64,000 nt of DNA from Planctomycetota bacterium (GCA_965223845.1 CBDCXR010000004.1:6208001-6272000), one strand, 5' to 3'. Shown: positions 1 to 64,000, counted from the first letter of the stretch. Notes: a model not told the origin generated them from the sequence alone. Numbers and translations are program-made.

Positions 1-1006
1 CGTGGTGCGTGAGTGGGTGGTGCGGATCCGGGACACCGATCTCCGGGTACGTGCGGTTGCTCGTCTCCCGCGCCATTTGGAAGGTGACGACGCGGGTCAC
101 ATCCGCCTGGAGAGCGAGCACTTGGAGATCGAACATGAGCCGCGCGTGATCCGAGTACTGAGCCGGTACTCCCAGCGGACGTTCGGCGTCGACCGGCGCG
201 CTCTCGGCTTCCGCTTCGGCCTTTTCGACTCGTCGCTCCACCTCGCGGACGGCTTCGAGGTACTCGCTCACCTTCGATCGGTCAGCGGGCCCGAGAGTTC
301 GCTCGAGCCGGGCGATCTCTTCCGTGACCCCATCGAGGAGGCTCGCCTTCCGTTTGAGCGCGGCGCGTCTCTCCTCCGGCGTGCCACCTTCGCCAAACAA
401 CTTTTCGAATACGATGCGCGGATGCGCTTCGGCCGGGAGCGGCGTCGTCGGAGACGACCACGAGAGATTGTTCTGATAGACGCACGCGTAGCCGTTGTCG
501 CATTGGCCGACCGTCTCGAGGAGATCCATCGCGAGCTCGAGGGACGGGAGACGCGTCTCTTGTCCGATTCTCTTCGCCGCGATTTGATCGACGGTCGTCG
601 CGAGCCGGTAGTCGCTGCTCTCCGTCCACTTTGCCTTCGCCGCGCTGAGGAAGGCTGAGTTCGACGTTGCGTGCGTGCCCGGGTACGCGTTCATCAGCTC
701 CATGTTGGTGATGATCGCGATCTTCTCTTTGACCGATTCGAGCGGACTGAGGCTCGGCGACAACTCGCCGAGGCTTTCCGTACCCGCCGGTGTCCAGCGG
801 TCGATGTCGCAGCCCATCGGCATATAGACGAATCCGAGCCGGCGCAGTTGCCTCGGGTCTGCGGGCGTCTCGGACGCGACCGTCATCGCCGGAACCATCG
901 CGTCGAGGAGCGGAAGCGCCACCGTCGCGCCGAGCCCGCGAAGAAAAGTGCGACGCGGGAGTGCCTTCTTCGAAACGAAGGGCGAGCGTCTCTCGGAGTC
1001 GGTCAC
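1..1006 (-). CDS. DUF1552 domain protein (3' part runs off the window)
   Basis: Not in the ORF track. GTG at 1006 overlaps the upstream TGA (GTGA) and translates to MTDSERRSPFVSKKALPRRTFLRGLGATVALPLLDAMVPA...LGFVYMPMG...TVDQIAA...PSLEL...CDNGYACVYQNNLSW, typical of DUF1552, the usual partner of DUF1592 genes. Confidence 0.85.
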   Translation of the reverse strand, partial: MTDSERRSPFVSKKALPRRTFLRGLGATVALPLLDAMVPAMTVASETPADPRQLRRLGFVYMPMGCDIDRWTPAGTESLGELSPSLSPLESVKEKIAIITNMELMNAYPGTHATSNSAFLSAAKAKWTESSDYRLATTVDQIAAKRIGQETRLPSLELAMDLLETVGQCDNGYACVYQNNLSWSSPTTPLPAEAHPRIVFEKLFGEGGTPEERRAALKRKASLLDGVTEEIARLERTLGPADRSKVSEYLEAVREVERRVEKAEAEAESAPVDAERPLGVPAQYSDHARLMFDLQVLALQADVTRVVTFQMARETSNRTYPEIGVPDPHHPLTHH

Positions 1007-3651
1007 CGTGCCAACCTCATCTGAAACGGCGTGCTCTTTGCGATCCCCAAAACGAGTGACGAGAATCGATAGTTTCCCTTCCGCGCGGCGCGCACGATCT
1101 CACGAACGGCCGGAGCATCATAGTACTCGACGCCGCGGCCGAGCGCGAAGGTGAGGAGCTTCTCGACGAGCGTGCGAACGAAGATTTCCGGTCGGTCGAG
1201 GAGGCTCTCTTCGAGGCCCGCGACGCCTTGGAACTCGCCCCCGCCCGGGGCTCGACCGGTCGCGTCGATCGGAGCCTCGGCGTCGAGGTCTCGCCAGCGG
1301 CCGACCGCGTCGAAGTTCTCGAGGGCGAAACCGATGGGATCCATCATCTCGTGACAGCTCGCGCATGCGGGATTCGCGCGGTGTTCGAGGAGACGTTCGC
1401 GAAGAGGAAGATCCGCGGACACGGTCTGCTCCTCGAGCGCGGGAACATCAGGAGGCGGCGGTGGCGGTGGCGATCCGAGAAGGTTTTCGAGGATCCAGTG
1501 ACCTCGGATCACGGGCGACGTTCGCGTCGCGTACGACGTCACGGTGAGAATACTGCCGTGGCGGAGGAGGCCGCCGCGCGGGTTATCCTCAGCGAGCGCG
1601 ACGCGGCGAAACCGGCTTCCGTGGACGTGCGGTATCCCGTAGTGCTTCGCGAGGCGCCCGTTGAGGTAGGTATGACGGGAGCGGAGGAGCTCGAGCACAC
1701 TTTGATCGCCGAGAAAAACGTCGCGAACGAAGAGCTCGGTCTCGCGCCGGAGCGCCGTGCGAAGGTTGTCGTCGAAGCTCGGAAAGAGTCGTTGGTCCGG
1801 CTTCGTCGAATCGAGATTCCGGAGGTGAAGCCACTGACTCGCGAAGTTGTCGACGAGCGAGCGCGAGCGCGGATCGGCGAGCATGCGCCTCACTTCGCGC
1901 TCGAAAACCTCCGCGTCGCGCAGTCGTCCGCTCTCTGCGAGTTCGAGGAGCGCATCGTCCGGGATACTGCTCCAAAGGAAGAACGACAGCCGCGACGCGA
2001 GGTCGATGTCGCTTACGGGGTAGGTCTCACCCGGCGCGGTTCCCGGCGGCGCTTGTTCGATTCGGAAGAGGAACCGCGGACTCACTAGGATCGAGCTGAG
2101 GGCGAGCTGAATTCCTGCGTCGAACCCTCCGTCGAGGCTTCCTTCGCGATAGAACTGAAGCGGTTGCGCGAGGAGCTCGTCGTTCACCGGTCGCCGGTAC
2201 GCCCGGCGCGCGAGAGTGGACAAAATGCGGCGCGCGCAATCGTCCGCCTCGGAGGGCGTCTCGGGTCGGCACGCGAACACGCGGCGCCGACTCGGAGTGT
2301 CTCCCGATCCTTTGGCGCCGAACGGCCCGGTGATCGAAACCTGGAAAATCGCCGGCGTCCGCCGCGCGTGGCGGTGGCGGTTGAAGCGCGCTTGGTAGGG
2401 TTGACGGCGAGACTCGACGAGAGCCGACGACGACTCGACGAACGTCACGCCGATCCGGCGCGGACCGGCGCGGACGGGAATGCGCACTTTCAGATGGGCG
2501 TCCACCTTCGAATGATCGTCGTCCTGCGGCGGCTCGACGCGGAACGTCGCCGCGCGTTCGCGGTCGACGAGGAGCTCGAGCTCGTGCGGTTCGCGGAGGC
2601 CCTCGACGTGTTCGTCTCGGTCCCGCGTGAGCCAGATCTGAATCTCGTAGTCCCCGTCGAGAGGGAACGTGTACGGAAAGAGAGTGCCGCCGCGAGTGCC
2701 GAGGGGCAGACCTTCGACGTGCCCTTCCTGAGTTCGATCCGCAGGGACGCGAATCGTGTCGCCGCGCGGAGCATTCAGCTTCCCGCCAACGGCGAGACGG
2801 CTGATCGTTTCCGCCGCCCCGACGTAGCGTTCGAGTCGCGTGGGCGAAAGGTCGGCGACGGTGACATTGTCAAAGCCGTGACTCGACGAGTCCGGCGGGA
2901 GGAGAGCCGAAGCGTCGACGTCGAGCGCGAGGAGGTCGCGAACCGCGTTTTGGTATTCGGTCCGATTGAGTCTTCGAAACGAATCCGTGCGACCGGGATT
3001 CGGATGCTCGGCGGCGGCGGCGTCGAGCTCTCGCGCAAGCGCCGTAACGACCGCGCCGACGCTCTTTGGATCTGGGCGAGGCTCTCCCGCGGGCGGCATC
3101 TGACGGGCGGCGAGCTTTCGAATCACGTTTTCCCAAACGCGCGGATGCTTCCGAGCGGGAAGCGTCGCGATGCTCTCGAGGTCGAGGCCGGCCTCTTTCG
3201 TCTCCGCATCGTGGCAATGCGCGCAGGACTTGGTGATCCAGCTCCCGCGCTGCGTCGCGTCGCTCTCAATGCTCTCCGAGTCGTCGCTGGTCGTTCGCGC
3301 GCTCAGTAAGCCGTCGATCGCCGAGACGATCTCGTCGTATGTTTTCTCGTCCGGGCGAGGTTCATCCTCAGGCGGCATCTCGCGCGAGCGGAGCTGGCGG
3401 GCGATCTTTCGCCACTCCTTCGTGCCGAGGTCGAGGTTTCGAGCGGCGACACCGGTGAGGTCGAGCTTTCCCTTTCGCTTCTCGGGATTGTGGCAGCCGA
3501 CGCAGTACTTTCCGAGGAACGCGTGAACCTCAGCGTTCTGCTTTGTCGCAGCGTCGTTCGAACTAGCGGCCCGTTCCTCGGCCGCGATGGCAGTCGCGGC
3601 GAGAACAAGGATGGCCAAGAGCCCTGGAGTCGATCGGTCGAGGAAGCGCAT
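1003..3651 (-). CDS. DUF1592/DUF1588/DUF1587/DUF1595/DUF1585 (PSD) protein with planctomycete cytochrome c domains
   Basis: Signal peptide; CVGCH and CAHCH haem motifs each followed by MPP; RRLNRTEYQNAVRDLL, LASRLSFFLWSSIPD, TSPVIRGHWIL, CASCH and LLTFALGRG motifs. Start placed at ATG 3651 (ORF track 3747). Confidence 0.9.
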   Translation of the reverse strand: MRFLDRSTPGLLAILVLAATAIAAEERAASSNDAATKQNAEVHAFLGKYCVGCHNPEKRKGKLDLTGVAARNLDLGTKEWRKIARQLRSREMPPEDEPRPDEKTYDEIVSAIDGLLSARTTSDDSESIESDATQRGSWITKSCAHCHDAETKEAGLDLESIATLPARKHPRVWENVIRKLAARQMPPAGEPRPDPKSVGAVVTALARELDAAAAEHPNPGRTDSFRRLNRTEYQNAVRDLLALDVDASALLPPDSSSHGFDNVTVADLSPTRLERYVGAAETISRLAVGGKLNAPRGDTIRVPADRTQEGHVEGLPLGTRGGTLFPYTFPLDGDYEIQIWLTRDRDEHVEGLREPHELELLVDRERAATFRVEPPQDDDHSKVDAHLKVRIPVRAGPRRIGVTFVESSSALVESRRQPYQARFNRHRHARRTPAIFQVSITGPFGAKGSGDTPSRRRVFACRPETPSEADDCARRILSTLARRAYRRPVNDELLAQPLQFYREGSLDGGFDAGIQLALSSILVSPRFLFRIEQAPPGTAPGETYPVSDIDLASRLSFFLWSSIPDDALLELAESGRLRDAEVFEREVRRMLADPRSRSLVDNFASQWLHLRNLDSTKPDQRLFPSFDDNLRTALRRETELFVRDVFLGDQSVLELLRSRHTYLNGRLAKHYGIPHVHGSRFRRVALAEDNPRGGLLRHGSILTVTSYATRTSPVIRGHWILENLLGSPPPPPPPDVPALEEQTVSADLPLRERLLEHRANPACASCHEMMDPIGFALENFDAVGRWRDLDAEAPIDATGRAPGGGEFQGVAGLEESLLDRPEIFVRTLVEKLLTFALGRGVEYYDAPAVREIVRAARKGNYRFSSLVLGIAKSTPFQMRLAR

Positions 3652-4095
3652 CCCGGACGTCGCGTAGATTGGGTCTCGGTGCGAAGGCGCACGTCCGTCC
3701 AGGATACCCGCTCGCGGCGACGCGACAAAGAATGCGAACGGCGACACAGGCTGTGTACGAACGCCGGTGTTGTTTGCTCGTTCTTCTAGTTCTTCGGTTT
3801 CCGCGAGTCGTGAGAGGCAGCACCCGGTGAAGTCGCAGATCCGTGGGCGACCCGTAACGGGGTTAGTTGGGAGGGGAACGGGGTTCGTATGAGAACAGGT
3901 ACTATTAATTAACTATATTCGGAGGCTGTTCCCGGGAGAGCCGTCCTCGATTCGGCGTCGGAGGCCGAAGGATCGACCGGGATTGGCGGAAGATCCAATC
4001 AATTCAATCGCATTGTGGTCGATTCCGACAGACCAGTTCCCCTGGGCGCTGCGTAGTTGGCGCGTTCGGAGATCTCCGGCTGGTCTCGGTGCCCG

Positions 4096-5010
4096 CTACG
4101 GCGGAGCCGGAACCGCTCCGGAGTAGAGAGGATCACACGGTTGGCGGTGAAACACGCGCATCCAGTACGTTCCCGCCGGGAAGACCACGTCCTTCACGCC
4201 GTCGCGGTACTGGCGGAGCGCCACGCGGTAGCAGTTTCGAAACGCGACGAGAGCTCGGAGCTCCTCGATTCTGGGTTCGGGTCGTTTCGCTTGGATCGTC
4301 GGCGAGAGCTTCCATCTCTTCTCGTAGCCTTGCGGTGAATCCGTGGGGCTTTGGTTGCGGGCCCGCTTCGCTCCGAGAAAACCGCTTTTCGATTTCTCGA
4401 TTCTCTTTCGGCAGACCGCTTCGCGCTCAGCGACGGCGCGTTCGATCTCCGCTTTGAACTCGTCGAGGTCGCACTCCGAATAGCAGGGCGGCGGCTCTAT
4501 CTCGAGCGCGACGACGTCCGGCATCAGATCCGAGAAGAACCAGCCGGGTTTTTCTGCGTAGACCGTAGTACCGAACTGACTCGGATCGCTGCGCACCCCC
4601 GGCCATTCCTTCGCCGTGGGAACGAGGCCGGAGGAGACGGGGTTACAAAACGTGTATACGAGCTGACGCAGCACGTCTTCCGACTCGATCGCCCGCACGC
4701 AACTCGGTCCCGAGCAGTCGAACACACTGCCGAGCCTCCCGCGAAGCGCGTTCAGACAGCGAGCGAGCAGAAGATGGAAGCGCTGGAGGAACTCGGAGTT
4801 CCGGCAGTCGGGATCCGTGGCGATGAGATGGTAGTGGTTGGACAGCGTCGCGAACGCGTGAATCTTGAGGCCCGTCTTCTCGGCCGCGTACGCGAGACAG
4901 TAGAGCACGGCGCAATTGACCCTCTCATCGGGACGCAGGAGGAACTGCCGCTGGGTGCAGCGCCGCGTGATGAGATAGGTCGCGCCCGGGAGGATCTGTC
5001 TTGGGTGCAA
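4096..5010 (-). mobile_element. REP-associated tyrosine transposase (RAYT, Y1/HUH family) with C-terminal extension
   Basis: TYLITRRC N-terminal motif, HUH motif (SNHYHL) and catalytic Tyr motif (VYTFCNPV). TTG start with GGAG 10 nt upstream. Confidence 0.85.
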
Positions 5011-5236
5011 ACGTCATTCTCTCCGAGTCGTCGAGGCGCCCGTCGGTTCGGAGAGCGTCGCGTGGGTCAGGCATCAGTAGCTTGGAGGGAGGCGGGCATG
5101 ATCTCAAGATTGAGCCTCTCTCGTCCGTCCTGGCGGTTGGTCGATGGCGCGGTCCGGGTCGGCTTCGCTGGCAATCACGCGCTGACCCGAACCGTCGCGC
5201 AGGATACGCCGAGTTCCTGTCGAGAAGCTCGTCGCC

Positions 5237-6934
5237 TCATTTCCGTTCCGCGACGAGCTTCCTCGCCTCACCGAGCACCTGATCGAGACTCCCGTGTCCG
5301 GCCACCCGGCCTCGTTGGTCGACGACCACGGAATACGGGATGCCGTGCACGTGGTACCAGCTAGAGAGGAAGCCGTAGCCTCGCCCTCCGCCGGGCTTCT
5401 TCGTATCGATGCAAATCGGATAGCTGAGCTTCTTCTCGTCGACCAGCTTCCTTACGCCTTCGAGCGATTTCGTCGGGGTGTGAACTCCGATCACGACCAC
5501 CCCGGATTTGTCTCGCCCTTTGTGCCAGCTCTTGAGGATCTCGAAGTCGTTCCGGCAGGGCGCGCACCAGTCGGCCCAGAACTCGAGAACGACCACTTTC
5601 CCTCGGAGATCGTTCCACGTGAGTGGCTTGCTGTTCAGCCAGACCGTTTTGGGGAAGTGCACGGCGGGCTTGCCGATCCGACGGTCCTGTTTCGCTTTTC
5701 GGTTTGCTTGCTCAGAGGCTTTCTTTGCGTGCGTGTCGAGGATCGCCTGCCACTCTTCGGGAGAGAACTCTTTCTTGTACGCGTAGAAAAGCGGCGGGTC
5801 ATACCGCCGGTCAGCGACTCGAACTCCTTCGCGCATTTCGACCTCGAAGAGCTCATCCGGAAGCGTCGTATTCACTCGGTGTTCGACGACCTCCAGATCC
5901 CGCCGGCCACGGATCTCGTCCTTCGTGCCCCGGCGGAAGAACCAGTAGCCGTACTTCAGCGGAAGTCGGAAGCCCGGTAGCAGCTCGCGGTAGTCGTCGA
6001 AGTATGTCTCGCTTGAAGGGTTCGCGGCCTCGAGTAGCTGAGCGACGAGACGTCGTTCCGCCTCCCTCTGTTTCTCCTCGGAAACGCCCTCTTTCCACGC
6101 TTTCCACGCCGCGACGTCCGCGATGGCCGCACCGGCGATGCGAGTCATCGCCTTCCTTCTCTCGTCATCCGGCACTCGCCGAAAGGAAGTCTGGCCGTAG
6201 AGGAACCCATCGTCGACCCCGACGTAGATACGCCGAGACGGCCAGCCGCGATCGGCGATGGTCCCGAGCACGTGACACTCGCGCCCGCGAACGTTCTCGT
6301 GGCCGAGAAGTACATATTCCTCCGGCGCGCCCCAGAAACGACTGCGATGCTTCCCGTCGCGGTCGTACCACATCGTCACCGATCCGATTTGGAACTCGCT
6401 CGAATTCCACCAAAACGAATGCGCTCCGATGGCGAGCCAGTAGAGACCGTCGATATGCGTGAAGTTCCCCTCCGGGCGGTCGTCGAGTGCGTAGCCTTCC
6501 TGCTTGTGCGTGAAATACCGTTCGTAGACTGTGGCCTGACGTCCGTCCCAAATCTGGAAATGAGTCGAGGCGTCGCGACGCTCGGAGGAGACTCGCATAC
6601 GAGCTCGATCGAACGCGAGCTCGATCGACTCCGTCTGCCGCGGACGTAGCGCGGGGAAGCGCTCCGGCGTCACGGTCTCGGGCGCGAACTTCTTCTCGAG
6701 GTCGGCCCGCTCGTCGGCGATCGTCTCCTTCGAGCGCGTCCACGTTCCGCGCATTCGGAGATGAAGACTCTCGAGATCGTGGATCTCGTTCTCGCGCGCG
6801 ACCAGCGCGCGAACGATGTCGGCGGCGTCAGCAGAGCTCGTCTCGGCACTCCCGTCCGCACGCGTGAAGTTCGTGCGAATCGCGATGGCGCCGAGAATCA
6901 GCAGCCAAACCGTACTACGGTGATGTCGTCTCAT
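5237..6934 (-). CDS. Exported protein with C-terminal TlpA/redoxin thioredoxin-fold domain
   Basis: Signal-like N-terminus; C-terminal LRGKVVVLEFWADWCAPC...VVIGVH...GIPYSVVVDQRG. Start at ATG 6934 inferred. Confidence 0.8.
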   Translation of the reverse strand: MRRHHRSTVWLLILGAIAIRTNFTRADGSAETSSADAADIVRALVARENEIHDLESLHLRMRGTWTRSKETIADERADLEKKFAPETVTPERFPALRPRQTESIELAFDRARMRVSSERRDASTHFQIWDGRQATVYERYFTHKQEGYALDDRPEGNFTHIDGLYWLAIGAHSFWWNSSEFQIGSVTMWYDRDGKHRSRFWGAPEEYVLLGHENVRGRECHVLGTIADRGWPSRRIYVGVDDGFLYGQTSFRRVPDDERRKAMTRIAGAAIADVAAWKAWKEGVSEEKQREAERRLVAQLLEAANPSSETYFDDYRELLPGFRLPLKYGYWFFRRGTKDEIRGRRDLEVVEHRVNTTLPDELFEVEMREGVRVADRRYDPPLFYAYKKEFSPEEWQAILDTHAKKASEQANRKAKQDRRIGKPAVHFPKTVWLNSKPLTWNDLRGKVVVLEFWADWCAPCRNDFEILKSWHKGRDKSGVVVIGVHTPTKSLEGVRKLVDEKKLSYPICIDTKKPGGGRGYGFLSSWYHVHGIPYSVVVDQRGRVAGHGSLDQVLGEARKLVAERK

Positions 6935-6987
6935 TCGGCATGATCTCCGGCATTCTTCGGACCTGTTGTCTCTCGTTCGAACTTGCA

Positions 6988-9900
6988 TCACGGCTGAAGC
7001 CTCACTTCGAGTACGCCGACCTCTCCGGATCGAAGTGTCACCGTCGCCGGATCGGGGCGCGGAAAGCCATCGGCCGACGCCTCGACGGTCCACTCGCCCT
7101 CCTCGAGCGCGTAGAGTCGCCCGACCCCGAAGCGATCGATGGAGATTCCGGTCGAGCGCCCGCGCTGCTTTTCGTGCCCGCGGAGCTTGACCCGCAGCGC
7201 AGACGGCCGCGTCCGTTCATTGCCGACCACCTCGACGCGAAACTCGAGCTGCGCACCGGGCTCGAGATGCACGACCGGCTCGAGATCCTCGATCGAGGCG
7301 TACGCGATGTCGCGCGGAAGAAAACGGTCGAGCTCGAACGAGAGCGTGCCGCTCTCGGGTAGATCGAAGCAGATGAACCTTCCCTGGTGGTCCGTGACCG
7401 TTCGCGCATTCCCGTAGTAGACCGAGGCGCTGCGAAGCGGATCTCCGTCGGGGCCGCGAACAACCGCCGACCACGTCGTACCGCGACCGAGATCCTTGAG
7501 CTGAAGCGTGAGTTCCGCCTCGAATCCGACCGCCGCTTCGGGTTCACGGCTCAGCGTCGCAGTTCGGTTTATCCGATGCCCGCGATACGCCGCCGAGACG
7601 TGATAGTATCCGCCGGCGAGGCCGGCGATGCGGTAGTCGCCTGCGGCGTCCGTCTCCGCCCAAGAGCCGAGGGGCGCACCGGAGCGCATGCTCGCTGAGT
7701 TGAGCGCCGAGACGAGCGCGCCTTCGACACCTCGCCCGCCGCTGTCGACGACTCGCCCGACGATCGCACCTCCTCGCGTGAGGACGATATCGTTCTCGAG
7801 CTCGACCGTCGCCCCGACATCGAGCGGAGCGAGTTTCTCGGTGTGAGTGACGCGATACTCGCCGCTGACAGAGATCTGGATCTCGACGCCCGCTTCGACG
7901 CCGACGAAGCGAAAGCGTCCGTCGACCGAACTCCGCGCCGTTCTTCTCGTCACGGGCGGTGAACCCGAGACCGTGACTCGCGCACCGACGACCGGAAGGC
8001 CGGAGTCGTCGACGACTCGCCCGCCGATCTCACCACCGGGAGCGAGCGCCACCTCGATCGAACCTTTGTCGGTCCTCGCGGCCGCATCCGGCTCGATCTC
8101 GACGGTCGTCGCCGCGTAGCGAAAGCGATGCACCTCGACGACGAGGTTCTCGCTCACGAACCCACCGAGCTCGGCCCGGCCCTCCTCGTCTGTTCGGCCC
8201 TCGTCGACTTTCCGTCCTCTCTCAACTTCGCCTCGTGGAGCAAAGATCTGCACCTGCGCCCCCTCGAGGAGTTCTCTACTCGCGGCGTCGCGCACGACGA
8301 TCTCGAGCTCCTCCCCGCGCTCGATCGACACCTCACCGACATCGATCGCGGCGCCGGAGATCGAATTGGCGTCGTGCTCGGTCCAGTCGAGCTCGACGTC
8401 GACCCAGCCGTCGACCTCGAGCACCGCGCGCGAAACTCCATCGGGGATGGCGGCGCTTCGAAACGCACCATCGGTGTCGATCTCGACCGACACTCGCTTT
8501 CGTTCGAAGCGCAACTCGCCCTTCGTGCCCTCCGCGAACCTCGAGTCGCGTTCGGACGGTTCCGATTCTCCGACCTCGGGACGCAAGCGACCGACCACGC
8601 GGTGACTCGGAGCGAGCTCGACCTCGACGAAGTCTTCGGCGGGAACGAGCTCGCTGTGCTTCGACCAGCGCGGCCATTCGGGATGGCTGACGGAGATCGA
8701 GCGGTAGAGTCGCGACGCGTTCGCGATTTCGAACTGGCCGTCTTCGTCGGTCGTCGCTTCGGGCTCTAGATGGTGGTTGTAGTAGAGGTGATCGGGGTAG
8801 CGATCTTCGATCGCCGGATAGATCGTGACCTTTGCACCCCTGATCGGTTCTCCGGCCGGCCCCCGAACGACACCCTTCAGCGAAGCGCCGGAGTGAACGC
8901 GGATGACGACATGAGAGACCTCGCCCGCCTTCGGTTTGACCGGCGCGGAAAAAGCGGCGCCGTACCCAGGGCCGATGACTTCGAATGCGACCAGAGGCTC
9001 GAGCGTGTCGACGGAGAACCGCCCCCACTCGTCGATCTCGAACGAGACGAAATCCCTCGACATGTAGCGTGCCGCACGGAGACCTTGCGGCGACTCCGAG
9101 AAAGCGCTCGCCATGAGCCGCGCTATCATGTGTCCTCTTCCTCCTTCGACGGGGCTCCCGTCGCGAGCGTAGACGACTTCGCCCGTGACGCGCGCGCCGG
9201 GCGAAAGGCGAACGGTGACGTCCTGGTCGTCCTCGATGCGCTTTCGGTGCGAGTCCGTCACCGGCAGGTACCCTTCGCGCTCGACCTCGACGCTGATGTC
9301 GCTCTCCTTCTTTTCGCGCGGAGGGAAACGAAACCGGCCTTCGGAGTCGGAGCGCGCGGTCGCGACGATCTCCGCCGGACCGCCGGAACGCGGCGACTCG
9401 ACGAGCCGGACTTCGGCATCGCCGACGGGAGAGAGTGTGAGGCTGTCGATCACGACTCCGCCCACGCGGAGTGCGACCGCCGGCGGTGATTCTTCGATCG
9501 GAGGCGGCACGGCGCCCCCGACCGCGGGTGTGTCGGCGACTCCGGGCGACGGAGCGGGCTCGGAAGCGCCCTCGGCGCCCGTGGCGACCGCCGGCGGATC
9601 GCCGGCGCCGACGACGGAGTTCGGAGTCGATTCCTGGTCGGGCCACGCGAACCACACGCCTGCGGCAATTACGGCGGACGCGACGAGCGCGATCGATCCT
9701 TTCGCGGCGAGGCTGGAGGCACCGAGGTGCGCCGCCGTCGACGCGCCTGCGGAGTGTCCGCAGAGCGGGATCAGTGCGAGTGCCCAGGTGCGGCGCTTGC
9801 TCCCGGAGCTTCGTTCGTCATCGAACCGATGGTCGAGCCGAACCGCGATCTGCTCGAGCGCTCGGCGGATGCGAGTGCGCACGGTCTCGACCGGGATCTC

Positions 9901-10329
9901 GAGCCGCGCCGCGATCTCTCGCGGCTTCAGGTTCTCGTAGAAGCGAAGCAGAACGACGCGCCGGTAACGTTCGTCGAGTGCGCGGACGGCATCGGTCACG
10001 GCGCCGAGCAAGTCCTCGCGCTCGCGGAGCTCGTCGACTCGCTGCGGATTGTCCTTGCGTTCGAGCTGACGACGACGATCCGCCTGCAGCTCGCGCCGAC
10101 GCCTGCGTTCGCCGCTTCGCCGCTCGTGCCGCGCCGTGTTTCGCACGACACCGGCGAGCCAGGCGCGAATCCGACCGGGCGTTTGTGGAGGTCGTGCCAA
10201 GAACGCGAGCCAGGCCTGTTGAACCAAATCGTCCGCGCGGCTCGCGTCCTCGACGAGACTCCGTGCCAAGCGCTGTACGAACTCCCCGTGCTGCGCGATC
10301 AGCTCCCAGTTTGCGTCGTCCGTTCGCAT
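6988..10329 (-). CDS. ECF sigma-70 factor fused via a TM helix to carboxypeptidase-regulatory-like (Cna-B type) repeats
   Basis: Region 2 (ADDLVQQAWL...AWLAGVVRN), region 4 (VVLLRFYENLKPREIAARLEIPVETVRTRIRRA), a hydrophobic segment, then repeated GxVVDxxGxPVxGAxV...TDxxGxF units. Confidence 0.88.
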   Translation of the reverse strand: MRTDDANWELIAQHGEFVQRLARSLVEDASRADDLVQQAWLAFLARPPQTPGRIRAWLAGVVRNTARHERRSGERRRRRELQADRRRQLERKDNPQRVDELREREDLLGAVTDAVRALDERYRRVVLLRFYENLKPREIAARLEIPVETVRTRIRRALEQIAVRLDHRFDDERSSGSKRRTWALALIPLCGHSAGASTAAHLGASSLAAKGSIALVASAVIAAGVWFAWPDQESTPNSVVGAGDPPAVATGAEGASEPAPSPGVADTPAVGGAVPPPIEESPPAVALRVGGVVIDSLTLSPVGDAEVRLVESPRSGGPAEIVATARSDSEGRFRFPPREKKESDISVEVEREGYLPVTDSHRKRIEDDQDVTVRLSPGARVTGEVVYARDGSPVEGGRGHMIARLMASAFSESPQGLRAARYMSRDFVSFEIDEWGRFSVDTLEPLVAFEVIGPGYGAAFSAPVKPKAGEVSHVVIRVHSGASLKGVVRGPAGEPIRGAKVTIYPAIEDRYPDHLYYNHHLEPEATTDEDGQFEIANASRLYRSISVSHPEWPRWSKHSELVPAEDFVEVELAPSHRVVGRLRPEVGESEPSERDSRFAEGTKGELRFERKRVSVEIDTDGAFRSAAIPDGVSRAVLEVDGWVDVELDWTEHDANSISGAAIDVGEVSIERGEELEIVVRDAASRELLEGAQVQIFAPRGEVERGRKVDEGRTDEEGRAELGGFVSENLVVEVHRFRYAATTVEIEPDAAARTDKGSIEVALAPGGEIGGRVVDDSGLPVVGARVTVSGSPPVTRRTARSSVDGRFRFVGVEAGVEIQISVSGEYRVTHTEKLAPLDVGATVELENDIVLTRGGAIVGRVVDSGGRGVEGALVSALNSASMRSGAPLGSWAETDAAGDYRIAGLAGGYYHVSAAYRGHRINRTATLSREPEAAVGFEAELTLQLKDLGRGTTWSAVVRGPDGDPLRSASVYYGNARTVTDHQGRFICFDLPESGTLSFELDRFLPRDIAYASIEDLEPVVHLEPGAQLEFRVEVVGNERTRPSALRVKLRGHEKQRGRSTGISIDRFGVGRLYALEEGEWTVEASADGFPRPDPATVTLRSGEVGVLEVRLQP

Positions 10330-10377
10330 GTACTTGCTCCGGTGTGTTACGCCGATGTCACCCGCATTCGGGGATGG

Positions 10378-10404
10378 ATGACCGGCGACGCCGGAATCGG
10401 TTCA
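10378..10404 (-). promoter_or_regulatory. Possible ECF-type (autoregulatory) promoter
   Basis: Minus strand TGAACC...GGTCAT (GAAC-N17-GTC), about 50 nt upstream of the ECF start codon; inference only. Confidence 0.3.
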
Positions 10405-10602
10405 GGAATTCGAGAGAGCCGATCCGGATCGGCTCTCTCGAAGAGAGACTCACACGAAGCGCGCGACCATTGGCCGACGCAAGCGAGTCGGTCGGATTCG
10501 TACAGGCCGGGTTTCGGATGCGAAGGTAGGATGTCTGCCGCATTGCGATTCCCTCGCGCGACCGGGATTCGACCCCGACCCAACCCAGCATGGAGACCAT
10601 CG

Positions 10603-10983
10603 ATGGACCGCGTGTGCCACTTCGAAATCCCGTACTCGGACAAAGAGCGAGCCGAGAAGTTCTACCACGGCGTCTTCGGCTGGCAGATCACTCACGTCCC
10701 GGAGATGTCGTACACGTTTGCGATCACAACCGAGGTCGACGAGCAGTTCATGCCAAAGAAGGTCGGCGGCATCAACGGCGGCATGTACGAGCGGACCGAA
10801 TCGGTGAGTCCGACCCCGGTGGTCGTGATCGAGGTTCCGTCTTGCGAGAAGCGGCTCGCGGAGGCGGAAGCCGCCGGCGGCGTGAGGATCAGCGATCCGG
10901 CGGAGGTGCCGGGGAAGGGCATCTACGCCATGCTCAAGGATCCCGAGGGAAACACCATCGGGCTTTGGCAGCCGCTCCACTGA
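10603..10983 (+). CDS. VOC/glyoxalase family protein
   Basis: MDRVCHFEIP...AEKFYHGVFGW...GINGGM...KDPEGNTIGLWQ; GGAG upstream of ATG 10603. Confidence 0.9.
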   Translation: MDRVCHFEIPYSDKERAEKFYHGVFGWQITHVPEMSYTFAITTEVDEQFMPKKVGGINGGMYERTESVSPTPVVVIEVPSCEKRLAEAEAAGGVRISDPAEVPGKGIYAMLKDPEGNTIGLWQPLH

Positions 10984-11001
10984 TCGCTCTTGCGCCGGCG
11001 T

Positions 11002-11565
11002 TCAATGGCCCCGCTCGTGCGCCTGCGTACGCTCGCGAGTCTTTTCGTCGAGCGCGGCGAGCGAGTAGCGAGGACCGAACAGCCGAACCGTTCCCTCCTC
11101 GATGGTGACGAGGATCGGACCGTGAAGCGCGCCGAGGAGTGGAACGCATTCGTAGGTCGCGGCGGAGTGCGAGGACTCACGGAGTGCGTAACCGGCGGAG
11201 AGGAGCGCGTCGTGCGCGAGCTCCGGTGTGACCTCCCGCGGCAGGTCTCTCCGATCGGGACGGTGCTGGAGATAGAGAAGAAGAAGCATGAGCGCGGTCG
11301 AGGCCAGGAAGATTCCTGCGATTCCGATCGGAGGAGGAAGGTCCAGGTGCTGGACCGCGCGCGCCCCGAGCGCGATCGTCGTGAAGAATCCACCTGAGAA
11401 GAGCGACGTGAGATTGCGCTTCGCCGCGATTCTCTTCTCGATCCGAGCCGTGAGCTCTGCGATCGAGGGAGACGAATCGCGCGTGGTCTGAGGGGCGTCG
11501 CCTCCGCCCGTATCGTGCTCTCCGATCGCGTCGCTTTGAAGCGAGAGCCTTCGTCCGATGTTCAT
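11002..11565 (-). CDS. Hypothetical membrane protein
   Basis: 187-aa ORF with two hydrophobic segments; no family recognised. Confidence 0.55.
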   Translation of the reverse strand: MNIGRRLSLQSDAIGEHDTGGGDAPQTTRDSSPSIAELTARIEKRIAAKRNLTSLFSGGFFTTIALGARAVQHLDLPPPIGIAGIFLASTALMLLLLYLQHRPDRRDLPREVTPELAHDALLSAGYALRESSHSAATYECVPLLGALHGPILVTIEEGTVRLFGPRYSLAALDEKTRERTQAHERGH

Positions 11566-11700
11566 GGTGTCGCCGTCGTGGTGACGATCCGGTTCTCGAT
11601 GGGTACCGCCTCAATGACGGATCGCGAGCCGAGGTCGTTGCAGAGGTCGCCTGCGACGCGCTTCTTCGCGTTCATGGGTTCCTCTCGAGGACACGACTCC

Positions 11701-12138
11701 TCAATTGTCGAGGGCGACTATGAAGAAGAAGTAAACGAAGAAGTTCGCAATCGCGACGCCGAGCGCGAGTCCGACCGCCGAGAGCCACGGGCGTGGTTCG
11801 CGCGTTCGGCGAAAGATCCAGACGGCCCAGGGGTAAAGGAGGAGCATGCTCGCGAGACCAGTGAGCACGCCGCCGGTCTGGAAATCGCGATTCCCCATGG
11901 CGCCTCCGATCAGAACCGATCCGCACGCGATGGTCGCGGGCAAGACGGCGACCGCGACCGATACGATGCGATGACCGATCAGCCGCCGCGTGATGCAGAG
12001 CTCCCACGGCTCGAGCTCGCGGGAACATTGCGGACAGGTGTGCGGTCGCCACACCGTAGGTGCGATGTCGAAGTGGCAACCCGGACAGTACCGCTGGCGA
12101 AGAATCGTCTCGGATTCGCGTTCAGCGCGTTCGGCCAT
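11701..12138 (-). CDS. Hypothetical zinc-ribbon membrane protein
   Basis: ATG 12138; CPGC...CPQC pairs followed by three hydrophobic helices; overlaps the end of the upstream gene by 17 nt. Confidence 0.65.
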   Translation of the reverse strand: MAERAERESETILRQRYCPGCHFDIAPTVWRPHTCPQCSRELEPWELCITRRLIGHRIVSVAVAVLPATIACGSVLIGGAMGNRDFQTGGVLTGLASMLLLYPWAVWIFRRTREPRPWLSAVGLALGVAIANFFVYFFFIVALDN

Positions 12139-15100
12139 CGTTCGCTTCGTTCGTTTCTCGCGGTGCGGCCGAGTTCGGGTCCTTCCCGAGACGAGTGAGA
12201 TTCGCCCGCGCCGGCGCAAAGCTCGGGTCGATCGCAAGGGCGCGCTCGAACGACTCCCGCGCCCGTTCGCGCTTTCCCCGGCGGAGCAGCAGAAGCCCGA
12301 GGTTGTTGTAAGGCTCCGGTACCCGGGAATCGAGCTCGATCGCGCGCTCGTACGCGACGATCGCCGCATCGAGATCGCCGAGCCGCCGGTAGACGACGCC
12401 GAGATTGTTGTAGACGTCCGAGAGATCGGGATCGAGCTCCCGTGCTCGCTCGAGAAGACGCCGGGCTTCTTCGTTCTCGTTCTCCGCGATCCGCACGCGC
12501 GCGAGGTTGTTGTGGGCGTTCGCGTTTCTCGGCTCGTGCCGAATCGCCGCGGCGAAGAACGGTGCGGCTTCTCGGACTCGCCCGCTCTTCGCGGTGAGAA
12601 CGCCGAGCGCATCGTACGCCTCTCCGTACGTCGGGCGTCGCTCGATCGCGTCGCGATACCAGCGCACGGCTTCTCGCGCAGCTCCGCGTCGCTCGGAGAG
12701 GACACCGAGATTGAAACTCGGCTCCGCGAAATCGTTTCGCAGCTCCCGGGCCCTCAGGAACGCCGCTTCAGCCTTGTCCCACTCGCCGTTCGCACCGGCC
12801 TCGCGAGTTCCCGCCTCGAGCGCGATCAGTCCGAGGTTGTTCCACGCCTCCGGAAAGTCGGGATTCCATTCGAGGAGCTCGCGATAGTGGCGCTCTGCGT
12901 CCGCGCGAGCACCCGCGAGGCGGAGGTCCGATGCGAGCTGAAAGCGTAGACGGGATTCCGCGAGGTGTCGGCTCGCCGCGATGCGCGGATGCGAGAGCGC
13001 GATCCCCTCGAGCGGCGCGGCGCGCCGGAATCGCTCGTTCGCATCTTCGGGCGTGCGCGCTGCGTCGGCGACCAAGGTCTCTGCATCCACCGGGCCTTTG
13101 TAGAGCGCGACCCATCGGCCGCGACCGTCGACGAGGAAGCTCGACGGGACCGGAAGCCGCGTGCTGAGCGGCAGCTGCGAATCGTGGAGGTGCTGAAGGA
13201 GACCGAGCACGGCCGGGGTCGCGCGCGCCCACGGAAACGCGAGGCGCAGTCGTTCCACCGCGCGCGGAGCCGCCTCGAGCGGCGTCGGATCGTCGCCCAC
13301 TCCGTCGACGCAGAGCGTGAGGACGCGGATTCGCGCTCGGTCGAACAATTCCTTCTGCTTCGTCCACGCGGCGAGTTCTTCGAGACAGGGAGCGCAGCGG
13401 CTCGACCAAAGGTTGAGTACGAGCGCTTCGCCGCTCCCGACGCGGAAGCCGGGCGATCCCGCCGGCGCGACCGCATCGAGGATTCCCTGCGGAAACGAGA
13501 CGAGGCTCACGAGCGGGATGCGGGCGGCAGCACGGGGCGCCTCCGGACGAGGACGCGAAGCGCGAAGCGCGAGCGCGTCGTTTCCCGGTGCCGCCGGGCG
13601 CGTCCACACCCGCGCGCGGCCCGCGCCTTGCTCGAGAACGAAGTGGCCGCCCGGCGACACCCCCTCGAACTCCTCGGTCGCGTTTTCTCGAGATCGCGTC
13701 GGCCACCGGACGCGAACGCGTTCGATCACCCGTGCCTCACCGTCCGGCGCGCGACCCAACCCGAAGTGGATCCACTTCGACGACTGCGAGAGGAATCCTT
13801 CGCCTGCGCGGAGTGTCTTCATGCGCGGTGCGTCTTCTCCCGCGACGAAGAGCTCGACCCGTGCGCCGATCGCATCTCGATTCGTTCCACTCGCGGTCGC
13901 GCGGAGTCGAAGCGCTGCGAAGTGATGGGCGATCGCCGCATCGACTTTCCCCGCGCCTCGGATGCGATTTCGGTAGAGACGAGCTCGCGGGGCGTTGCGG
14001 TTGGAAATCCAGAGGTCGAGATCGCCGTCGTGGTCCCAATCGACGAGTGCCACACCCCGCGAATCGTCCGGCGCGTCGAGACCGGACGCCCACGACACGT
14101 CCGCGAAGCGACCCGACGCACTTCCGAGGAAGCAACAATTGCGTTCCCGTGCGCTCCAAGACCGCCCTTCTTTCACCATCCGCGAGAGAGTGAAGAACGG
14201 GCTGAGCGCATCGCTCGCTCGATCGCCGACGTGGTCACGCGATGACGACACGACCTGTCGCCAGAAGAAGCTTCAGAGATCGCCGGTGTCTTCGGTCGTG
14301 ATGTATCCGTTCGCGACGATGAGATCCTCCCAGCCGTCGAGGTCGACATCGACGAAGTTCGAGCTCCACGCCCAGCGGCCGCGAAGGACGCCTGCGTCTT
14401 CGCTCACGTCTTCGAACGAACCATCGGGCGTCGCGCGAAGGAGGGTGTTCCCGCGGCTGAATCGCCGGAGGCGCGAGCGAACGTCTGCTCTCGAGTTCGG
14501 CTTGAACTCGGCCTGCCCGGTCACTCGGCTCCCCGCGGCCGAGAACATGTTGCTCACGTAGACGTCCATGCGGCCGTCGCGGTCGAAATCGGCCCAGGTC
14601 ACGGACATCCCCGAGGCGCTGTCCTCAGCGTTGCGAGCGGCGGCGACGTCGATGAAGCGCGCGGTGCCTGACTCCGCGAGTTGGTTCTCGTAGAGAGTGT
14701 TCCGCCCGAAGTCGTTCGCGACGTAGAGGTCGTCGTCGCCGTCCCCATCGTAATCCTCCCACGCGGCGGCGAAGCTGAATCGCCGGTTGTTTTCGTCGAG
14801 ACCGGACTCTTTCGTCGCGTCGGTGAACTGCCACTCTGTTCCGTTCGTGCGGTCGTTGCGAAAAAGTGTATTCGGAGCGCCGCTGTTCGCGTCGTGATAC
14901 ACGAAGTCCTCGCCCACTCCGATCGACACGATTCCGGATTCCTCCGCGAGGTCGCTCCGGTTGTAGCCGCAGACGTAGATGTCGAGATCGCCGTCGCGAT
15001 CGTAGTCCGCCGCAGCGAGTGAGAACGAGTCTTCGCACGTCGAGAGGGTCGCGCGAACGTCGAATCTCCCGCGCCCATCGTTGGCTGCGAGAACGAGCAC

Positions 15101-16240
15101 GTTCGTCGTTCCGGCGGCGAGATCCTGGTCGCCGTCGCCGTCGAGATCGACGAGGAGAACGCCACGCGTGCTCTCGAGCCAATCGACCCCGCTTTCACGG
15201 GACGCGTCCGTGGCCGTTCCGTCGAGATTCTGGCGGTAGAGGCGATTTGGGAGTCCACCCTCCTGGGAGAGAAAGAGATCGTCGAGTCCGTCCCCGTTCA
15301 CGTCGCCGACGGCGATTCCCGGCGTCCCGAGAAGATTGAACGAGCGACCGTCTTGGATGCGCTGCGCCCAGTGGTTGTAGCCGAAGAGGAGATGTTTCGA
15401 GTACGACTCGTTCGCGCCGAGGACCGAGGGTGTGACCTCCTCGAAGAGGGGTGCCGGCGCCTCCGTCTCCTCGTGTTCGCCGACCGCGATCGACGCGAGA
15501 CGAAGGTCTCCCGAGGGCGCGCGACGCCAGCGCGTGCGCCAGCGCGCGTGAATCTCGAGCGGTCCCGCAGCTCGCGTCGCGGCGATCGATACGTGCTCGG
15601 TGCTCGCGACCGTACCGCCTTCCTCGACGACGCGGACCACTTTCATCTCGACGCGCCGTTCGATCGCGCCGGCGAGGCGATCACGAAGCGGACGGAGCGC
15701 GGTGACGAAACGCGCGACACCGGCCGTTTCACTGCCGCCGCCATCGCTCTCGTCGGGGGCGGCAGGGGCCGCTCTCGCGCGTGCGACGGAAAAGTAGCCG
15801 GCCGCCGACGGCGCCGAGTCGACTTTCGGGCGGAGAGTCTCTCCGCGGAAGCCCGGGTCGATGATCCTCGCGAGATCCGTCGGCGGGGGCGCGCCGCGGG
15901 ACGAAATGAGCTCACCCACCTTCTTCAGCCGCGCTTTCACTTCGTCGTGGAGAGCTTCCGACGCCCAGCCATCGCGGGAGGGGTCATCGCGCTCGTCCCA
16001 TCCCGGGACATCGTCCGACTCCGGGAGCGCGATCAGCTCGCGAACGAGCTCGACGCTGCCTTCGGCGTTTTCGACCGGAGCGATCGACGGGGGCGGCGCG
16101 TCCGAGACCTTCTCTACCCCGCGGTCGCAGCCGCCGACGAGCGCAGCGCCGGCGATGAGGAGTCCGACCGTGCGCGCGACGCCGCCCCGACTCCTCAGAG
16201 GAAGTTCGAACGTATCGCCGGCTCGTCGTCTATCGCGCAT
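12122..16240 (-). CDS. CRTAC1-like FG-GAP / ASPIC-UnbV / thioredoxin-like / TPR lipoprotein with one in-frame TGA (codon 656, probable selenocysteine); shown as two ORFs in the track
   Basis: Lipobox-like LVGGC; many DxDxDGxxD repeats; ORFs 14273-16240 and 12122-14251 share a frame and are separated only by TGA at 14273-14275; then the ASPIC/UnbV motif (NRDAIGARV...GEGFLSQSSKWIHFGLG), LNLWSSRCAPC and C-terminal TPRs. Confidence 0.8.
14243..14263 (-). promoter_or_regulatory. Candidate bacterial SECIS hairpin
   Basis: mRNA UGA-AGCUUCUUC-UGGCGACA-GGUCG-UGUCGUCA: 8-bp stem (one G-U pair) with a GG-starting loop beginning 18 nt after the UGA. Confidence 0.6.
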
Positions 16241-16424
16241 GTCCCACCCGAACCGATTCTCGACCGTAGTCCCGAATCGAGCACGCCTCCGAAGGGGCTT
16301 CGCCCTCCTTCGATCTCACACCCTCGCTCTCTCCACTTCAATTCCGTTCTTCATTGTCTCGCGTCGTGTTCGCGTCGCACACTTTCGGGTGAATGTCGAC
16401 TCCCGCCTTCGCGAACGGTCGACG

Positions 16425-16465
16425 AAAAAAAGGGCGGCTCCCGATTCCTCGGAAGCCGCCCTTTT
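16425..16465 (-). terminator. Rho-independent terminator (possibly bidirectional)
   Basis: Minus strand AAAAGGGCGGCTTCCG-AGGAAT-CGGGAGCCGCCC-TTTTTTT, 20 nt after the stop of the LamG gene. Confidence 0.85.
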
Positions 16466-16484
16466 GCCGCTGCTTCGGATCAGC

Positions 16485-19400
16485 TCAGCACTTGTCGTAG
16501 AGATCGCAACCGAGCGAATCCGCGGGGCTCGGATCCGGGCCGCAGTCGGTTCCCTCCGGTCCGTGGCCGCCGATCGGCGGGGGGCCGTCTCCGAAGAGGC
16601 GATTGAGGCCGAAAATCGGATCGGCGATGTTGTACGCCGCGTCGCCGTTCACGTCCGCGGTCTCGGTACACGGCGGTGCACTGCCGTCGCCGAACAGGTC
16701 GTTCAGCATGAAGATCATGTCGGCGATGTTGACGGCGCCGTCGTTGTTGGCGTCGCCGCGACGGAACTCTTGGCCGCCGCCGTCACCCGTCACGGTGTCC
16801 GCGCCGGCCTCGAAGTTCCCTAGGACTTCGCTCCAGCTGAGCGCGCGGTCGTACAGACGAAACTCGTTGATCGATCCGTCGAGCATGGGATCGTCCCACT
16901 GCGAGCGCCCGAGCCAGTTGTTGAGCTCGAGCATGTCCGCGATCGAAAAGTGCGTATCATTCTGGTCGACCCGCGAACCGTCGACGAAGAGCGCAACTCG
17001 ACCTTCGTCGCCGTTCCAGACGACGACGATGTGCTGCTCGACGCCGTTCGGCATCGTCGCCGCGTTGAGTTGCCGCTCGACGCCCGTCGGGCCGTCACGA
17101 TAGCCGAAACGAAGCGAGTTTCCGCCGCTTCTCGGCGTGAGGAAGAGGTTGTACGTCGTCGCACCGCCATCGGAGAAGTCTTCGCCGCCGACGGAATTGC
17201 CGAGATCGAAGAGGCGCTGCCAAGCGGGAGAGAACGCATTCCCGTTCCAGGTTGCCCACAGCTCGAACGTGACGTTGTTCCCGAGCGCCGAGATCATCTC
17301 GTTCGGAAGATCGACGTAGGCGCCGGGCGGATCCGCGGGCGGTGACTGACCGTTGTCGTTCGAGCTCTGAGCGCCGGGGTTGTTGGTGAACACGGCCTGA
17401 CCGTCGAACGCGACCTCGCCGTAGCCTATCCCGTCCGCGCCGCCGTTCGCATCGGACGCGTCGGCCGTGAACGAGTATCGGTGCGCCGGACCGCTCGAGA
17501 GATCGGCGGGCATCACCGCATTCACCGTCCAGTTGACTTCCGCGGTTCCCTCCGAGTTGGTCGCCCTGACGCGAACCTCGAACGAAGCCGGTCGGGGGTC
17601 GGGAATCGTGTAGTTCACGAGACCGCCCGGCGTGACCGTCGCGCCGTCCGGAGACAGAGCTTCGACCGTCGGAACGGGGACTCCCGAGATCGAAAGTTGC
17701 CGAGCATAGACCGTTTCGGTCGGTCCGATCTCGTCCTCTGCCGGAACGCCGGTGATCTCGGGCGCGACGGGATCGAAGAAGTCACTGAACTCCGTATTGA
17801 AGTTGTGCTCGATCTCCGCGTCCCGGAGCGTGTCCGAGTGGATGCGGAGCCGCGCGATGGAGAGCGAGCCCTTGAGCGGAATGTTGACCGCGACGCCGTC
17901 CGGCTCGAGCTGGCCCGCCACCGTGATGCGCGTGCAGCAATGGGTGTCGATGGCGCCGACGCCGAGCTCCTCCTCGTTCTGGAGAACGCCGTCGGCGTAC
18001 ACCCGTGTCGTCGTTCCGTCGTAGGTATAAACGAGGTAATGCCAGATTCCCGCCTCGGGTGCGCCCGGTGTGAAGTCATTGTCGACCCAGCCGATGTCAG
18101 CGGTCGCGCCGCCCCAGTGTCCGATGGCGCCGAAGTTGCCGTGGTCCCCGTAGTTGAAGCTCATGTTCGAACCGTCGGGACCGCCGCGCCGTCCCCAAGC
18201 GACGATGGTCTCCTCGCTCGCGATCTCTGGGTTGTACACCCAGGCCTCGATCGATCGTTTCGGATCGGGGCCGATGATGCTTTCGGGCGCATTCTCGATG
18301 CTCTGGTAGAAGTCGTCGGTGAATCCGTCCGGCGGATTGAAGGTCACGGCGGCGACACCCTCGACCGTCTCGAGGAAGGGCTCACCGACTCGCTCGAAGT
18401 CGCCGGCCTCGCTGTCTTCGGCGAGATTGGTCCAGAAATCTTCGCCCGCCGATTCGTCGTCGGCGTCGAGGTGGACGACGAGCTGACCGGCGACCGCGAG
18501 CTGGCCCACCGGGGGAAGTCCCTCGCGCGAGACCGTCCACGATGCTTCCGTTTCGCCGGCTGAGTTCGATGCCTTGATCGTGATCTCGAAGGAACCCGGC
18601 TGCGGATCGGGAAGTGGGACCGAGAGCGAGCCGCGTCGCGCGAATTTGCCCGACTCCGTCAGAGACGTATTCGCGGGTGCCGCGACGATCTCGACCGACG
18701 GCAGCGGGAAGCCATCGACCGCGAACGTCGCCGTGTACTCCGCCTCCCCGGCGAGGTAGGTCTCGTCGTCCGGCACGCCCACAAAGACGGGCGCGACCGG
18801 CGTGATCGGGAAGTCTTCGCGCTCGAGCTCGTAGTTGTTGGCGATTTGCTCATCGGTAAGGACGCCGTCGTGGATGCGGAGGCGTCCGATCGAGAGCGAG
18901 CCCTTGAGCGGCAGATTGATCGCGATGCCGTCCGGCTCGAGCTGTCCGGCGACGGTGATGCGCGTCTCGCCGTGAGTATTGATCACACCCGGTCCCAGGA
19001 CCTCGTTGTTCGCGTCGCACTGCTCTTCGCTGATGCAACCATCGGCGTAGACGCGCGTCACCTCACCGTCGTAGGCGTAGACGAGGTGGTGCCACTGCCC
19101 CGCGACCGGCGCACCCGCGGTGAACGCGTTGTCGACCCAGCCGATGTCCGGGCCGTTGCCGCCCCAGTGGCCGATCGCGCCGAAGTTTCCGTGGAACCCG
19201 TAGTTGAAGCTCATGTTCGAGCCGTCGGGACCGCCGCGTCGTCCCCAGGAGACGATCGTCTCTTCCGACGCGATCTCCGGGTTGAACACCCAAGCTTCGA
19301 TCGTTCGCGTGGCGTCCACTCCAATGAGACCTTCCGACGCGAACTCGACGCTCTGATAGAAGTCGTCGGTGAAGTCGAAGTTGAAGGTGACGGCCGTAGC

Positions 19401-19622
19401 GCCGTTGATGTCCTCGACAAACGGCTCGCCGACTTTCTCGAAGTCGCCGACGGGGCTGTCGTCGACGAGGTTGATCCAAAAATCTTCGCCGGCGGATTCA
19501 TCTCCCGCGTCGAGGTCGACGACGAGATCTTCCGTCTCGAGCTGGGCGAAGGTGTCGCTCGGAACGAAGAACGTACCGAACGCGCACACTACGGCAATCG
19601 CGACCGCGCGATGTCGGTGCAT
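16485..19622 (-). CDS. Secreted LamG/concanavalin-A-like multidomain protein with C-terminal dockerin-like domain
   Basis: AAGGAGG RBS before ATG 19622; signal peptide; two near-identical LamG-like units (TIEAWV...WHHLVYAYDG...VYADG...LRIH) plus a third (TFELWATW...IVVVWNG...INEFRLYDRAL); ends FRRGDANNDG...ADVNGD. Confidence 0.85.
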   Translation of the reverse strand: MHRHRAVAIAVVCAFGTFFVPSDTFAQLETEDLVVDLDAGDESAGEDFWINLVDDSPVGDFEKVGEPFVEDINGATAVTFNFDFTDDFYQSVEFASEGLIGVDATRTIEAWVFNPEIASEETIVSWGRRGGPDGSNMSFNYGFHGNFGAIGHWGGNGPDIGWVDNAFTAGAPVAGQWHHLVYAYDGEVTRVYADGCISEEQCDANNEVLGPGVINTHGETRITVAGQLEPDGIAINLPLKGSLSIGRLRIHDGVLTDEQIANNYELEREDFPITPVAPVFVGVPDDETYLAGEAEYTATFAVDGFPLPSVEIVAAPANTSLTESGKFARRGSLSVPLPDPQPGSFEITIKASNSAGETEASWTVSREGLPPVGQLAVAGQLVVHLDADDESAGEDFWTNLAEDSEAGDFERVGEPFLETVEGVAAVTFNPPDGFTDDFYQSIENAPESIIGPDPKRSIEAWVYNPEIASEETIVAWGRRGGPDGSNMSFNYGDHGNFGAIGHWGGATADIGWVDNDFTPGAPEAGIWHYLVYTYDGTTTRVYADGVLQNEEELGVGAIDTHCCTRITVAGQLEPDGVAVNIPLKGSLSIARLRIHSDTLRDAEIEHNFNTEFSDFFDPVAPEITGVPAEDEIGPTETVYARQLSISGVPVPTVEALSPDGATVTPGGLVNYTIPDPRPASFEVRVRATNSEGTAEVNWTVNAVMPADLSSGPAHRYSFTADASDANGGADGIGYGEVAFDGQAVFTNNPGAQSSNDNGQSPPADPPGAYVDLPNEMISALGNNVTFELWATWNGNAFSPAWQRLFDLGNSVGGEDFSDGGATTYNLFLTPRSGGNSLRFGYRDGPTGVERQLNAATMPNGVEQHIVVVWNGDEGRVALFVDGSRVDQNDTHFSIADMLELNNWLGRSQWDDPMLDGSINEFRLYDRALSWSEVLGNFEAGADTVTGDGGGQEFRRGDANNDGAVNIADMIFMLNDLFGDGSAPPCTETADVNGDAAYNIADPIFGLNRLFGDGPPPIGGHGPEGTDCGPDPSPADSLGCDLYDKC

Positions 19623-19739
19623 GATCCAACCCTCCTTTGTTCGGCGCTGATTTCGCGCTTCCGGCAGAATCAGCGAAGAGATTTCAGCCCGCTTCGTTGC
19701 GTAGGCGACAAAGATCCTGGACCCTCGACCAGACCCGCC

Positions 19740-19769
19740 ATCGTAGGCCCAGTCGGCGGGAGCCGTCAA
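19740..19769 (-). promoter_or_regulatory. Sigma-70-like promoter for the LamG gene
   Basis: Minus strand TTGACG-N18-TACGAT about 120 nt upstream of the start. Confidence 0.45.
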
Positions 19770-19967
19770 TCGACGGATTGTCCAGGGCGCAGGATCGCAG
19801 AGGCGGTCGGACGCCCGGTTCCGCGATTCCGTGTTCGATCCACGTGCGCTAAGCCCCGCGATCGGTGGTTCGTGAACTGTTTCGCGGCGTTGGGCCCCGC
19901 AGCTTCTCGAAGGGAAATCGTCCGTCTCGAGTTGCCGCGGATCGACGACCCCGACTCCGTCAGAAGA

Positions 19968-20906
19968 CTAAAACAACCGCAGCGACTCGGAGTAACGGAG
20001 ATTCTCGCGGAGCTGTCGTGGGCTCCGCATTCCGACGAGAGCACTCGCCACTCCGGGGCGCGCGAGGGCGCCCGCGATCGCGACGGCCGCTGGCGGCAGC
20101 CCGTTCGCCTGAGCGCGCGCGATCGAGCCGCGGGCGCGTGCGACGATCTCCGCGTTGGCCTCGGCGTCGAAACGTCGGTCGCGCCGGCGAAGGTCCCGGC
20201 GACCGAGTCCCGCCACCGTCGTTCGTCCCGCGAGAAGCCCGCGAGCGAGGATGTCGAATGCGACGATCGGAATGCCTTCCCGTTCCGCGAGCGCGATCGT
20301 CTTCGACGAGTCTCGCGCGACGTTCTCGTACTCGGCGGCGTAAGCCTCGAGAGTGTTCACCGGATGCTGAATGATCGCGGGTCGGAGAGCCCGTTCGGGC
20401 GAACCGCTCTCTCCGAGCAAGACGCCGAGCTGCGCGGCGGTGACATTCGACACTCCCCACGCACCGACGAGCCCGCGAAGTCGCAAATCCTCGAGGGCGC
20501 CGCAGCTCTCGCTCACCGGTACGCCGGCATCGGGCCAGTGAAGGAGATAGAGCTCGATCCGGTCGCGCCCGAGTCGACGGAGCGATTCCTCACACTGCCG
20601 CGAGAGCGACTCGGGACGTGCGTCGTGGCGGACGCGCCGGTGATCGTCCCAGGTGAGGCCGCCCTTCGAGACGACGACCGGCCCGGCTGCGCGACCGAGC
20701 GCCTTCCCCAAGAGTTCTTCTGACCGACCGAAGCCGTAGACCGGGGCGGTGTCGAAGAGGTTGATCCCGGCGTCGAGCGCCTCCGCGATCGCTTCGCGCG
20801 CGGGTGCGGCGGGCGTCTTCCCCCAGCCGTGACCGCCGAGTTGCCATCCGCCGAAACCGAGCTCGGAGATGCGGAATTCAGTGCGTGGGACGGGGACGGT
20901 CTTCAA
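19968..20906 (-). CDS. Aldo/keto reductase
   Basis: ISELGFGGWQLGG, FDTAPVYGFGRSEELLG, SKGG, SLRRLGRDRIELYLLHWPD, GVSN; TTG start at 20906 inferred. Confidence 0.88.
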   Translation of the reverse strand: MKTVPVPRTEFRISELGFGGWQLGGHGWGKTPAAPAREAIAEALDAGINLFDTAPVYGFGRSEELLGKALGRAAGPVVVSKGGLTWDDHRRVRHDARPESLSRQCEESLRRLGRDRIELYLLHWPDAGVPVSESCGALEDLRLRGLVGAWGVSNVTAAQLGVLLGESGSPERALRPAIIQHPVNTLEAYAAEYENVARDSSKTIALAEREGIPIVAFDILARGLLAGRTTVAGLGRRDLRRRDRRFDAEANAEIVARARGSIARAQANGLPPAAVAIAGALARPGVASALVGMRSPRQLRENLRYSESLRLF

Positions 20907-21078
20907 GGCGATCTCGAGGCTCGTTCGGTGAGCCCCGATTGTAACGAAGCGAGTCACCCGTCGACTCTCCCGGAGAGCGGGCCCGAGCGGTCGCGCGCTT
21001 CGAGGCCGCGAGTCTCGGCGGGTAGGGCCGAGGGAGTGGGGGCGGGAGCGGCGCCACGCGTCTTCTCCCAATCGATGC

Positions 21079-21996
21079 GTGCTCGACGGGGCTCGAGACG
21101 GCGAACGTCTCGAGCTCCATCGACTCGCCTCCTCGTCTGCCGACTCTGGTTTCATTCCGCATCCGAAGGAAAAGGGCGTGAACCTCGCGCACCTCGTCAG
21201 AGCTCGCGTGCGACTCGACCTGCGCGAAGGCGACTTCGACTCCGCTCTCCGGCGAACGCGGCAAATCCTCGAATTCGGGAGGCGCGTTGCAGGCTGCGAA
21301 TCGTTCGGAGATTCAATCGTGAGCGTCATCGTGCAGATCTGGGGACTCGCCGAACTCCGTCGCGTCGTCGAGCAGGGAACGCTCGGTTCCGACGTGTGTC
21401 GGGAATTGGTCGGCGATCTCGAAGCCTACGAATTCGATCGCCGTCGAGTCGATCGTCTCTGGGCGGCGGGTTACCGCGACGCCGTTCAGACGCTAGAGGA
21501 AAGCCCATGGCTCGGAGATTCGCGGTTCTATCTCCGGAACCGAACTCTCCAGCGCGTGGTGACCATCTATCGCGCGGAGCGAGCGTGGATGAAGGAGACC
21601 CAATGGACGGCCCCGCCGTTCCCCGAAAGCCGGGAGGCGTTTGTGCCCCCGACGCCATCGAATTGGTTCAACTCTGACGGCGAGCACGTTTACTTCACCG
21701 AGCTGGTGAGTGGCGGTTGGTGGGTCGACCCGTAGAAACTCGACTTCCAGGTCCGAGCGACTCGCCTCGTCCTCGCCATGCGAGTCTATAGACTCGAACA
21801 CGAGGTGCTCCCCGAGACGCTCGACGTCCTCGTCCCGGACTTCATCGATCAGGTGCCGATCGATCCCTTCTCCGCCGAGAAGAAACCGCTCAATTACTCG
21901 CGAAAAAATCGCGAAATCTGGTCGGTGGGCGCCGAGGATCCTCTGCACGTCCACCGTCCGGAAGAACTGGTCGTGCGGATTCCGCCGTCCTGGTGA
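21079..21996 (+). pseudogene. Probable pseudogene of a planctomycete protein with a GspG-like C-terminal motif, interrupted by in-frame TAG
   Basis: ORFs 21079-21735 and 21778-21996 share a frame across TAG 21733-21735. The tail RATRLVLAMRVYRLEHEVLPETLDVLVPDFIDQVPIDPFS...YS...WSVG is a familiar C-terminal motif. No convincing N-terminus. Confidence 0.6.
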
Positions 21997-22072
21997 AACG
22001 ACGGCCGCCGGGATCGGGGTTGTCCCGTCCCGGCGGTCTTTTGGTCGGACGCGCTCGTTCGCAGATACTTCC

Positions 22073-23812
22073 TTACTCGCAGCTCGAACTCTTCTCGCAC
22101 CCGAGCCCGTCCGCCGTCGGATCCACCCCGCAGACCGCACCCGGCGCCGCGGGAGCCCGACCACTCGAGAAGAGGTAGTTGAGCATGTAGGACGGATCCG
22201 AGATGTTCACCGCGCCGTCGTCGTTCGCGTCGAGCGCGTCGAGACACTCGACGTCCGCGCTTCCCCCGAAGAGGTGCGAGAGACTGAGGATCGCATCGCT
22301 GATGTCCATCCGCCCGCTCGCGTTCGTGTCGCCGCGGCGGAAGCGCGGTTCAGACGGAGGCGGATCGACGGGGTCGACCGGGTCCTCTGGGTCCTCTGGG
22401 TCCTCGGGGTCGACGGGCTCGCAGCTCCGCACGAGATGGCCGTCGTAGCCGAGCAGCGCGAGGCCGTACCGGCTGTCGGATCGGACGACCTTTCCCGCGA
22501 CGACGAGTCCGCGACCGGTTGCCGCGATCGCTCTACCGAACGAAGTCCCGTGCTCTCGCGCGAACTCGATCGACCGAATTCCTTTCGTCGCCCACGATGA
22601 ATCGAGAACCCCGTCGTCGCCGTAGCGATAGACGACGGCGGCATCGGATTCCGACCCCACCGTGAAGAATCCATCGGTCATTCCGAGTGCGATACCCGCT
22701 ACATCGTCCGGGACGAGCGCGTGTCCGAACCCCCCCGCGAAGTCTCGGTCGATTCCACCGTCGGGATCCATCCGAAACACGCCGTTTCCCGTCAGGAGGA
22801 GGTAACTGCCGTCAGGGCGGCGAAGGACGTCCTTCGCGGAGAGGTGCGGAGCGAGGGGGAGGTACTTCTTCCCGCGACGTCCGAACGACTCGTCGAGTCG
22901 ACCGTCGGGAAGATACCGAACGGCGACCGGACCATCGCCATCCCTCCCGAGGGCGAGGATCGAGCCGTCGCCGCTCACGTGCATCGCCGAAAGTTGGGCT
23001 CGGTCGCCGAGCTTCGTGACCACGACGCCGTCGCCCCCGAACGATCGATCGAAACTCCCGTCCGGGTGAATGCGCAGCAAGGAGAACTTGAGGTTGCAAT
23101 GACCGAAGAACGGACAGTCTTCGTCGGAGAACCCTCCGAGCACAATCCGCCCGTCGAAGAGCACCGTCATCGCGTGGACCTCTTCCCAGTTGTCGGTCCG
23201 GTTGATCATGAGCTTCCCGCCGTCAGCGAAGGACTCGTTGAGTGTTCCGTCCATATTGAGACAGACAAGCGCGCGGTTCGACCGATCGTTAGTCGTGAGA
23301 GCTACGTAGATGCGGCGAGAGATTCGTCCGCCCGTGACGGCGATCGCTCGCGGAAACGCCTCCCCGCGACCGAAGCTCAGGCGCACCGTTCCTAAATGTC
23401 CGAAGTTCCCGTCGATCTGACCGTCGCGGAGGTAGCGCGTCACGACGCCTTCCCCATCGATCTGACTGGCGAGGAGGATTCTCCCGTCCGATTGAACCGC
23501 GACTCGCGAAATGAACTTGCGACCTACGCCGGTCGGGTGGGAGATCGTTCCGGTGTGAGTCCCGTTCGGGTGGAGTGCGCCGAAACCGCACTCATCGGCG
23601 CGAGCGGCGTCGGGCCCGACAAACGAGAGTGCCGCGGCGAGGAACGTCGCCGCGGCGAGAGCTCGCGGTCGACGTTCGCGGGTTCGAGGCGAACGATCGC
23701 CGCTCCCCGACGCTCGAGTTCGAAGTCGAGACGGGGCCATCGCACCGGCCATTCGGTCGACGTCCGGCCAGCGAGCGAAACCGTGAGTCGGAGAGTAGGT
23801 TCGAGCTTCCAT
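22073..23812 (-). CDS. Secreted delta-60 repeat (beta-propeller) protein with C-terminal dockerin-like domain
   Basis: AAGGAGG RBS before ATG 23812; repeats of the type VAVQSDGRILLA...RYxxDGxLDxSFGxxG; a PEDP linker; FRRGDTNASG...DANDDGAVNISD tail. Confidence 0.85.
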   Translation of the reverse strand: MEARTYSPTHGFARWPDVDRMAGAMAPSRLRTRASGSGDRSPRTRERRPRALAAATFLAAALSFVGPDAARADECGFGALHPNGTHTGTISHPTGVGRKFISRVAVQSDGRILLASQIDGEGVVTRYLRDGQIDGNFGHLGTVRLSFGRGEAFPRAIAVTGGRISRRIYVALTTNDRSNRALVCLNMDGTLNESFADGGKLMINRTDNWEEVHAMTVLFDGRIVLGGFSDEDCPFFGHCNLKFSLLRIHPDGSFDRSFGGDGVVVTKLGDRAQLSAMHVSGDGSILALGRDGDGPVAVRYLPDGRLDESFGRRGKKYLPLAPHLSAKDVLRRPDGSYLLLTGNGVFRMDPDGGIDRDFAGGFGHALVPDDVAGIALGMTDGFFTVGSESDAAVVYRYGDDGVLDSSWATKGIRSIEFAREHGTSFGRAIAATGRGLVVAGKVVRSDSRYGLALLGYDGHLVRSCEPVDPEDPEDPEDPVDPVDPPPSEPRFRRGDTNASGRMDISDAILSLSHLFGGSADVECLDALDANDDGAVNISDPSYMLNYLFSSGRAPAAPGAVCGVDPTADGLGCEKSSSCE

Positions 23813-23945
23813 TCTGGGCCTCCTTGAGACGGGGTGGGTGACGAGCTGCGGATCCGTCCGCCCGGATCCACTCGCCCCCGCGCCGTCCCGCGCGAAGAGG
23901 GGCCAGAATTCTTCGTTTTTCTCAGGGTCGCGACGGAATGAGACC

Positions 23946-24578
23946 TCAGCCTCGCTCGCTTGGCGTCTCCCCCGCGCCGCCGAGGGCGTCGTAAAGCCAA
24001 GCGCGCGCAAAGCTCCAGTCGCGCTTCACCGTCCGCGTCGACGATCCGAGCACCGCGGCGGTCTCCTCGACACTCAAGCCGGCGAAGTAGCGAAGCCGCA
24101 CGGTTTCCGCGAGTCGCGCATCGAACTCTTGTAGGCGATCGATCGCGTCGACGAGTGAGAGCGTGTCGTCGGGGTCGCTCGCCGCGAGGTCGGCGACGTC
24201 GAGAAACTCCCGCGCGTTCCCGCCCCCGCGCTTCTCGCGAGACCGTCGCCGCGCGTACTCGATGAGGATACGCCGCATCGCATCGGCCGCCGCGTGAAAG
24301 AATTGCGCACGCCCGGTCATCGGACGCGCGCTGAGATCTCCGACCAGACGAAAGTACGCCTCGTGGACGAGGTCGTCCGCCTGGAGCGTGTGTCCCGCGC
24401 GCTCACGGGCGATCCGGCCGCGAGCGATCGAGCGCAGCTCGCCATAGACGACTTCGATGAGCCGATCCCTCGAGTCGACATCTCCGGCGCTCACCGCCTC
24501 GAGAAGCGACGTCACCTCGTGGGGCGGCGGTGTCGCGGGATCGGGTTCACCTCGACTCGGTCGTGGAGGCTCGCTCAC
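23946..24578 (-). CDS. ECF sigma factor, planctomycete kinase-associated type (TIGR02999-like)
   Basis: EVTSLL...VYGELRSIA...[16 protein letters not shown]...[18 protein letters not shown]...KRGG...[13 protein letters not shown]...[13 protein letters not shown]. Confidence 0.92.
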
Positions 24579-27500
24579 GCTCGAATTCCTCGAACCGCTT
24601 CTTCCACGCTCGCTCCCGCTTCTCGTCTCCTGCGGCCTGGTAGAGCCGCACGAGTCGGTCGAGCGTCAGCCGCAGCGTCCGCTCGAGCGTACGCGGATCG
24701 TCTTTCATGTTGCGGTAGCTTTCGATGAGGAGCGTTCGCGCTTCCTTCAATCGACCTTGGCCGAGCAGGCTGTCACCGAGAGCGCTTTCGGCGGCCCAGA
24801 TCTGAATCGCGTTCTCGTCCGCGTTTTGCCTCAAGTATCCTAGGCACTCCTGCAAGATCTTTTCGGCCTTCACGTGCTTCTCGTTCCCGACGAGGACGAG
24901 TCCGTACATCAAGAGAGCCGACGCGTTCCGCGGCATCTGTTCGGGCCGCGCCGCCGCGCGGATGATTTCGACGACGCGCTCGATGTGCGGGAGCGCCGCC
25001 TCGAAGCGTGCTTCGGACTCGAGGCACGTCGCCATCGCCGCGTGGGCCCGCGCTATTCCGGCGCGAGTCGTGCCGATCCGCTCCTGCAGGTCGAACAGCT
25101 CCTTGAGGACAGTCTCCGCGCGATCGCATTCACCCGTCCGAACGTAGGCTTCCCCGAGATTGAGGAGCACGACGAGAATCGAAGGGTTTTCCGCGCCAAC
25201 GGCTTCCTTCAGATCATCGATCGTTTCCTCGAGGAGCGCCTTGGCCTCCTCCGCGCGTCCGAGCGCGGTGTAGTTCGCCGCGAGGTTGGTCATCGACTCG
25301 AGCGTCCGGGCGTGCTCGGGACCGAGAGTGCGTTTTCGGATTTCGAGTGCCTTGCCGCTCCACTCGGCGCCTTCGGAGTGGTTTCCCTCGTAAGTGAAGG
25401 TCACTCCGAGCGCCGCGTGAACCTCCGCCGTCTGGCTATGATCCGCTCCGTAGATTTTCTCGTAGGCAGCGAGCGCACGGCGGAGGTTGTCCTTCGCCTT
25501 CTCGTAGCGAGCTTGCTGGCTGTGAATGACGCCGACGTTCATTCTCGCCCGTGCGACGGGAGGAAAGTCCCCGCCGTAGACCCGTGTGCCGATTTCAATC
25601 ACCTCCTCGAAGAGCGCGATGGCTTCATCGTGGCGCTCGAGCAACGGAAGAACGGCCGCCAGATCGTGCATCCCCCGGAGCGTCTTCGCGTGCTCCGGTC
25701 CGAGAACGCGGCGGCAAGCGGCGAGAGTCTCGCGAGAGAGCTTCTCCGATTCATCAATTCGCCCGCTGTAGTGGAGCGCTCGCGCGCGATCGAAGGAGGC
25801 GGTGAGAACCTTCGGATGCTCGGCGCCGAGTTCCTTTCGCAACCGCGGAATGACCTCCGATGTCACTTTCTCGGATGCGACGAATCGTCCCGCCGCGCCT
25901 AAGACGGCGCCGAGGGTCGCGATCGCGGAGAGTGTCACGTCGTGGTCTTCGCCGCCGAGAAGTGCGGCTAGATCGCGCGTCTCCATGAGGAGGGATTCGG
26001 CTTCCTTGAGTCGGCCAAGCCTCGCCGACACCTCCGCCAAGTGGACGGTCATGCGAAGCGTCGTGAGGTCATCTTCACCGAGAACTCTCTCGCAGACTGC
26101 GCGCAGATCTCGAAACGTGGACTCGGCGTCCCGGAACCGCGCCATCTCGGAATACGTCTCGCCGAGTCCTTCGCGCGCGAGGATGGTCGGCAGAGCGTCG
26201 TCGCCGAGGCGCGCCGAACGAACCTCGATCGAACGCTCGAAGCTCGCCTCGGCGAGTTTGAAGCGACCGAGACCGAGGTGCGCTCGACCGACCGTGTGGC
26301 GGAGCGTCGCCTCGATTTCCGGTTCGTCCCGGAGAGCGTCCCAAAGGTCGGCTCGCGTGTAGTCGTCGAGGAGTTGGCGGACGGTGTAGGTCGGCCCGCG
26401 CGCGGTTTCCGGGTCGGCGGCGTGAAACATCTCGTCGATGAGCCCGAAGACGCGACGGGCGGTGTCGGCCTCGCGGCGCGCGATCTTCGCGCTCTCTTCG
26501 GCTTTCGCCTGGGCGATGCGTGCGTTTTCCTTCTCGGCGCGCTCGCGCCCCTCGGCCTCCTGTGCCGTTGTCGCTGCGGTTTGCGCGAGATCGCGTTCGT
26601 CGGCCGCGACGATGAAACCCCAAATCGCGAGCAGGAGGCCGGTGATGAGCGCCCCGGCAACGACGCCCGCTCCAGCGACCGCGACGCGATTTCGACGGAT
26701 GAACTTCTTCACCCGATACGCCGTCGAGGGCGGTCCCGCCGCGACGGGTTCGTGTTCGAGAAACCGTCCGATGTCGAGCGCGAAGGCCGCGGCGCTCTCG
26801 TACCGGCGCGACCGGTCCTTCTCGAGCGCCTTCATGATGATCCAGTCGAGATCGCCGCGGAGTAGTCGTCCGAGCTCGCGGGCGTCGACTTGGCGCGAAC
26901 CGGCGACCACCGTTCGGCTCTCGTCGTCCATCGAACTCACCCGCGTCGACGGCTTCGGCGGCGTTTCCTCGCGAATGACTCGCTGGACCTCCTTGTAGCC
27001 TCGCTCGAAGAGTTCCTTCGTGTCGAACGGAGTCGTGCCCGTGAGCAACTCGTAGAGGAGGACTCCGAGCGAATAGATGTCGCTCCGCGTATCGATGTCG
27101 AGACTCGACATCTCGGCTTGCTCGGGACTCATGTACGCGGGCGTGCCGACCATCGCGTGAAAGCGCGTGAAGAAGGTCTTTTCGGTGAGCTTCTGGTGCG
27201 TCGCCTTCGCGATGCCGAAATCGATGATTTTCGGCACGGCGCGGCCGTCGTTGACCGTGACAAGGACGTTCGACGGCTTGAGATCGCGGTGGATGATCCC
27301 TTTTTGGTGCGCGTGCTGAACCGCGTCGCAGACCGGGATGAACAGCTCGAGACGCTCCCGCGGAGAGAGGTTGTTCGCGTCGCAATATTCAGAGATCGCC
27401 ACGCCACGGACGAGCTCCATCACGAAGTAGGGACGACCCTCGCGCGTCGAACCCGCGTCGAGCACCCGGGCGATGTTGGGATGCTCCATCATCGCGAGCG

Positions 27501-27990
27501 CTTGTCGCTCGGCCTCGAACCGAGCGATCACCTCGCGCGTGTCCATGCCGAGCTTGATCACCTTGACGGCGACGCGCCGGCGCACGGGCGCTTCTTGCTC
27601 GGCCATCCACACCGACCCGAATCCGCCTTCGCCGAGCTTCTGAAGAAGCTTGTAGGGGCCGATGCGAGAACTACGGGACGGATCGAAATCCGCCGACGCT
27701 TCGATCTCGCCCCCCGTCGAATCCGGCTCGGGCGCGACCGTTCCCCGCTCGACCGGAAGGGTGGGACCCGCGTCCGCTGCGGCGGCGACTCGCTGAGGTG
27801 TCTCCGAGGCGTCCGTCGCGAGAAATGAATCGGCGGCCGCGTGTGCAGCGAGGAGGCGTTCGATCTGCGCTTTGATCGCGTCGTCGTCTCCGCAAGCTTC
27901 GGCGAGAAACGATGCGCGCTTCTCTTCGGGAAGCCGTACGGCGTTCTCGAAGATCCGCTGCAACCGACTGCGCCCGTCGCGATCCGCCAT
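24547..27990 (-). CDS. Ser/Thr protein kinase with TM helix and TPR repeats
   Basis: [51 protein letters not shown]; TM segment; LGxxHPxTL-type TPRs. Confidence 0.95.
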
Positions 27991-28207
27991 CTCCGTCGTC
28001 CAAGTCCGGGTGATTCACGAGCTGTGTCTCGAGCCGATCATCGTAACCGGTTTGGGCGGAGGAGTCCGCCGTGCGGGATTTCCTCCGCATGCCGGGTCCG
28101 GTTGACTTGGTCGACGTTGGCCTACCGTTGGTCGTGCGTTCGGCGCAGGCGCGTAGTATGACTAAGATGCTCGACCCTGCGGACCTGGGGAGGCAGACGA
28201 GACCGAA

Positions 28208-30898
28208 ATGTACAAATGGCGCCAACGAATCGCGGCCGCGATCCTCGCCCTTCCGGCGTGCACGTTCGTTGGTTTTCTCGTGTACCGCCACGTCCGCGAA
28301 CGCGTCGAGCTCGCGCGCGTTGTGAACGGCGATCGGGCGCGGAGTGAGGCTGCTGCGGCTTGGCTCGCGGAGACCAAGATTCCGGGTGCAGTCGAGGCTT
28401 TGCTCGCGCGAGGGAAGGCGGATATCGAGCGCACGATTTCCGAGCTGGGTCTCGGAGACCAGCCCTGGACGGGGCCGGATCTCGCGCCAGCCTACATTAA
28501 CCGCGCGCTCGATTCGCTCCTCTGGCCTCCCTACGACCCTCTGGTTGCTGAGCTTCTCGCTGACTCGGAGCCTCGGGTCCGTGCGTGGGCGGCGAAAGTG
28601 CTCGGACGTCAGTCCTCGCGAAGTGAGGGCGCGCTGGTAGCGCTCGCTCGTGCGACTCGAGACGAAGATTTCGAGACAGCTCGCTGGGCTAGCGAGGCGC
28701 TTCTCCGCGAGGGTCGGCGCGCCGCGAAGTTCCTCGTGGACGCGATCCCTATCGAGGACGCCCCAGTCACGGCACGGGACAACTTGACATGGGAGGAGTT
28801 CCTCGATCGAAGCTGGACTTATAAAGCGATTGTTCGATTGGGACCGAACGCCAAAGCGGTTCGCCATCGATTCCGCGAACGCATCGAGAGAATCGAGTCA
28901 CGACTTACCGACACCGACCGCCGCGCGCACCGATCGCGCTACCTGGCGACGGGGTTTCACGCTCTCCTGATCCCCCTCAGCGACGAGATGGAGGCGGAGT
29001 TTATACGTCCATTGGAACGATCGCTCGCGCCCACGCCGACGCTCGGCGGCGGCAGAGGTCGACCGGAAACCGCGCGCTTCATCTCTCGTTTGCTAGACGC
29101 AATGGCCATGGCCTCGCAGGCCGTAGGTGAGACCCTGGACGCGCGCGTCTTCCGACGAATTGCGCTCGGCCTCGAGGAGCGGCGGTCACGGATACCGATC
29201 GAGGAGCGTCACTTGGCTGTGAAACTGGAACCATTGAGAGACTCGGATCGGGAACGCCGAGTCGAAAGTTTCCTCTTCGCCCTCGATCGACTCGGCCCGA
29301 GGGCGGAATCCGCGATTCCGCGTGTCGTGAAGCTCGCGGATTCCGCCGCCGATTCGTGGTTCATTTTCCGAGAGGTTTTGAGGCCCGGGGCAAACGTATC
29401 GCGACCAGAGATTAGCGCCGCGGTCGCCGTTCCCCTCTTGCTCGAGTCCGGACTCGATCGATTGGTGTCTCTGCAACAGCTTTCCCGGTATCCCGAGTAC
29501 GCGTCCGAAATCGTGCCGGCGATCGAGCAGGACTTGATGGCCGATTCGCGCGAGATTCGCTGCGAAGCGGCGCGCACATTGCGGGCGATGGGTGAGCTCG
29601 GAAGACGAACGACGGACGCCACGATCGCACGGTTCGGAAAGGAGAACCGCGTTTGGCTCGCTGAGGTGCTGTCGTATCTCGACCCAACCGATCCCCGAAT
29701 GGCGGAGTACGTCGTTTCCGAACTCTCGCGGCCATCGGGCGAGCCTCGTCTAGAGATTCTCCGACGAGTGGGCGCGGTCGAGTCGGCGATCGAAACTGTG
29801 CGTCCGAAGCTTCGGGCATGGCTCGGCCATGGGGATTCCGCCGTACGGCTGTGGGCCGCGGCCGCATTCTGCCTCCAGGATCCGGATACGACCGAGGCGA
29901 TGCGAGCGCTCGAGGCTGCGTGCACAGATCAGGCGCTGGTGACGGAAGACCGCGAAACACCGGAGCTGTTTCGGACGCTCGAGGAGTGCGGAGAACGAGG
30001 ACTCGACGTCCTCGCGAGATTGTTCGAGAGTAGCCCGAAACGCCTGCATGAGGCTGCGTTCGAGAGTCTCCACCGAATGAATCCCGGCGAAGAGTCTCTT
30101 CCCGTACTCCGGCGGATGCTCGGCAACAGGAGCACGGAACTGCTTGCCGTCGCGCTCCACTTGACGGGGAAACTGGGCGTGAAGGCTCGGTCTCTACGCT
30201 CCACCGTCGAGGAGTTGACCGAGCATTCCCTCGTCGAGCTTCGAGAGCTCGCGTTCAGCACGCTCGGCAAGATCGCGCCGAACGCGGTGCTCCCCCGGCC
30301 GGCCGACCTCGAGCCGATCGAAAAACTCCTCGCGGCGCTGGAGACCGGCACCCCCAGTGAACGGCGCGACGCGCTGCTCACGCTCGCGTGGAACGACCAA
30401 GATGATCCGCGAACGCTCGACGCTCTTCTCGCCGGAATTCGCGATCCGTCCCTCGCGTACTCGTCATCGCGAGGACTCGTCGGGTTGGGCGCTCGATCGG
30501 TGGACGGGTTGATGCCACTTCTCGAGCACCCGTCCGAGGAGACGCGATCATGGGTGGCGTACACTCTCGGGCGAATCGGCATCGAAGCGAGCGCGTCGAT
30601 TCCCGCGCTCGTTCGAGCTGCGCGGGACGAAGATTGGGTGACTCGCGCGAATGCGATTCAGGCGCTCGGGCGCGTGGGTCGCGGGGACGAACGCGCCCGT
30701 GACGCTGTTCTCCGAGGATTGCTCGATCTCGAAGGAGACCTTCGCTGGTACGCGATAGAGGCGAAGGCTCGGCTCCAATCTGACGAACCGATCCCAAGAG
30801 ACGAGACCGACTGGCTCGATATCTTTAGTCGTTTCTATCCCTACTACGGTTCCCGGCGCGGGCGGTGCGACCACCGTACGTTTTGTACACGTGGATGA
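28208..30898 (+). CDS. HEAT-repeat protein with N-terminal membrane anchor
   Basis: Repeats such as LLADSEPRVRAWAAKVLG, LLEHPSEETRSWVAYTLGRIG and ARDEDWVTRANAIQALG. Confidence 0.8.
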   Translation: MYKWRQRIAAAILALPACTFVGFLVYRHVRERVELARVVNGDRARSEAAAAWLAETKIPGAVEALLARGKADIERTISELGLGDQPWTGPDLAPAYINRALDSLLWPPYDPLVAELLADSEPRVRAWAAKVLGRQSSRSEGALVALARATRDEDFETARWASEALLREGRRAAKFLVDAIPIEDAPVTARDNLTWEEFLDRSWTYKAIVRLGPNAKAVRHRFRERIERIESRLTDTDRRAHRSRYLATGFHALLIPLSDEMEAEFIRPLERSLAPTPTLGGGRGRPETARFISRLLDAMAMASQAVGETLDARVFRRIALGLEERRSRIPIEERHLAVKLEPLRDSDRERRVESFLFALDRLGPRAESAIPRVVKLADSAADSWFIFREVLRPGANVSRPEISAAVAVPLLLESGLDRLVSLQQLSRYPEYASEIVPAIEQDLMADSREIRCEAARTLRAMGELGRRTTDATIARFGKENRVWLAEVLSYLDPTDPRMAEYVVSELSRPSGEPRLEILRRVGAVESAIETVRPKLRAWLGHGDSAVRLWAAAAFCLQDPDTTEAMRALEAACTDQALVTEDRETPELFRTLEECGERGLDVLARLFESSPKRLHEAAFESLHRMNPGEESLPVLRRMLGNRSTELLAVALHLTGKLGVKARSLRSTVEELTEHSLVELRELAFSTLGKIAPNAVLPRPADLEPIEKLLAALETGTPSERRDALLTLAWNDQDDPRTLDALLAGIRDPSLAYSSSRGLVGLGARSVDGLMPLLEHPSEETRSWVAYTLGRIGIEASASIPALVRAARDEDWVTRANAIQALGRVGRGDERARDAVLRGLLDLEGDLRWYAIEAKARLQSDEPIPRDETDWLDIFSRFYPYYGSRRGRCDHRTFCTRG

Positions 30899-31008
30899 TG
30901 CGGCGACGACGGACGACCCAAACTCGCGGTCGGTAAGCGTCTGGGAGTCGGGCTGCCCCTCGTTTGAGGTCGTGGCGCGACTCACTCCCGAAGAAAGAAG
31001 GGCTTGGC

Positions 31009-31560
31009 GTGTTCGAGCGGCTGTTCCGGAGGCGGCCTTGGAGTCTCGTCGATCCCGATTGGGATCTGGAGATCGTCGAGTTTGCGATGGAGATGGAGGA
31101 GACGTTTGAGATCTCAATTCCAGACGAGCAGGCCGAGAGGATCCGCACGATCGGGGACTTGAAAACGTATTTGACTGCGAACTGCTGGTCGCAGCCCGCG
31201 AGTTCCTGCGCGACTCAGGCTGCGTTCTGCCGCTTGAGATCTCGAGCCTGCAGTGTGCTCGGAGTGTCGAAGACCGCCGTGGTTCCACGGACGCGATGGC
31301 TCGTGCTCCTGCCTCCCGACGACACGTTTCGCCTCTGGTCGCAGATCGCTCGCGAAGCCGGAGTTCCGCCTCCGACCGTAAGGGACCCACGTCGAGGGCG
31401 CGACGGGTTGCCGCTGAATCGAACCACCGTTGGCGAGGTTGCGAAATTGCTCGCCGCGCTGGCCCCGCGGGTAGATGACATCTCAGCGCGGATAGATCGA
31501 CTGGTAATGAACTTTTTCGACGTGACGGATTTTACGGACGAAGTGGGCTGGTGCGGCTGA
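31009..31560 (+). CDS. Protein with acyl-carrier-protein-like N-terminal domain
   Basis: DLEIVEFAMEMEETFEISIPDEQAERIRTIGDL matches ACP helices II-IV but lacks the DSL serine; GTG 31009 start inferred. Confidence 0.65.
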   Translation: MFERLFRRRPWSLVDPDWDLEIVEFAMEMEETFEISIPDEQAERIRTIGDLKTYLTANCWSQPASSCATQAAFCRLRSRACSVLGVSKTAVVPRTRWLVLLPPDDTFRLWSQIAREAGVPPPTVRDPRRGRDGLPLNRTTVGEVAKLLAALAPRVDDISARIDRLVMNFFDVTDFTDEVGWCG

Positions 31561-31726
31561 GAGTTGAGCGTCGCGAGTCTCTTCTCTCGCGATCTCGCGC
31601 GTCCTCTGTGATGCGCGCTTCGTTCGCGGTTTCGCGCGGTCACGCGTCAGCTTTGGATGCCCGGGCCACGATCCATTCGCGCGCCGAGCGTCGCGTCAAC
31701 GCCGACGCTCGGCGCGTTCCAAGAAG

Positions 31727-32560
31727 CTACGGAGCGTGAACGTTCCAAGCCGGTGGCCACGGATCCGTGAGGGCGCCGTCCACGATATCGACCATCGCGA
31801 CGGTCGGCGGAAGTGCTCCGAGATCGTTGTCCCCCGGGAGCGGCGGGAACGTGATCGCGGCCGACGGAACGCCGGGAGGAAGTTGCACCTTGAGAAGAAG
31901 GCGCGGCGCGAGGCCGAGGCTCGCCGCGGTACGCGACGGATGATTGTCCGACCAGATCGATTTCTGAACGTTTAGCTCCGTCGGCGGGATGTACAGCACG
32001 AATCCTTCGTACGGCTCCGCGATTTCCGTCGTGATGTCTCGGGTACCGCACCAAGCCTGACTGCGGTACTTGATCGCGAAATCGCTGCCCCCCTGCGCGT
32101 GCGTCGAAGTCGGATCGCCCGTCAACGTGCACGGATTCCACGGGTCCGTGAGACGCTTCACGTGGACGTCGATGTCGTCGCTCGTCCCATCTCCCCGCGA
32201 CGCGGGATTGAAGACGTTGAGACGCGCTTCCAAGATCTGCGAACCGGCCGGCAGATTCGGCAGCACGAAATCGATGTAAGCGCAGCGAAGGGTGGACGGA
32301 TTGACGACCCAACCGAAGTTGAGCTCGATGTCGCAGCCGTGCGTTCCAACGCCCGTTCCCGCGACCGTTTCAGCCCACGTGTCCTTGTAATCGGCCACCC
32401 AGAGAAACACGACACCGGTTCCGGATCCGCTGATGGTCCCCGTCAGGGCGACGCTTTGACAGCAGACGCGACATCCGGACGCGCTAAGCGCGAACAGGAC
32501 CGTGACCGCGAGAGCGGGCGCGACGAGACGACGCGCGCGCTTTCGATGAGAGAACCGCAT
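31727..32560 (-). CDS. Putative lipoprotein, possibly DNRLRE/CBM96-like domain
   Basis: Lipobox-like SASGC; RCAYIDFVLPNLPAGSQILEARLNV...VKRLTDPW...PRLLL resembles the DNRLRE-type fold. Confidence 0.55.
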   Translation of the reverse strand: MRFSHRKRARRLVAPALAVTVLFALSASGCRVCCQSVALTGTISGSGTGVVFLWVADYKDTWAETVAGTGVGTHGCDIELNFGWVVNPSTLRCAYIDFVLPNLPAGSQILEARLNVFNPASRGDGTSDDIDVHVKRLTDPWNPCTLTGDPTSTHAQGGSDFAIKYRSQAWCGTRDITTEIAEPYEGFVLYIPPTELNVQKSIWSDNHPSRTAASLGLAPRLLLKVQLPPGVPSAAITFPPLPGDNDLGALPPTVAMVDIVDGALTDPWPPAWNVHAP

Positions 32561-32626
32561 AACTGACCCCCTTTCTTCGGGAGAACCAACCACAACTAGA
32601 GAATTACGATTCACCTGAATGCTCGT

Positions 32627-32656
32627 ACGCTAAGGGAGCGGCCGAGTTGCCGTCAA
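32627..32656 (-). promoter_or_regulatory. Sigma-70-like promoter
   Basis: Minus strand TTGACG-N18-TAGCGT upstream of 32560. Confidence 0.35.
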
Positions 32657-32890
32657 GCTGGGAATCCGACCCTGCCGCTCACGTGCCGCGATGCTCGCGA
32701 AGCCGACGCGCCCGGACCGATCCCGAGAACGGGGTTCGAGACCACGCCAAAACGCCGAGCGGTGATCGGAGACGAAAGGTCCGTGCGCGAGACGTTCCGC
32801 CGGCGCGGACGGAGATTCCGCCGACCGGTTCGATCACGGGAGTCGTTCCGCCGAGCTGCCAGCCCCTGATCACGGAAGCATGGGGCCGAT

Positions 32891-33790
32891 CTAAGGCAGC
32901 CCGATTCCCCCCGGAAGCATCACGCCCTCGAGTCCCGGCGTTTCCCCCGCGTACTCGTTCGCTGCCGTGATCAGCGCGTCCCAGCCGCCCGGGTCGCTCG
33001 CGCCGATCGCAACCGGCGAGCCGTCCACGTCCACCTCGATCGGATCGCCGTTCGCATCGAGTCCGTCGAGCATCCCGTCGGCGAAATCGGTCGCGACGGC
33101 TTCGACGACGTCGAAGCGATGAGCGTCTTCGACCGCGTCGTACGCCGCGTCGCGTTCGATGAGCCGGGAGAGGCCTCCGACGAGCGCGGCGTACTGTTTC
33201 TCTTCCATCGTTCCACTAGCCTTGAAGCGCGGAGTGGTCGTCGTGAGATCGAAGCCGAACGCGGTCTCGAAATCGGCGACGGCGTCCGTGATCGCCGTCT
33301 CGAGATCTTCGTCTTGGCTCACGCGGTGACGCACGTTGACGAGGATCGCGTGCGTGAACGGCGTCACGGTCGCGACCGCTCCGAGCGAAAGATCGACGAG
33401 CCCGGTGAGCTCCTGACCAAACCCGAGCTCGACTTTCTCGCCCGTGTCCTCATCGACGTAGCTGCCGCGGCGCGCCGTCGCGATGAAGCGTCCCGCGGTC
33501 CTCGGAACGAGTCCCGCCCACTCGCCCTTCGATGTCGAGAACGGTCCCGCGATCGCTCCCCCGCGATCGCCGTCGGCGAGAATGACGTGGATGCGAACCT
33601 CACCGCCCGAATGCGGTCCCTTGATGACGGAGCCGGAGACGCCCGTGTCTTCCGTGCCGTTTCCGCCGCCGCCGCCTTCGCACGCGACGGCGAGAATGCT
33701 CGCGCACGCGGCGAGGAACGTTCGCACTCGACGAGAATTCGCTCGGGGAGATGGTTCGGCCATGACGGTGGTCCTCGAAGCGGCGTCCAC
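32891..33790 (-). CDS. Hypothetical lipoprotein
   Basis: LAVAC lipobox followed by a poly-Gly linker and SGSVIKGP; acidic helical C-terminus. Confidence 0.7.
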   Translation of the reverse strand: MDAASRTTVMAEPSPRANSRRVRTFLAACASILAVACEGGGGGNGTEDTGVSGSVIKGPHSGGEVRIHVILADGDRGGAIAGPFSTSKGEWAGLVPRTAGRFIATARRGSYVDEDTGEKVELGFGQELTGLVDLSLGAVATVTPFTHAILVNVRHRVSQDEDLETAITDAVADFETAFGFDLTTTTPRFKASGTMEEKQYAALVGGLSRLIERDAAYDAVEDAHRFDVVEAVATDFADGMLDGLDANGDPIEVDVDGSPVAIGASDPGGWDALITAANEYAGETPGLEGVMLPGGIGLP

Positions 33791-33881
33791 CCTCTCTTCC
33801 TCTCGAAGGAAATCCTAACACTCGGGATCTGGGCGAGCTTCTAAAAACCTCGGGCGGGTGCCGGGACGGAAGAAGGAGGAT

Positions 33882-35951
<2,070 letters not shown>

Positions 35952-35955
<4 letters not shown>

Positions 35956-37532
35956 TGGTTCCCCCCGCGAGCGAACCGCTCGATGCGCAGCGATCGCTCG
36001 AATCGAAGAACGGCCTCGCGACCGGCTCGGCCGTCGAGATCGACGAGTCGCACTTCTTTCGGGTTCCCGATCCGAACTGCGAATTCACGCTCCTCCTCGT
36101 ACCGCACGCCGCCGCCGAGGGCTCGGTGGAGTCGAAGCTGACCACCGCGGTCGACGAACAGTACGTCGGCGAGTCCATCCCCGGTCAGGTCCTCGCCCGC
36201 GTAAATCGAAGGCCGCGGCTCTTCGCGCGCGAGCCCGGCCGTGCGCAAACGAAAGCGCTCGCGTCCTGCCGGTCGCTTCGCGAACGGAGCGGGTCCCGGC
36301 GTCGACGGATAGACTTCGTAGCTGATCTCGAGCTCGTCGACGGTTTCCTCGCGAAGCTGATCGAGAAGATCGATGCGATACGAAGCGACGAGCAGGTCGG
36401 CGTGACCGTCTCCATCGACGTCGCCGAGCGCCGGGCGACGGAGGATGCCGCTCATTCGAAGCACCTGCCTCGGCGTCTGAAAGCTAGCGACGAGCGCGTC
36501 GGGATTTTGGACGAAGATGCGCACCTCCGCGCTCAGCTCGGAGACGAGGACGCGAGTCACCACGGCATCGAGTCGCCCGTCGCGCGTGACGTCCGCGAGA
36601 ATGACGCTCGAGGCTTTGTCCGCCCACGGGAACGCGAGCGGCACGTCCGGCGAAGTCGGGAGCTCGCCGGATTCGCGCTGGAGAAAGACCGACACGCGAT
36701 TCCCGAGCTGCTTCGCGATCACGTCGAGCCTGCCGTCGCCGTCGAAGTCGCGAAGCACCGGGAGCGGAAACGCCGCGGAAGACTCGAGGAGGTCCGGCGT
36801 CTCGGCGGTCGGCTCGGCGAATGCGATGAGGTCGTTCTGAAGCACGATGCGGCCGCTGTCGACGAGCAGGTAATACTGAAGAGGGAGCGCGGTCTCGCTC
36901 CCCCAGCTGCCGTCGCCGCCTGCCGCGCTCACGCGTTTCGTCAGAACGCGGAGACCGCGCTTCTCGGGGAAGAGAAAGTCGTCGCGACCGTCGGCATCGA
37001 GATCGACACCACCGCCCGGCCAGAACGGGAGCGCAATCGGGCTCGGAACGTGGAAGAAAAAGTCGCCGCGAAGAAGTCGTGCGCCGCGAGCCGCGCCCGT
37101 TTCCCGGTAGCGGTACTCGATCGCGCTCGAGCGCGAGATGAGGACGAGCTCGAGACCCGGCGCGGGTGAATAGTCGCCGAGGGTGAACATCACCGCCTGC
37201 GGGTCGACCGCGATCGTACGGCTCGGCGTCCGCGCGTACGACCCGTTTGCCGCGCGAAAGAGGGCGAGCCAGCGCTGCCCTCCTTCGTGGTACGAGACCC
37301 AGAGCTCGCGGGTGGCGTCGCCGTCGCCCGCGCTGTCGATGTCGCGCGCGACGAAGCCCGTGATCGATCCTTCGACGAAGATCTCCTCGGCCGAGGTGAG
37401 ACTCGCGCCGATCGCGATCGCCGCGAGAACAGCCGCCGTGGGCGCAGCTCGAGCTCGCTTCGCGGGAAAACGCGGCGCAGCAGCTTCGTTCGCTCGCCTC
37501 ACCGATCGGTCACTCCACGTCCCGCATTTCAT
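35952..37532 (-). CDS. Secreted FG-GAP/VCBS repeat protein
   Basis: DLDADGRDD, DFDGDGRLDV, DVTRDGRLD, DVDGDGHADL and DLTGDGLADV repeats; ATGA overlap with the next gene. Confidence 0.85.
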
Positions 37533-38550
37533 CGCTCTCGTCGGAGCCGAACCGAATCAGCCAGAGGAAGCGCCAGCTTTTTCGTCTCCCTTCGCGCTCG
37601 TACTTGATGAGATTGAAGGGAAGGATGCCGAACTCGGTCGCATCGCGCGTTCGGTCCGCTTCGTAGTCGACAATGAGCGGAACGAACACCGTCCGGACGT
37701 AGCGTCCGGGATCGAACGCGCTCAGACGAACGATGCGCATCCTTCCCGCGCGCTCGACGATGAGCTCGACGCGCTCGCCCGGCTCGATCGCCTCGAGGAG
37801 AACGAGGAAGTCCTCGCCCCCGTGGATGAGTTCTCCATTGATCTGAAGAACGACGTCGCCCCGTGCGAGTCCCACCGCACCGGCCGGACTGCCGTCGAGA
37901 AAGCGCCGGATGCGCACGCCCGGCGCGCGTTCGACGCGAACTTCGAGGGGCGCGCGCGCCGCCGTCGGGAAGCGCGGTGACTCGTCTTCCCTCGCGGTCG
38001 CAGATACGCGGCTCGTGCGCGTCTCGCTCGCGCCGCCGGTCGTCCGCGTCCGGGCGGCGGGGATCTCGCGACCGACCTCCTCGACGACGACGCCGATGCG
38101 CCGCCGATCGACAAAGGCGCGCACGGTCGGCGGCGGATACGGAACGAGGCGTTCGACCGTGACGGCTTCGAGCTCGAGCAGCTCGCCGCCGCGTTCGGCC
38201 TCGAGGCGCAGCGGCGAACCGGGCGCGAGCGCCGAGACGATCGCCGTCGCGTGGCGCGGACTCCGCACCGCAGCGCCGTTGATTCGCCGGAGAACGTCGC
38301 CCGGCTTCAATCCGGCCGCCTCGGCCGGCGAGTTCTCGACGACGGACGCGATCTCGACTCCCCCACTCAGCGCGTCGTCTTCGACCTCGAATGCATCCTC
38401 GTCGGCGAAGAAGGACGGGAGTTCGGAGTGGATCCCGAGATAGCTCTCCTGCGCGGCGACGCCGCCGCCGATCGCGCCGAGCAATCCGGGGATGAGGGCG
38501 AGGCGAACGACCCGCTGGGCGAGACGATCGACTCTTCTCGGTGAGATCAC
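37510..38550 (-). CDS. Secreted double-PDZ protein without a protease domain
   Basis: YLGI...VEIASVVENSPAEAAGLKPGDVL..ING and GSPAGAVGLARGDVVLQING; aromatic beta-rich C-terminus. Confidence 0.8.
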   Translation of the reverse strand: MISPRRVDRLAQRVVRLALIPGLLGAIGGGVAAQESYLGIHSELPSFFADEDAFEVEDDALSGGVEIASVVENSPAEAAGLKPGDVLRRINGAAVRSPRHATAIVSALAPGSPLRLEAERGGELLELEAVTVERLVPYPPPTVRAFVDRRRIGVVVEEVGREIPAARTRTTGGASETRTSRVSATAREDESPRFPTAARAPLEVRVERAPGVRIRRFLDGSPAGAVGLARGDVVLQINGELIHGGEDFLVLLEAIEPGERVELIVERAGRMRIVRLSAFDPGRYVRTVFVPLIVDYEADRTRDATEFGILPFNLIKYEREGRRKSWRFLWLIRFGSDESDEMRDVE

Positions 38551-38557
38551 GAATCCA

Positions 38558-39388
38558 TCACTCCGTGACGTCGCGACGGACGAAGAGCGCGATTCCGATC
38601 GCGGCGCATCCGAGCGCGGTGATGCCGGGCACCGCCCACACGCAGAGGTGCTCGACGGAGTCGTCGAGCCAGAGCACGTCGGTCCGCCCGTCGGCGAACG
38701 CGATCACGCCGGCGAGGTAGGACGTTCGATCGAACAGCGCGGGCAGGTAACTGTTCCATAGATAACGCGTCGCGCCGGAGCTGCCAGGCAAAACCGACTT
38801 CACGATTTCGAAGAAGAAGAAGACGCCGATCGCGACGCCCGCCGCACCGGCCGCCGTTCGCGCCGTGCACGAGATGAGAAAGCCGACGCTCGCGAGCGCA
38901 AAGATCGCCGGAACGATGTACGCGATGGCGACGAACGAATAGCGACGGAGCTCGTCGCCGGCCGCGAGGGGTTCGATCGCATCGCCGTAAACGTCTCCGA
39001 ACGAGAAGTGGATCGCCGTCGAGCCCCAGGCGCACGCGGCGACGAGGACGACGAGAAGGAAGGCGGTGAGGAGGAGCGCGACCCAGCGCGAGAGCGCGAC
39101 TTCGAGTCGCGAGACGGGTCCGGAGAGCACATTGCGGAGTGTGCGATCGTGCCGCTCGGCTGCGACGGCGACCGCGGCGTGGACGATGACGAGCAGCGAG
39201 CCGAGCAGGTACGCGTGTCCGAGCGCGCGCGCGAAGACGTAGTATCCCGTTTCGGGAGCGTCGCCGGCGAGCCACGCGACCTGAGGGAAGACGACGGCGA
39301 GCCCGCCGGAAAAGGCGAGAGTCGATAGCGAGCTCTTCCGCCGGCGCGCTTTCGACGATTCGACGGCGAGGAGCCTGAGCAGGTTCAC
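38558..39388 (-). CDS. ABC-2 type transporter permease
   Basis: About six TM helices; AVAAERHDRTLRNVLSGPVSRLEV motif; C-terminal FVRRDV. Confidence 0.88.
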   Translation of the reverse strand: MNLLRLLAVESSKARRRKSSLSTLAFSGGLAVVFPQVAWLAGDAPETGYYVFARALGHAYLLGSLLVIVHAAVAVAAERHDRTLRNVLSGPVSRLEVALSRWVALLLTAFLLVVLVAACAWGSTAIHFSFGDVYGDAIEPLAAGDELRRYSFVAIAYIVPAIFALASVGFLISCTARTAAGAAGVAIGVFFFFEIVKSVLPGSSGATRYLWNSYLPALFDRTSYLAGVIAFADGRTDVLWLDDSVEHLCVWAVPGITALGCAAIGIALFVRRDVTE

Positions 39389-40362
39389 GCGACGTCCTCG
39401 TGCTCGGGCCCCGCCCGTGCGATCGCCGCGGCAAAGACGTCTTCGAGGCTGCGCTCGAGCCGCCGGAGCGAGTGGATCTCGACGCCCGCGCCGACGAGGA
39501 CGCGCGCGAGAAGCGGCGCGCGCTCGGGATCGATCACGATGTCGATCTCACCGCGCCGGGGCTCCGGATCGTCTGGCGTAGCATCGGCGCGACGACTTTC
39601 GTCTGCGACGCGGCATTCCGGCTCCGCGTTGAGCGCGCGTTCTGCGCGGGCGACGTCACCCACCTCGATCCGGTACCGAGGCTCGGCGGACCCGGTCAGC
39701 TCCGCGATTGCGCCGTCCTTGAGGAGTCGCCCGCGATGGATGATGGCAACGCGGGAGCAGACGCGTTCCACCTCGGCGAGGATGTGACTCGAGAAGAAGA
39801 CCGTCGTTCCGTGCTCGCGATTCAGCTCGCGAACGATCGCGCGAAAGTCGCGGATGCCCTCGGGGTCGAGTCCGTTCGTCGGCTCGTCGAGAAGGACGAG
39901 TCGCGGCGAGTGGACCAGCGCGCAGGCGAGGCCCAGCCGCCGGAGCATCCCGGACGAGTACCCCGCGATTCTCCGGTCGGCGGCCGGCGCGAGCCCGACA
40001 CGCTCGAGCCAACGGGAGGCCTCGCGATCGGCCGCGGAGCGGTCGAGTCCGAAGAGACGCGCGTGAAGTCGAAGGTGCTCGCGTCCGCGCAGATAAGTCG
40101 GCGCTGCGAAGTCTTCGAAGAGAACGCCGATGTCGCGATAGACCGCGCGCGACCGCGGCGACTTCCCGAAGAGCGCGATCGACCCGCCTCGCGGTCGGAG
40201 GAAGCCGAGGAGCGCGCGCAGCGTCGTCGTCTTTCCGGCGCCGTTCAGGCCGAGAAAGCCGTGGATCGACCCCTCGGCGACGCGGAGCCGGAGCCGGTCG
40301 ATGGCACGGAACTTTCCGTAGCCGAGAGAGAGCTCGCTCGTTTCGATCGCGTGGGTCGACAT
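39385..40362 (-). CDS. ABC transporter ATP-binding protein
   Basis: Walker A GLNGAGKTT, signature YSSGM, Walker B LLDEPTNGLD, SSH. Confidence 0.95.
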   Translation of the reverse strand: MSTHAIETSELSLGYGKFRAIDRLRLRVAEGSIHGFLGLNGAGKTTTLRALLGFLRPRGGSIALFGKSPRSRAVYRDIGVLFEDFAAPTYLRGREHLRLHARLFGLDRSAADREASRWLERVGLAPAADRRIAGYSSGMLRRLGLACALVHSPRLVLLDEPTNGLDPEGIRDFRAIVRELNREHGTTVFFSSHILAEVERVCSRVAIIHRGRLLKDGAIAELTGSAEPRYRIEVGDVARAERALNAEPECRVADESRRADATPDDPEPRRGEIDIVIDPERAPLLARVLVGAGVEIHSLRRLERSLEDVFAAAIARAGPEHEDVA

Positions 40363-40524
40363 GCGAAAAGCCCGCAGCGACGATCGCGCCGCGCTGGTAC
40401 GATGGGCCGAAGATCCCCTCCACCCCGCGCGCCCTTCCCGTCTTGCCCGATGTGCTCACTCGCGTTGAATCGGCGGGCAGGAGGTGCGACTCGAACCGGT
40501 TTTCAGACAGACTCCCAGCGAGAG

Positions 40525-41631
40525 ATGACTATGCGCCGACCCATTCTTCGAACGGCATCGCTTCGGATGGAACCGCTTCGAACGGCATCGCTTCGAACGG
40601 AACCGAGACCGGAGCCGTCCCGAGCGAGGTCGAGGGCCGTGGTCATCGCGATCGCGGCGATCGCGATGTGGATGGCCGGTCCGTTCACTGAGGCCGCGAG
40701 CGCGTCGGACTCTAGCGTCATCCTCGCGCAGGCTCAACCGAAAAACGATCGGTCGCGACTTCCTCTGAAGGTCAATCGGCCTGAGGCCGAGACGCGGCGG
40801 AGATCGGACTCGTCCACGAATGAATCGTCCGGAGGCGCGACGACGTCCGCGAACGTCTCTGCGGGCGACAAGAGCGAAGAATCCGGCGAAGCATCGTCCA
40901 CGAAGTCGAAGAGTTTCATCGCGAGCCTCCGCGGCTGGATCAAGGACTATGCGATGTGGATCGTCGTCGTGCTCGTCGGCGCGGCGGCGGGACTCATCCT
41001 CTGGCTCTTTCTCGGGCGCTCGGCGGGGAGCGGCGAGCTCGTCGGGCTCGGGGAAGAAAAAGAAGAGAAGGGACGGCGACGCTACTCGACGACGAAGATC
41101 CGCGCGGGCGAGGTCGCCGAACGGCTCGAAATGGAAGAAACGGAAGTCGACGCCGATCGCGAGTACGCTCTCGTCGTCGACGAGGACGCGCTCAAGAAAC
41201 CGCCGCTTCCCGAAGAGATCGACGCGAACACCGGACAAGTGTACGCGGATGCTTCGACAATCGAGGAGCTCCTCGATCGCGAGAGCTTCGACGATGCCTA
41301 CGAGGAATACGAGCGGCGCATCGAAGAGGACGGGGAAGCGGAGTTTCAGAGCGGCGTCGAGGAGTCGCTCGGAGAGCAGCTCCTCCGGCGAAAGAGCTAC
41401 GAGAAGGCCGCGCGCGTTCTCGAGCACCACGTCGCAACGCACGCGGCGGAGGACGTCGCGCCCGAGGTCTACTTCAATCTCGGCTACGTCCATTTCTTTC
41501 GGAACCAGCACAACAAGTCGAAGCGCTTTCTCAAGCTCTACGTCGAGCGGGAGACCGACGGTCAGCGGGCGACGCGAGCGAAGAAGATCCTGACGGTCCT
41601 CGACACCGTGAGCGGACCCGAGACGAACTGA
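40525..41631 (+). CDS. Hypothetical membrane protein with C-terminal TPR-like helices
   Basis: Signal-like segment, Ser-rich linker, TM helix (WIVVVLVGAAAGLILWLFL), acidic region, TPR-like EVYFNLGYVHF. Confidence 0.7.
   Translation: MTMRRPILRTASLRMEPLRTASLRTEPRPEPSRARSRAVVIAIAAIAMWMAGPFTEAASASDSSVILAQAQPKNDRSRLPLKVNRPEAETRRRSDSSTNESSGGATTSANVSAGDKSEESGEASSTKSKSFIASLRGWIKDYAMWIVVVLVGAAAGLILWLFLGRSAGSGELVGLGEEKEEKGRRRYSTTKIRAGEVAERLEMEETEVDADREYALVVDEDALKKPPLPEEIDANTGQVYADASTIEELLDRESFDDAYEEYERRIEEDGEAEFQSGVEESLGEQLLRRKSYEKAARVLEHHVATHAAEDVAPEVYFNLGYVHFFRNQHNKSKRFLKLYVERETDGQRATRAKKILTVLDTVSGPETN
40546..40605 (+). repeat. 30-bp tandem duplication made of 15-bp subunits
   Basis: CTTCGAACGGCATCG CTTCGGATGGAACCG CTTCGAACGGCATCG CTTCGAACGGAACCG, encoding LRTAS LRMEP LRTAS LRTEP. 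Confidence 0.8.
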
Positions 41632-41665
41632 CGCCGCCCGGGGGGCGCTCGGATACAATTCGGGC

Positions 41666-42616
41666 ATGCCCCGCGTCGTCGCGACGATCCGCAGTCACGT
41701 TCGAGATGCGAAGGCGCTCCTCGCCGACGCAGAGACGGCGCTCGACATCGGCTTCGACGGCCTCGTGCTCGCGCCGCCGATCTTCGCGCGCGATCGGGAG
41801 AGCCTGAGTGGGATGCTCCCGCGGCGTTCCGTACTCGCCGTGGAGCTCCTTGCGTTCGCACCGCGCGGAGTCGCGCGCGCCGGCGGGGACGCGACTTCGC
41901 TCGGCGCGCTCGATCGGGCGGAGCGCCGCGAGGTGATCGAGCGCGGCGCGCGCGCAATCGAGATCGCGGACTCGTACGAAGCGCGGCTCGTCCTAGTCCC
42001 GACCTCCGAGTTGGACCTCACCCTTCCGCCCAGAGGCACGTCGCGGGAGGACCAGAGGGCTTGGCTTCGACGGGCTCGGGACGCGCGCCGCGTCGAAGCC
42101 GCCGCGCGTCTCGACGGATACCTTTCGGTGATCGACGGGCTCCTCCGCGCGGCGGATCGGTATAAGGTCCGCCTTTGTCTTCAGCCGACGACTGCGATCC
42201 GCGCATTACCCGCGCCGGACGAAACGGCGCGGTGCCTCGAGGAGTTTCGTGGGGCGCCGCTCGGCGTTTGGCCCGACACGGCGGCGGAGTTTGCGACCGC
42301 GGACCTAGCGAAGACACTCGGGCTCGAGCCGGGCGCGGGCGTCGAGTCGCAGTGCGAGCGATTCCGCTCGGAGCTCGCGGGCGTCACGCTGCGCGAGCTG
42401 GGCGAGTCGGGCGAACCGCGTCTCCCCGGCTCGGGGCGCATCGACCGCGACTGGCTCGCGGCCCTTCCTGCCGAGTGCGTCTGGCTCGTCGATCGCCGAG
42501 ACGAGTCCGCCGACGAGCTCGCATCCGCGCACGCGTTTCTCCGCGGCGCGCTCGAGGGCGAGGCACCGGATCCGTTCAGCGCCAAGCTCTCACCCGGTTC
42601 CGATCCACCCTCGTGA
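41666..42616 (+). CDS. Divergent sugar-phosphate isomerase/epimerase (xylose-isomerase-like TIM barrel)
   Basis: [12 protein letters not shown]...[20 protein letters not shown] and PGSGRID patterns; several metal ligands look degenerate. Confidence 0.6.
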
Positions 42617-42908
42617 GGACGAGAACCGCGCGCTCGATGCGCCGCCGCCCCGGACTTCGCCGTGCCCAGAGCGCATTCCGGGGTCGATTCGGCGCCACTT
42701 ACGGCGCGATCCACTCCCTACGTCGGCTCACCGCTTCCGCCGACAATCCGAGCGAGACACTCGGCCGATCACGCCGAGAGCTTTTCTGCGCGGCGCGTCC
42801 TCGCGTATAGTGCGGAGCTCGGCGCGCTGCGCGTCTACCGCGATCCTCGCCGCGCCGCTGACTCGACCGCGAACGAAAGCTGAGCCGATCCCCGCGAGGG
42901 CCCGTTCC

Positions 42909-44855
42909 ATGACTGAACCGAGAGATGATCTGCGCTTTTCTCCGCCCGCCCAGTTCAGCGCGAAGGCGCACATCGGAAACATCGACGATTACCGCGAGCG
43001 CTACGGCCGCTCCGTCTCCGATCCCGAGGGATTCTGGGCCGAGGAGGCGAAGCGGCTCGACTGGATCGAGCCTTGGGATCAGGTTCTCGAGTGGAACTTC
43101 GAGGAGCCTCGCGTCGCGTGGTTTAAGGGCGGGAAGCTGAACGCGAGCGTCAATTGCCTCGACCGTCACGTCGAGGCGGGACGGGGGGATCGCCCCGCGA
43201 TCATATGGGAGGGAAACGAGCCGACCGATTCGCTCTCCCTCTCCTACCGGGAGCTCCTCGCGGCGGTGTGTCGAGCCGGGAACGCGCTTCGCTCACTCGG
43301 CGTTGAGAAGGGCGACCGGGTCTGTATTTACATGCCGATGGTCCCCGAGCTCGCCGTCGCCGTGCTCGCATGTGCACGCATCGGGGCGGTGCACAGCGTG
43401 GTTTTCGGTGGGTTCAGCGCCGACTCGCTTCGTGACCGAATCCTCGACAGCTCCTGCAAGATCCTCATCACGGCCGACGAAGCGCTCCGCGGTCCGAAGT
43501 CGATCCCCCTCAAGGGAATCTCCGACCAAGCGCTCGAAGGCGCGCCGTGCATCGAAAAATGCATCGTCGTTCGCCGAACCGGTGGCGACATCGTGATGAA
43601 GGACGGACGCGACGTGTGGTGGCACGACGTCGTCGACAGCGCATCGCCAGAGTGCGAGCCGTCCGTTCAGGACGCCGAGGATCCGCTCTTCATCCTCTAC
43701 ACTTCCGGAAGCACCGGAAAGCCGAAGGGTGTTCTCCACACGACCGGCGGCTATCTCCTCTACGCGTCGCTCACGCACGAGCTCGTCTTCGATCACCGCG
43801 AGGACGACATCTATTGGTGTTCGGCGGACGTCGGCTGGATCACCGGCCACAGCTACATCATCTACGGTCCGCTCGCGAACGGTGCGACCACGCTCATGTT
43901 CGAGGGCGTGCCGAATTACCCCGACTTCGATCGCTTCTGGCAGGTCGTCGAAAAGCACGAGGTCACGCTCTTCTACACCGCGCCGACGGCGATCCGGGCG
44001 CTCATGCGCGAAGGGACGGGACACACCGAGAAGCACGACATGCCGACCTTGCGTCTTCTCGGCACGGTCGGCGAGCCGATCAACCCGGAGGCGTGGCTCT
44101 GGTACCACCGAAACGTCGGCAAGGAACGCTGTCCGATCGTCGACACATGGTGGCAGACGGAGACGGGCGGAATCCTCATCAGCCCGCTCCCCGGGGCGTT
44201 CGATCTGAAGCCGGGCTCGGCGACGCTTCCCTTCTTCGGGGTGCGTCCGGTGCTCGTCGATGGCGACGGGAACGCGCTCCCGGACGGCGCGGCGTCGGGA
44301 AACCTCTGCATCGAGTTTCCTTGGCCGGGGATGATGCGGACGGTCTACGGCGATCACGAGCGCTTTCGAAAGACGTACTTCGTTCAGTATCCCGGGAAGT
44401 ACTTCACGGGCGACGGCTGCCGCCGGGACGAGGACGGCTACTACTGGATCACCGGTCGCGTCGACGACGTGATCAATGTCTCGGGTCACCGCATCGGCAC
44501 CGCGGAAGTCGAGAGCGCGCTCGTCGCACACGATACCGTGGCGGAGGCGGCGGTCGTCGGCATGCCTCACGAGATCAAGGGGCAGGGGATTTATGCGTAC
44601 GTCACTCTGAGTGCTGAGAACGAACCATCGGAGGACCTCGCCAAGGACCTCGTCCGCCACGTTCGCACGGTCATCGGTCCGATCGCGACGCCCGACAAGC
44701 TTCAGTTCGCCGGCGGGCTCCCGAAGACGCGGAGCGGGAAGATCATGCGGCGCATCCTGCGAAAGATCGCGGCGGGAGAAACCTCGGAACTCGGCGACAC
44801 CTCGACGCTCGCGGATCCGACGGTCGTCGATGCGCTCGTCGCGGGACGTCAGTAA
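42909..44855 (+). CDS. acs: Acetyl-CoA synthetase (acetate-CoA ligase)
   Basis: [37 protein letters not shown] and [12 protein letters not shown] (acetylation Lys). Confidence 0.97.
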
Positions 44856-44966
44856 AGCCCACCATCTCTCCGGCCGAACGGACTCTGTTCTCGTCGTGCC
44901 GCGCCGCATCGGTTCCAATGGGAGTCTGTGTCCCGGGATCGATCGCACTCGAGAGAGGTACGCCGA

Positions 44967-46166
44967 ATGAATCCGTCCCTTCGTTTGCTGTCTCCGGTCG
45001 GTGCTGTGGGGTTGGCGGTCGCTGCGCTCTCGCTGTCGACGCCTGCGTTCGGGGTCGACCTCTTCTGGTCGGGGAGAGTGGACGACGGCGATCGCGAGGG
45101 CGTGTTCGTGCGAGATCTTTCCGGGGGCGGCGAGGATCGCGTCCTCGCCCACGTGGAAGGCCAAGTGGGCGCGATCGCGATCGACGAGCCGAAACGAACG
45201 CTCTACTGGACGACGCGAGATGGCGCGAGCCGCGAGAGCGAAATCTGGCGGGCGGACCTCGACGGCGATGGCGCGGAGCGATTCTGGACGTCGCCCGACG
45301 CCATCCCCGCGCTCGCGCTCGACTCCGTCCACGGTTTCTTGTACGCCGGCACGTCGGACGGCCTTCGGCGGTTCGATCTCGACACCGGCGAGATCGAACC
45401 GCTGAGCCGCGAGATTTGGACGGGCCAGGTCGCGGTCGATCCGGAGCGCGGAGCGCTCTTCTGGATCGCGCCCGCGCCGGTCGAGCCCGGTCGCTACGGA
45501 CCGCCGTCGGTCTGGCGATCGAATCTCTTCGGCGAGGACCCCGAGCTCGTCGTTCGCCCGCAGTCGCTCACGGGCGACCTCGGTCTCGCGCTCGACACTC
45601 GAGCGGGAAAGGTGTACTGGGCAGCCGTCGACTACGCCGAGTGTTCCTTGGTGGAACGCATCAGCCGCGCGAATTACGACGGCCGCGACGCGGAGGTCGT
45701 CTTCTGCGGCGGGCCGACGCTCGATGACTTTCCGAGCGAGATCGCAGTCGATCCGAACTCGAGCCGCGTCTTCTGGCAGAACTCCGAGATCACGCCGGTC
45801 TTCGCGGTCGATTTCGCCGGTGCGAGAAACGTCGAGGTATTCCGCGTCGGCTCGCTACGCTCGATGGTCGTCGGTCCTCCGGAGCCGGGTCTCGAGTTCC
45901 TCCGCGGAGACGCGAACGGAGACGGCGCGGTGCAGCTCGCCGACGCGCTGCGAATCCTCGGGTGGCTCTTTCAAGGGAGCGCGATCCCGCCCTGCCTCGC
46001 CGCCGCCGACTCGAACGCCGACGCGTCGATCAACCTGAGCGACGCCACGTTCGTTCTCTATCACCTTTTTCTCGGACGCGAAGCTCTGCCGCCGCCGTTT
46101 CCCGCGTGCGGCGGGTCGACGCGCGGTGGCGACGTCGAGCTCGGCTGCGCGGCGCCCGGCTGCTGA
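44967..46166 (+). CDS. Secreted YWTD/LDL-receptor-like beta-propeller with C-terminal dockerin-like domain
   Basis: IAIDEPKRTLYWT...IWRADLDG and LALDTRAGKVYWA...ISRANYDG repeats; FLRGDANGDG...ADSNADASINLSD tail. Confidence 0.85.
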   Translation: MNPSLRLLSPVGAVGLAVAALSLSTPAFGVDLFWSGRVDDGDREGVFVRDLSGGGEDRVLAHVEGQVGAIAIDEPKRTLYWTTRDGASRESEIWRADLDGDGAERFWTSPDAIPALALDSVHGFLYAGTSDGLRRFDLDTGEIEPLSREIWTGQVAVDPERGALFWIAPAPVEPGRYGPPSVWRSNLFGEDPELVVRPQSLTGDLGLALDTRAGKVYWAAVDYAECSLVERISRANYDGRDAEVVFCGGPTLDDFPSEIAVDPNSSRVFWQNSEITPVFAVDFAGARNVEVFRVGSLRSMVVGPPEPGLEFLRGDANGDGAVQLADALRILGWLFQGSAIPPCLAAADSNADASINLSDATFVLYHLFLGREALPPPFPACGGSTRGGDVELGCAAPGC

Positions 46167-46590
46167 GGACGAGTTTTCCCTGGCGGCTTTGCGCCGACCT
46201 CTGGTACCTTCCGCGGCGCCAGAGAGGAGCGGGCGGCCGCGAGATTTCGTTGCCGTCCGATGCGAAGTTCCACCTTGAGCGACGAGGCGTCGGCTCTCGG
46301 TCGGACCGAGCAGCTGGCGCCTCGGAAGGAAAGTGGCGACGGCCGCGATCGGGTGCGATAGATGTCCGTACCACTCGGGTACGGCGTCGACCGCGGCCGC
46401 GGTCGAGCAGCGGTCCGAGGCGGAAAAGAAGATCCGGCGCCGACGGTGTCTCCGACCTCGGTCGGGTGGCTGCCGGCGGCGCCTCGGTACGGCTCACGGC
46501 CTGGCGCCGTCGCCGCTCGCCGGTCGATCCGTCTGCGCTGTAGGCGCGACCGGAGAGTGAGTCGCCGCGAGGCCTTCGTGAGGAGGCTCC

Positions 46591-49500
46591 ATGCGAGCGA
46601 TTACGTTCTTTCTCGTCGTCTTCGTCTCGACGCTCAGCATTTTTCTCCTGACGACGGGCGAGGTGCAGCGCTGGTTCAACCCGTCGCCCGCGAAGACGCT
46701 GAAGAGTTTCGACGCGCCGGAGACGCCGCCCGACGAGAAGAATCTTCTCTACTTCCCGTTCTACAACACCGACCGCGGGGTCCTCGGTTTCACGATCGCG
46801 GCGGAGCTCAGCCAGACGAATATCGGCGCCGGCGAGAAGATCGACCAGATCCGTCAGCTCACCCTGCGGAACGGGACGCTCGAGATTCCGGTGGAAGGCG
46901 GTCTCGAGCTCGCCGGCGGCGAGGGCTCGGCGCCCGCGACGGGCGGGCACATCGCGCTTCGGTTCGAGACGGCGGAGTGGGAGCAGGAGCAGAAGGCTGA
47001 CGCCGGCGCCAAGCGCTCGAAAGAACCTGCGAGCGTCGTCCTTCACAACGGCCAGGGGCAGACCGCCGACGGCTATTCATTCGATTTCAAGAAGCTACTC
47101 TTTCACTACAGCGGCAGCGGAGTCGCCGAAAACGAGGTCTACGAAGTACGCTCTACAGAATCTGTAGCAATTCGTAGCGACGCTTTTGAGCTGCGCAGTC
47201 AAAATGGACTACGCGGACGACTGAGCAGCGATGGGAACGGACTCGATTCCCTCACCTTCGCACCGCCCGTCGTCGCCGCGCTCGATCCGGAGCGCGCGCC
47301 CTTCTTCGGTGCGAACATCGAGGCCGCCGCGCCGGACGGAGTTGCGGATCGGGCGAGCGGCCGCCGACTGTGGATCGTGAGCGACGGACCGCTCGAGTTT
47401 CGGATGGAGGAGGGGAAGACGCGGCGAACGCGGATTCGCTTCACGAAGAGCGTCGCTCTGTATCCCCTCGCGGCCGGGGCGACGCTCGAGCCGAGCCGGC
47501 GCCCGGCCGGCGGGACGCGATTCGAGTGCGGCGACCTCGAGCTTGTCTTTCGCCAAGACGGTCGGCGGATGGTGCCAGAGTCGGCGCTCGCCGTGCGCGA
47601 GAACGGCCGCGTCCGCTCGGTCTTCGCGCACGAAAGTGGCGAGGAGTACGTAGTCGAGGCCGATCAACTCGAGTGGCGCGGGGACAACCCTGAGAAAGAG
47701 ACTGCCGCGGGCGACGGGTCGAAGCGTGCGATCGCGGGGGAAGCGATCCTCTCCGGTCGACCGACGCTGCGGGGCGGCGGGAGCGATTTCGTCGCCAAGG
47801 ACGCACGGCTGCGCCTGAGCGAGGGCCGACTCACGCTGCGCGACGTGGAAGGCACGATGGCGCTCCCGAAGCGGCGGGGGAAGGAGGCCGAGTCGCCGCG
47901 AATCGCTCCGCTCGACGGCTCTCGGGCGACCGAAGAGACCCTCGCGCGGGCGCGGCTCCCAGATGAGTGGACCATGCGCGCCGAAGAGGCGACGTTCCGG
48001 TTCGCCGAGGGAGAGGACGGCGAGCGAGAGTTCTCGGAGTTCGTTGCGGTGTCGCCGCAGTCCGGGCTCGTCGAGGTGCTGAGCGCGGCGAGCGACGACC
48101 GTTCGATCTCTCTCAAGTCGGAGAAGATCCGCTACGACCGAGACGCGCGTGAGCTTCGGTTCGAGGGCGTTCGGCAGCCGGTCCTTTCGGACGGGAGGAA
48201 TACGATCGAAGCGGATCGCATCCGGCTCCTCCTCGAGAAGGATCGAGAGTTGGCTCTGTTCGAGGGGGCCGTGCGCGCGCAAATCGCCGACGTGAGCGAG
48301 CTGCCGGCGGGGGTGGATGCGAGTGCCGGGGCGCTCAAGGGTCGTCTCGGCGGGGGGCGCGGCTTCGAGTTGACTTCGAACGAGCTTCAGGTCGGGTTCG
48401 ATCCGGAGCTGAACGGGGTCGGCTACTTGCGGGCGAACGGTACGGCGCGCGTTCCGGCGCGCGTGATCGAGCTTCCCGAAGAGGGTGAGAAGGTTCCGGG
48501 GCTCGTGCTCGAGGGGGCTCAGCTCGAGCTCGACCAGCTCAAGCAGCGCGCGTCGGTGTGGGGCACGGTGAGTGAAGACGCGGGCGGCGCGTCTCGCCCG
48601 CGGCTCGCGGTTCTTCGCCGGGGGCGAGAGACGCTGCGCGCCGAGCAGATCACGTTCGCGGGCGAGACGGGGATCGTCAAGCTCGACCGGACCGTGAGTC
48701 TCCAGAGCGAACAGGATCGGGGCGAGCTGACGATCGAGATGGCGACGGCGGTCGTCGTGCTGCGGAAGAAGAACGGTTCCACCACCGAGCCCCCGAGCGA
48801 CGGTCAGGCCGCGAAATCCGGACCGCCGGACGGGGGGATCCTGTTCGAGGCGCTGCGAGACGTCGACACCATGACGGCCGAGGGAGACGTCGATCGCCCG
48901 ATCGTGATCACCGCGAAATCAGACGGCGGTCGCTCGATCGTCGCGCGCTCGCAGCGCGCCGAGTGGAGCGGGGACAAGCTCGAGCTGCGGCTCTTCGGTG
49001 ACGAGCGCCAGCAGATCGATCTCGCCGACGATCGCTTCGCCGGGCCGATTCACGCGCGGGAGATCGTCTACGAGGAGACGACGCGGCGGGTCGTGCTGCG
49101 GGGCGACGTCAAGGGCGAGCTGCGGCAGCGCCACGAGGCGAAGGAGAATCTCGAGCACGTCTGGACCTTTGCGACGACGCGGTTCGATCTCCACCTCGAG
49201 CGGGGGGAGAAGGGGCCGGAGCTCAAGTCCGCCCACGCTCGGGGCGACGTCCACCTCACCGACCGTCGGTTCGGGCTCCAGCTCCTCGGCGACGCGCTCG
49301 ACTTCGACGAGGCCACGCGCCGGGTGCGGATTTTTTCTCCGAACGGGCGGCCGCAGACGTTTTATCGGCTGGCCCCCACCGCCGAAGGCTCGGAGGCGAC
49401 GCGCGAGACTCCGGACAAGATCACGGCCCAGGAGATCGTTCTCCAGCCGCACGAAGATCCCGACGCGCGCTTCGGCCAGCCGAGCCACTGGCTGCTCGTC

Positions 49501-49896
49501 CGCTTCCGCAACGACGTGAAGGCCGTGTTCCACCCGCCGCCTTCCGTCGCCCGCCGCACTCGCGGAAAGTCGCGCGGTCGGCGGTTTCCCCTCCCCGACG
49601 AAGCGTGGAAGCTCGACACGGACGAGATCGTCCTCTACGTCGATCCGTCCCAGGGCTGGGGCCCGAAGTCGGTGCCGTGGGCGATCTGTGAGGGGAGCGT
49701 CGTCTTCCAGTCCGGGGACTACACCGGAACCGCAGCGAGCGCGCGGTACGAGGAGGGGCTTCAGAAGCTGACGCTGCGCGGCCGTCCCGTCCGCCTCACA
49801 GTCGCGGCGGAGACGTTCGAGGGGCGTTCGATCACGGTGCGCCGGGAGAGCGACCACGTTCTCATCGAGGTCGAGGACGACGGGCGAAACCGCTGA
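46591..49896 (+). CDS. Large membrane-anchored beta-rich protein, LptA/OstA-like repeats
   Basis: AGGAGG RBS; N-terminal TM; repeated strand units such as LKSEKIRYDRDARELRFEG, LRAEQITFAGETGIVKL, IHAREIVYEETTRRVVLRGDV and GTAASARYEEGLQKLTLRG. Confidence 0.6.
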   Translation: MRAITFFLVVFVSTLSIFLLTTGEVQRWFNPSPAKTLKSFDAPETPPDEKNLLYFPFYNTDRGVLGFTIAAELSQTNIGAGEKIDQIRQLTLRNGTLEIPVEGGLELAGGEGSAPATGGHIALRFETAEWEQEQKADAGAKRSKEPASVVLHNGQGQTADGYSFDFKKLLFHYSGSGVAENEVYEVRSTESVAIRSDAFELRSQNGLRGRLSSDGNGLDSLTFAPPVVAALDPERAPFFGANIEAAAPDGVADRASGRRLWIVSDGPLEFRMEEGKTRRTRIRFTKSVALYPLAAGATLEPSRRPAGGTRFECGDLELVFRQDGRRMVPESALAVRENGRVRSVFAHESGEEYVVEADQLEWRGDNPEKETAAGDGSKRAIAGEAILSGRPTLRGGGSDFVAKDARLRLSEGRLTLRDVEGTMALPKRRGKEAESPRIAPLDGSRATEETLARARLPDEWTMRAEEATFRFAEGEDGEREFSEFVAVSPQSGLVEVLSAASDDRSISLKSEKIRYDRDARELRFEGVRQPVLSDGRNTIEADRIRLLLEKDRELALFEGAVRAQIADVSELPAGVDASAGALKGRLGGGRGFELTSNELQVGFDPELNGVGYLRANGTARVPARVIELPEEGEKVPGLVLEGAQLELDQLKQRASVWGTVSEDAGGASRPRLAVLRRGRETLRAEQITFAGETGIVKLDRTVSLQSEQDRGELTIEMATAVVVLRKKNGSTTEPPSDGQAAKSGPPDGGILFEALRDVDTMTAEGDVDRPIVITAKSDGGRSIVARSQRAEWSGDKLELRLFGDERQQIDLADDRFAGPIHAREIVYEETTRRVVLRGDVKGELRQRHEAKENLEHVWTFATTRFDLHLERGEKGPELKSAHARGDVHLTDRRFGLQLLGDALDFDEATRRVRIFSPNGRPQTFYRLAPTAEGSEATRETPDKITAQEIVLQPHEDPDARFGQPSHWLLVRFRNDVKAVFHPPPSVARRTRGKSRGRRFPLPDEAWKLDTDEIVLYVDPSQGWGPKSVPWAICEGSVVFQSGDYTGTAASARYEEGLQKLTLRGRPVRLTVAAETFEGRSITVRRESDHVLIEVEDDGRNR

Positions 49897-49992
49897 GCGG
49901 GTAGAATTCGGCCTACGTTTTCCGCGCTGGGGTGACGCGGCCGCGGATCTCGTGTGAGAATCTCCTCGTCCTGCCGAAGATGGTGAGGATGG

Positions 49993-50754
49993 ATGAACCT
50001 CCCGATCCCGACCCGCCCGCCCGGCGCCTCACGGCAGCCGATCCCCGTGAAAGGACCCTCGATGCTCCCCCTCCCGCGAGCCGCTGACTCGAGCGGCGCG
50101 TCCGCCGCCCCGTCGTGCCGTCCGTCCGTCTTCCTGCACCGTTCGATTTGCTCGGCGGCGTTCGTCCTCGTTTCGCTCGCCGCCGGCTGCAGCTCCCCCA
50201 CCCCGGCGCTCTTCAACCGCGGCGACGGGCTGCGCGAAAAGACCGTGCTGATCGTGCCGTTCAGCGAGCTGACGCAAAACCGCTGGTACGGCGAGTCCGG
50301 CCGCGGGGTGTTCCTCGCCGGTGCGCTCAGAGGCTGGGTCGCACGCGAGTGGGAGGCGGGCTTCGCCGACTCGCAGGACGAGGACATGATCATCGATCGC
50401 GTCCGCGATTGGCCCCGCGAAACGATCAGCTCCGCGGAGTGGCGGTCGCTCGTCCGAAAGACGAACGTCGAGTACGTCGTCGTCGGCGATCTGAAGTCGG
50501 TTCGGCTCAAGAGCACGCACCGGATCAATCTCCTCGACGCCGAAGCCACCGTGCGCTACCGCGTGATCGACGCGGTCCGCGGGAAGGAGGTCTTCGTTCA
50601 GCGGAACAAATCGGTCACGCTCGGCGGCCGAACGGACGAGATCGATATCCCGATTCTCGAGATGGGGTCAGACGAGAAGAAGGTGGAGATGCGACTTCTC
50701 GCGACGACGGCGAAGCAGATCGGGAAGGAATTGTATGGATACCACCGCGATTGA
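49993..50754 (+). CDS. Putative lipoprotein (alpha/beta fold, LptE/CsgG-like topology)
   Basis: LAAGC lipobox; VLIVPF...VEYVVVGDL...ATVRYRVID; start uncertain. Confidence 0.65.
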   Translation: MNLPIPTRPPGASRQPIPVKGPSMLPLPRAADSSGASAAPSCRPSVFLHRSICSAAFVLVSLAAGCSSPTPALFNRGDGLREKTVLIVPFSELTQNRWYGESGRGVFLAGALRGWVAREWEAGFADSQDEDMIIDRVRDWPRETISSAEWRSLVRKTNVEYVVVGDLKSVRLKSTHRINLLDAEATVRYRVIDAVRGKEVFVQRNKSVTLGGRTDEIDIPILEMGSDEKKVEMRLLATTAKQIGKELYGYHRD

Positions 50755-51087
50755 GCGTAGAATTTCGGACGGGTCCGTACGTTTCCGAGGGTGATTCCGA
50801 TCGCCTTCGAGCCGCCGTGAGTTCGCTCCGAGGACCTCACGTGCGCCGATCGGGCCGAGCTACTTTCGAGTGAGAGATCGCGGGGCAGATCGAAGCTTCG
50901 ATCGGGCGTCATTCGCGCAACTGGTTGCTATATAAGGCTTTAGGTCCGCGCGGGACGACAGAGATCTCTCCCCCCTCTGGTCGGAGGGTGCCGGGCGGCT
51001 AGGAGCCGGCGGCTCCCTCTCGCGTTGACCGGACGGGAGCTTGTCCATGCGAACGCGTCTGCGTTCTCTCAATTCTCGAGTGCAGCC

Positions 51088-51387
51088 ATGCTCACTGTCT
51101 CCAGCCTAGCTGTCGTCGATTCGTGGATTTCGGGATTCTTCGTGGCGTGGGCCCCCGGCCCACTCGAGCTCGTCATTATCGGGATTGTCGGCTTGCTGAT
51201 CTTCGGCAAGCGTCTGCCCGAGATCGCCCGCAATCTCGGGCGAGGTGTCGTCGAGTTCAAGAAGGGGATCCGAAACGTCGAGGACGACATCGATACCGCC
51301 GGCGAGTATCAGCCTCCTTCCCCGCCGAAGCAGGTCGGCGACGGAAGCCGGCGGGACGACGAAGTCGGCGCGGCCCGAAACGACTGA
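51088..51387 (+). CDS. tatA: Twin-arginine translocase subunit TatA/E
   Basis: GPLELVIIGIVGLLIFGKRLPEIARNLGRGVVEFKKGI. Confidence 0.92.
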   Translation: MLTVSSLAVVDSWISGFFVAWAPGPLELVIIGIVGLLIFGKRLPEIARNLGRGVVEFKKGIRNVEDDIDTAGEYQPPSPPKQVGDGSRRDDEVGAARND

Positions 51388-51397
51388 CCGAGTCGTC

Positions 51398-52120
51398 TCA
51401 GCGACCGTGACGAAGACGCTCGCCGAGGGCGAGCGGAAGTCCGGCTTTCTGGAACTTGTGTACCGCCGCGTCGATGTCGTACGGGAAGCGGCAGAGACGA
51501 ACGTGCGCCTGATCCGTGTCGAACAGTGCACAGGATGCCCGCGGGTCGCGATCGCGCGGTTGCCCCACGCTCCCGACGTTCACGATCGTCTGATCCGCTG
51601 CGCGTAGCGAGATCTCCGTCTCCAGCGTGTACGAGATCACCTCGGTCTGAACGAAGGTCACCGGCACGTGAGAGTGGCCGATGAAGCAGACGGCGTTCTG
51701 CATATACGCCATCGAAAGCGACGCGTCGTACGTCGTCTGCACGTAATCGAAAAGCTCGGGCGAGCAGAGAGTTCCGTGCACGACGTCGAGCCCGTCCAGG
51801 TGGTGGACGAGCGGGAGGCTTCCCAGGTAGTTCACGTCGTCGCTCGAGAGCTTGTCGCGTGTCCAGATCGTCGCCTCGCGGGCCAGCGCGTTGAAGTTCG
51901 CGATGCTGAGCTTATCTGCGACGGCGAGGTCGTGATTCCCGGCGACCACGTAGCTCGAGATCTTGCGCACGCGGTTCAGGCATTCCGCCGGCTCGGGGCC
52001 GTAGCCAACGATGTCACCGAGGCAGATGAACTCGTCGACCCCTTCTCGTTCGAGGCCGGCGACAACGGCCTCGAGCGCATCGAGGTTGCCGTGAACGTCT
52101 GAAATGATGCCGTAGCGCAC
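51398..52120 (-). CDS. Metallophosphoesterase (calcineurin-like)
   Basis: GTG start; ISDVHGN, CLGDIVGYG, GNHD, HG, GHSHVP and NVGSVGQPRD motifs. Confidence 0.93.
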   Translation of the reverse strand: MRYGIISDVHGNLDALEAVVAGLEREGVDEFICLGDIVGYGPEPAECLNRVRKISSYVVAGNHDLAVADKLSIANFNALAREATIWTRDKLSSDDVNYLGSLPLVHHLDGLDVVHGTLCSPELFDYVQTTYDASLSMAYMQNAVCFIGHSHVPVTFVQTEVISYTLETEISLRAADQTIVNVGSVGQPRDRDPRASCALFDTDQAHVRLCRFPYDIDAAVHKFQKAGLPLALGERLRHGR

Positions 52121-52329
52121 CGTGCTGATCCTCTCGCGTCCGACTTCAGCTGGAGTCCTTTGGTCAGGAAAGTATAGGACACGACTTCGATCCGCGCCGG
52201 TTTCCGTGCCGAATCGATGGATTGATGCGGAGGCGAGCACGTAAGGCACTATCCTAAAGCGAGATAGGTGTCTTCCGCGAACGTCCCCCGCGTGCGCGCC
52301 GCCGAACTGAGTTCGCCGGCGCGATGCGA

Positions 52330-52902
52330 TGTTCCACGTGGAACATTTTGGGCCGCAGTCGGGCGTTTTCAGCTTCGTTCGAATCGCGTCAGTCAAACTC
52401 ATGCGTTTCTCCGGCAGAGGTTGACGCGCGAGCGGGGCCCCCAAATCCGTTCGACAGGATGTTCCACGTGGAACATCGGCCGATCCACGGCCGTCGGATG
52501 CGTTTCCAGGTTGGCTCAGTCGCGGGTGAGCGCCAAGCGCGCTCGTCCCCGGGTGGATTCAGATGTTCCACGTGGAACATTCCGTCTCCTGGGATCTTCG
52601 GGGCTCCGCGATCGGCGCCGCGGATGTTCCACGTGGAACATTCCTTCATCCGGGACCTCCCGGTGTCCCGCGATCAGCGCGATGCGATGTTCCACGTGGA
52701 ACATTCCTTCATCCGGGACCTCCCGGCGTCCCGCGATCAGCGCGAGGCGATGTTCCACGTGGAACATTCCTTCATCCGGGACCTCCCGGCGTCCCGCGAT
52801 CAGCGCGCCGCGGATGTTCCACGTGGAACATCTGAGGCGGGATCCACGATGTTCCACGTGGAACATCGTCCGCTGAGTAAGTTCGATGTTCCACGTGGAA
52901 CA
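52330..52902. promoter_or_regulatory. parS centromere-like array (9 perfect sites)
   Basis: TGTTCCACGTGGAACA at 52330, 52460, 52564, 52625, 52688, 52751, 52815, 52850 and 52887; matches the conserved chromosomal parS consensus and lies directly upstream of parA. Confidence 0.95.
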
Positions 52903-52995
52903 TCCAGGCCCGTGACCCGCCTTCCCGTTGAAACGCGATTCGAAGGCCCCTATGATCGCCGTCTGGATCCCCGGAAGTGGAGGAATGCGAGGATC

Positions 52996-53772
52996 TTGGT
53001 AGAGTGCATCACGATCGCAAGTCAGAAGGGCGGAGTGGGGAAGACCACCACCGCGGTGAATCTCGCCGCTAGCCTGGCGCTTGCTGAGCGACGGGTGCTC
53101 CTCGTGGATCTCGACCCGCAAGGAAACGCGGCGAGCGGGATAGGCCTCGCTGAGGGTGAAGTCCCGGATCGTGGGGGATTCGTGTCGGCGGCGCTTGCAG
53201 AGGAGGATCTCTCGCCGTTCGCCGTGGGGACCCGGTACGAAAACCTCTCGGGTTTGTGTTCCCCCGCTGAGTTGTCTCAACTCCCGCTGATCCACAGCTT
53301 GCAGCAGGAGGACGGGCTCGATCGGTTCCGAAAAAGCCTACGGGCGGTCGCCGAGCAGTTCGATTTCCTCCTCTTCGACTGCCCGCCGTCCCTCGCGGGG
53401 CTTCCGAGCGTGGCTCTGTCCTGCAGCGACAAGGTGCTGATCCCGGTGCAGTGCGAGTACTACGCGATGGAAGGGCTGAGTCAGATTTTGCCAATAATAC
53501 AGAAATTGCAGAAAACTACAAATCGGGATCTGCGCGTTGGGGGCCTACTCCTCACGATGTTTTGCGAGGAGCTCGAGCTCGCGCGCGAAGTCGCGGGCGA
53601 AGTACGCGGGTATTTTGCTGCCGAGGTGTTCGAGAGTGTGATCCCGCGGGACGTCGTTCTCGCCGAGGCGTCGAGTCACGGCGTCCCGGCGTTTCACTAC
53701 TCCCCGCTTGCACGGGGGACTTGGGCGTACTTGGAGTTGGCGCGAGAGGTACTCGATCATGGCCGGGCGTAA
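52996..53772 (+). CDS. parA: Chromosome partitioning ATPase ParA/Soj
   Basis: Deviant Walker A QKGGVGKTTT, LVDLDPQGN, DCPPSL, IPVQCEYYAMEGL; TTG 52996 start inferred. Confidence 0.95.
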   Translation: MVECITIASQKGGVGKTTTAVNLAASLALAERRVLLVDLDPQGNAASGIGLAEGEVPDRGGFVSAALAEEDLSPFAVGTRYENLSGLCSPAELSQLPLIHSLQQEDGLDRFRKSLRAVAEQFDFLLFDCPPSLAGLPSVALSCSDKVLIPVQCEYYAMEGLSQILPIIQKLQKTTNRDLRVGGLLLTMFCEELELAREVAGEVRGYFAAEVFESVIPRDVVLAEASSHGVPAFHYSPLARGTWAYLELAREVLDHGRA

Positions 53773-54763
53773 ATTGGGCCGGGGGCTCGACATGCTGATC
53801 CGAAAGCGCGAGGCGGATTCGGATCTCGAAGGCGGGACTCGGCTTCCGCCCGTCGCGGACGCGGAGCAGGAACCTTCGGCGCCGACGACGGAGCCCGTCG
53901 CCGAGCCGGAGCCGGAACCCGAGCCTGAGGCCCAAGCCGAGGACGATCCCGTCCTGCGCGTGGTTGCGGTCGATCCAGCGAGCGTCGATGCGAACCCCGA
54001 GCAGCCACGTAAAGTATTTGAGCGAGGTGAGTTAGATAACCTCAAGGCGTCGATCGGCCGCGACGGCTTGCTGCAGCCGATCCTCGTTCGCCGGCTCGGG
54101 ACGGGCCGCCTGCAACTCGTGGCGGGCGAGCGCCGTCTGCGGGCGGCGCAAGAGCTCGAGCTCGAGGAGATCCCCGCGATCGTCGCTGAGGTCACCGACG
54201 ATCGGCTGCTCGAAGTCGCGCTCATCGAAAACATTCAGCGCCAGGACCTGAACCCGATCGAGACGGCGGCTGCCTACCGCAATCTCATGCGGGCGAAGCG
54301 GTGGACGCAGGAGGAGCTCGCGCGCGCGCTCGGAGTCGGTCGACCGAGCGTCTCGAACACGCTTCGCCTTCTCGATCTCCCCGCGGAGATGCAAAAGGCG
54401 CTCGCCGCCGGGCACATCAACATGGGGCACGCGAAAGTGCTCCTCGCCGTTGAGGACGACGAGGATCGCCGCGAGCTCTTCGAGCGTATCGCCGAGGAAC
54501 GTCTCTCGGTCCGTCAGCTCGAGGACGCCCGCGAGGAGGCGATGGCCGCCCGTTCGGACGGGGAGTCCGGCGGGCGACCGGAACGGCCCCGCCGGCGTCG
54601 CGATCCAAAGATCGCCGCCCTCGAGGAGGAGCTCCGCGCGTCGCTCGGGACGAAAGTCGTAATTCAGGAAGGCGCGCGAAAGGGGCGGGGACGCGTCACC
54701 ATCGAATTCTATTCCGCTGACGATTTTGAGCGGATCCGAACGCGGTTGCTCGCGCGGAGTTGA
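53759..54763 (+). CDS. parB: Chromosome partitioning protein ParB/Spo0J
   Basis: N-terminal LGRGL, NPEQPRKVF, GERRLRA CTP-binding motif, ALIENIQRQDLNPIE, HTH. Confidence 0.96.
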   Translation: MAGRKLGRGLDMLIRKREADSDLEGGTRLPPVADAEQEPSAPTTEPVAEPEPEPEPEAQAEDDPVLRVVAVDPASVDANPEQPRKVFERGELDNLKASIGRDGLLQPILVRRLGTGRLQLVAGERRLRAAQELELEEIPAIVAEVTDDRLLEVALIENIQRQDLNPIETAAAYRNLMRAKRWTQEELARALGVGRPSVSNTLRLLDLPAEMQKALAAGHINMGHAKVLLAVEDDEDRRELFERIAEERLSVRQLEDAREEAMAARSDGESGGRPERPRRRRDPKIAALEEELRASLGTKVVIQEGARKGRGRVTIEFYSADDFERIRTRLLARS

Positions 54764-55299
54764 CGGCGATTCGCGCGCGGGTTATCGGCCTCGATGGCGG
54801 GCCGGTTCTTCAGTTGACTCGGGGAGAAAAGGGTTCACACTGACCACTCTGTCGCGGTTTCAGGACGGCTGCGAGAGAGAAGCCGGCGGTCGCCGGCCCA
54901 GGAGCTCGAGTCGCCCGCGGTCCACTTTTGGGATGCCTCGTTCTTCGGCTCGAACCGGTTTTTTCGGACCGGCTCCTACCACGACGTGAATCGTCCGGAA
55001 GCCCGAAGTGGAGTGTTCAGAGGAGTCATCGACGAGCGGCGCGTGAGGGCCGTTCGTTCGTTCCATCGGGCCCGGGGGATGATCGATCGGACGCGAAGGC
55101 CGCGTCTCGGCGCTCGCGTTTCTCTCGCGAGCGAACCCGGGGTCGTCCCGCCGCGCGTGTTCCCCGTCCGGGCGAGGCCGGGTGATCGTTCAGACCCTTG
55201 CAGCCGCCCTGCAGCGAGCGAGGGCCGACGCGGGTCGGTCCCCCGACGGTCGGGACCGAGCTTCGCCTCGGCGCCGCGACTCCGACGCGACGAAGCCGC

Positions 55300-56985
55300 A
55301 TGATGAGATTACCGAAGTCGGCCGCCGCCCTGTCCGCCGCGGCGATGCTCTTCTGGGTTTCCACGGCGGTAGCGCAGCCGAGTGCCGAGCCTCCGACGGG
55401 GGAGGTCTCCGCGCAGCCGGCGCCGCCCACCGGGGAGGACGAGGGCGAGGAGCCGGAGCCGCTCACGACTCGCATCGAGAACGGGATCACGGACGGTGGG
55501 ACCGAGCTCTCGCTCTCGCTCGAAGACGCCATCCGAATGGCGGTCGAGAACAATCTCAACGTGCGCATCGCGCGGCTGGATGACGCGATCCGCCAGCGGG
55601 ACGTCGTCTTCGCGCGGTCGGCCTTCGATCCGTTCTTCAACGTCTCCGCGACGTACGCGAAGAATCGCGACCCGACGGTGAGCTTCCTCGACGTCGGTAC
55701 CGGCGCCCAGGGCGTTACGGTCAACCCGTCCGAGATCACGACGTACTCGACCGGCGTCTCCGGGCTCTTCGTTCTCGGAACTTCCTACGACTTCCGCGTC
55801 GAGCAGAACGAGTTCGACCGGCCGGCGGCGGCGAGCGGAGGAATCACCGTCCTCAACCCGGTGACCCGCACCCAAGCGGTCGCCGACCTCCGCCAGCCGC
55901 TCCTTCGCGGCGCGTGGTACGCGGTCAACTCCGCCGACCTCCGCATCGCGCTCAACCAGCTCGATTGGTCGAGGGAGGCCTTCGAGCTCGTCGTGATCGA
56001 CACCGTCTACCAGGTGGAGGCGGCCTACTGGGACCTCGTCTTCGCCGTTCAGAACTACCGTTCGATCGGGAAGAGCCTCGAGGTCGATCTGGAGAATCTC
56101 GAAAACGCCCGCAAGCGGCTGGAGGTCGGCAAGTACTCGCCGAACGACGTCACCGTCGCCGAGGCGCAGTGGGTCCTCCGCAAAGTAACCCGCGAGCAGG
56201 CCGTCCTCGAACTCCTCGTGGCTCGCGACCGACTGCTCGATCTCGTCAACTACTCCGGCGAGCGATCGCTCGTCGAAGGGTGGCGGGCCGGAGGTGGCAA
56301 GGGATCGTACGATGACGTCGAGATCATCCTCGAGACCCCGCCCGACTCGGAGCTGCCCGACCTCGATATCGACACGGCTCTCGCGAACGCGATGAAGCAC
56401 CGCGCGGATTACCGGCAGGTTCTCGTCGAGCTCCGAAACCAGAAGATCCGCGTCGAGGTCGCGCGGAACAATCTTCTTCCGCAGCTCGATCTCCTCGGCC
56501 GCTGGACGCAGCTCGGACTCGACGACACCTATCACGAGTCCTACTCGAGCGTCGGCGACGGAGATTTCTACGACTGGTTCGTCGGCGTGGAGCTCTCGGT
56601 TCCGCTGTCCAACCGCGGACCGCGAAGCCGTTACCGAAACGCCCGCGAGGAGCACCGCAAGCTCGCGCTCCAGAAACACAGCCTTGAGAACCAAGTCGCG
56701 CTCGAGGTGGCGGCGGCGGTGCGCGAGATCGAGAATCTCCGGCGGCGAGTCGTCGACCGCGCCCGGCACGTCGAGCTTCAAACCCAGCTCGTCGTGGACG
56801 AGCGAAACAAGCTCGAGGCCGGTCGAACCATCGCGTACACGGTGAGCATCATCGAGAACGATCTCGTCACGGCCGAGACGGATGCCCTGCGCGCGCAGGC
56901 GGATCTTCAGAAGGCCAAGGCGGAGTACTACCGCGCCACCGGCACGCTGCTCCAGGAGCGGCGGATCTGGGTGGGGGAGCCGTAG
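55300..56985 (+). CDS. TolC-family outer-membrane efflux protein
   Basis: Signal peptide; LSLEDAIRMAVENN, LRQPLLRG, VEAAYWDL, LLPQLDL and VELSVPL motifs. Confidence 0.88.
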   Translation: MMRLPKSAAALSAAAMLFWVSTAVAQPSAEPPTGEVSAQPAPPTGEDEGEEPEPLTTRIENGITDGGTELSLSLEDAIRMAVENNLNVRIARLDDAIRQRDVVFARSAFDPFFNVSATYAKNRDPTVSFLDVGTGAQGVTVNPSEITTYSTGVSGLFVLGTSYDFRVEQNEFDRPAAASGGITVLNPVTRTQAVADLRQPLLRGAWYAVNSADLRIALNQLDWSREAFELVVIDTVYQVEAAYWDLVFAVQNYRSIGKSLEVDLENLENARKRLEVGKYSPNDVTVAEAQWVLRKVTREQAVLELLVARDRLLDLVNYSGERSLVEGWRAGGGKGSYDDVEIILETPPDSELPDLDIDTALANAMKHRADYRQVLVELRNQKIRVEVARNNLLPQLDLLGRWTQLGLDDTYHESYSSVGDGDFYDWFVGVELSVPLSNRGPRSRYRNAREEHRKLALQKHSLENQVALEVAAAVREIENLRRRVVDRARHVELQTQLVVDERNKLEAGRTIAYTVSIIENDLVTAETDALRAQADLQKAKAEYYRATGTLLQERRIWVGEP

Positions 56986-57010
56986 CGCCGGTCGATCGCG
57001 CTCGAACGCC

Positions 57011-59461
57011 CTAACGCGCTTTCAGCTCGACCTCGAGTGTGACGCGCTCCTCGCCGCGGAGAACGGTGATCTCCACCTTGTCGCCGGGCTTGTGCTCCCG
57101 CAAGAAACCCGTCCAGTGCTGGACGTTTTCCACTTCCTTGCCGCCCCACTCGACGAGGACGTCCCCGGCCTTCACGCCGGCCGCCGCCGCCGCCGATCCG
57201 TCCCGAATGTCCTCGAAACGAACCCCTCGCGACTCGAAGGCGTAGTCCGGTACCGAGCCGAACGACACGCCGAACCCGCGCCGGGCGGGAAACTTCGCCG
57301 TCAGCGAGACGCTCTCGTCCCCCCGGGTGACCTCGATCTCGATCTCGCTCCCGGCTTCGACGGCGCGCACCGCGCGGACGAGATCGGCGACCGAGCGGAC
57401 CGTCGTCTTCCCGAAGCGGTGGACGAGATCCCCCGCGCGGACGCCCGCTTTCTCGGCGACGGAATCGGTGACGACTTCGCGGACGAGGGCGCCGCGGCGA
57501 GCGTCGGCCGGCTGGAGGAGGACGCCGAGCTGCGGCCGATTGGAGCCCGAGGATGCGACCTGCGAGTGCGGGTTGAACACCGGGGCGGTGGGGGATGCGG
57601 CCAAGTTCTCCACCGTTGCGCGCACGAGATCCACGATCTTGGTGAGGCCATCGAGATTGAGCGTCTCGAGGTCGTCCGTCGGACGATTGTAGTCGCGGTG
57701 CATCCCGGTGAAGAAGAAGAGCACGGGAATCTGCTCCGAGAGAAAAGGCGCGTGGTCCGAGCCGCCCCCGCCGGGTCCGCGCGCCGGCCGGGCCTCGATG
57801 CCCCCGACCGCTGCGGTGGCCTTGGCGAGGAGACCATCGAAGGCGGGCGAGCTGTCGGCGCCGATCACGCTCACGCCCACTGGGTCCGAGCCCTTGGCTC
57901 GGCCGATCATGTCGAGATTCACCATGGCCTTCACCTGGTGGAGCGGCGCGGGGCCGGCGGCGAGCTCGAGAGATTCGAGCGGGAGCCAACCGGAGCGCCC
58001 GGCGCTCGGCGCTTCGACCTCGAGCGAGCCGTGGGCGGGGCTCCGTGTCGCGACGACCGTCGTCCCGGCGGAGAGCTCGACGCCCTCCTCCGCACCCGGG
58101 TGAGCGACGAGCTTCGCCGCCGAACGGAGGCGATAGCGCCGGGGCGAACGAACCCAGTGACGGCTTCCGAGGAGACCGATCTCCTCGCCGGAGAAGCAGA
58201 GAAAGAGCACGGATCGCCGCTCCTCGGCGCTCGCTCCGTCCGCCGCCGCGCCCGCGAGGACGCGCGCGACCTCGAGGATGCCGGCGGTCCCGCTCGCGTT
58301 GTCGTCGGCGCCATTGTGGATCGCACCGAAGTTCGATCGCTGCACTTGGTTTCCGAACCGCCCGATGTGGTCGTAGTGCCCCCCGACGACGATCGTCTCG
58401 TCGGCGAGCTTGCCCGCGCCGGGTAGACGCGCCGCGACGTTTCGAAGGACGCGGTGGGCGGGGCGCGTTCCGAAGCGAAGCCGCACCCCGTCGAGCACGA
58501 AGCTGTTCGGCTTGGCCGAGGAGTCGATTCCCGCGACGACCGCCCCGAGGTCGTGCCCGCGCCCGCGAAAGAGTTCCGCGGCGACCTCGAAGGGGACGAG
58601 GATCGACGGCACGGTCGGGTGTCGTGGCGAGGCTCGACGGACGAATCCCTGGAGGTTCTGCACGCTATCGACTTCGCGTCCGGCGGAATCGTGGCCCGGC
58701 GGAGTCACGAAGACGACCCCGGCCGCCCCGCGCTGCCGCGCCGCCGCGAGTTTCGCGACGAACGGCGCGTGCGGACTGCGATTCCCGCCAAACTTCTCTC
58801 CGGGCGGAACGAAACGAAGAACGACGAGGATCTTTCCGGCGACGTCGAGCCCCGCGAAATCGTCGTACTCGCCGCCGTCGAGGCTCACGCCGTACCCGGC
58901 GAAGGCGAGCGGCGCGTCGACACTCGCGGATTCCCCGAACGCGATCGGGAACGCGTCCACCCACGCTTCCCAGGTGGTCTCGTCCTCCGTCTCGAAGTCG
59001 ATCGCGACGCCGCGTCCGTCCGCGAACTCCGTCCCGTAGGGCGCAGTGAAGTAGTCGAAGTAGCTGCCGCGATCGCCGGCCGGCTCGAGACCGTAGGAGC
59101 GAAAGGTCTCGGCGAGATACTCCGCCGCGATCTCGAGCCCCGGTTCGCCGCTGTCGCGACCCGCGAGGAGATCGGCGGCGAGAAACTCGACGTGACGAGC
59201 GAGCTCGGCTCGCGCTACGGCCGGCGGGGGAGCGGGGGATGGCTCGTCGTCGGCGAACGAGCGAGGGCTCGGGAGCGAGAGGAGCGAGCCGAGGGCAACG
59301 GCGACCGCGCACCGGCGCGAGACTGAAGCGCACGATGAGGGTGAGCGAATGACATCGCGGCGAGACGAGACGATCGATCGGTACACGTTGAATCCTCGCG
59401 AGGGAGCGGTGGGGATCGCCGCCGCGGGGCGGGGCGATTCCGCGGTACTTTGGCGGTACAT
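57011..59461 (-). CDS. M28-family peptidase with PA domain, SH3-like insert and two PDZ domains
   Basis: GGHYDH, GADDNASG, FSGEEIGLLGS, NLDMIGR, GSDH; PA-domain motif FAGYG...DVAGKILVV; two C-terminal PDZ; start uncertain. Confidence 0.9.
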   Translation of the reverse strand: MYRQSTAESPRPAAAIPTAPSRGFNVYRSIVSSRRDVIRSPSSCASVSRRCAVAVALGSLLSLPSPRSFADDEPSPAPPPAVARAELARHVEFLAADLLAGRDSGEPGLEIAAEYLAETFRSYGLEPAGDRGSYFDYFTAPYGTEFADGRGVAIDFETEDETTWEAWVDAFPIAFGESASVDAPLAFAGYGVSLDGGEYDDFAGLDVAGKILVVLRFVPPGEKFGGNRSPHAPFVAKLAAARQRGAAGVVFVTPPGHDSAGREVDSVQNLQGFVRRASPRHPTVPSILVPFEVAAELFRGRGHDLGAVVAGIDSSAKPNSFVLDGVRLRFGTRPAHRVLRNVAARLPGAGKLADETIVVGGHYDHIGRFGNQVQRSNFGAIHNGADDNASGTAGILEVARVLAGAAADGASAEERRSVLFLCFSGEEIGLLGSRHWVRSPRRYRLRSAAKLVAHPGAEEGVELSAGTTVVATRSPAHGSLEVEAPSAGRSGWLPLESLELAAGPAPLHQVKAMVNLDMIGRAKGSDPVGVSVIGADSSPAFDGLLAKATAAVGGIEARPARGPGGGGSDHAPFLSEQIPVLFFFTGMHRDYNRPTDDLETLNLDGLTKIVDLVRATVENLAASPTAPVFNPHSQVASSGSNRPQLGVLLQPADARRGALVREVVTDSVAEKAGVRAGDLVHRFGKTTVRSVADLVRAVRAVEAGSEIEIEVTRGDESVSLTAKFPARRGFGVSFGSVPDYAFESRGVRFEDIRDGSAAAAAGVKAGDVLVEWGGKEVENVQHWTGFLREHKPGDKVEITVLRGEERVTLEVELKAR

Positions 59462-59768
59462 TCCGAGGGGAAGATTTCAGTCGAACTCGGCGCGCGAATC
59501 GAAACTCCTCGCCGCGGTCCGAGCTCCTCGACAGATTGTAGTCGAGCGGTTCGGCCGGCGCTTCGAATCTAGTCTCTTCGAGAAGCGCGGTGCTCGTCTT
59601 GAGAGACCGCGCCGCGGGCGGCGGTCGGCGCGCCCGACGGGCCGGAAACTCTCGCCGATCGGAGCTCGCGGAAGCACCTCCCTGTATGATGCCATCGCTC
59701 GAAGCTGCCGCTATTCTTCGGCTGTCCGCCGCGTGGATGCCGACCCTTCCTCTTCCCCGAATCGCCCT

Positions 59769-60737
59769 GTGACCGTCGTTGCCGTCCACAATCCGAGCTC
59801 TCGGCGGGGACGCGAGGTCGCCGAGCGATTCCGCCGCCGCGCGGGCGAGCTGGAGGTCGAAGTCCAGTGGATCGAGATCGCCGCGCTCGCCAGCGCCTCT
59901 CCGCCGGCCGAGCGGGTGGTCGCCATCGGGGGAGACGGAACGGTCAACGCGGCCTGCGATTGGCTGCGGCGAACGGGCGGGGCGGGGCCGGTCGCGATCG
60001 TGCCGGCCGGCACGGGGAACAACCTCGCCCGCGGTCTCGCGATCCCGCTCGAGGTTGATGCCGCCTTCGACGTCGCGCTCACGAGCGCTGCGACGGCGCC
60101 GATCGATGCGATTCTCTACCGCCTCGCCGCGACCGGGGAAGAACGCATCGCGATTCAGATCACGGCTCTCGGGTTTCCGGCGGAGGTCGCCGAGCGGTAC
60201 GACGAGCTGCGCGCGCGCCCGTGGTTTCGTCGGCTCGCCGCGCCGCTCGGTCCCTACGTCTACCGCTTGCTCGCGCTCGGCGCGATCCGGCGGCAACGCC
60301 GGCGCGAGCGCGCAGGCGAGCTCGCGCGCGTCACGGCGACGTTTCCCGAGGGGTCGTTCGAGGGGACGGCCGCGGCGGTGTTCGCGGGAAACGAGTGCTC
60401 GCTCGGGGGCAATTTCATCCCTTGCCCTCGCGCGAGGCTCGACGACGGCCGACTCGACCTCTGCATCCTCCGCTCGGGCACCGAAGTGGGATACTTGAAG
60501 CTGTTCGGTGCGGTCGCGAAGGGCGAGCACCTCCGCTACAAGGACGCCGTCTTCTACGCCCAGAGCACCGGACCGGTGACGATCGCGACCGACCGCGCGG
60601 GACCGCTCCTCAGTGACGGCGATCTCTGGCTCCGCGGCGATGCGTTCGAACTCGAAGTTCTCCCGCGCGCGTTCGCGATCGTCGTACCTCCGGTCGCGAA
60701 GGAGCCGACGACCGGGACATCTCGAGCGGAGAATTGA
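59769..60737 (+). CDS. Diacylglycerol kinase family lipid kinase
   Basis: NPSS, IGGDGTVN, VPAGTGNNLAR, ARLDDGRLD and SDGD; start inferred. Confidence 0.88.
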   Translation: MTVVAVHNPSSRRGREVAERFRRRAGELEVEVQWIEIAALASASPPAERVVAIGGDGTVNAACDWLRRTGGAGPVAIVPAGTGNNLARGLAIPLEVDAAFDVALTSAATAPIDAILYRLAATGEERIAIQITALGFPAEVAERYDELRARPWFRRLAAPLGPYVYRLLALGAIRRQRRRERAGELARVTATFPEGSFEGTAAAVFAGNECSLGGNFIPCPRARLDDGRLDLCILRSGTEVGYLKLFGAVAKGEHLRYKDAVFYAQSTGPVTIATDRAGPLLSDGDLWLRGDAFELEVLPRAFAIVVPPVAKEPTTGTSRAEN

Positions 60738-60837
60738 ACGGCGGTCGCGCGCAGGTCGGCAGACGGCGTTTCGGGTACAATTCCCCCGCGCTGGAGCCAC
60801 GCGATTCATTCTCTTCGTTCGATTCTGCGGAGCGATC

Positions 60838-61371
60838 GTGACCGATCTTCCCGTTCCCCGAGAGCTGACCGCCGACGAGCGCCGTCTCGTCGAGGCAGCG
60901 CGAGAGAAGGCTCGCGTTCTCTACGAGGGCCGCCGCGTCCCGCACCGGAGCTGCGGCATCGCGCTCGCCGAAACCTTCAATCTCCCGGCGAGTCCCTACC
61001 AATCGCTCCGCCGCGGAGGAATCACGGGCGCGGGTGAATGCGGGGCGATCAAGGCGGGGGAGCTCGTCCTCGGCGAGTACTTCGGCGATCCGGATCCCGC
61101 CGGTCCCGTGACGCCATCTCTCCGCGCCGCCGCTTCCCACTACCGTTCGCTCTGGGAGAGCGGACTCGACCGGGGGCCGGGCGGAGCAAAGGGCAGCATC
61201 GTTTGTAACGACCTCACCGCGCCGCACGGCGAATTCACCGGCTCGGCGCGTCAGTCGTTTTGCACGTCGCTCGCCGCCGGAGTGGCCGCGGCGGTCGCCG
61301 AGACTCTCCTCGCGTTCGGCGCGGAGTTCGACGTGACACCGATCCCGGAGCTCGCCGACGAACCCGGGTGA
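60838..61371 (+). CDS. C-GCAxxG-C-C family putative redox protein
   Basis: SCGIA...GGITGAGECGAIKAG...SIVCNDL...FCTSL cysteine pattern. Confidence 0.75.
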   Translation: MTDLPVPRELTADERRLVEAAREKARVLYEGRRVPHRSCGIALAETFNLPASPYQSLRRGGITGAGECGAIKAGELVLGEYFGDPDPAGPVTPSLRAAASHYRSLWESGLDRGPGGAKGSIVCNDLTAPHGEFTGSARQSFCTSLAAGVAAAVAETLLAFGAEFDVTPIPELADEPG

Positions 61372-61497
61372 TCGATTCCTGCGCCGACCGAGGACCGCCG
61401 AGCCCCGCGTACCGCTTCCGCCGCGGCCCGCCCCTTCCCGACCTCTTTCAACGAAAGATCCGAGCATGAGCGTCTCGACGATGCAGCGGCGACGGCC

Positions 61498-62742
61498 ATG
61501 AACATTCGTGCGAACTCCCGCGAAGCGAACGGAATGCGCGCGGCGGCCGTCGTCAGCACTGAAGCGGACACGCTCGCCGCCGGAGTCGAGGTTGCGAGTG
61601 CGATCCGTGCGGCCTTCCCTTCCGCGCCGATCGATCTCGCCTGCCTCTTCATCACGCCTCAGCATGCGCGTCGTCTCGAGGAGGTCGTCGCCGCGATTCA
61701 CCGCGATGTCGCTCCCCGCCACCTCATCGGCTGCACCGCCGAGAGCGTCGTCGCCGGCGAGCGGGAGTTCGAGCAGTGCGCGGCGATCTCTCTCTGGGCC
61801 GCGAGTTTTCCGCCGGGTGCCGTCGTCGAGACCGCGCACGTTCGTGCGGAGGAGACGCCGGACGGCCTCGCGTTCGTCGGCCTTCCGAGCTTGGACCCTC
61901 CCGACCGGTCGGCGCTCCTCCTCTTCGGCGAGCCGTTTTCGTTTCGCATCGATGAATGGCTCCGGCGCTTCGGGGAAGACCACGCCGGCGTGCCCGTCTT
62001 CGGCGGGATGGCCAGCGGATCGCGGCGACCCGGCGAGAACCGCCTCTTCCTCGGCGGTCGAGTGGCCGTCCACGGTGCCGTCGTCGCCAAGCTCGGAGGA
62101 ACCGTGTCGGTGCGAGGGGTGGTCTCGCAAGGTTGCCGCCCGTTCGGCGAAAAGTTCGTCGTCACACGCGCGGACGGATCCCTCGTCTTCGAGATCGGAG
62201 GCGTCCCGGCGCTCGAGCGGCTGAAGGAGCAAGCCTCGCGCCTCTCGCCGACGGAGCTCGACCGACTGAGCGGCGGCGTTCACCTCGGCATCGCGATCGA
62301 CCCGAGAAAGTCGCGGCCGACGCGGGGCGACTTCCTCGTCCGCAACATCGTCGGCTGGGATGACGAGCGAGGCCTCATCGCGGTAGCGGACGCCGTGCGG
62401 CCGGGAGCGACCGTTCAGTTTCACTTGCGCGACGCCGAGGCGGCATCCGAAGATCTCGCCGATCTCCTCGACGTCGCCTCGACGGGTGGCGACCCCGTCG
62501 GGGGCCTGCTCTTCAGCTGCAACGGTCGCGGATCCCGGCTCTTCGACGCCCCGGATCACGATGCCGGTCATGTGAGCCGGCGCTTCGATGCGCTCCCGCT
62601 CGGCGGTTTTTTCGCGGCGGGCGAGCTCGGTCCGATCGCGGGGCGGAACTTTCTTCATGGCTTTACGGCGAGTGCGGCGCTCTTCGAGCCGTTGGTCGCG
62701 CCGACGTCATCGCCGAAACCCCCCGGAACTTCGAACGAATGA
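61498..62742 (+). CDS. FIST (FIST_N + FIST_C) domain protein
   Basis: LIGCTA, VFGGMASG, VSQGCRPFG, VQFHLRDA, LLFSCNGRG and GFFAAGELGP. Confidence 0.92.
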   Translation: MNIRANSREANGMRAAAVVSTEADTLAAGVEVASAIRAAFPSAPIDLACLFITPQHARRLEEVVAAIHRDVAPRHLIGCTAESVVAGEREFEQCAAISLWAASFPPGAVVETAHVRAEETPDGLAFVGLPSLDPPDRSALLLFGEPFSFRIDEWLRRFGEDHAGVPVFGGMASGSRRPGENRLFLGGRVAVHGAVVAKLGGTVSVRGVVSQGCRPFGEKFVVTRADGSLVFEIGGVPALERLKEQASRLSPTELDRLSGGVHLGIAIDPRKSRPTRGDFLVRNIVGWDDERGLIAVADAVRPGATVQFHLRDAEAASEDLADLLDVASTGGDPVGGLLFSCNGRGSRLFDAPDHDAGHVSRRFDALPLGGFFAAGELGPIAGRNFLHGFTASAALFEPLVAPTSSPKPPGTSNE

Positions 62743-63920
62743 ATCACCTCGAACCACGCGGTCGGCTTCTTCTCGGGCCCGGACCGTCCTCCGTTCACCC
62801 GCGAGTCTCCGAAGCGCTCGCCAAGCCGCTCGTCGGGCACCTCGACCCGCAGTTTCTCGCGATCATGAACGAGACGCAGGCGCTGCTTCGCCAGACGTTT
62901 CGGACCGAAAATCGGCTGACGATTTCGGTCTCCGGGACGGGAAGCGCCGGCATGGAGGCTGCCTTCGTCAATCTCGTCGAGCCGGGGGACACCGTGCTCG
63001 TCTGCGTCAACGGCGTTTTCGGAAACCGGATGAGCGACATCGTCGAGCGGATCGGCGGTCGGCTCGAACGGATCGATCGTCCGTGGGGTGAGGTGTTCGA
63101 TCCCGCCGAGGTCGAGAGCGCGCTCGAACGAAATCCGTCGATTAGCGTAGTTGCTATCGTCCACGCAGAAACCTCTACGGGTGCACATCAACCCCTCGAA
63201 GCCATCGCGACTCTCTGTCGCGAGCGCGGCGTGCTCCTTCTCGTCGACGCGGTGACGTCGCTCGGAGGAGAAGAGCTCGACATCGACGGGTGGGGGATCG
63301 ACGTCTGTTACAGTGGCACGCAGAAGTGCCTCAGTTGTCCGCCGGGGCTGGCGCCCGTGACGTTCGGGCCGCGCGCCGAGGAGAAGCTCGCGGCGCGGAA
63401 GTCGAAGGTCGTGAGCTGGTATCTCGACTTGACGATGATCCAGAAGTACTGGACGGACGGCGAGCGCGTCTACCACCACACCGCACCGATCGCGATGAAC
63501 TACGGGCTCCACGCGGCGCTTCAGCTCGTCGCGGAGGAAGGGCTCGACGCGCGGATCGCTCGACATCGCCGCAATAGCGCCGCTCTCCTGAGCGGGCTCA
63601 CCGCGCTCGGTTTTCGCATGTTCGCGGCGGAGGGATATCGGCTGCCGATGCTGAATTCGGTTTGGCTCCCCGAGGGCGTCGAGGATGCGCCTACGCGAAA
63701 GCGGCTTCTCGAGACGCACAATATCGAGGTCGGCGCCGGCCTCGGGGATCTCGCCGGGAAGATCTGGCGCATCGGGCTCATGGGTGAGTCGAGCCGGCGC
63801 GAACACGTGCTTCGATTCCTCGCTGCGCTCGAGAGCGAGCTCTACGAGGCGGGGCACTCGGACCGAGTGGGCGCGGGGATCGAGGCGGCGGTGGCGTCGT
63901 ATCGTAGCGCCGGGAATTGA
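62739..63920 (+). CDS. Alanine-glyoxylate/serine-pyruvate aminotransferase (class V PLP)
   Basis: LLGPGPS, GTGSAGME, HAETSTG, VDAVTSLGG, SGTQKCL (PLP Lys), YHHTAP and WRIGLMG. Confidence 0.95.
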   Translation: MNHLEPRGRLLLGPGPSSVHPRVSEALAKPLVGHLDPQFLAIMNETQALLRQTFRTENRLTISVSGTGSAGMEAAFVNLVEPGDTVLVCVNGVFGNRMSDIVERIGGRLERIDRPWGEVFDPAEVESALERNPSISVVAIVHAETSTGAHQPLEAIATLCRERGVLLLVDAVTSLGGEELDIDGWGIDVCYSGTQKCLSCPPGLAPVTFGPRAEEKLAARKSKVVSWYLDLTMIQKYWTDGERVYHHTAPIAMNYGLHAALQLVAEEGLDARIARHRRNSAALLSGLTALGFRMFAAEGYRLPMLNSVWLPEGVEDAPTRKRLLETHNIEVGAGLGDLAGKIWRIGLMGESSRREHVLRFLAALESELYEAGHSDRVGAGIEAAVASYRSAGN

Positions 63921-64000
63921 ATCGATTCTGGTGAGGGACGGCGGGGCGGGCGTAGACTCTAAGCGATGTCCGCCGGAGCTCCGCCGACACTCGGATCGGA

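Follow-up and report, generated by a model that had tools for sequence, protein, structure and literature searches.

Does a lone in-frame TGA in a long planctomycete gene separate two proteins, or does it encode selenocysteine (Sec) within a single one? The question is raised by the minus strand of a 64,000-nucleotide stretch of a Planctomycetota genome (C4:6208001-6272000; hereafter the window), where an open reading frame of 655 aa with an ATG start (14273..16240) is followed in the same frame by one of 709 aa with a GTG start (12122..14251). The first-pass annotation, made from the sequence alone, had joined the two across the TGA as a probable selenoprotein gene and described an 8-bp stem with a GGUCG loop 9 nt after the UGA, in which the alternative GTG start at 14251 is buried. 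The shared frame was confirmed, as were, by position count, the stem, its loop and the burial of the GTG. The annotation had also named what should accompany a genuine Sec codon: TGA conserved over divergent genomes, Cys or Ser at the site in others, covariation in the hairpin, Sec machinery in the genome and the TGA itself in sequencing data. All of these were found. TGA 14275-14273 is thus very probably a Sec codon with a downstream SECIS element, yielding one protein of 1372 residues.

One reading frame and its domains

Translation through the codon gives ...IVANGYITTEDTGDL-U-SFFWRQVVSS...WSARERNCCF..., 1372 residues with Sec (U) at position 656 (Table 1). Besides codon 656, the sole TGA in frame is the terminal stop; because the gene ends in an ordinary TGA, the genetic code is not reassigned.

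Table 1. Features of the gene on the minus strand, in the order of the encoded protein (window coordinates)
Feature	Position	Strand	Basis
Single gene, 1372 codons plus terminal TGA stop (12124-12122)	12122..16240	-	One frame with a single internal TGA; Pfam content
Probable signal peptide and lipobox (..LLIAGAALVGG-C38)	16127..16240	-	Read from the translation
FG-GAP beta-propeller, CRTAC1-like, residues ~300-780	13901..15343	-	Five FG-GAP_3 stretches; model; fold match
UGA codon 656, very probably read as selenocysteine	14273..14275	-	Same aligned column in relatives; contigs of sequencing runs
Predicted SECIS hairpin	14243..14263	-	5ʹ arm 14263-14256, loop GGUCG 14255-14251, 3ʹ arm 14250-14243
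Cys702-Cys703, candidate resolving cysteine(s) for Sec656	14132..14137	-	Enrichment of Cys in column 702
UnbV_ASPIC domain, residues 790-852	13685..13873	-	PF07593, 45.9 bits (cut-off 23.4)
TlpA/ResA-like thioredoxin-fold domain, residues ~936-1053	13082..13435	-	TlpA score below cut-off; fold matches; CxxC
C-terminal TPR array, residues ~1119-1355	12176..12886	-	TPR_11, TPR_2, TPR_17, TPR_1 and others above cut-offs

By its Pfam domains the product belongs to the CRTAC1/ASPIC-UnbV family, with FG-GAP repeats (FG-GAP_3, PF13517, 129.1 bits against a cut-off of 26.9; PF01839, 72.1 bits against 22.1) and the UnbV_ASPIC domain all scoring above their cut-offs. Judging from the translated N-terminus, the product is probably an exported protein with a lipid anchor, ..AALVGG-C38 being what we take to be a lipobox. 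The AlphaFold model (pLDDT 90.2, pTM 0.92) finds its best match among solved structures in mouse CRTAC1 (9etn_A; E 8.6e-26, TMt 0.71, 16% identity) and so has a fold like that of solved CRTAC1. Like the mouse protein, the planctomycete protein combines an FG-GAP propeller with a UnbV_ASPIC domain; however, the title of the 9etn entry does not point to Sec, to a fused thioredoxin domain or to a TPR tail. A profile search of PDB sequences was dominated by TPR proteins.

The thioredoxin-like region resembles the TlpA/ResA thiol:disulfide oxidoreductases in both fold and motif. Its fold matches ResA, TlpA and a Bacillus thiol-disulfide oxidoreductase (4nmu) with TMt 0.54-0.69, and it has a CxxC motif, C949-A-P-C952 (CAPC, residues 949-952), encoded at 13396-13385. 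Unlike those enzymes, it is fused into a protein of 1372 residues, and its sequence score against the NCBIfam TlpA model (NF047696, residues 936-1053) is 26.1 bits, far below the cut-off of 230. A Pfam search of the 1372-residue protein at E <= 0.01 likewise returned no thioredoxin-type family. For these two reasons, the TlpA/ResA assignment is kept at the level of fold and motif.

The neighbouring genes encode a Laminin_G_3 protein, an ECF-sigma/CarboxypepD_reg fusion, an AhpC/TSA-like protein and an aldo-keto reductase, an arrangement that does not suggest operon logic.

Conservation of the UGA codon and its hairpin

The Sec reading is strongly supported: the codon is conserved, the hairpin covaries and the genome has the decoding machinery. 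In a first set of 26 genomes, TGA was found at the same column in 26/26 loci. Overall, 71 of the 140 related loci examined have TGA in this aligned column and the remainder have sense codons; L020 among the 71 stands for the gene described here, and one record underlies both L059 and L147, leaving 70 distinct loci. The TGA forms span Planctomycetota, Verrucomicrobiota, Acidobacteriota and Gemmatimonadota. A comparison with 61 related genomes showed a single TGA in nearly every strong match to residues 540-780, even at identities as low as about 30%. The source genome alone holds eight paralogues, each with TGA at the Sec column, and these are counted among the 71. Conservation in these loci and in the paralogues is that of a UGA in a bacterial selenoprotein gene. 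The codon is also present, with zero differing letters, in independently built Logan contigs of runs X1, X3 and X4, which come from one sample that is possibly the source of the assembly; no RNA run was listed among the runs carrying the sequence.

A lone in-frame stop in a long gene would, by itself, resemble a recent nonsense mutation, and the locus might then be a pseudogene or its TGA an assembly or sequencing error. Such an origin is extremely improbable given that the same codon recurs in the same column of 70 distinct loci from several phyla, that no TGA locus has a second stop within the matched region, that all eight paralogues share it and that the contigs of three runs contain it.

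More than 1500 homologues run continuously through the UGA position. Among 118 uninterrupted homologues, the residues at the Sec column are A (34), S (29), N (18), E (10), C (7), D (6), G (6), H (4), Y (2), L (1) and R (1). Cys-aligned homologues therefore exist but form a minority, consisting of the 7/118 and of loci L069 and L141. Judged from these alignments, such scarcity of Cys is atypical for a catalytic Sec.

With the U of UGA numbered 0, the stem of the hairpin pairs positions 12-19 with 25-32 around the loop at 20-24. Its folding energy is unremarkable: the 66 nt after the TGA fold at -21.9 kcal/mol (z -0.20), and 84 of 200 shuffled sequences fold as well. An Rfam scan of 14100-14400 gave no matching family, the only hit being a chance match to sR45 (E = 6). 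The significance of the hairpin thus comes from comparison with relatives rather than from energy. Of the 55 TGA forms that have the W-R motif, 48 keep all six core pairs. Among 14 non-TGA homologues whose encoded peptide is likewise SFFWRQVV, just one does so; in the other 13 the hairpin is absent. Within the alignment, 91% of cells are paired in the stem, and the covariation score of 0.243 (0.115 in shuffles) was reached by 0 of 500 shuffles. Pair 18-28 occurs as six pair types (AU 17, GU 13, CG 6, GC 6, UA 4, UG 1), and exchanges here change the encoded amino acid (Ser, Pro, Thr or Ala). Since the conserved peptide largely dictates four of the six stem pairs, genuine covariation lies mainly in this one pair, together with GC/GU exchange at another. 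The apical-loop GGUC is found in 51/71 TGA forms and 2/69 non-TGA forms, and it is encoded in codon phases and peptides that differ by subfamily (WRQVVS, ENVGRRS, GAVAP). The locus accordingly has, shortly downstream of the UGA, a hairpin whose apical loop contains G and U and whose stem covaries.

This arrangement is similar to the fdhF-type SECIS/SelB recoding of E. coli, in which an in-frame UGA is followed by a hairpin from about 9-11 nt downstream with a G and a U in the apical loop, about 18-25 nt past the UGA. The loop sequences of the two elements are presumably alike as well. In contrast to the fdhF type, the stem here is short (6-9 bp) and built almost wholly from the codons of WRQVVS, a peptide motif that pre-existed in non-Sec relatives.

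The genome also encodes a full set of Sec machinery. A tRNA-Sec with anticodon TCA lies at C4:7438639 (68.1 bits; ARAGORN tRNA-SeC, tca), and selB (C4:7038097, 320 bits), selA (C4:7458128, 536 bits) and selD (C4:5317241, 308 bits) are also present, all four genes scoring above curated cut-offs. All four map elsewhere on C4, and the window holds no sel gene, as had been noted at the outset. A selA gene above the cut-off is present in 26/26 TGA-bearing genomes; it is also present in 58 of 61 relatives, and this near-ubiquity makes its presence non-discriminating.

Taken at face value, the TGA could be a true stop in a conserved split gene whose second protein is made by re-initiation at the GTG (14251-14249), which lies 24 nt past the TGA in almost all copies. 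The databases, and a footnote to Table S9 of an earlier paper (PMC4807772), do annotate the halves as separate genes. Several observations make a split gene very unlikely. The interrupting codon is TGA in 71/71 loci and never TAA or TAG. The GTG is made up of the final base of the loop and the two bases that open the 3ʹ arm; as a Val codon it is required for stem pair 19-27, and the hairpin sequesters it. The break lies within a single propeller domain, modelled as one unit (pLDDT 90), a signal peptide is present in the first half alone, and the homologues that are continuous across the break number more than 1500. Re-initiation would also leave the GGUC loop and the stem covariation without a role. 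On the Sec reading, the hairpin 9 nt past the UGA, with its GGUCG apical loop, would serve as a bacterial SECIS and recruit SelB loaded with Sec-tRNA(Sec). The ribosome would then place Sec at position 656, giving a single 1372-residue precursor and not two proteins.

A possible redox role for Sec656

The first-pass annotation had placed Sec656 in a propeller loop. The residue does lie within the propeller region, but in the AlphaFold model it is not in a plain loop: Sec (model residue 387) is predicted to be the first residue of a helix (387-395) in an insert between propeller blades. The N-terminus of a helix is a typical position of reactive thiols and selenols.

Two further features are associated with Sec. 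Cys occupies column 702 in 77% of 26 Sec forms and 71% of 7 Cys forms, as against 4% of 113 other forms. The CxxC motif is intact in 35/35 Sec forms with a detectable thioredoxin-like domain, compared with 12/104 forms with neither Sec nor Cys at the site; in most non-Sec relatives it has decayed to AxxC, SxxS or SxxC. The co-occurrence of Sec with Cys702 and an intact CxxC suggests an intramolecular redox relay. In this relay, Sec656 at the helix N-terminus would pair with Cys702 or Cys703 as a selenylsulfide, the fused CxxC domain would recycle it and the protein would act as an extracytoplasmic redox enzyme. The chances that the window's protein works in this manner are about even. The initial suggestion that the CAPC domain is the redox partner of Sec656 is favoured to the extent of this association.

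Alternatively, Sec may be inserted but stand outside any CxxC-driven relay, as a structural cross-link, a metal or metalloid ligand or a stabilising replacement particular to some lineages at a surface site that tolerates change. The site is indeed highly variable, 111 of the 118 uninterrupted homologues being non-Cys there. Cys is missing at 702/703 in 28 of 65 Sec forms, and 14 Sec-form rows, including several shorter subfamilies, gave no thioredoxin-domain match. Phylogenetically controlled tests were not significant either: independent-pairs tests of Sec/Cys against CxxC and against Cys702, which are limited by few independent Sec/non-Sec transitions, comprised 5 and 7 pairs with median p values of 0.25 and 0.5. 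These points leave a non-relay Sec a real, if somewhat improbable, alternative. It is opposed by the intact CxxC of all Sec forms with a detectable domain, by the confinement of Cys702 enrichment to Sec and Cys forms and by the modelled position of Sec at a helix N-terminus, where reactive thiols and selenols are found. Moreover, eight paralogues, each with its own SECIS, would be costly for a purely structural residue.

Extended to the whole family, the relay would define a large and widespread class of extracytoplasmic selenoenzymes, with a CRTAC1-like beta-propeller as scaffold in place of a thioredoxin or other classical redox fold. In this class, Sec would have arisen at a redox-inert site (Ala, Ser or Asn in most relatives), and together with a neighbouring Cys and the CxxC of a fused TlpA-like domain it would make up a self-contained, three-centre redox relay at the cell surface. 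This broader proposal is a tentative one, with a probability that we place slightly short of even. Sec in an exported beta-propeller, at a site that is mostly non-redox in relatives, departs from the Cys/Sec exchange usually seen in the active sites of oxidoreductases. We know of no enzymatic function for the CRTAC1/ASPIC-UnbV family, and the association of Sec, Cys702 and CxxC provides a concrete, testable hypothesis of function for it. If the proposal is true, the eight copies per genome would make up the largest share of the source organism's selenoproteome.

Relation to catalogued selenoproteins

The first-pass annotation had placed CRTAC1/ASPIC-UnbV proteins outside the classical selenoprotein families, to which it should be added that the family has been recorded before. 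Four selenoprotein candidate genes, likened to the present one by domain content, are listed in Table S9 of Kim et al. 2016 (PLoS One, PMC4807772). In all four cases an in-frame UGA divides the annotation into two neighbouring genes; three of the four were positive by bSECISearch, and their closest non-Sec match is an acidobacterial protein with Gly at the site. Table S9 is a list of gene pairs, without codon conservation, hairpin covariation, the partner Cys, the CxxC link or family size, and neither 'FG-Gap' nor 'UnbV' occurs in the main text of that paper.

A word search of the literature found no FG-GAP, UnbV/ASPIC or CRTAC1 bacterial selenoprotein beyond Kim et al. 2016. The deep-Sep and BSepDB supplements contain no ASPIC, FG-GAP, UnbV, VCBS, CRTAC1 or tetratricopeptide by a word search, which entries under other names would escape. 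The same holds, with the same proviso, for Planctomycet*, propeller, repeat and lipoprotein in the main text of a 2026 review (PMC13188914). The protein family is widespread and barely mentioned by selenoprotein catalogues.

The effect on sequence databases may be considerable. Among the best 120 database matches to the N-terminal open reading frame, 120/120 terminate at ..xDL, immediately ahead of the Sec column, which means that they are annotated as truncated genes. Thousands of database entries may be wrong in this way, and too few selenoproteins may have been counted in planctomycetes, verrucomicrobia and some acidobacteria.

An in-frame UGA shared by relatives and paralogues

Two minus-strand open reading frames, one of 655 aa starting with ATG and one of 709 aa starting with GTG, lie in the same frame and form a gene of 1372 residues when the TGA at codon 656, the only one internal to the gene, is read through (..IVANGYITTEDTGDL-U-SFFWRQVVSS..). 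Since the gene also ends in TGA, this codon serves the organism as an ordinary stop. The N-terminus, judged by eye in the translation, resembles a signal peptide whose lipobox ends at Cys38. The first-pass annotation, which had proposed a selenoprotein with a SECIS-like element, described the frame, the TGA, the 8-bp hairpin, its loop and the GTG start within it correctly in every element.

Positions of the gene, its domains and hairpin, its neighbours and its paralogues
Feature	Position	Strand	Source or detail
Gene with TGA read through	16240-12122	minus	1372 residues
N-terminal ORF	14273..16240	minus	ATG start
C-terminal ORF	12122..14251	minus	GTG start
Internal TGA	14275-14273	minus	codon 656
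Hairpin stem	14263-14256 with 14250-14243	minus	8 bp
Hairpin loop	14255-14251	minus	GGUCG
FG-GAP_3, five stretches		minus	Pfam
UnbV_ASPIC	residues 790-852	minus	Pfam
TPR array	C-terminal	minus	Pfam
TlpA-like domain, weak match	residues 936-1053	minus	NCBIfam
CAPC (CxxC) of thioredoxin-like domain	residues 949-952	minus
Seven other paralogues (L070-L076)	contig CBDCXR010000004.1 (C4), about 354983, 613330, 952208, 2068927, 2896179, 3012259, 4394974		one TGA, same column; own hairpin each
Upstream Laminin_G_3 gene	16485-19769	minus	1094 aa
Sigma-70/CarboxypepD_reg ORF	6988-10329	minus	1113 aa
AhpC/TSA-Redoxin ORF	5237-7093	minus	618 aa

When residues 540-780 were compared with 61 related genomes, nearly every strong match, down to about 30% identity, contained exactly one TGA, and several of these genomes carry many copies. 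The initial set of 26 loci, drawn from 26 genomes including that of the window, has the TGA at one and the same column throughout, within the motif NG[YF][IV][TS]..xDL-U-SF[FY]WRQVV. With 32 further regions of the same genomes and 80 named GTDB species-collection records, 140 loci were aligned over this column, 71 with TGA and 69 with a sense codon or gap; this set includes the window's own gene (L020) and one record under two labels (L059 and L147), and the TGA count leaves out L058, L064, L068 and L129, whose TGA lies at least one codon off in the BLAST alignment. Neither TAA nor TAG occurs at the column in any locus examined. Judged by the names of their records, TGA forms are found among the Planctomycetota (Phycisphaerae, Pirellulaceae and others) and also in Verrucomicrobiales, Akkermansiaceae, Roseibacillus, three Acidobacteriota and one Gemmatimonadota MAG. 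In L068 (G048:C44), a TGC immediately 5' of the TGA would give a Cys-Sec dipeptide in place of Leu-Sec.

The host genome holds eight TGA-bearing paralogues, the window's copy included, of which the one near 2.07 Mb deviates (..RDL-U-SDWWRRAVR.., stem CCGUGCG / CGCACGG, GUU loop). The TGA stands without any differing letter in the Logan contigs of three sequencing runs, all made from one sample, which may also have been the source of the assembly. Unitigs of these runs break at 14246-14278, where summed depth is 114-425 as against 4.7-32 in the flanks, because the sequence of TGA plus hairpin is repeated among the paralogues. This sequence is a short dispersed repeat, with about 30 bases common to the eight paralogues and presumably also to copies in other organisms.

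The genome also encodes the machinery for selenocysteine insertion, all of it beyond the window: a tRNA-Sec (68.1 bits against an Rfam cut-off of 47; identified by ARAGORN as tRNA-SeC with anticodon TCA) and selB (320 bits), selA (536 bits) and selD (308 bits), all above curated cut-offs. Of the 61 relatives, 58 have a selA above the cut-off, among them every one of the 26 genomes for which a TGA-bearing match is listed; the three genomes that lack it (G024, G052 and G059) have no TGA form among the matches listed. The presence of selA in TGA genomes discriminates poorly, since nearly all relatives have it.

The hairpin downstream of the UGA

The stem begins 9 nt past the UGA, and its folding energy is unremarkable (z = -0.20). 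In the main subfamily it is formed by the codons for W-R-Q-V-V-S, so that several stem positions are fixed by the protein; those left free are the Arg wobble, the second Val wobble, bases 1 and 3 of the Ser codon and base 1 of the next codon. All six core pairs form in 48 of the 55 TGA forms with the W-R motif and five pairs in 3, while in 4 the stem is offset by a single base, and three of these 4 have GGUC as the loop. Fourteen non-TGA relatives, most of them acidobacterial, encode this peptide too and have Ala, Ser, Asn, Glu or Gly in place of Sec; only one of the 14 has all six pairs, and the free positions are paired in only 5, 5, 7 and 8.

Covariation was scored in a stem alignment of 56 rows, 52 of them distinct. 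Paired cells make up 91.0% as against 84.3% after shuffling, and the covariation score is 0.243 as against 0.115, values that none of 500 shuffles reached; sliding the 3' arm along the alignment gave pairing of only 19% to 68%. Four of the six pairs are near-invariant, so the covariation is carried mainly by one pair, together with GC/GU exchange at another. Pair 18-28 occurs as AU (17), GU (13), CG (6), GC (6), UA (4) and UG (1). Its 3' base is a first codon position, at which compensating changes yield Ser, Pro, Thr or Ala; such residue-altering compensation fits selection on the protein poorly and would be hard to explain by it.

The element extends beyond the main subfamily. A crude hairpin scan found GGUC in the apical loop of 51 of 71 TGA forms (GU in 65) and in 2 of 69 non-TGA loci. 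The ..ENVGRRS.. and ..GAVAP.. subfamilies form GAACGUC-GGUC-GACGUUC and CCGGUGC-GGUC-GCACCGG, respectively. Since a GGUC-loop hairpin is thus built from different peptides and codon phases, the RNA element is conserved independently of the peptide. The ENVGRRS proteins are a shorter subfamily (L053, L055-L059, L061, L063, L064, L066-L068) that reads ..DL-U-MDFVENVGRRS in open frames of about 400-940 aa, and their stem has a compensatory change of its own (GUU..AAC in L058).

Taken together, the conserved UGA, the covarying SECIS-type hairpin and the complete machinery support the selenoprotein interpretation of the first-pass annotation: it is highly probable, on this comparative evidence, that Sec656 is inserted in a SelB-dependent manner to give a single 1372-residue product, by the same mechanism as in canonical bacterial Sec decoding. 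A split gene, in which the TGA is a true stop separating two proteins, and a pseudogene are both contradicted by several features: no stop codon other than TGA occurs at the site, the hairpin is present, a single domain of the fold spans the break, and the second half has no signal peptide.

Residues at the Sec column and a possible redox relay

Stop-free full-length homologues number 1528. Among the best 120, the Sec column is readable in 118 and holds A (34), S (29), N (18), E (10), C (7), D (6), G (6), H (4), Y (2), L (1) or R (1); the flanking motif is nearly invariant, and the residue at the column itself is free in most. Ser and Cys had been anticipated here and both occur, but Cys is rare and Ala is commonest, and the site departs from the usual exchange between Sec and a conserved catalytic Cys. 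In an unrooted FastTree phylogeny of 232 segments, the Sec, Cys and other states require 17 changes, compared with a shuffled mean of 72 and minimum of 64; one clade of 110 rows is purely non-Sec, and Sec forms are scattered over several clades. The site is unusual for a Sec residue because most relatives have a non-Cys residue there, the fold is a propeller, the protein is predicted to be exported and the genome carries eight copies.

An AlphaFold2 model of residues 270-1075 (Sec replaced by Cys, 108-row alignment; mean pLDDT 90.2, pTM 0.92) places Sec656 (model residue 387) at the start of helix 387-395 (U-SFFWRQVV); this helix and helix 407-421 make up an insertion between strands of the propeller. 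The start of a helix, rather than a plain loop, refines the placement in a propeller loop that the first-pass annotation had given. Cys702/703 (433/434) begin the next strand in the model. The top match among solved structures is mouse CRTAC1 (9etn_A, E 8.6e-26, TM 0.71 on target), and the C-terminal part matches ResA, TlpA and a Bacillus thiol-disulfide oxidoreductase (TM 0.54-0.69).

Cysteines accompany the Sec forms. At column 702, which holds the first Cys in ..ERN-CC-F.., 77% of 26 Sec forms, 71% of 7 Cys forms and 4% of 113 others have a cysteine; in an enlarged set, with a cysteine at 703 also accepted, the counts are 37 of 65, 5 of 9 and 9 of 134, respectively. The CxxC is intact in all 35 Sec forms with a detected domain. 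It also survives in 3 of the 5 Cys forms and 12 of the 104 others, a group in which it has mostly decayed to AxxC, SxxS or SxxC; fourteen Sec-form loci give no thioredoxin-domain match despite enough downstream sequence. The suggestion that the CAPC domain is the redox partner of Sec656 is thus supported at the level of raw association, but over phylogenetically independent pairs (only 5 and 7) the link of Sec with CxxC or Cys702 does not reach significance (median p 0.25 and 0.5).

A relay from Sec656 through Cys702/703 to the fused CxxC has, in our estimate, about an even chance of being correct. The protein would be exported and lipid-anchored via Cys38, and the selenol at the helix N-terminus would attack a substrate; Cys702/703 would then resolve the reacted selenol into a selenylsulfide, to be reduced by the TlpA/ResA-like CxxC. 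The CxxC of TlpA and ResA is recharged from the membrane, and the fused domain may be as well; the TPR tail would mediate protein contacts. The main functional alternative is that Sec656 has a structural or metal-binding role.

Database annotation and neighbouring genes

The family has already been recorded as a selenoprotein and is hence not wholly new, but it is barely documented. Table S9 of Kim et al. (2016; PMC4807772) lists four gene pairs as selenoprotein candidates, with a SECIS detected in three and Gly at the homologous position in the closest match; neither 'FG-Gap' nor 'UnbV' appears in the main text of that paper. Word searches that covered the literature, the deep-Sep and BSepDB supplements and a 2026 review (main text) turned up no further record of the family, and would miss it under another name. 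Databases still annotate such genes as split. With 5355 proteins matching the N-terminal ORF at E <= 1e-20, the best 120, the window's own product among them, all end at ..xDL just before the Sec column (GDL 103, SDL 15, IDL 1, RDL 1). The decoding result is of practical use for gene annotation.

The same-strand gene about 245 nt upstream encodes three Laminin_G_3 (concanavalin-like) stretches. In the 1113-aa ORF, regions 2 and 4 of an ECF-type sigma-70 factor are fused with four CarboxypepD_reg domains; as listed, this ORF overlaps by about 100 nt the 618-aa ORF, in which an AhpC/TSA-Redoxin domain occupies the C-terminus only (residues 474-598).
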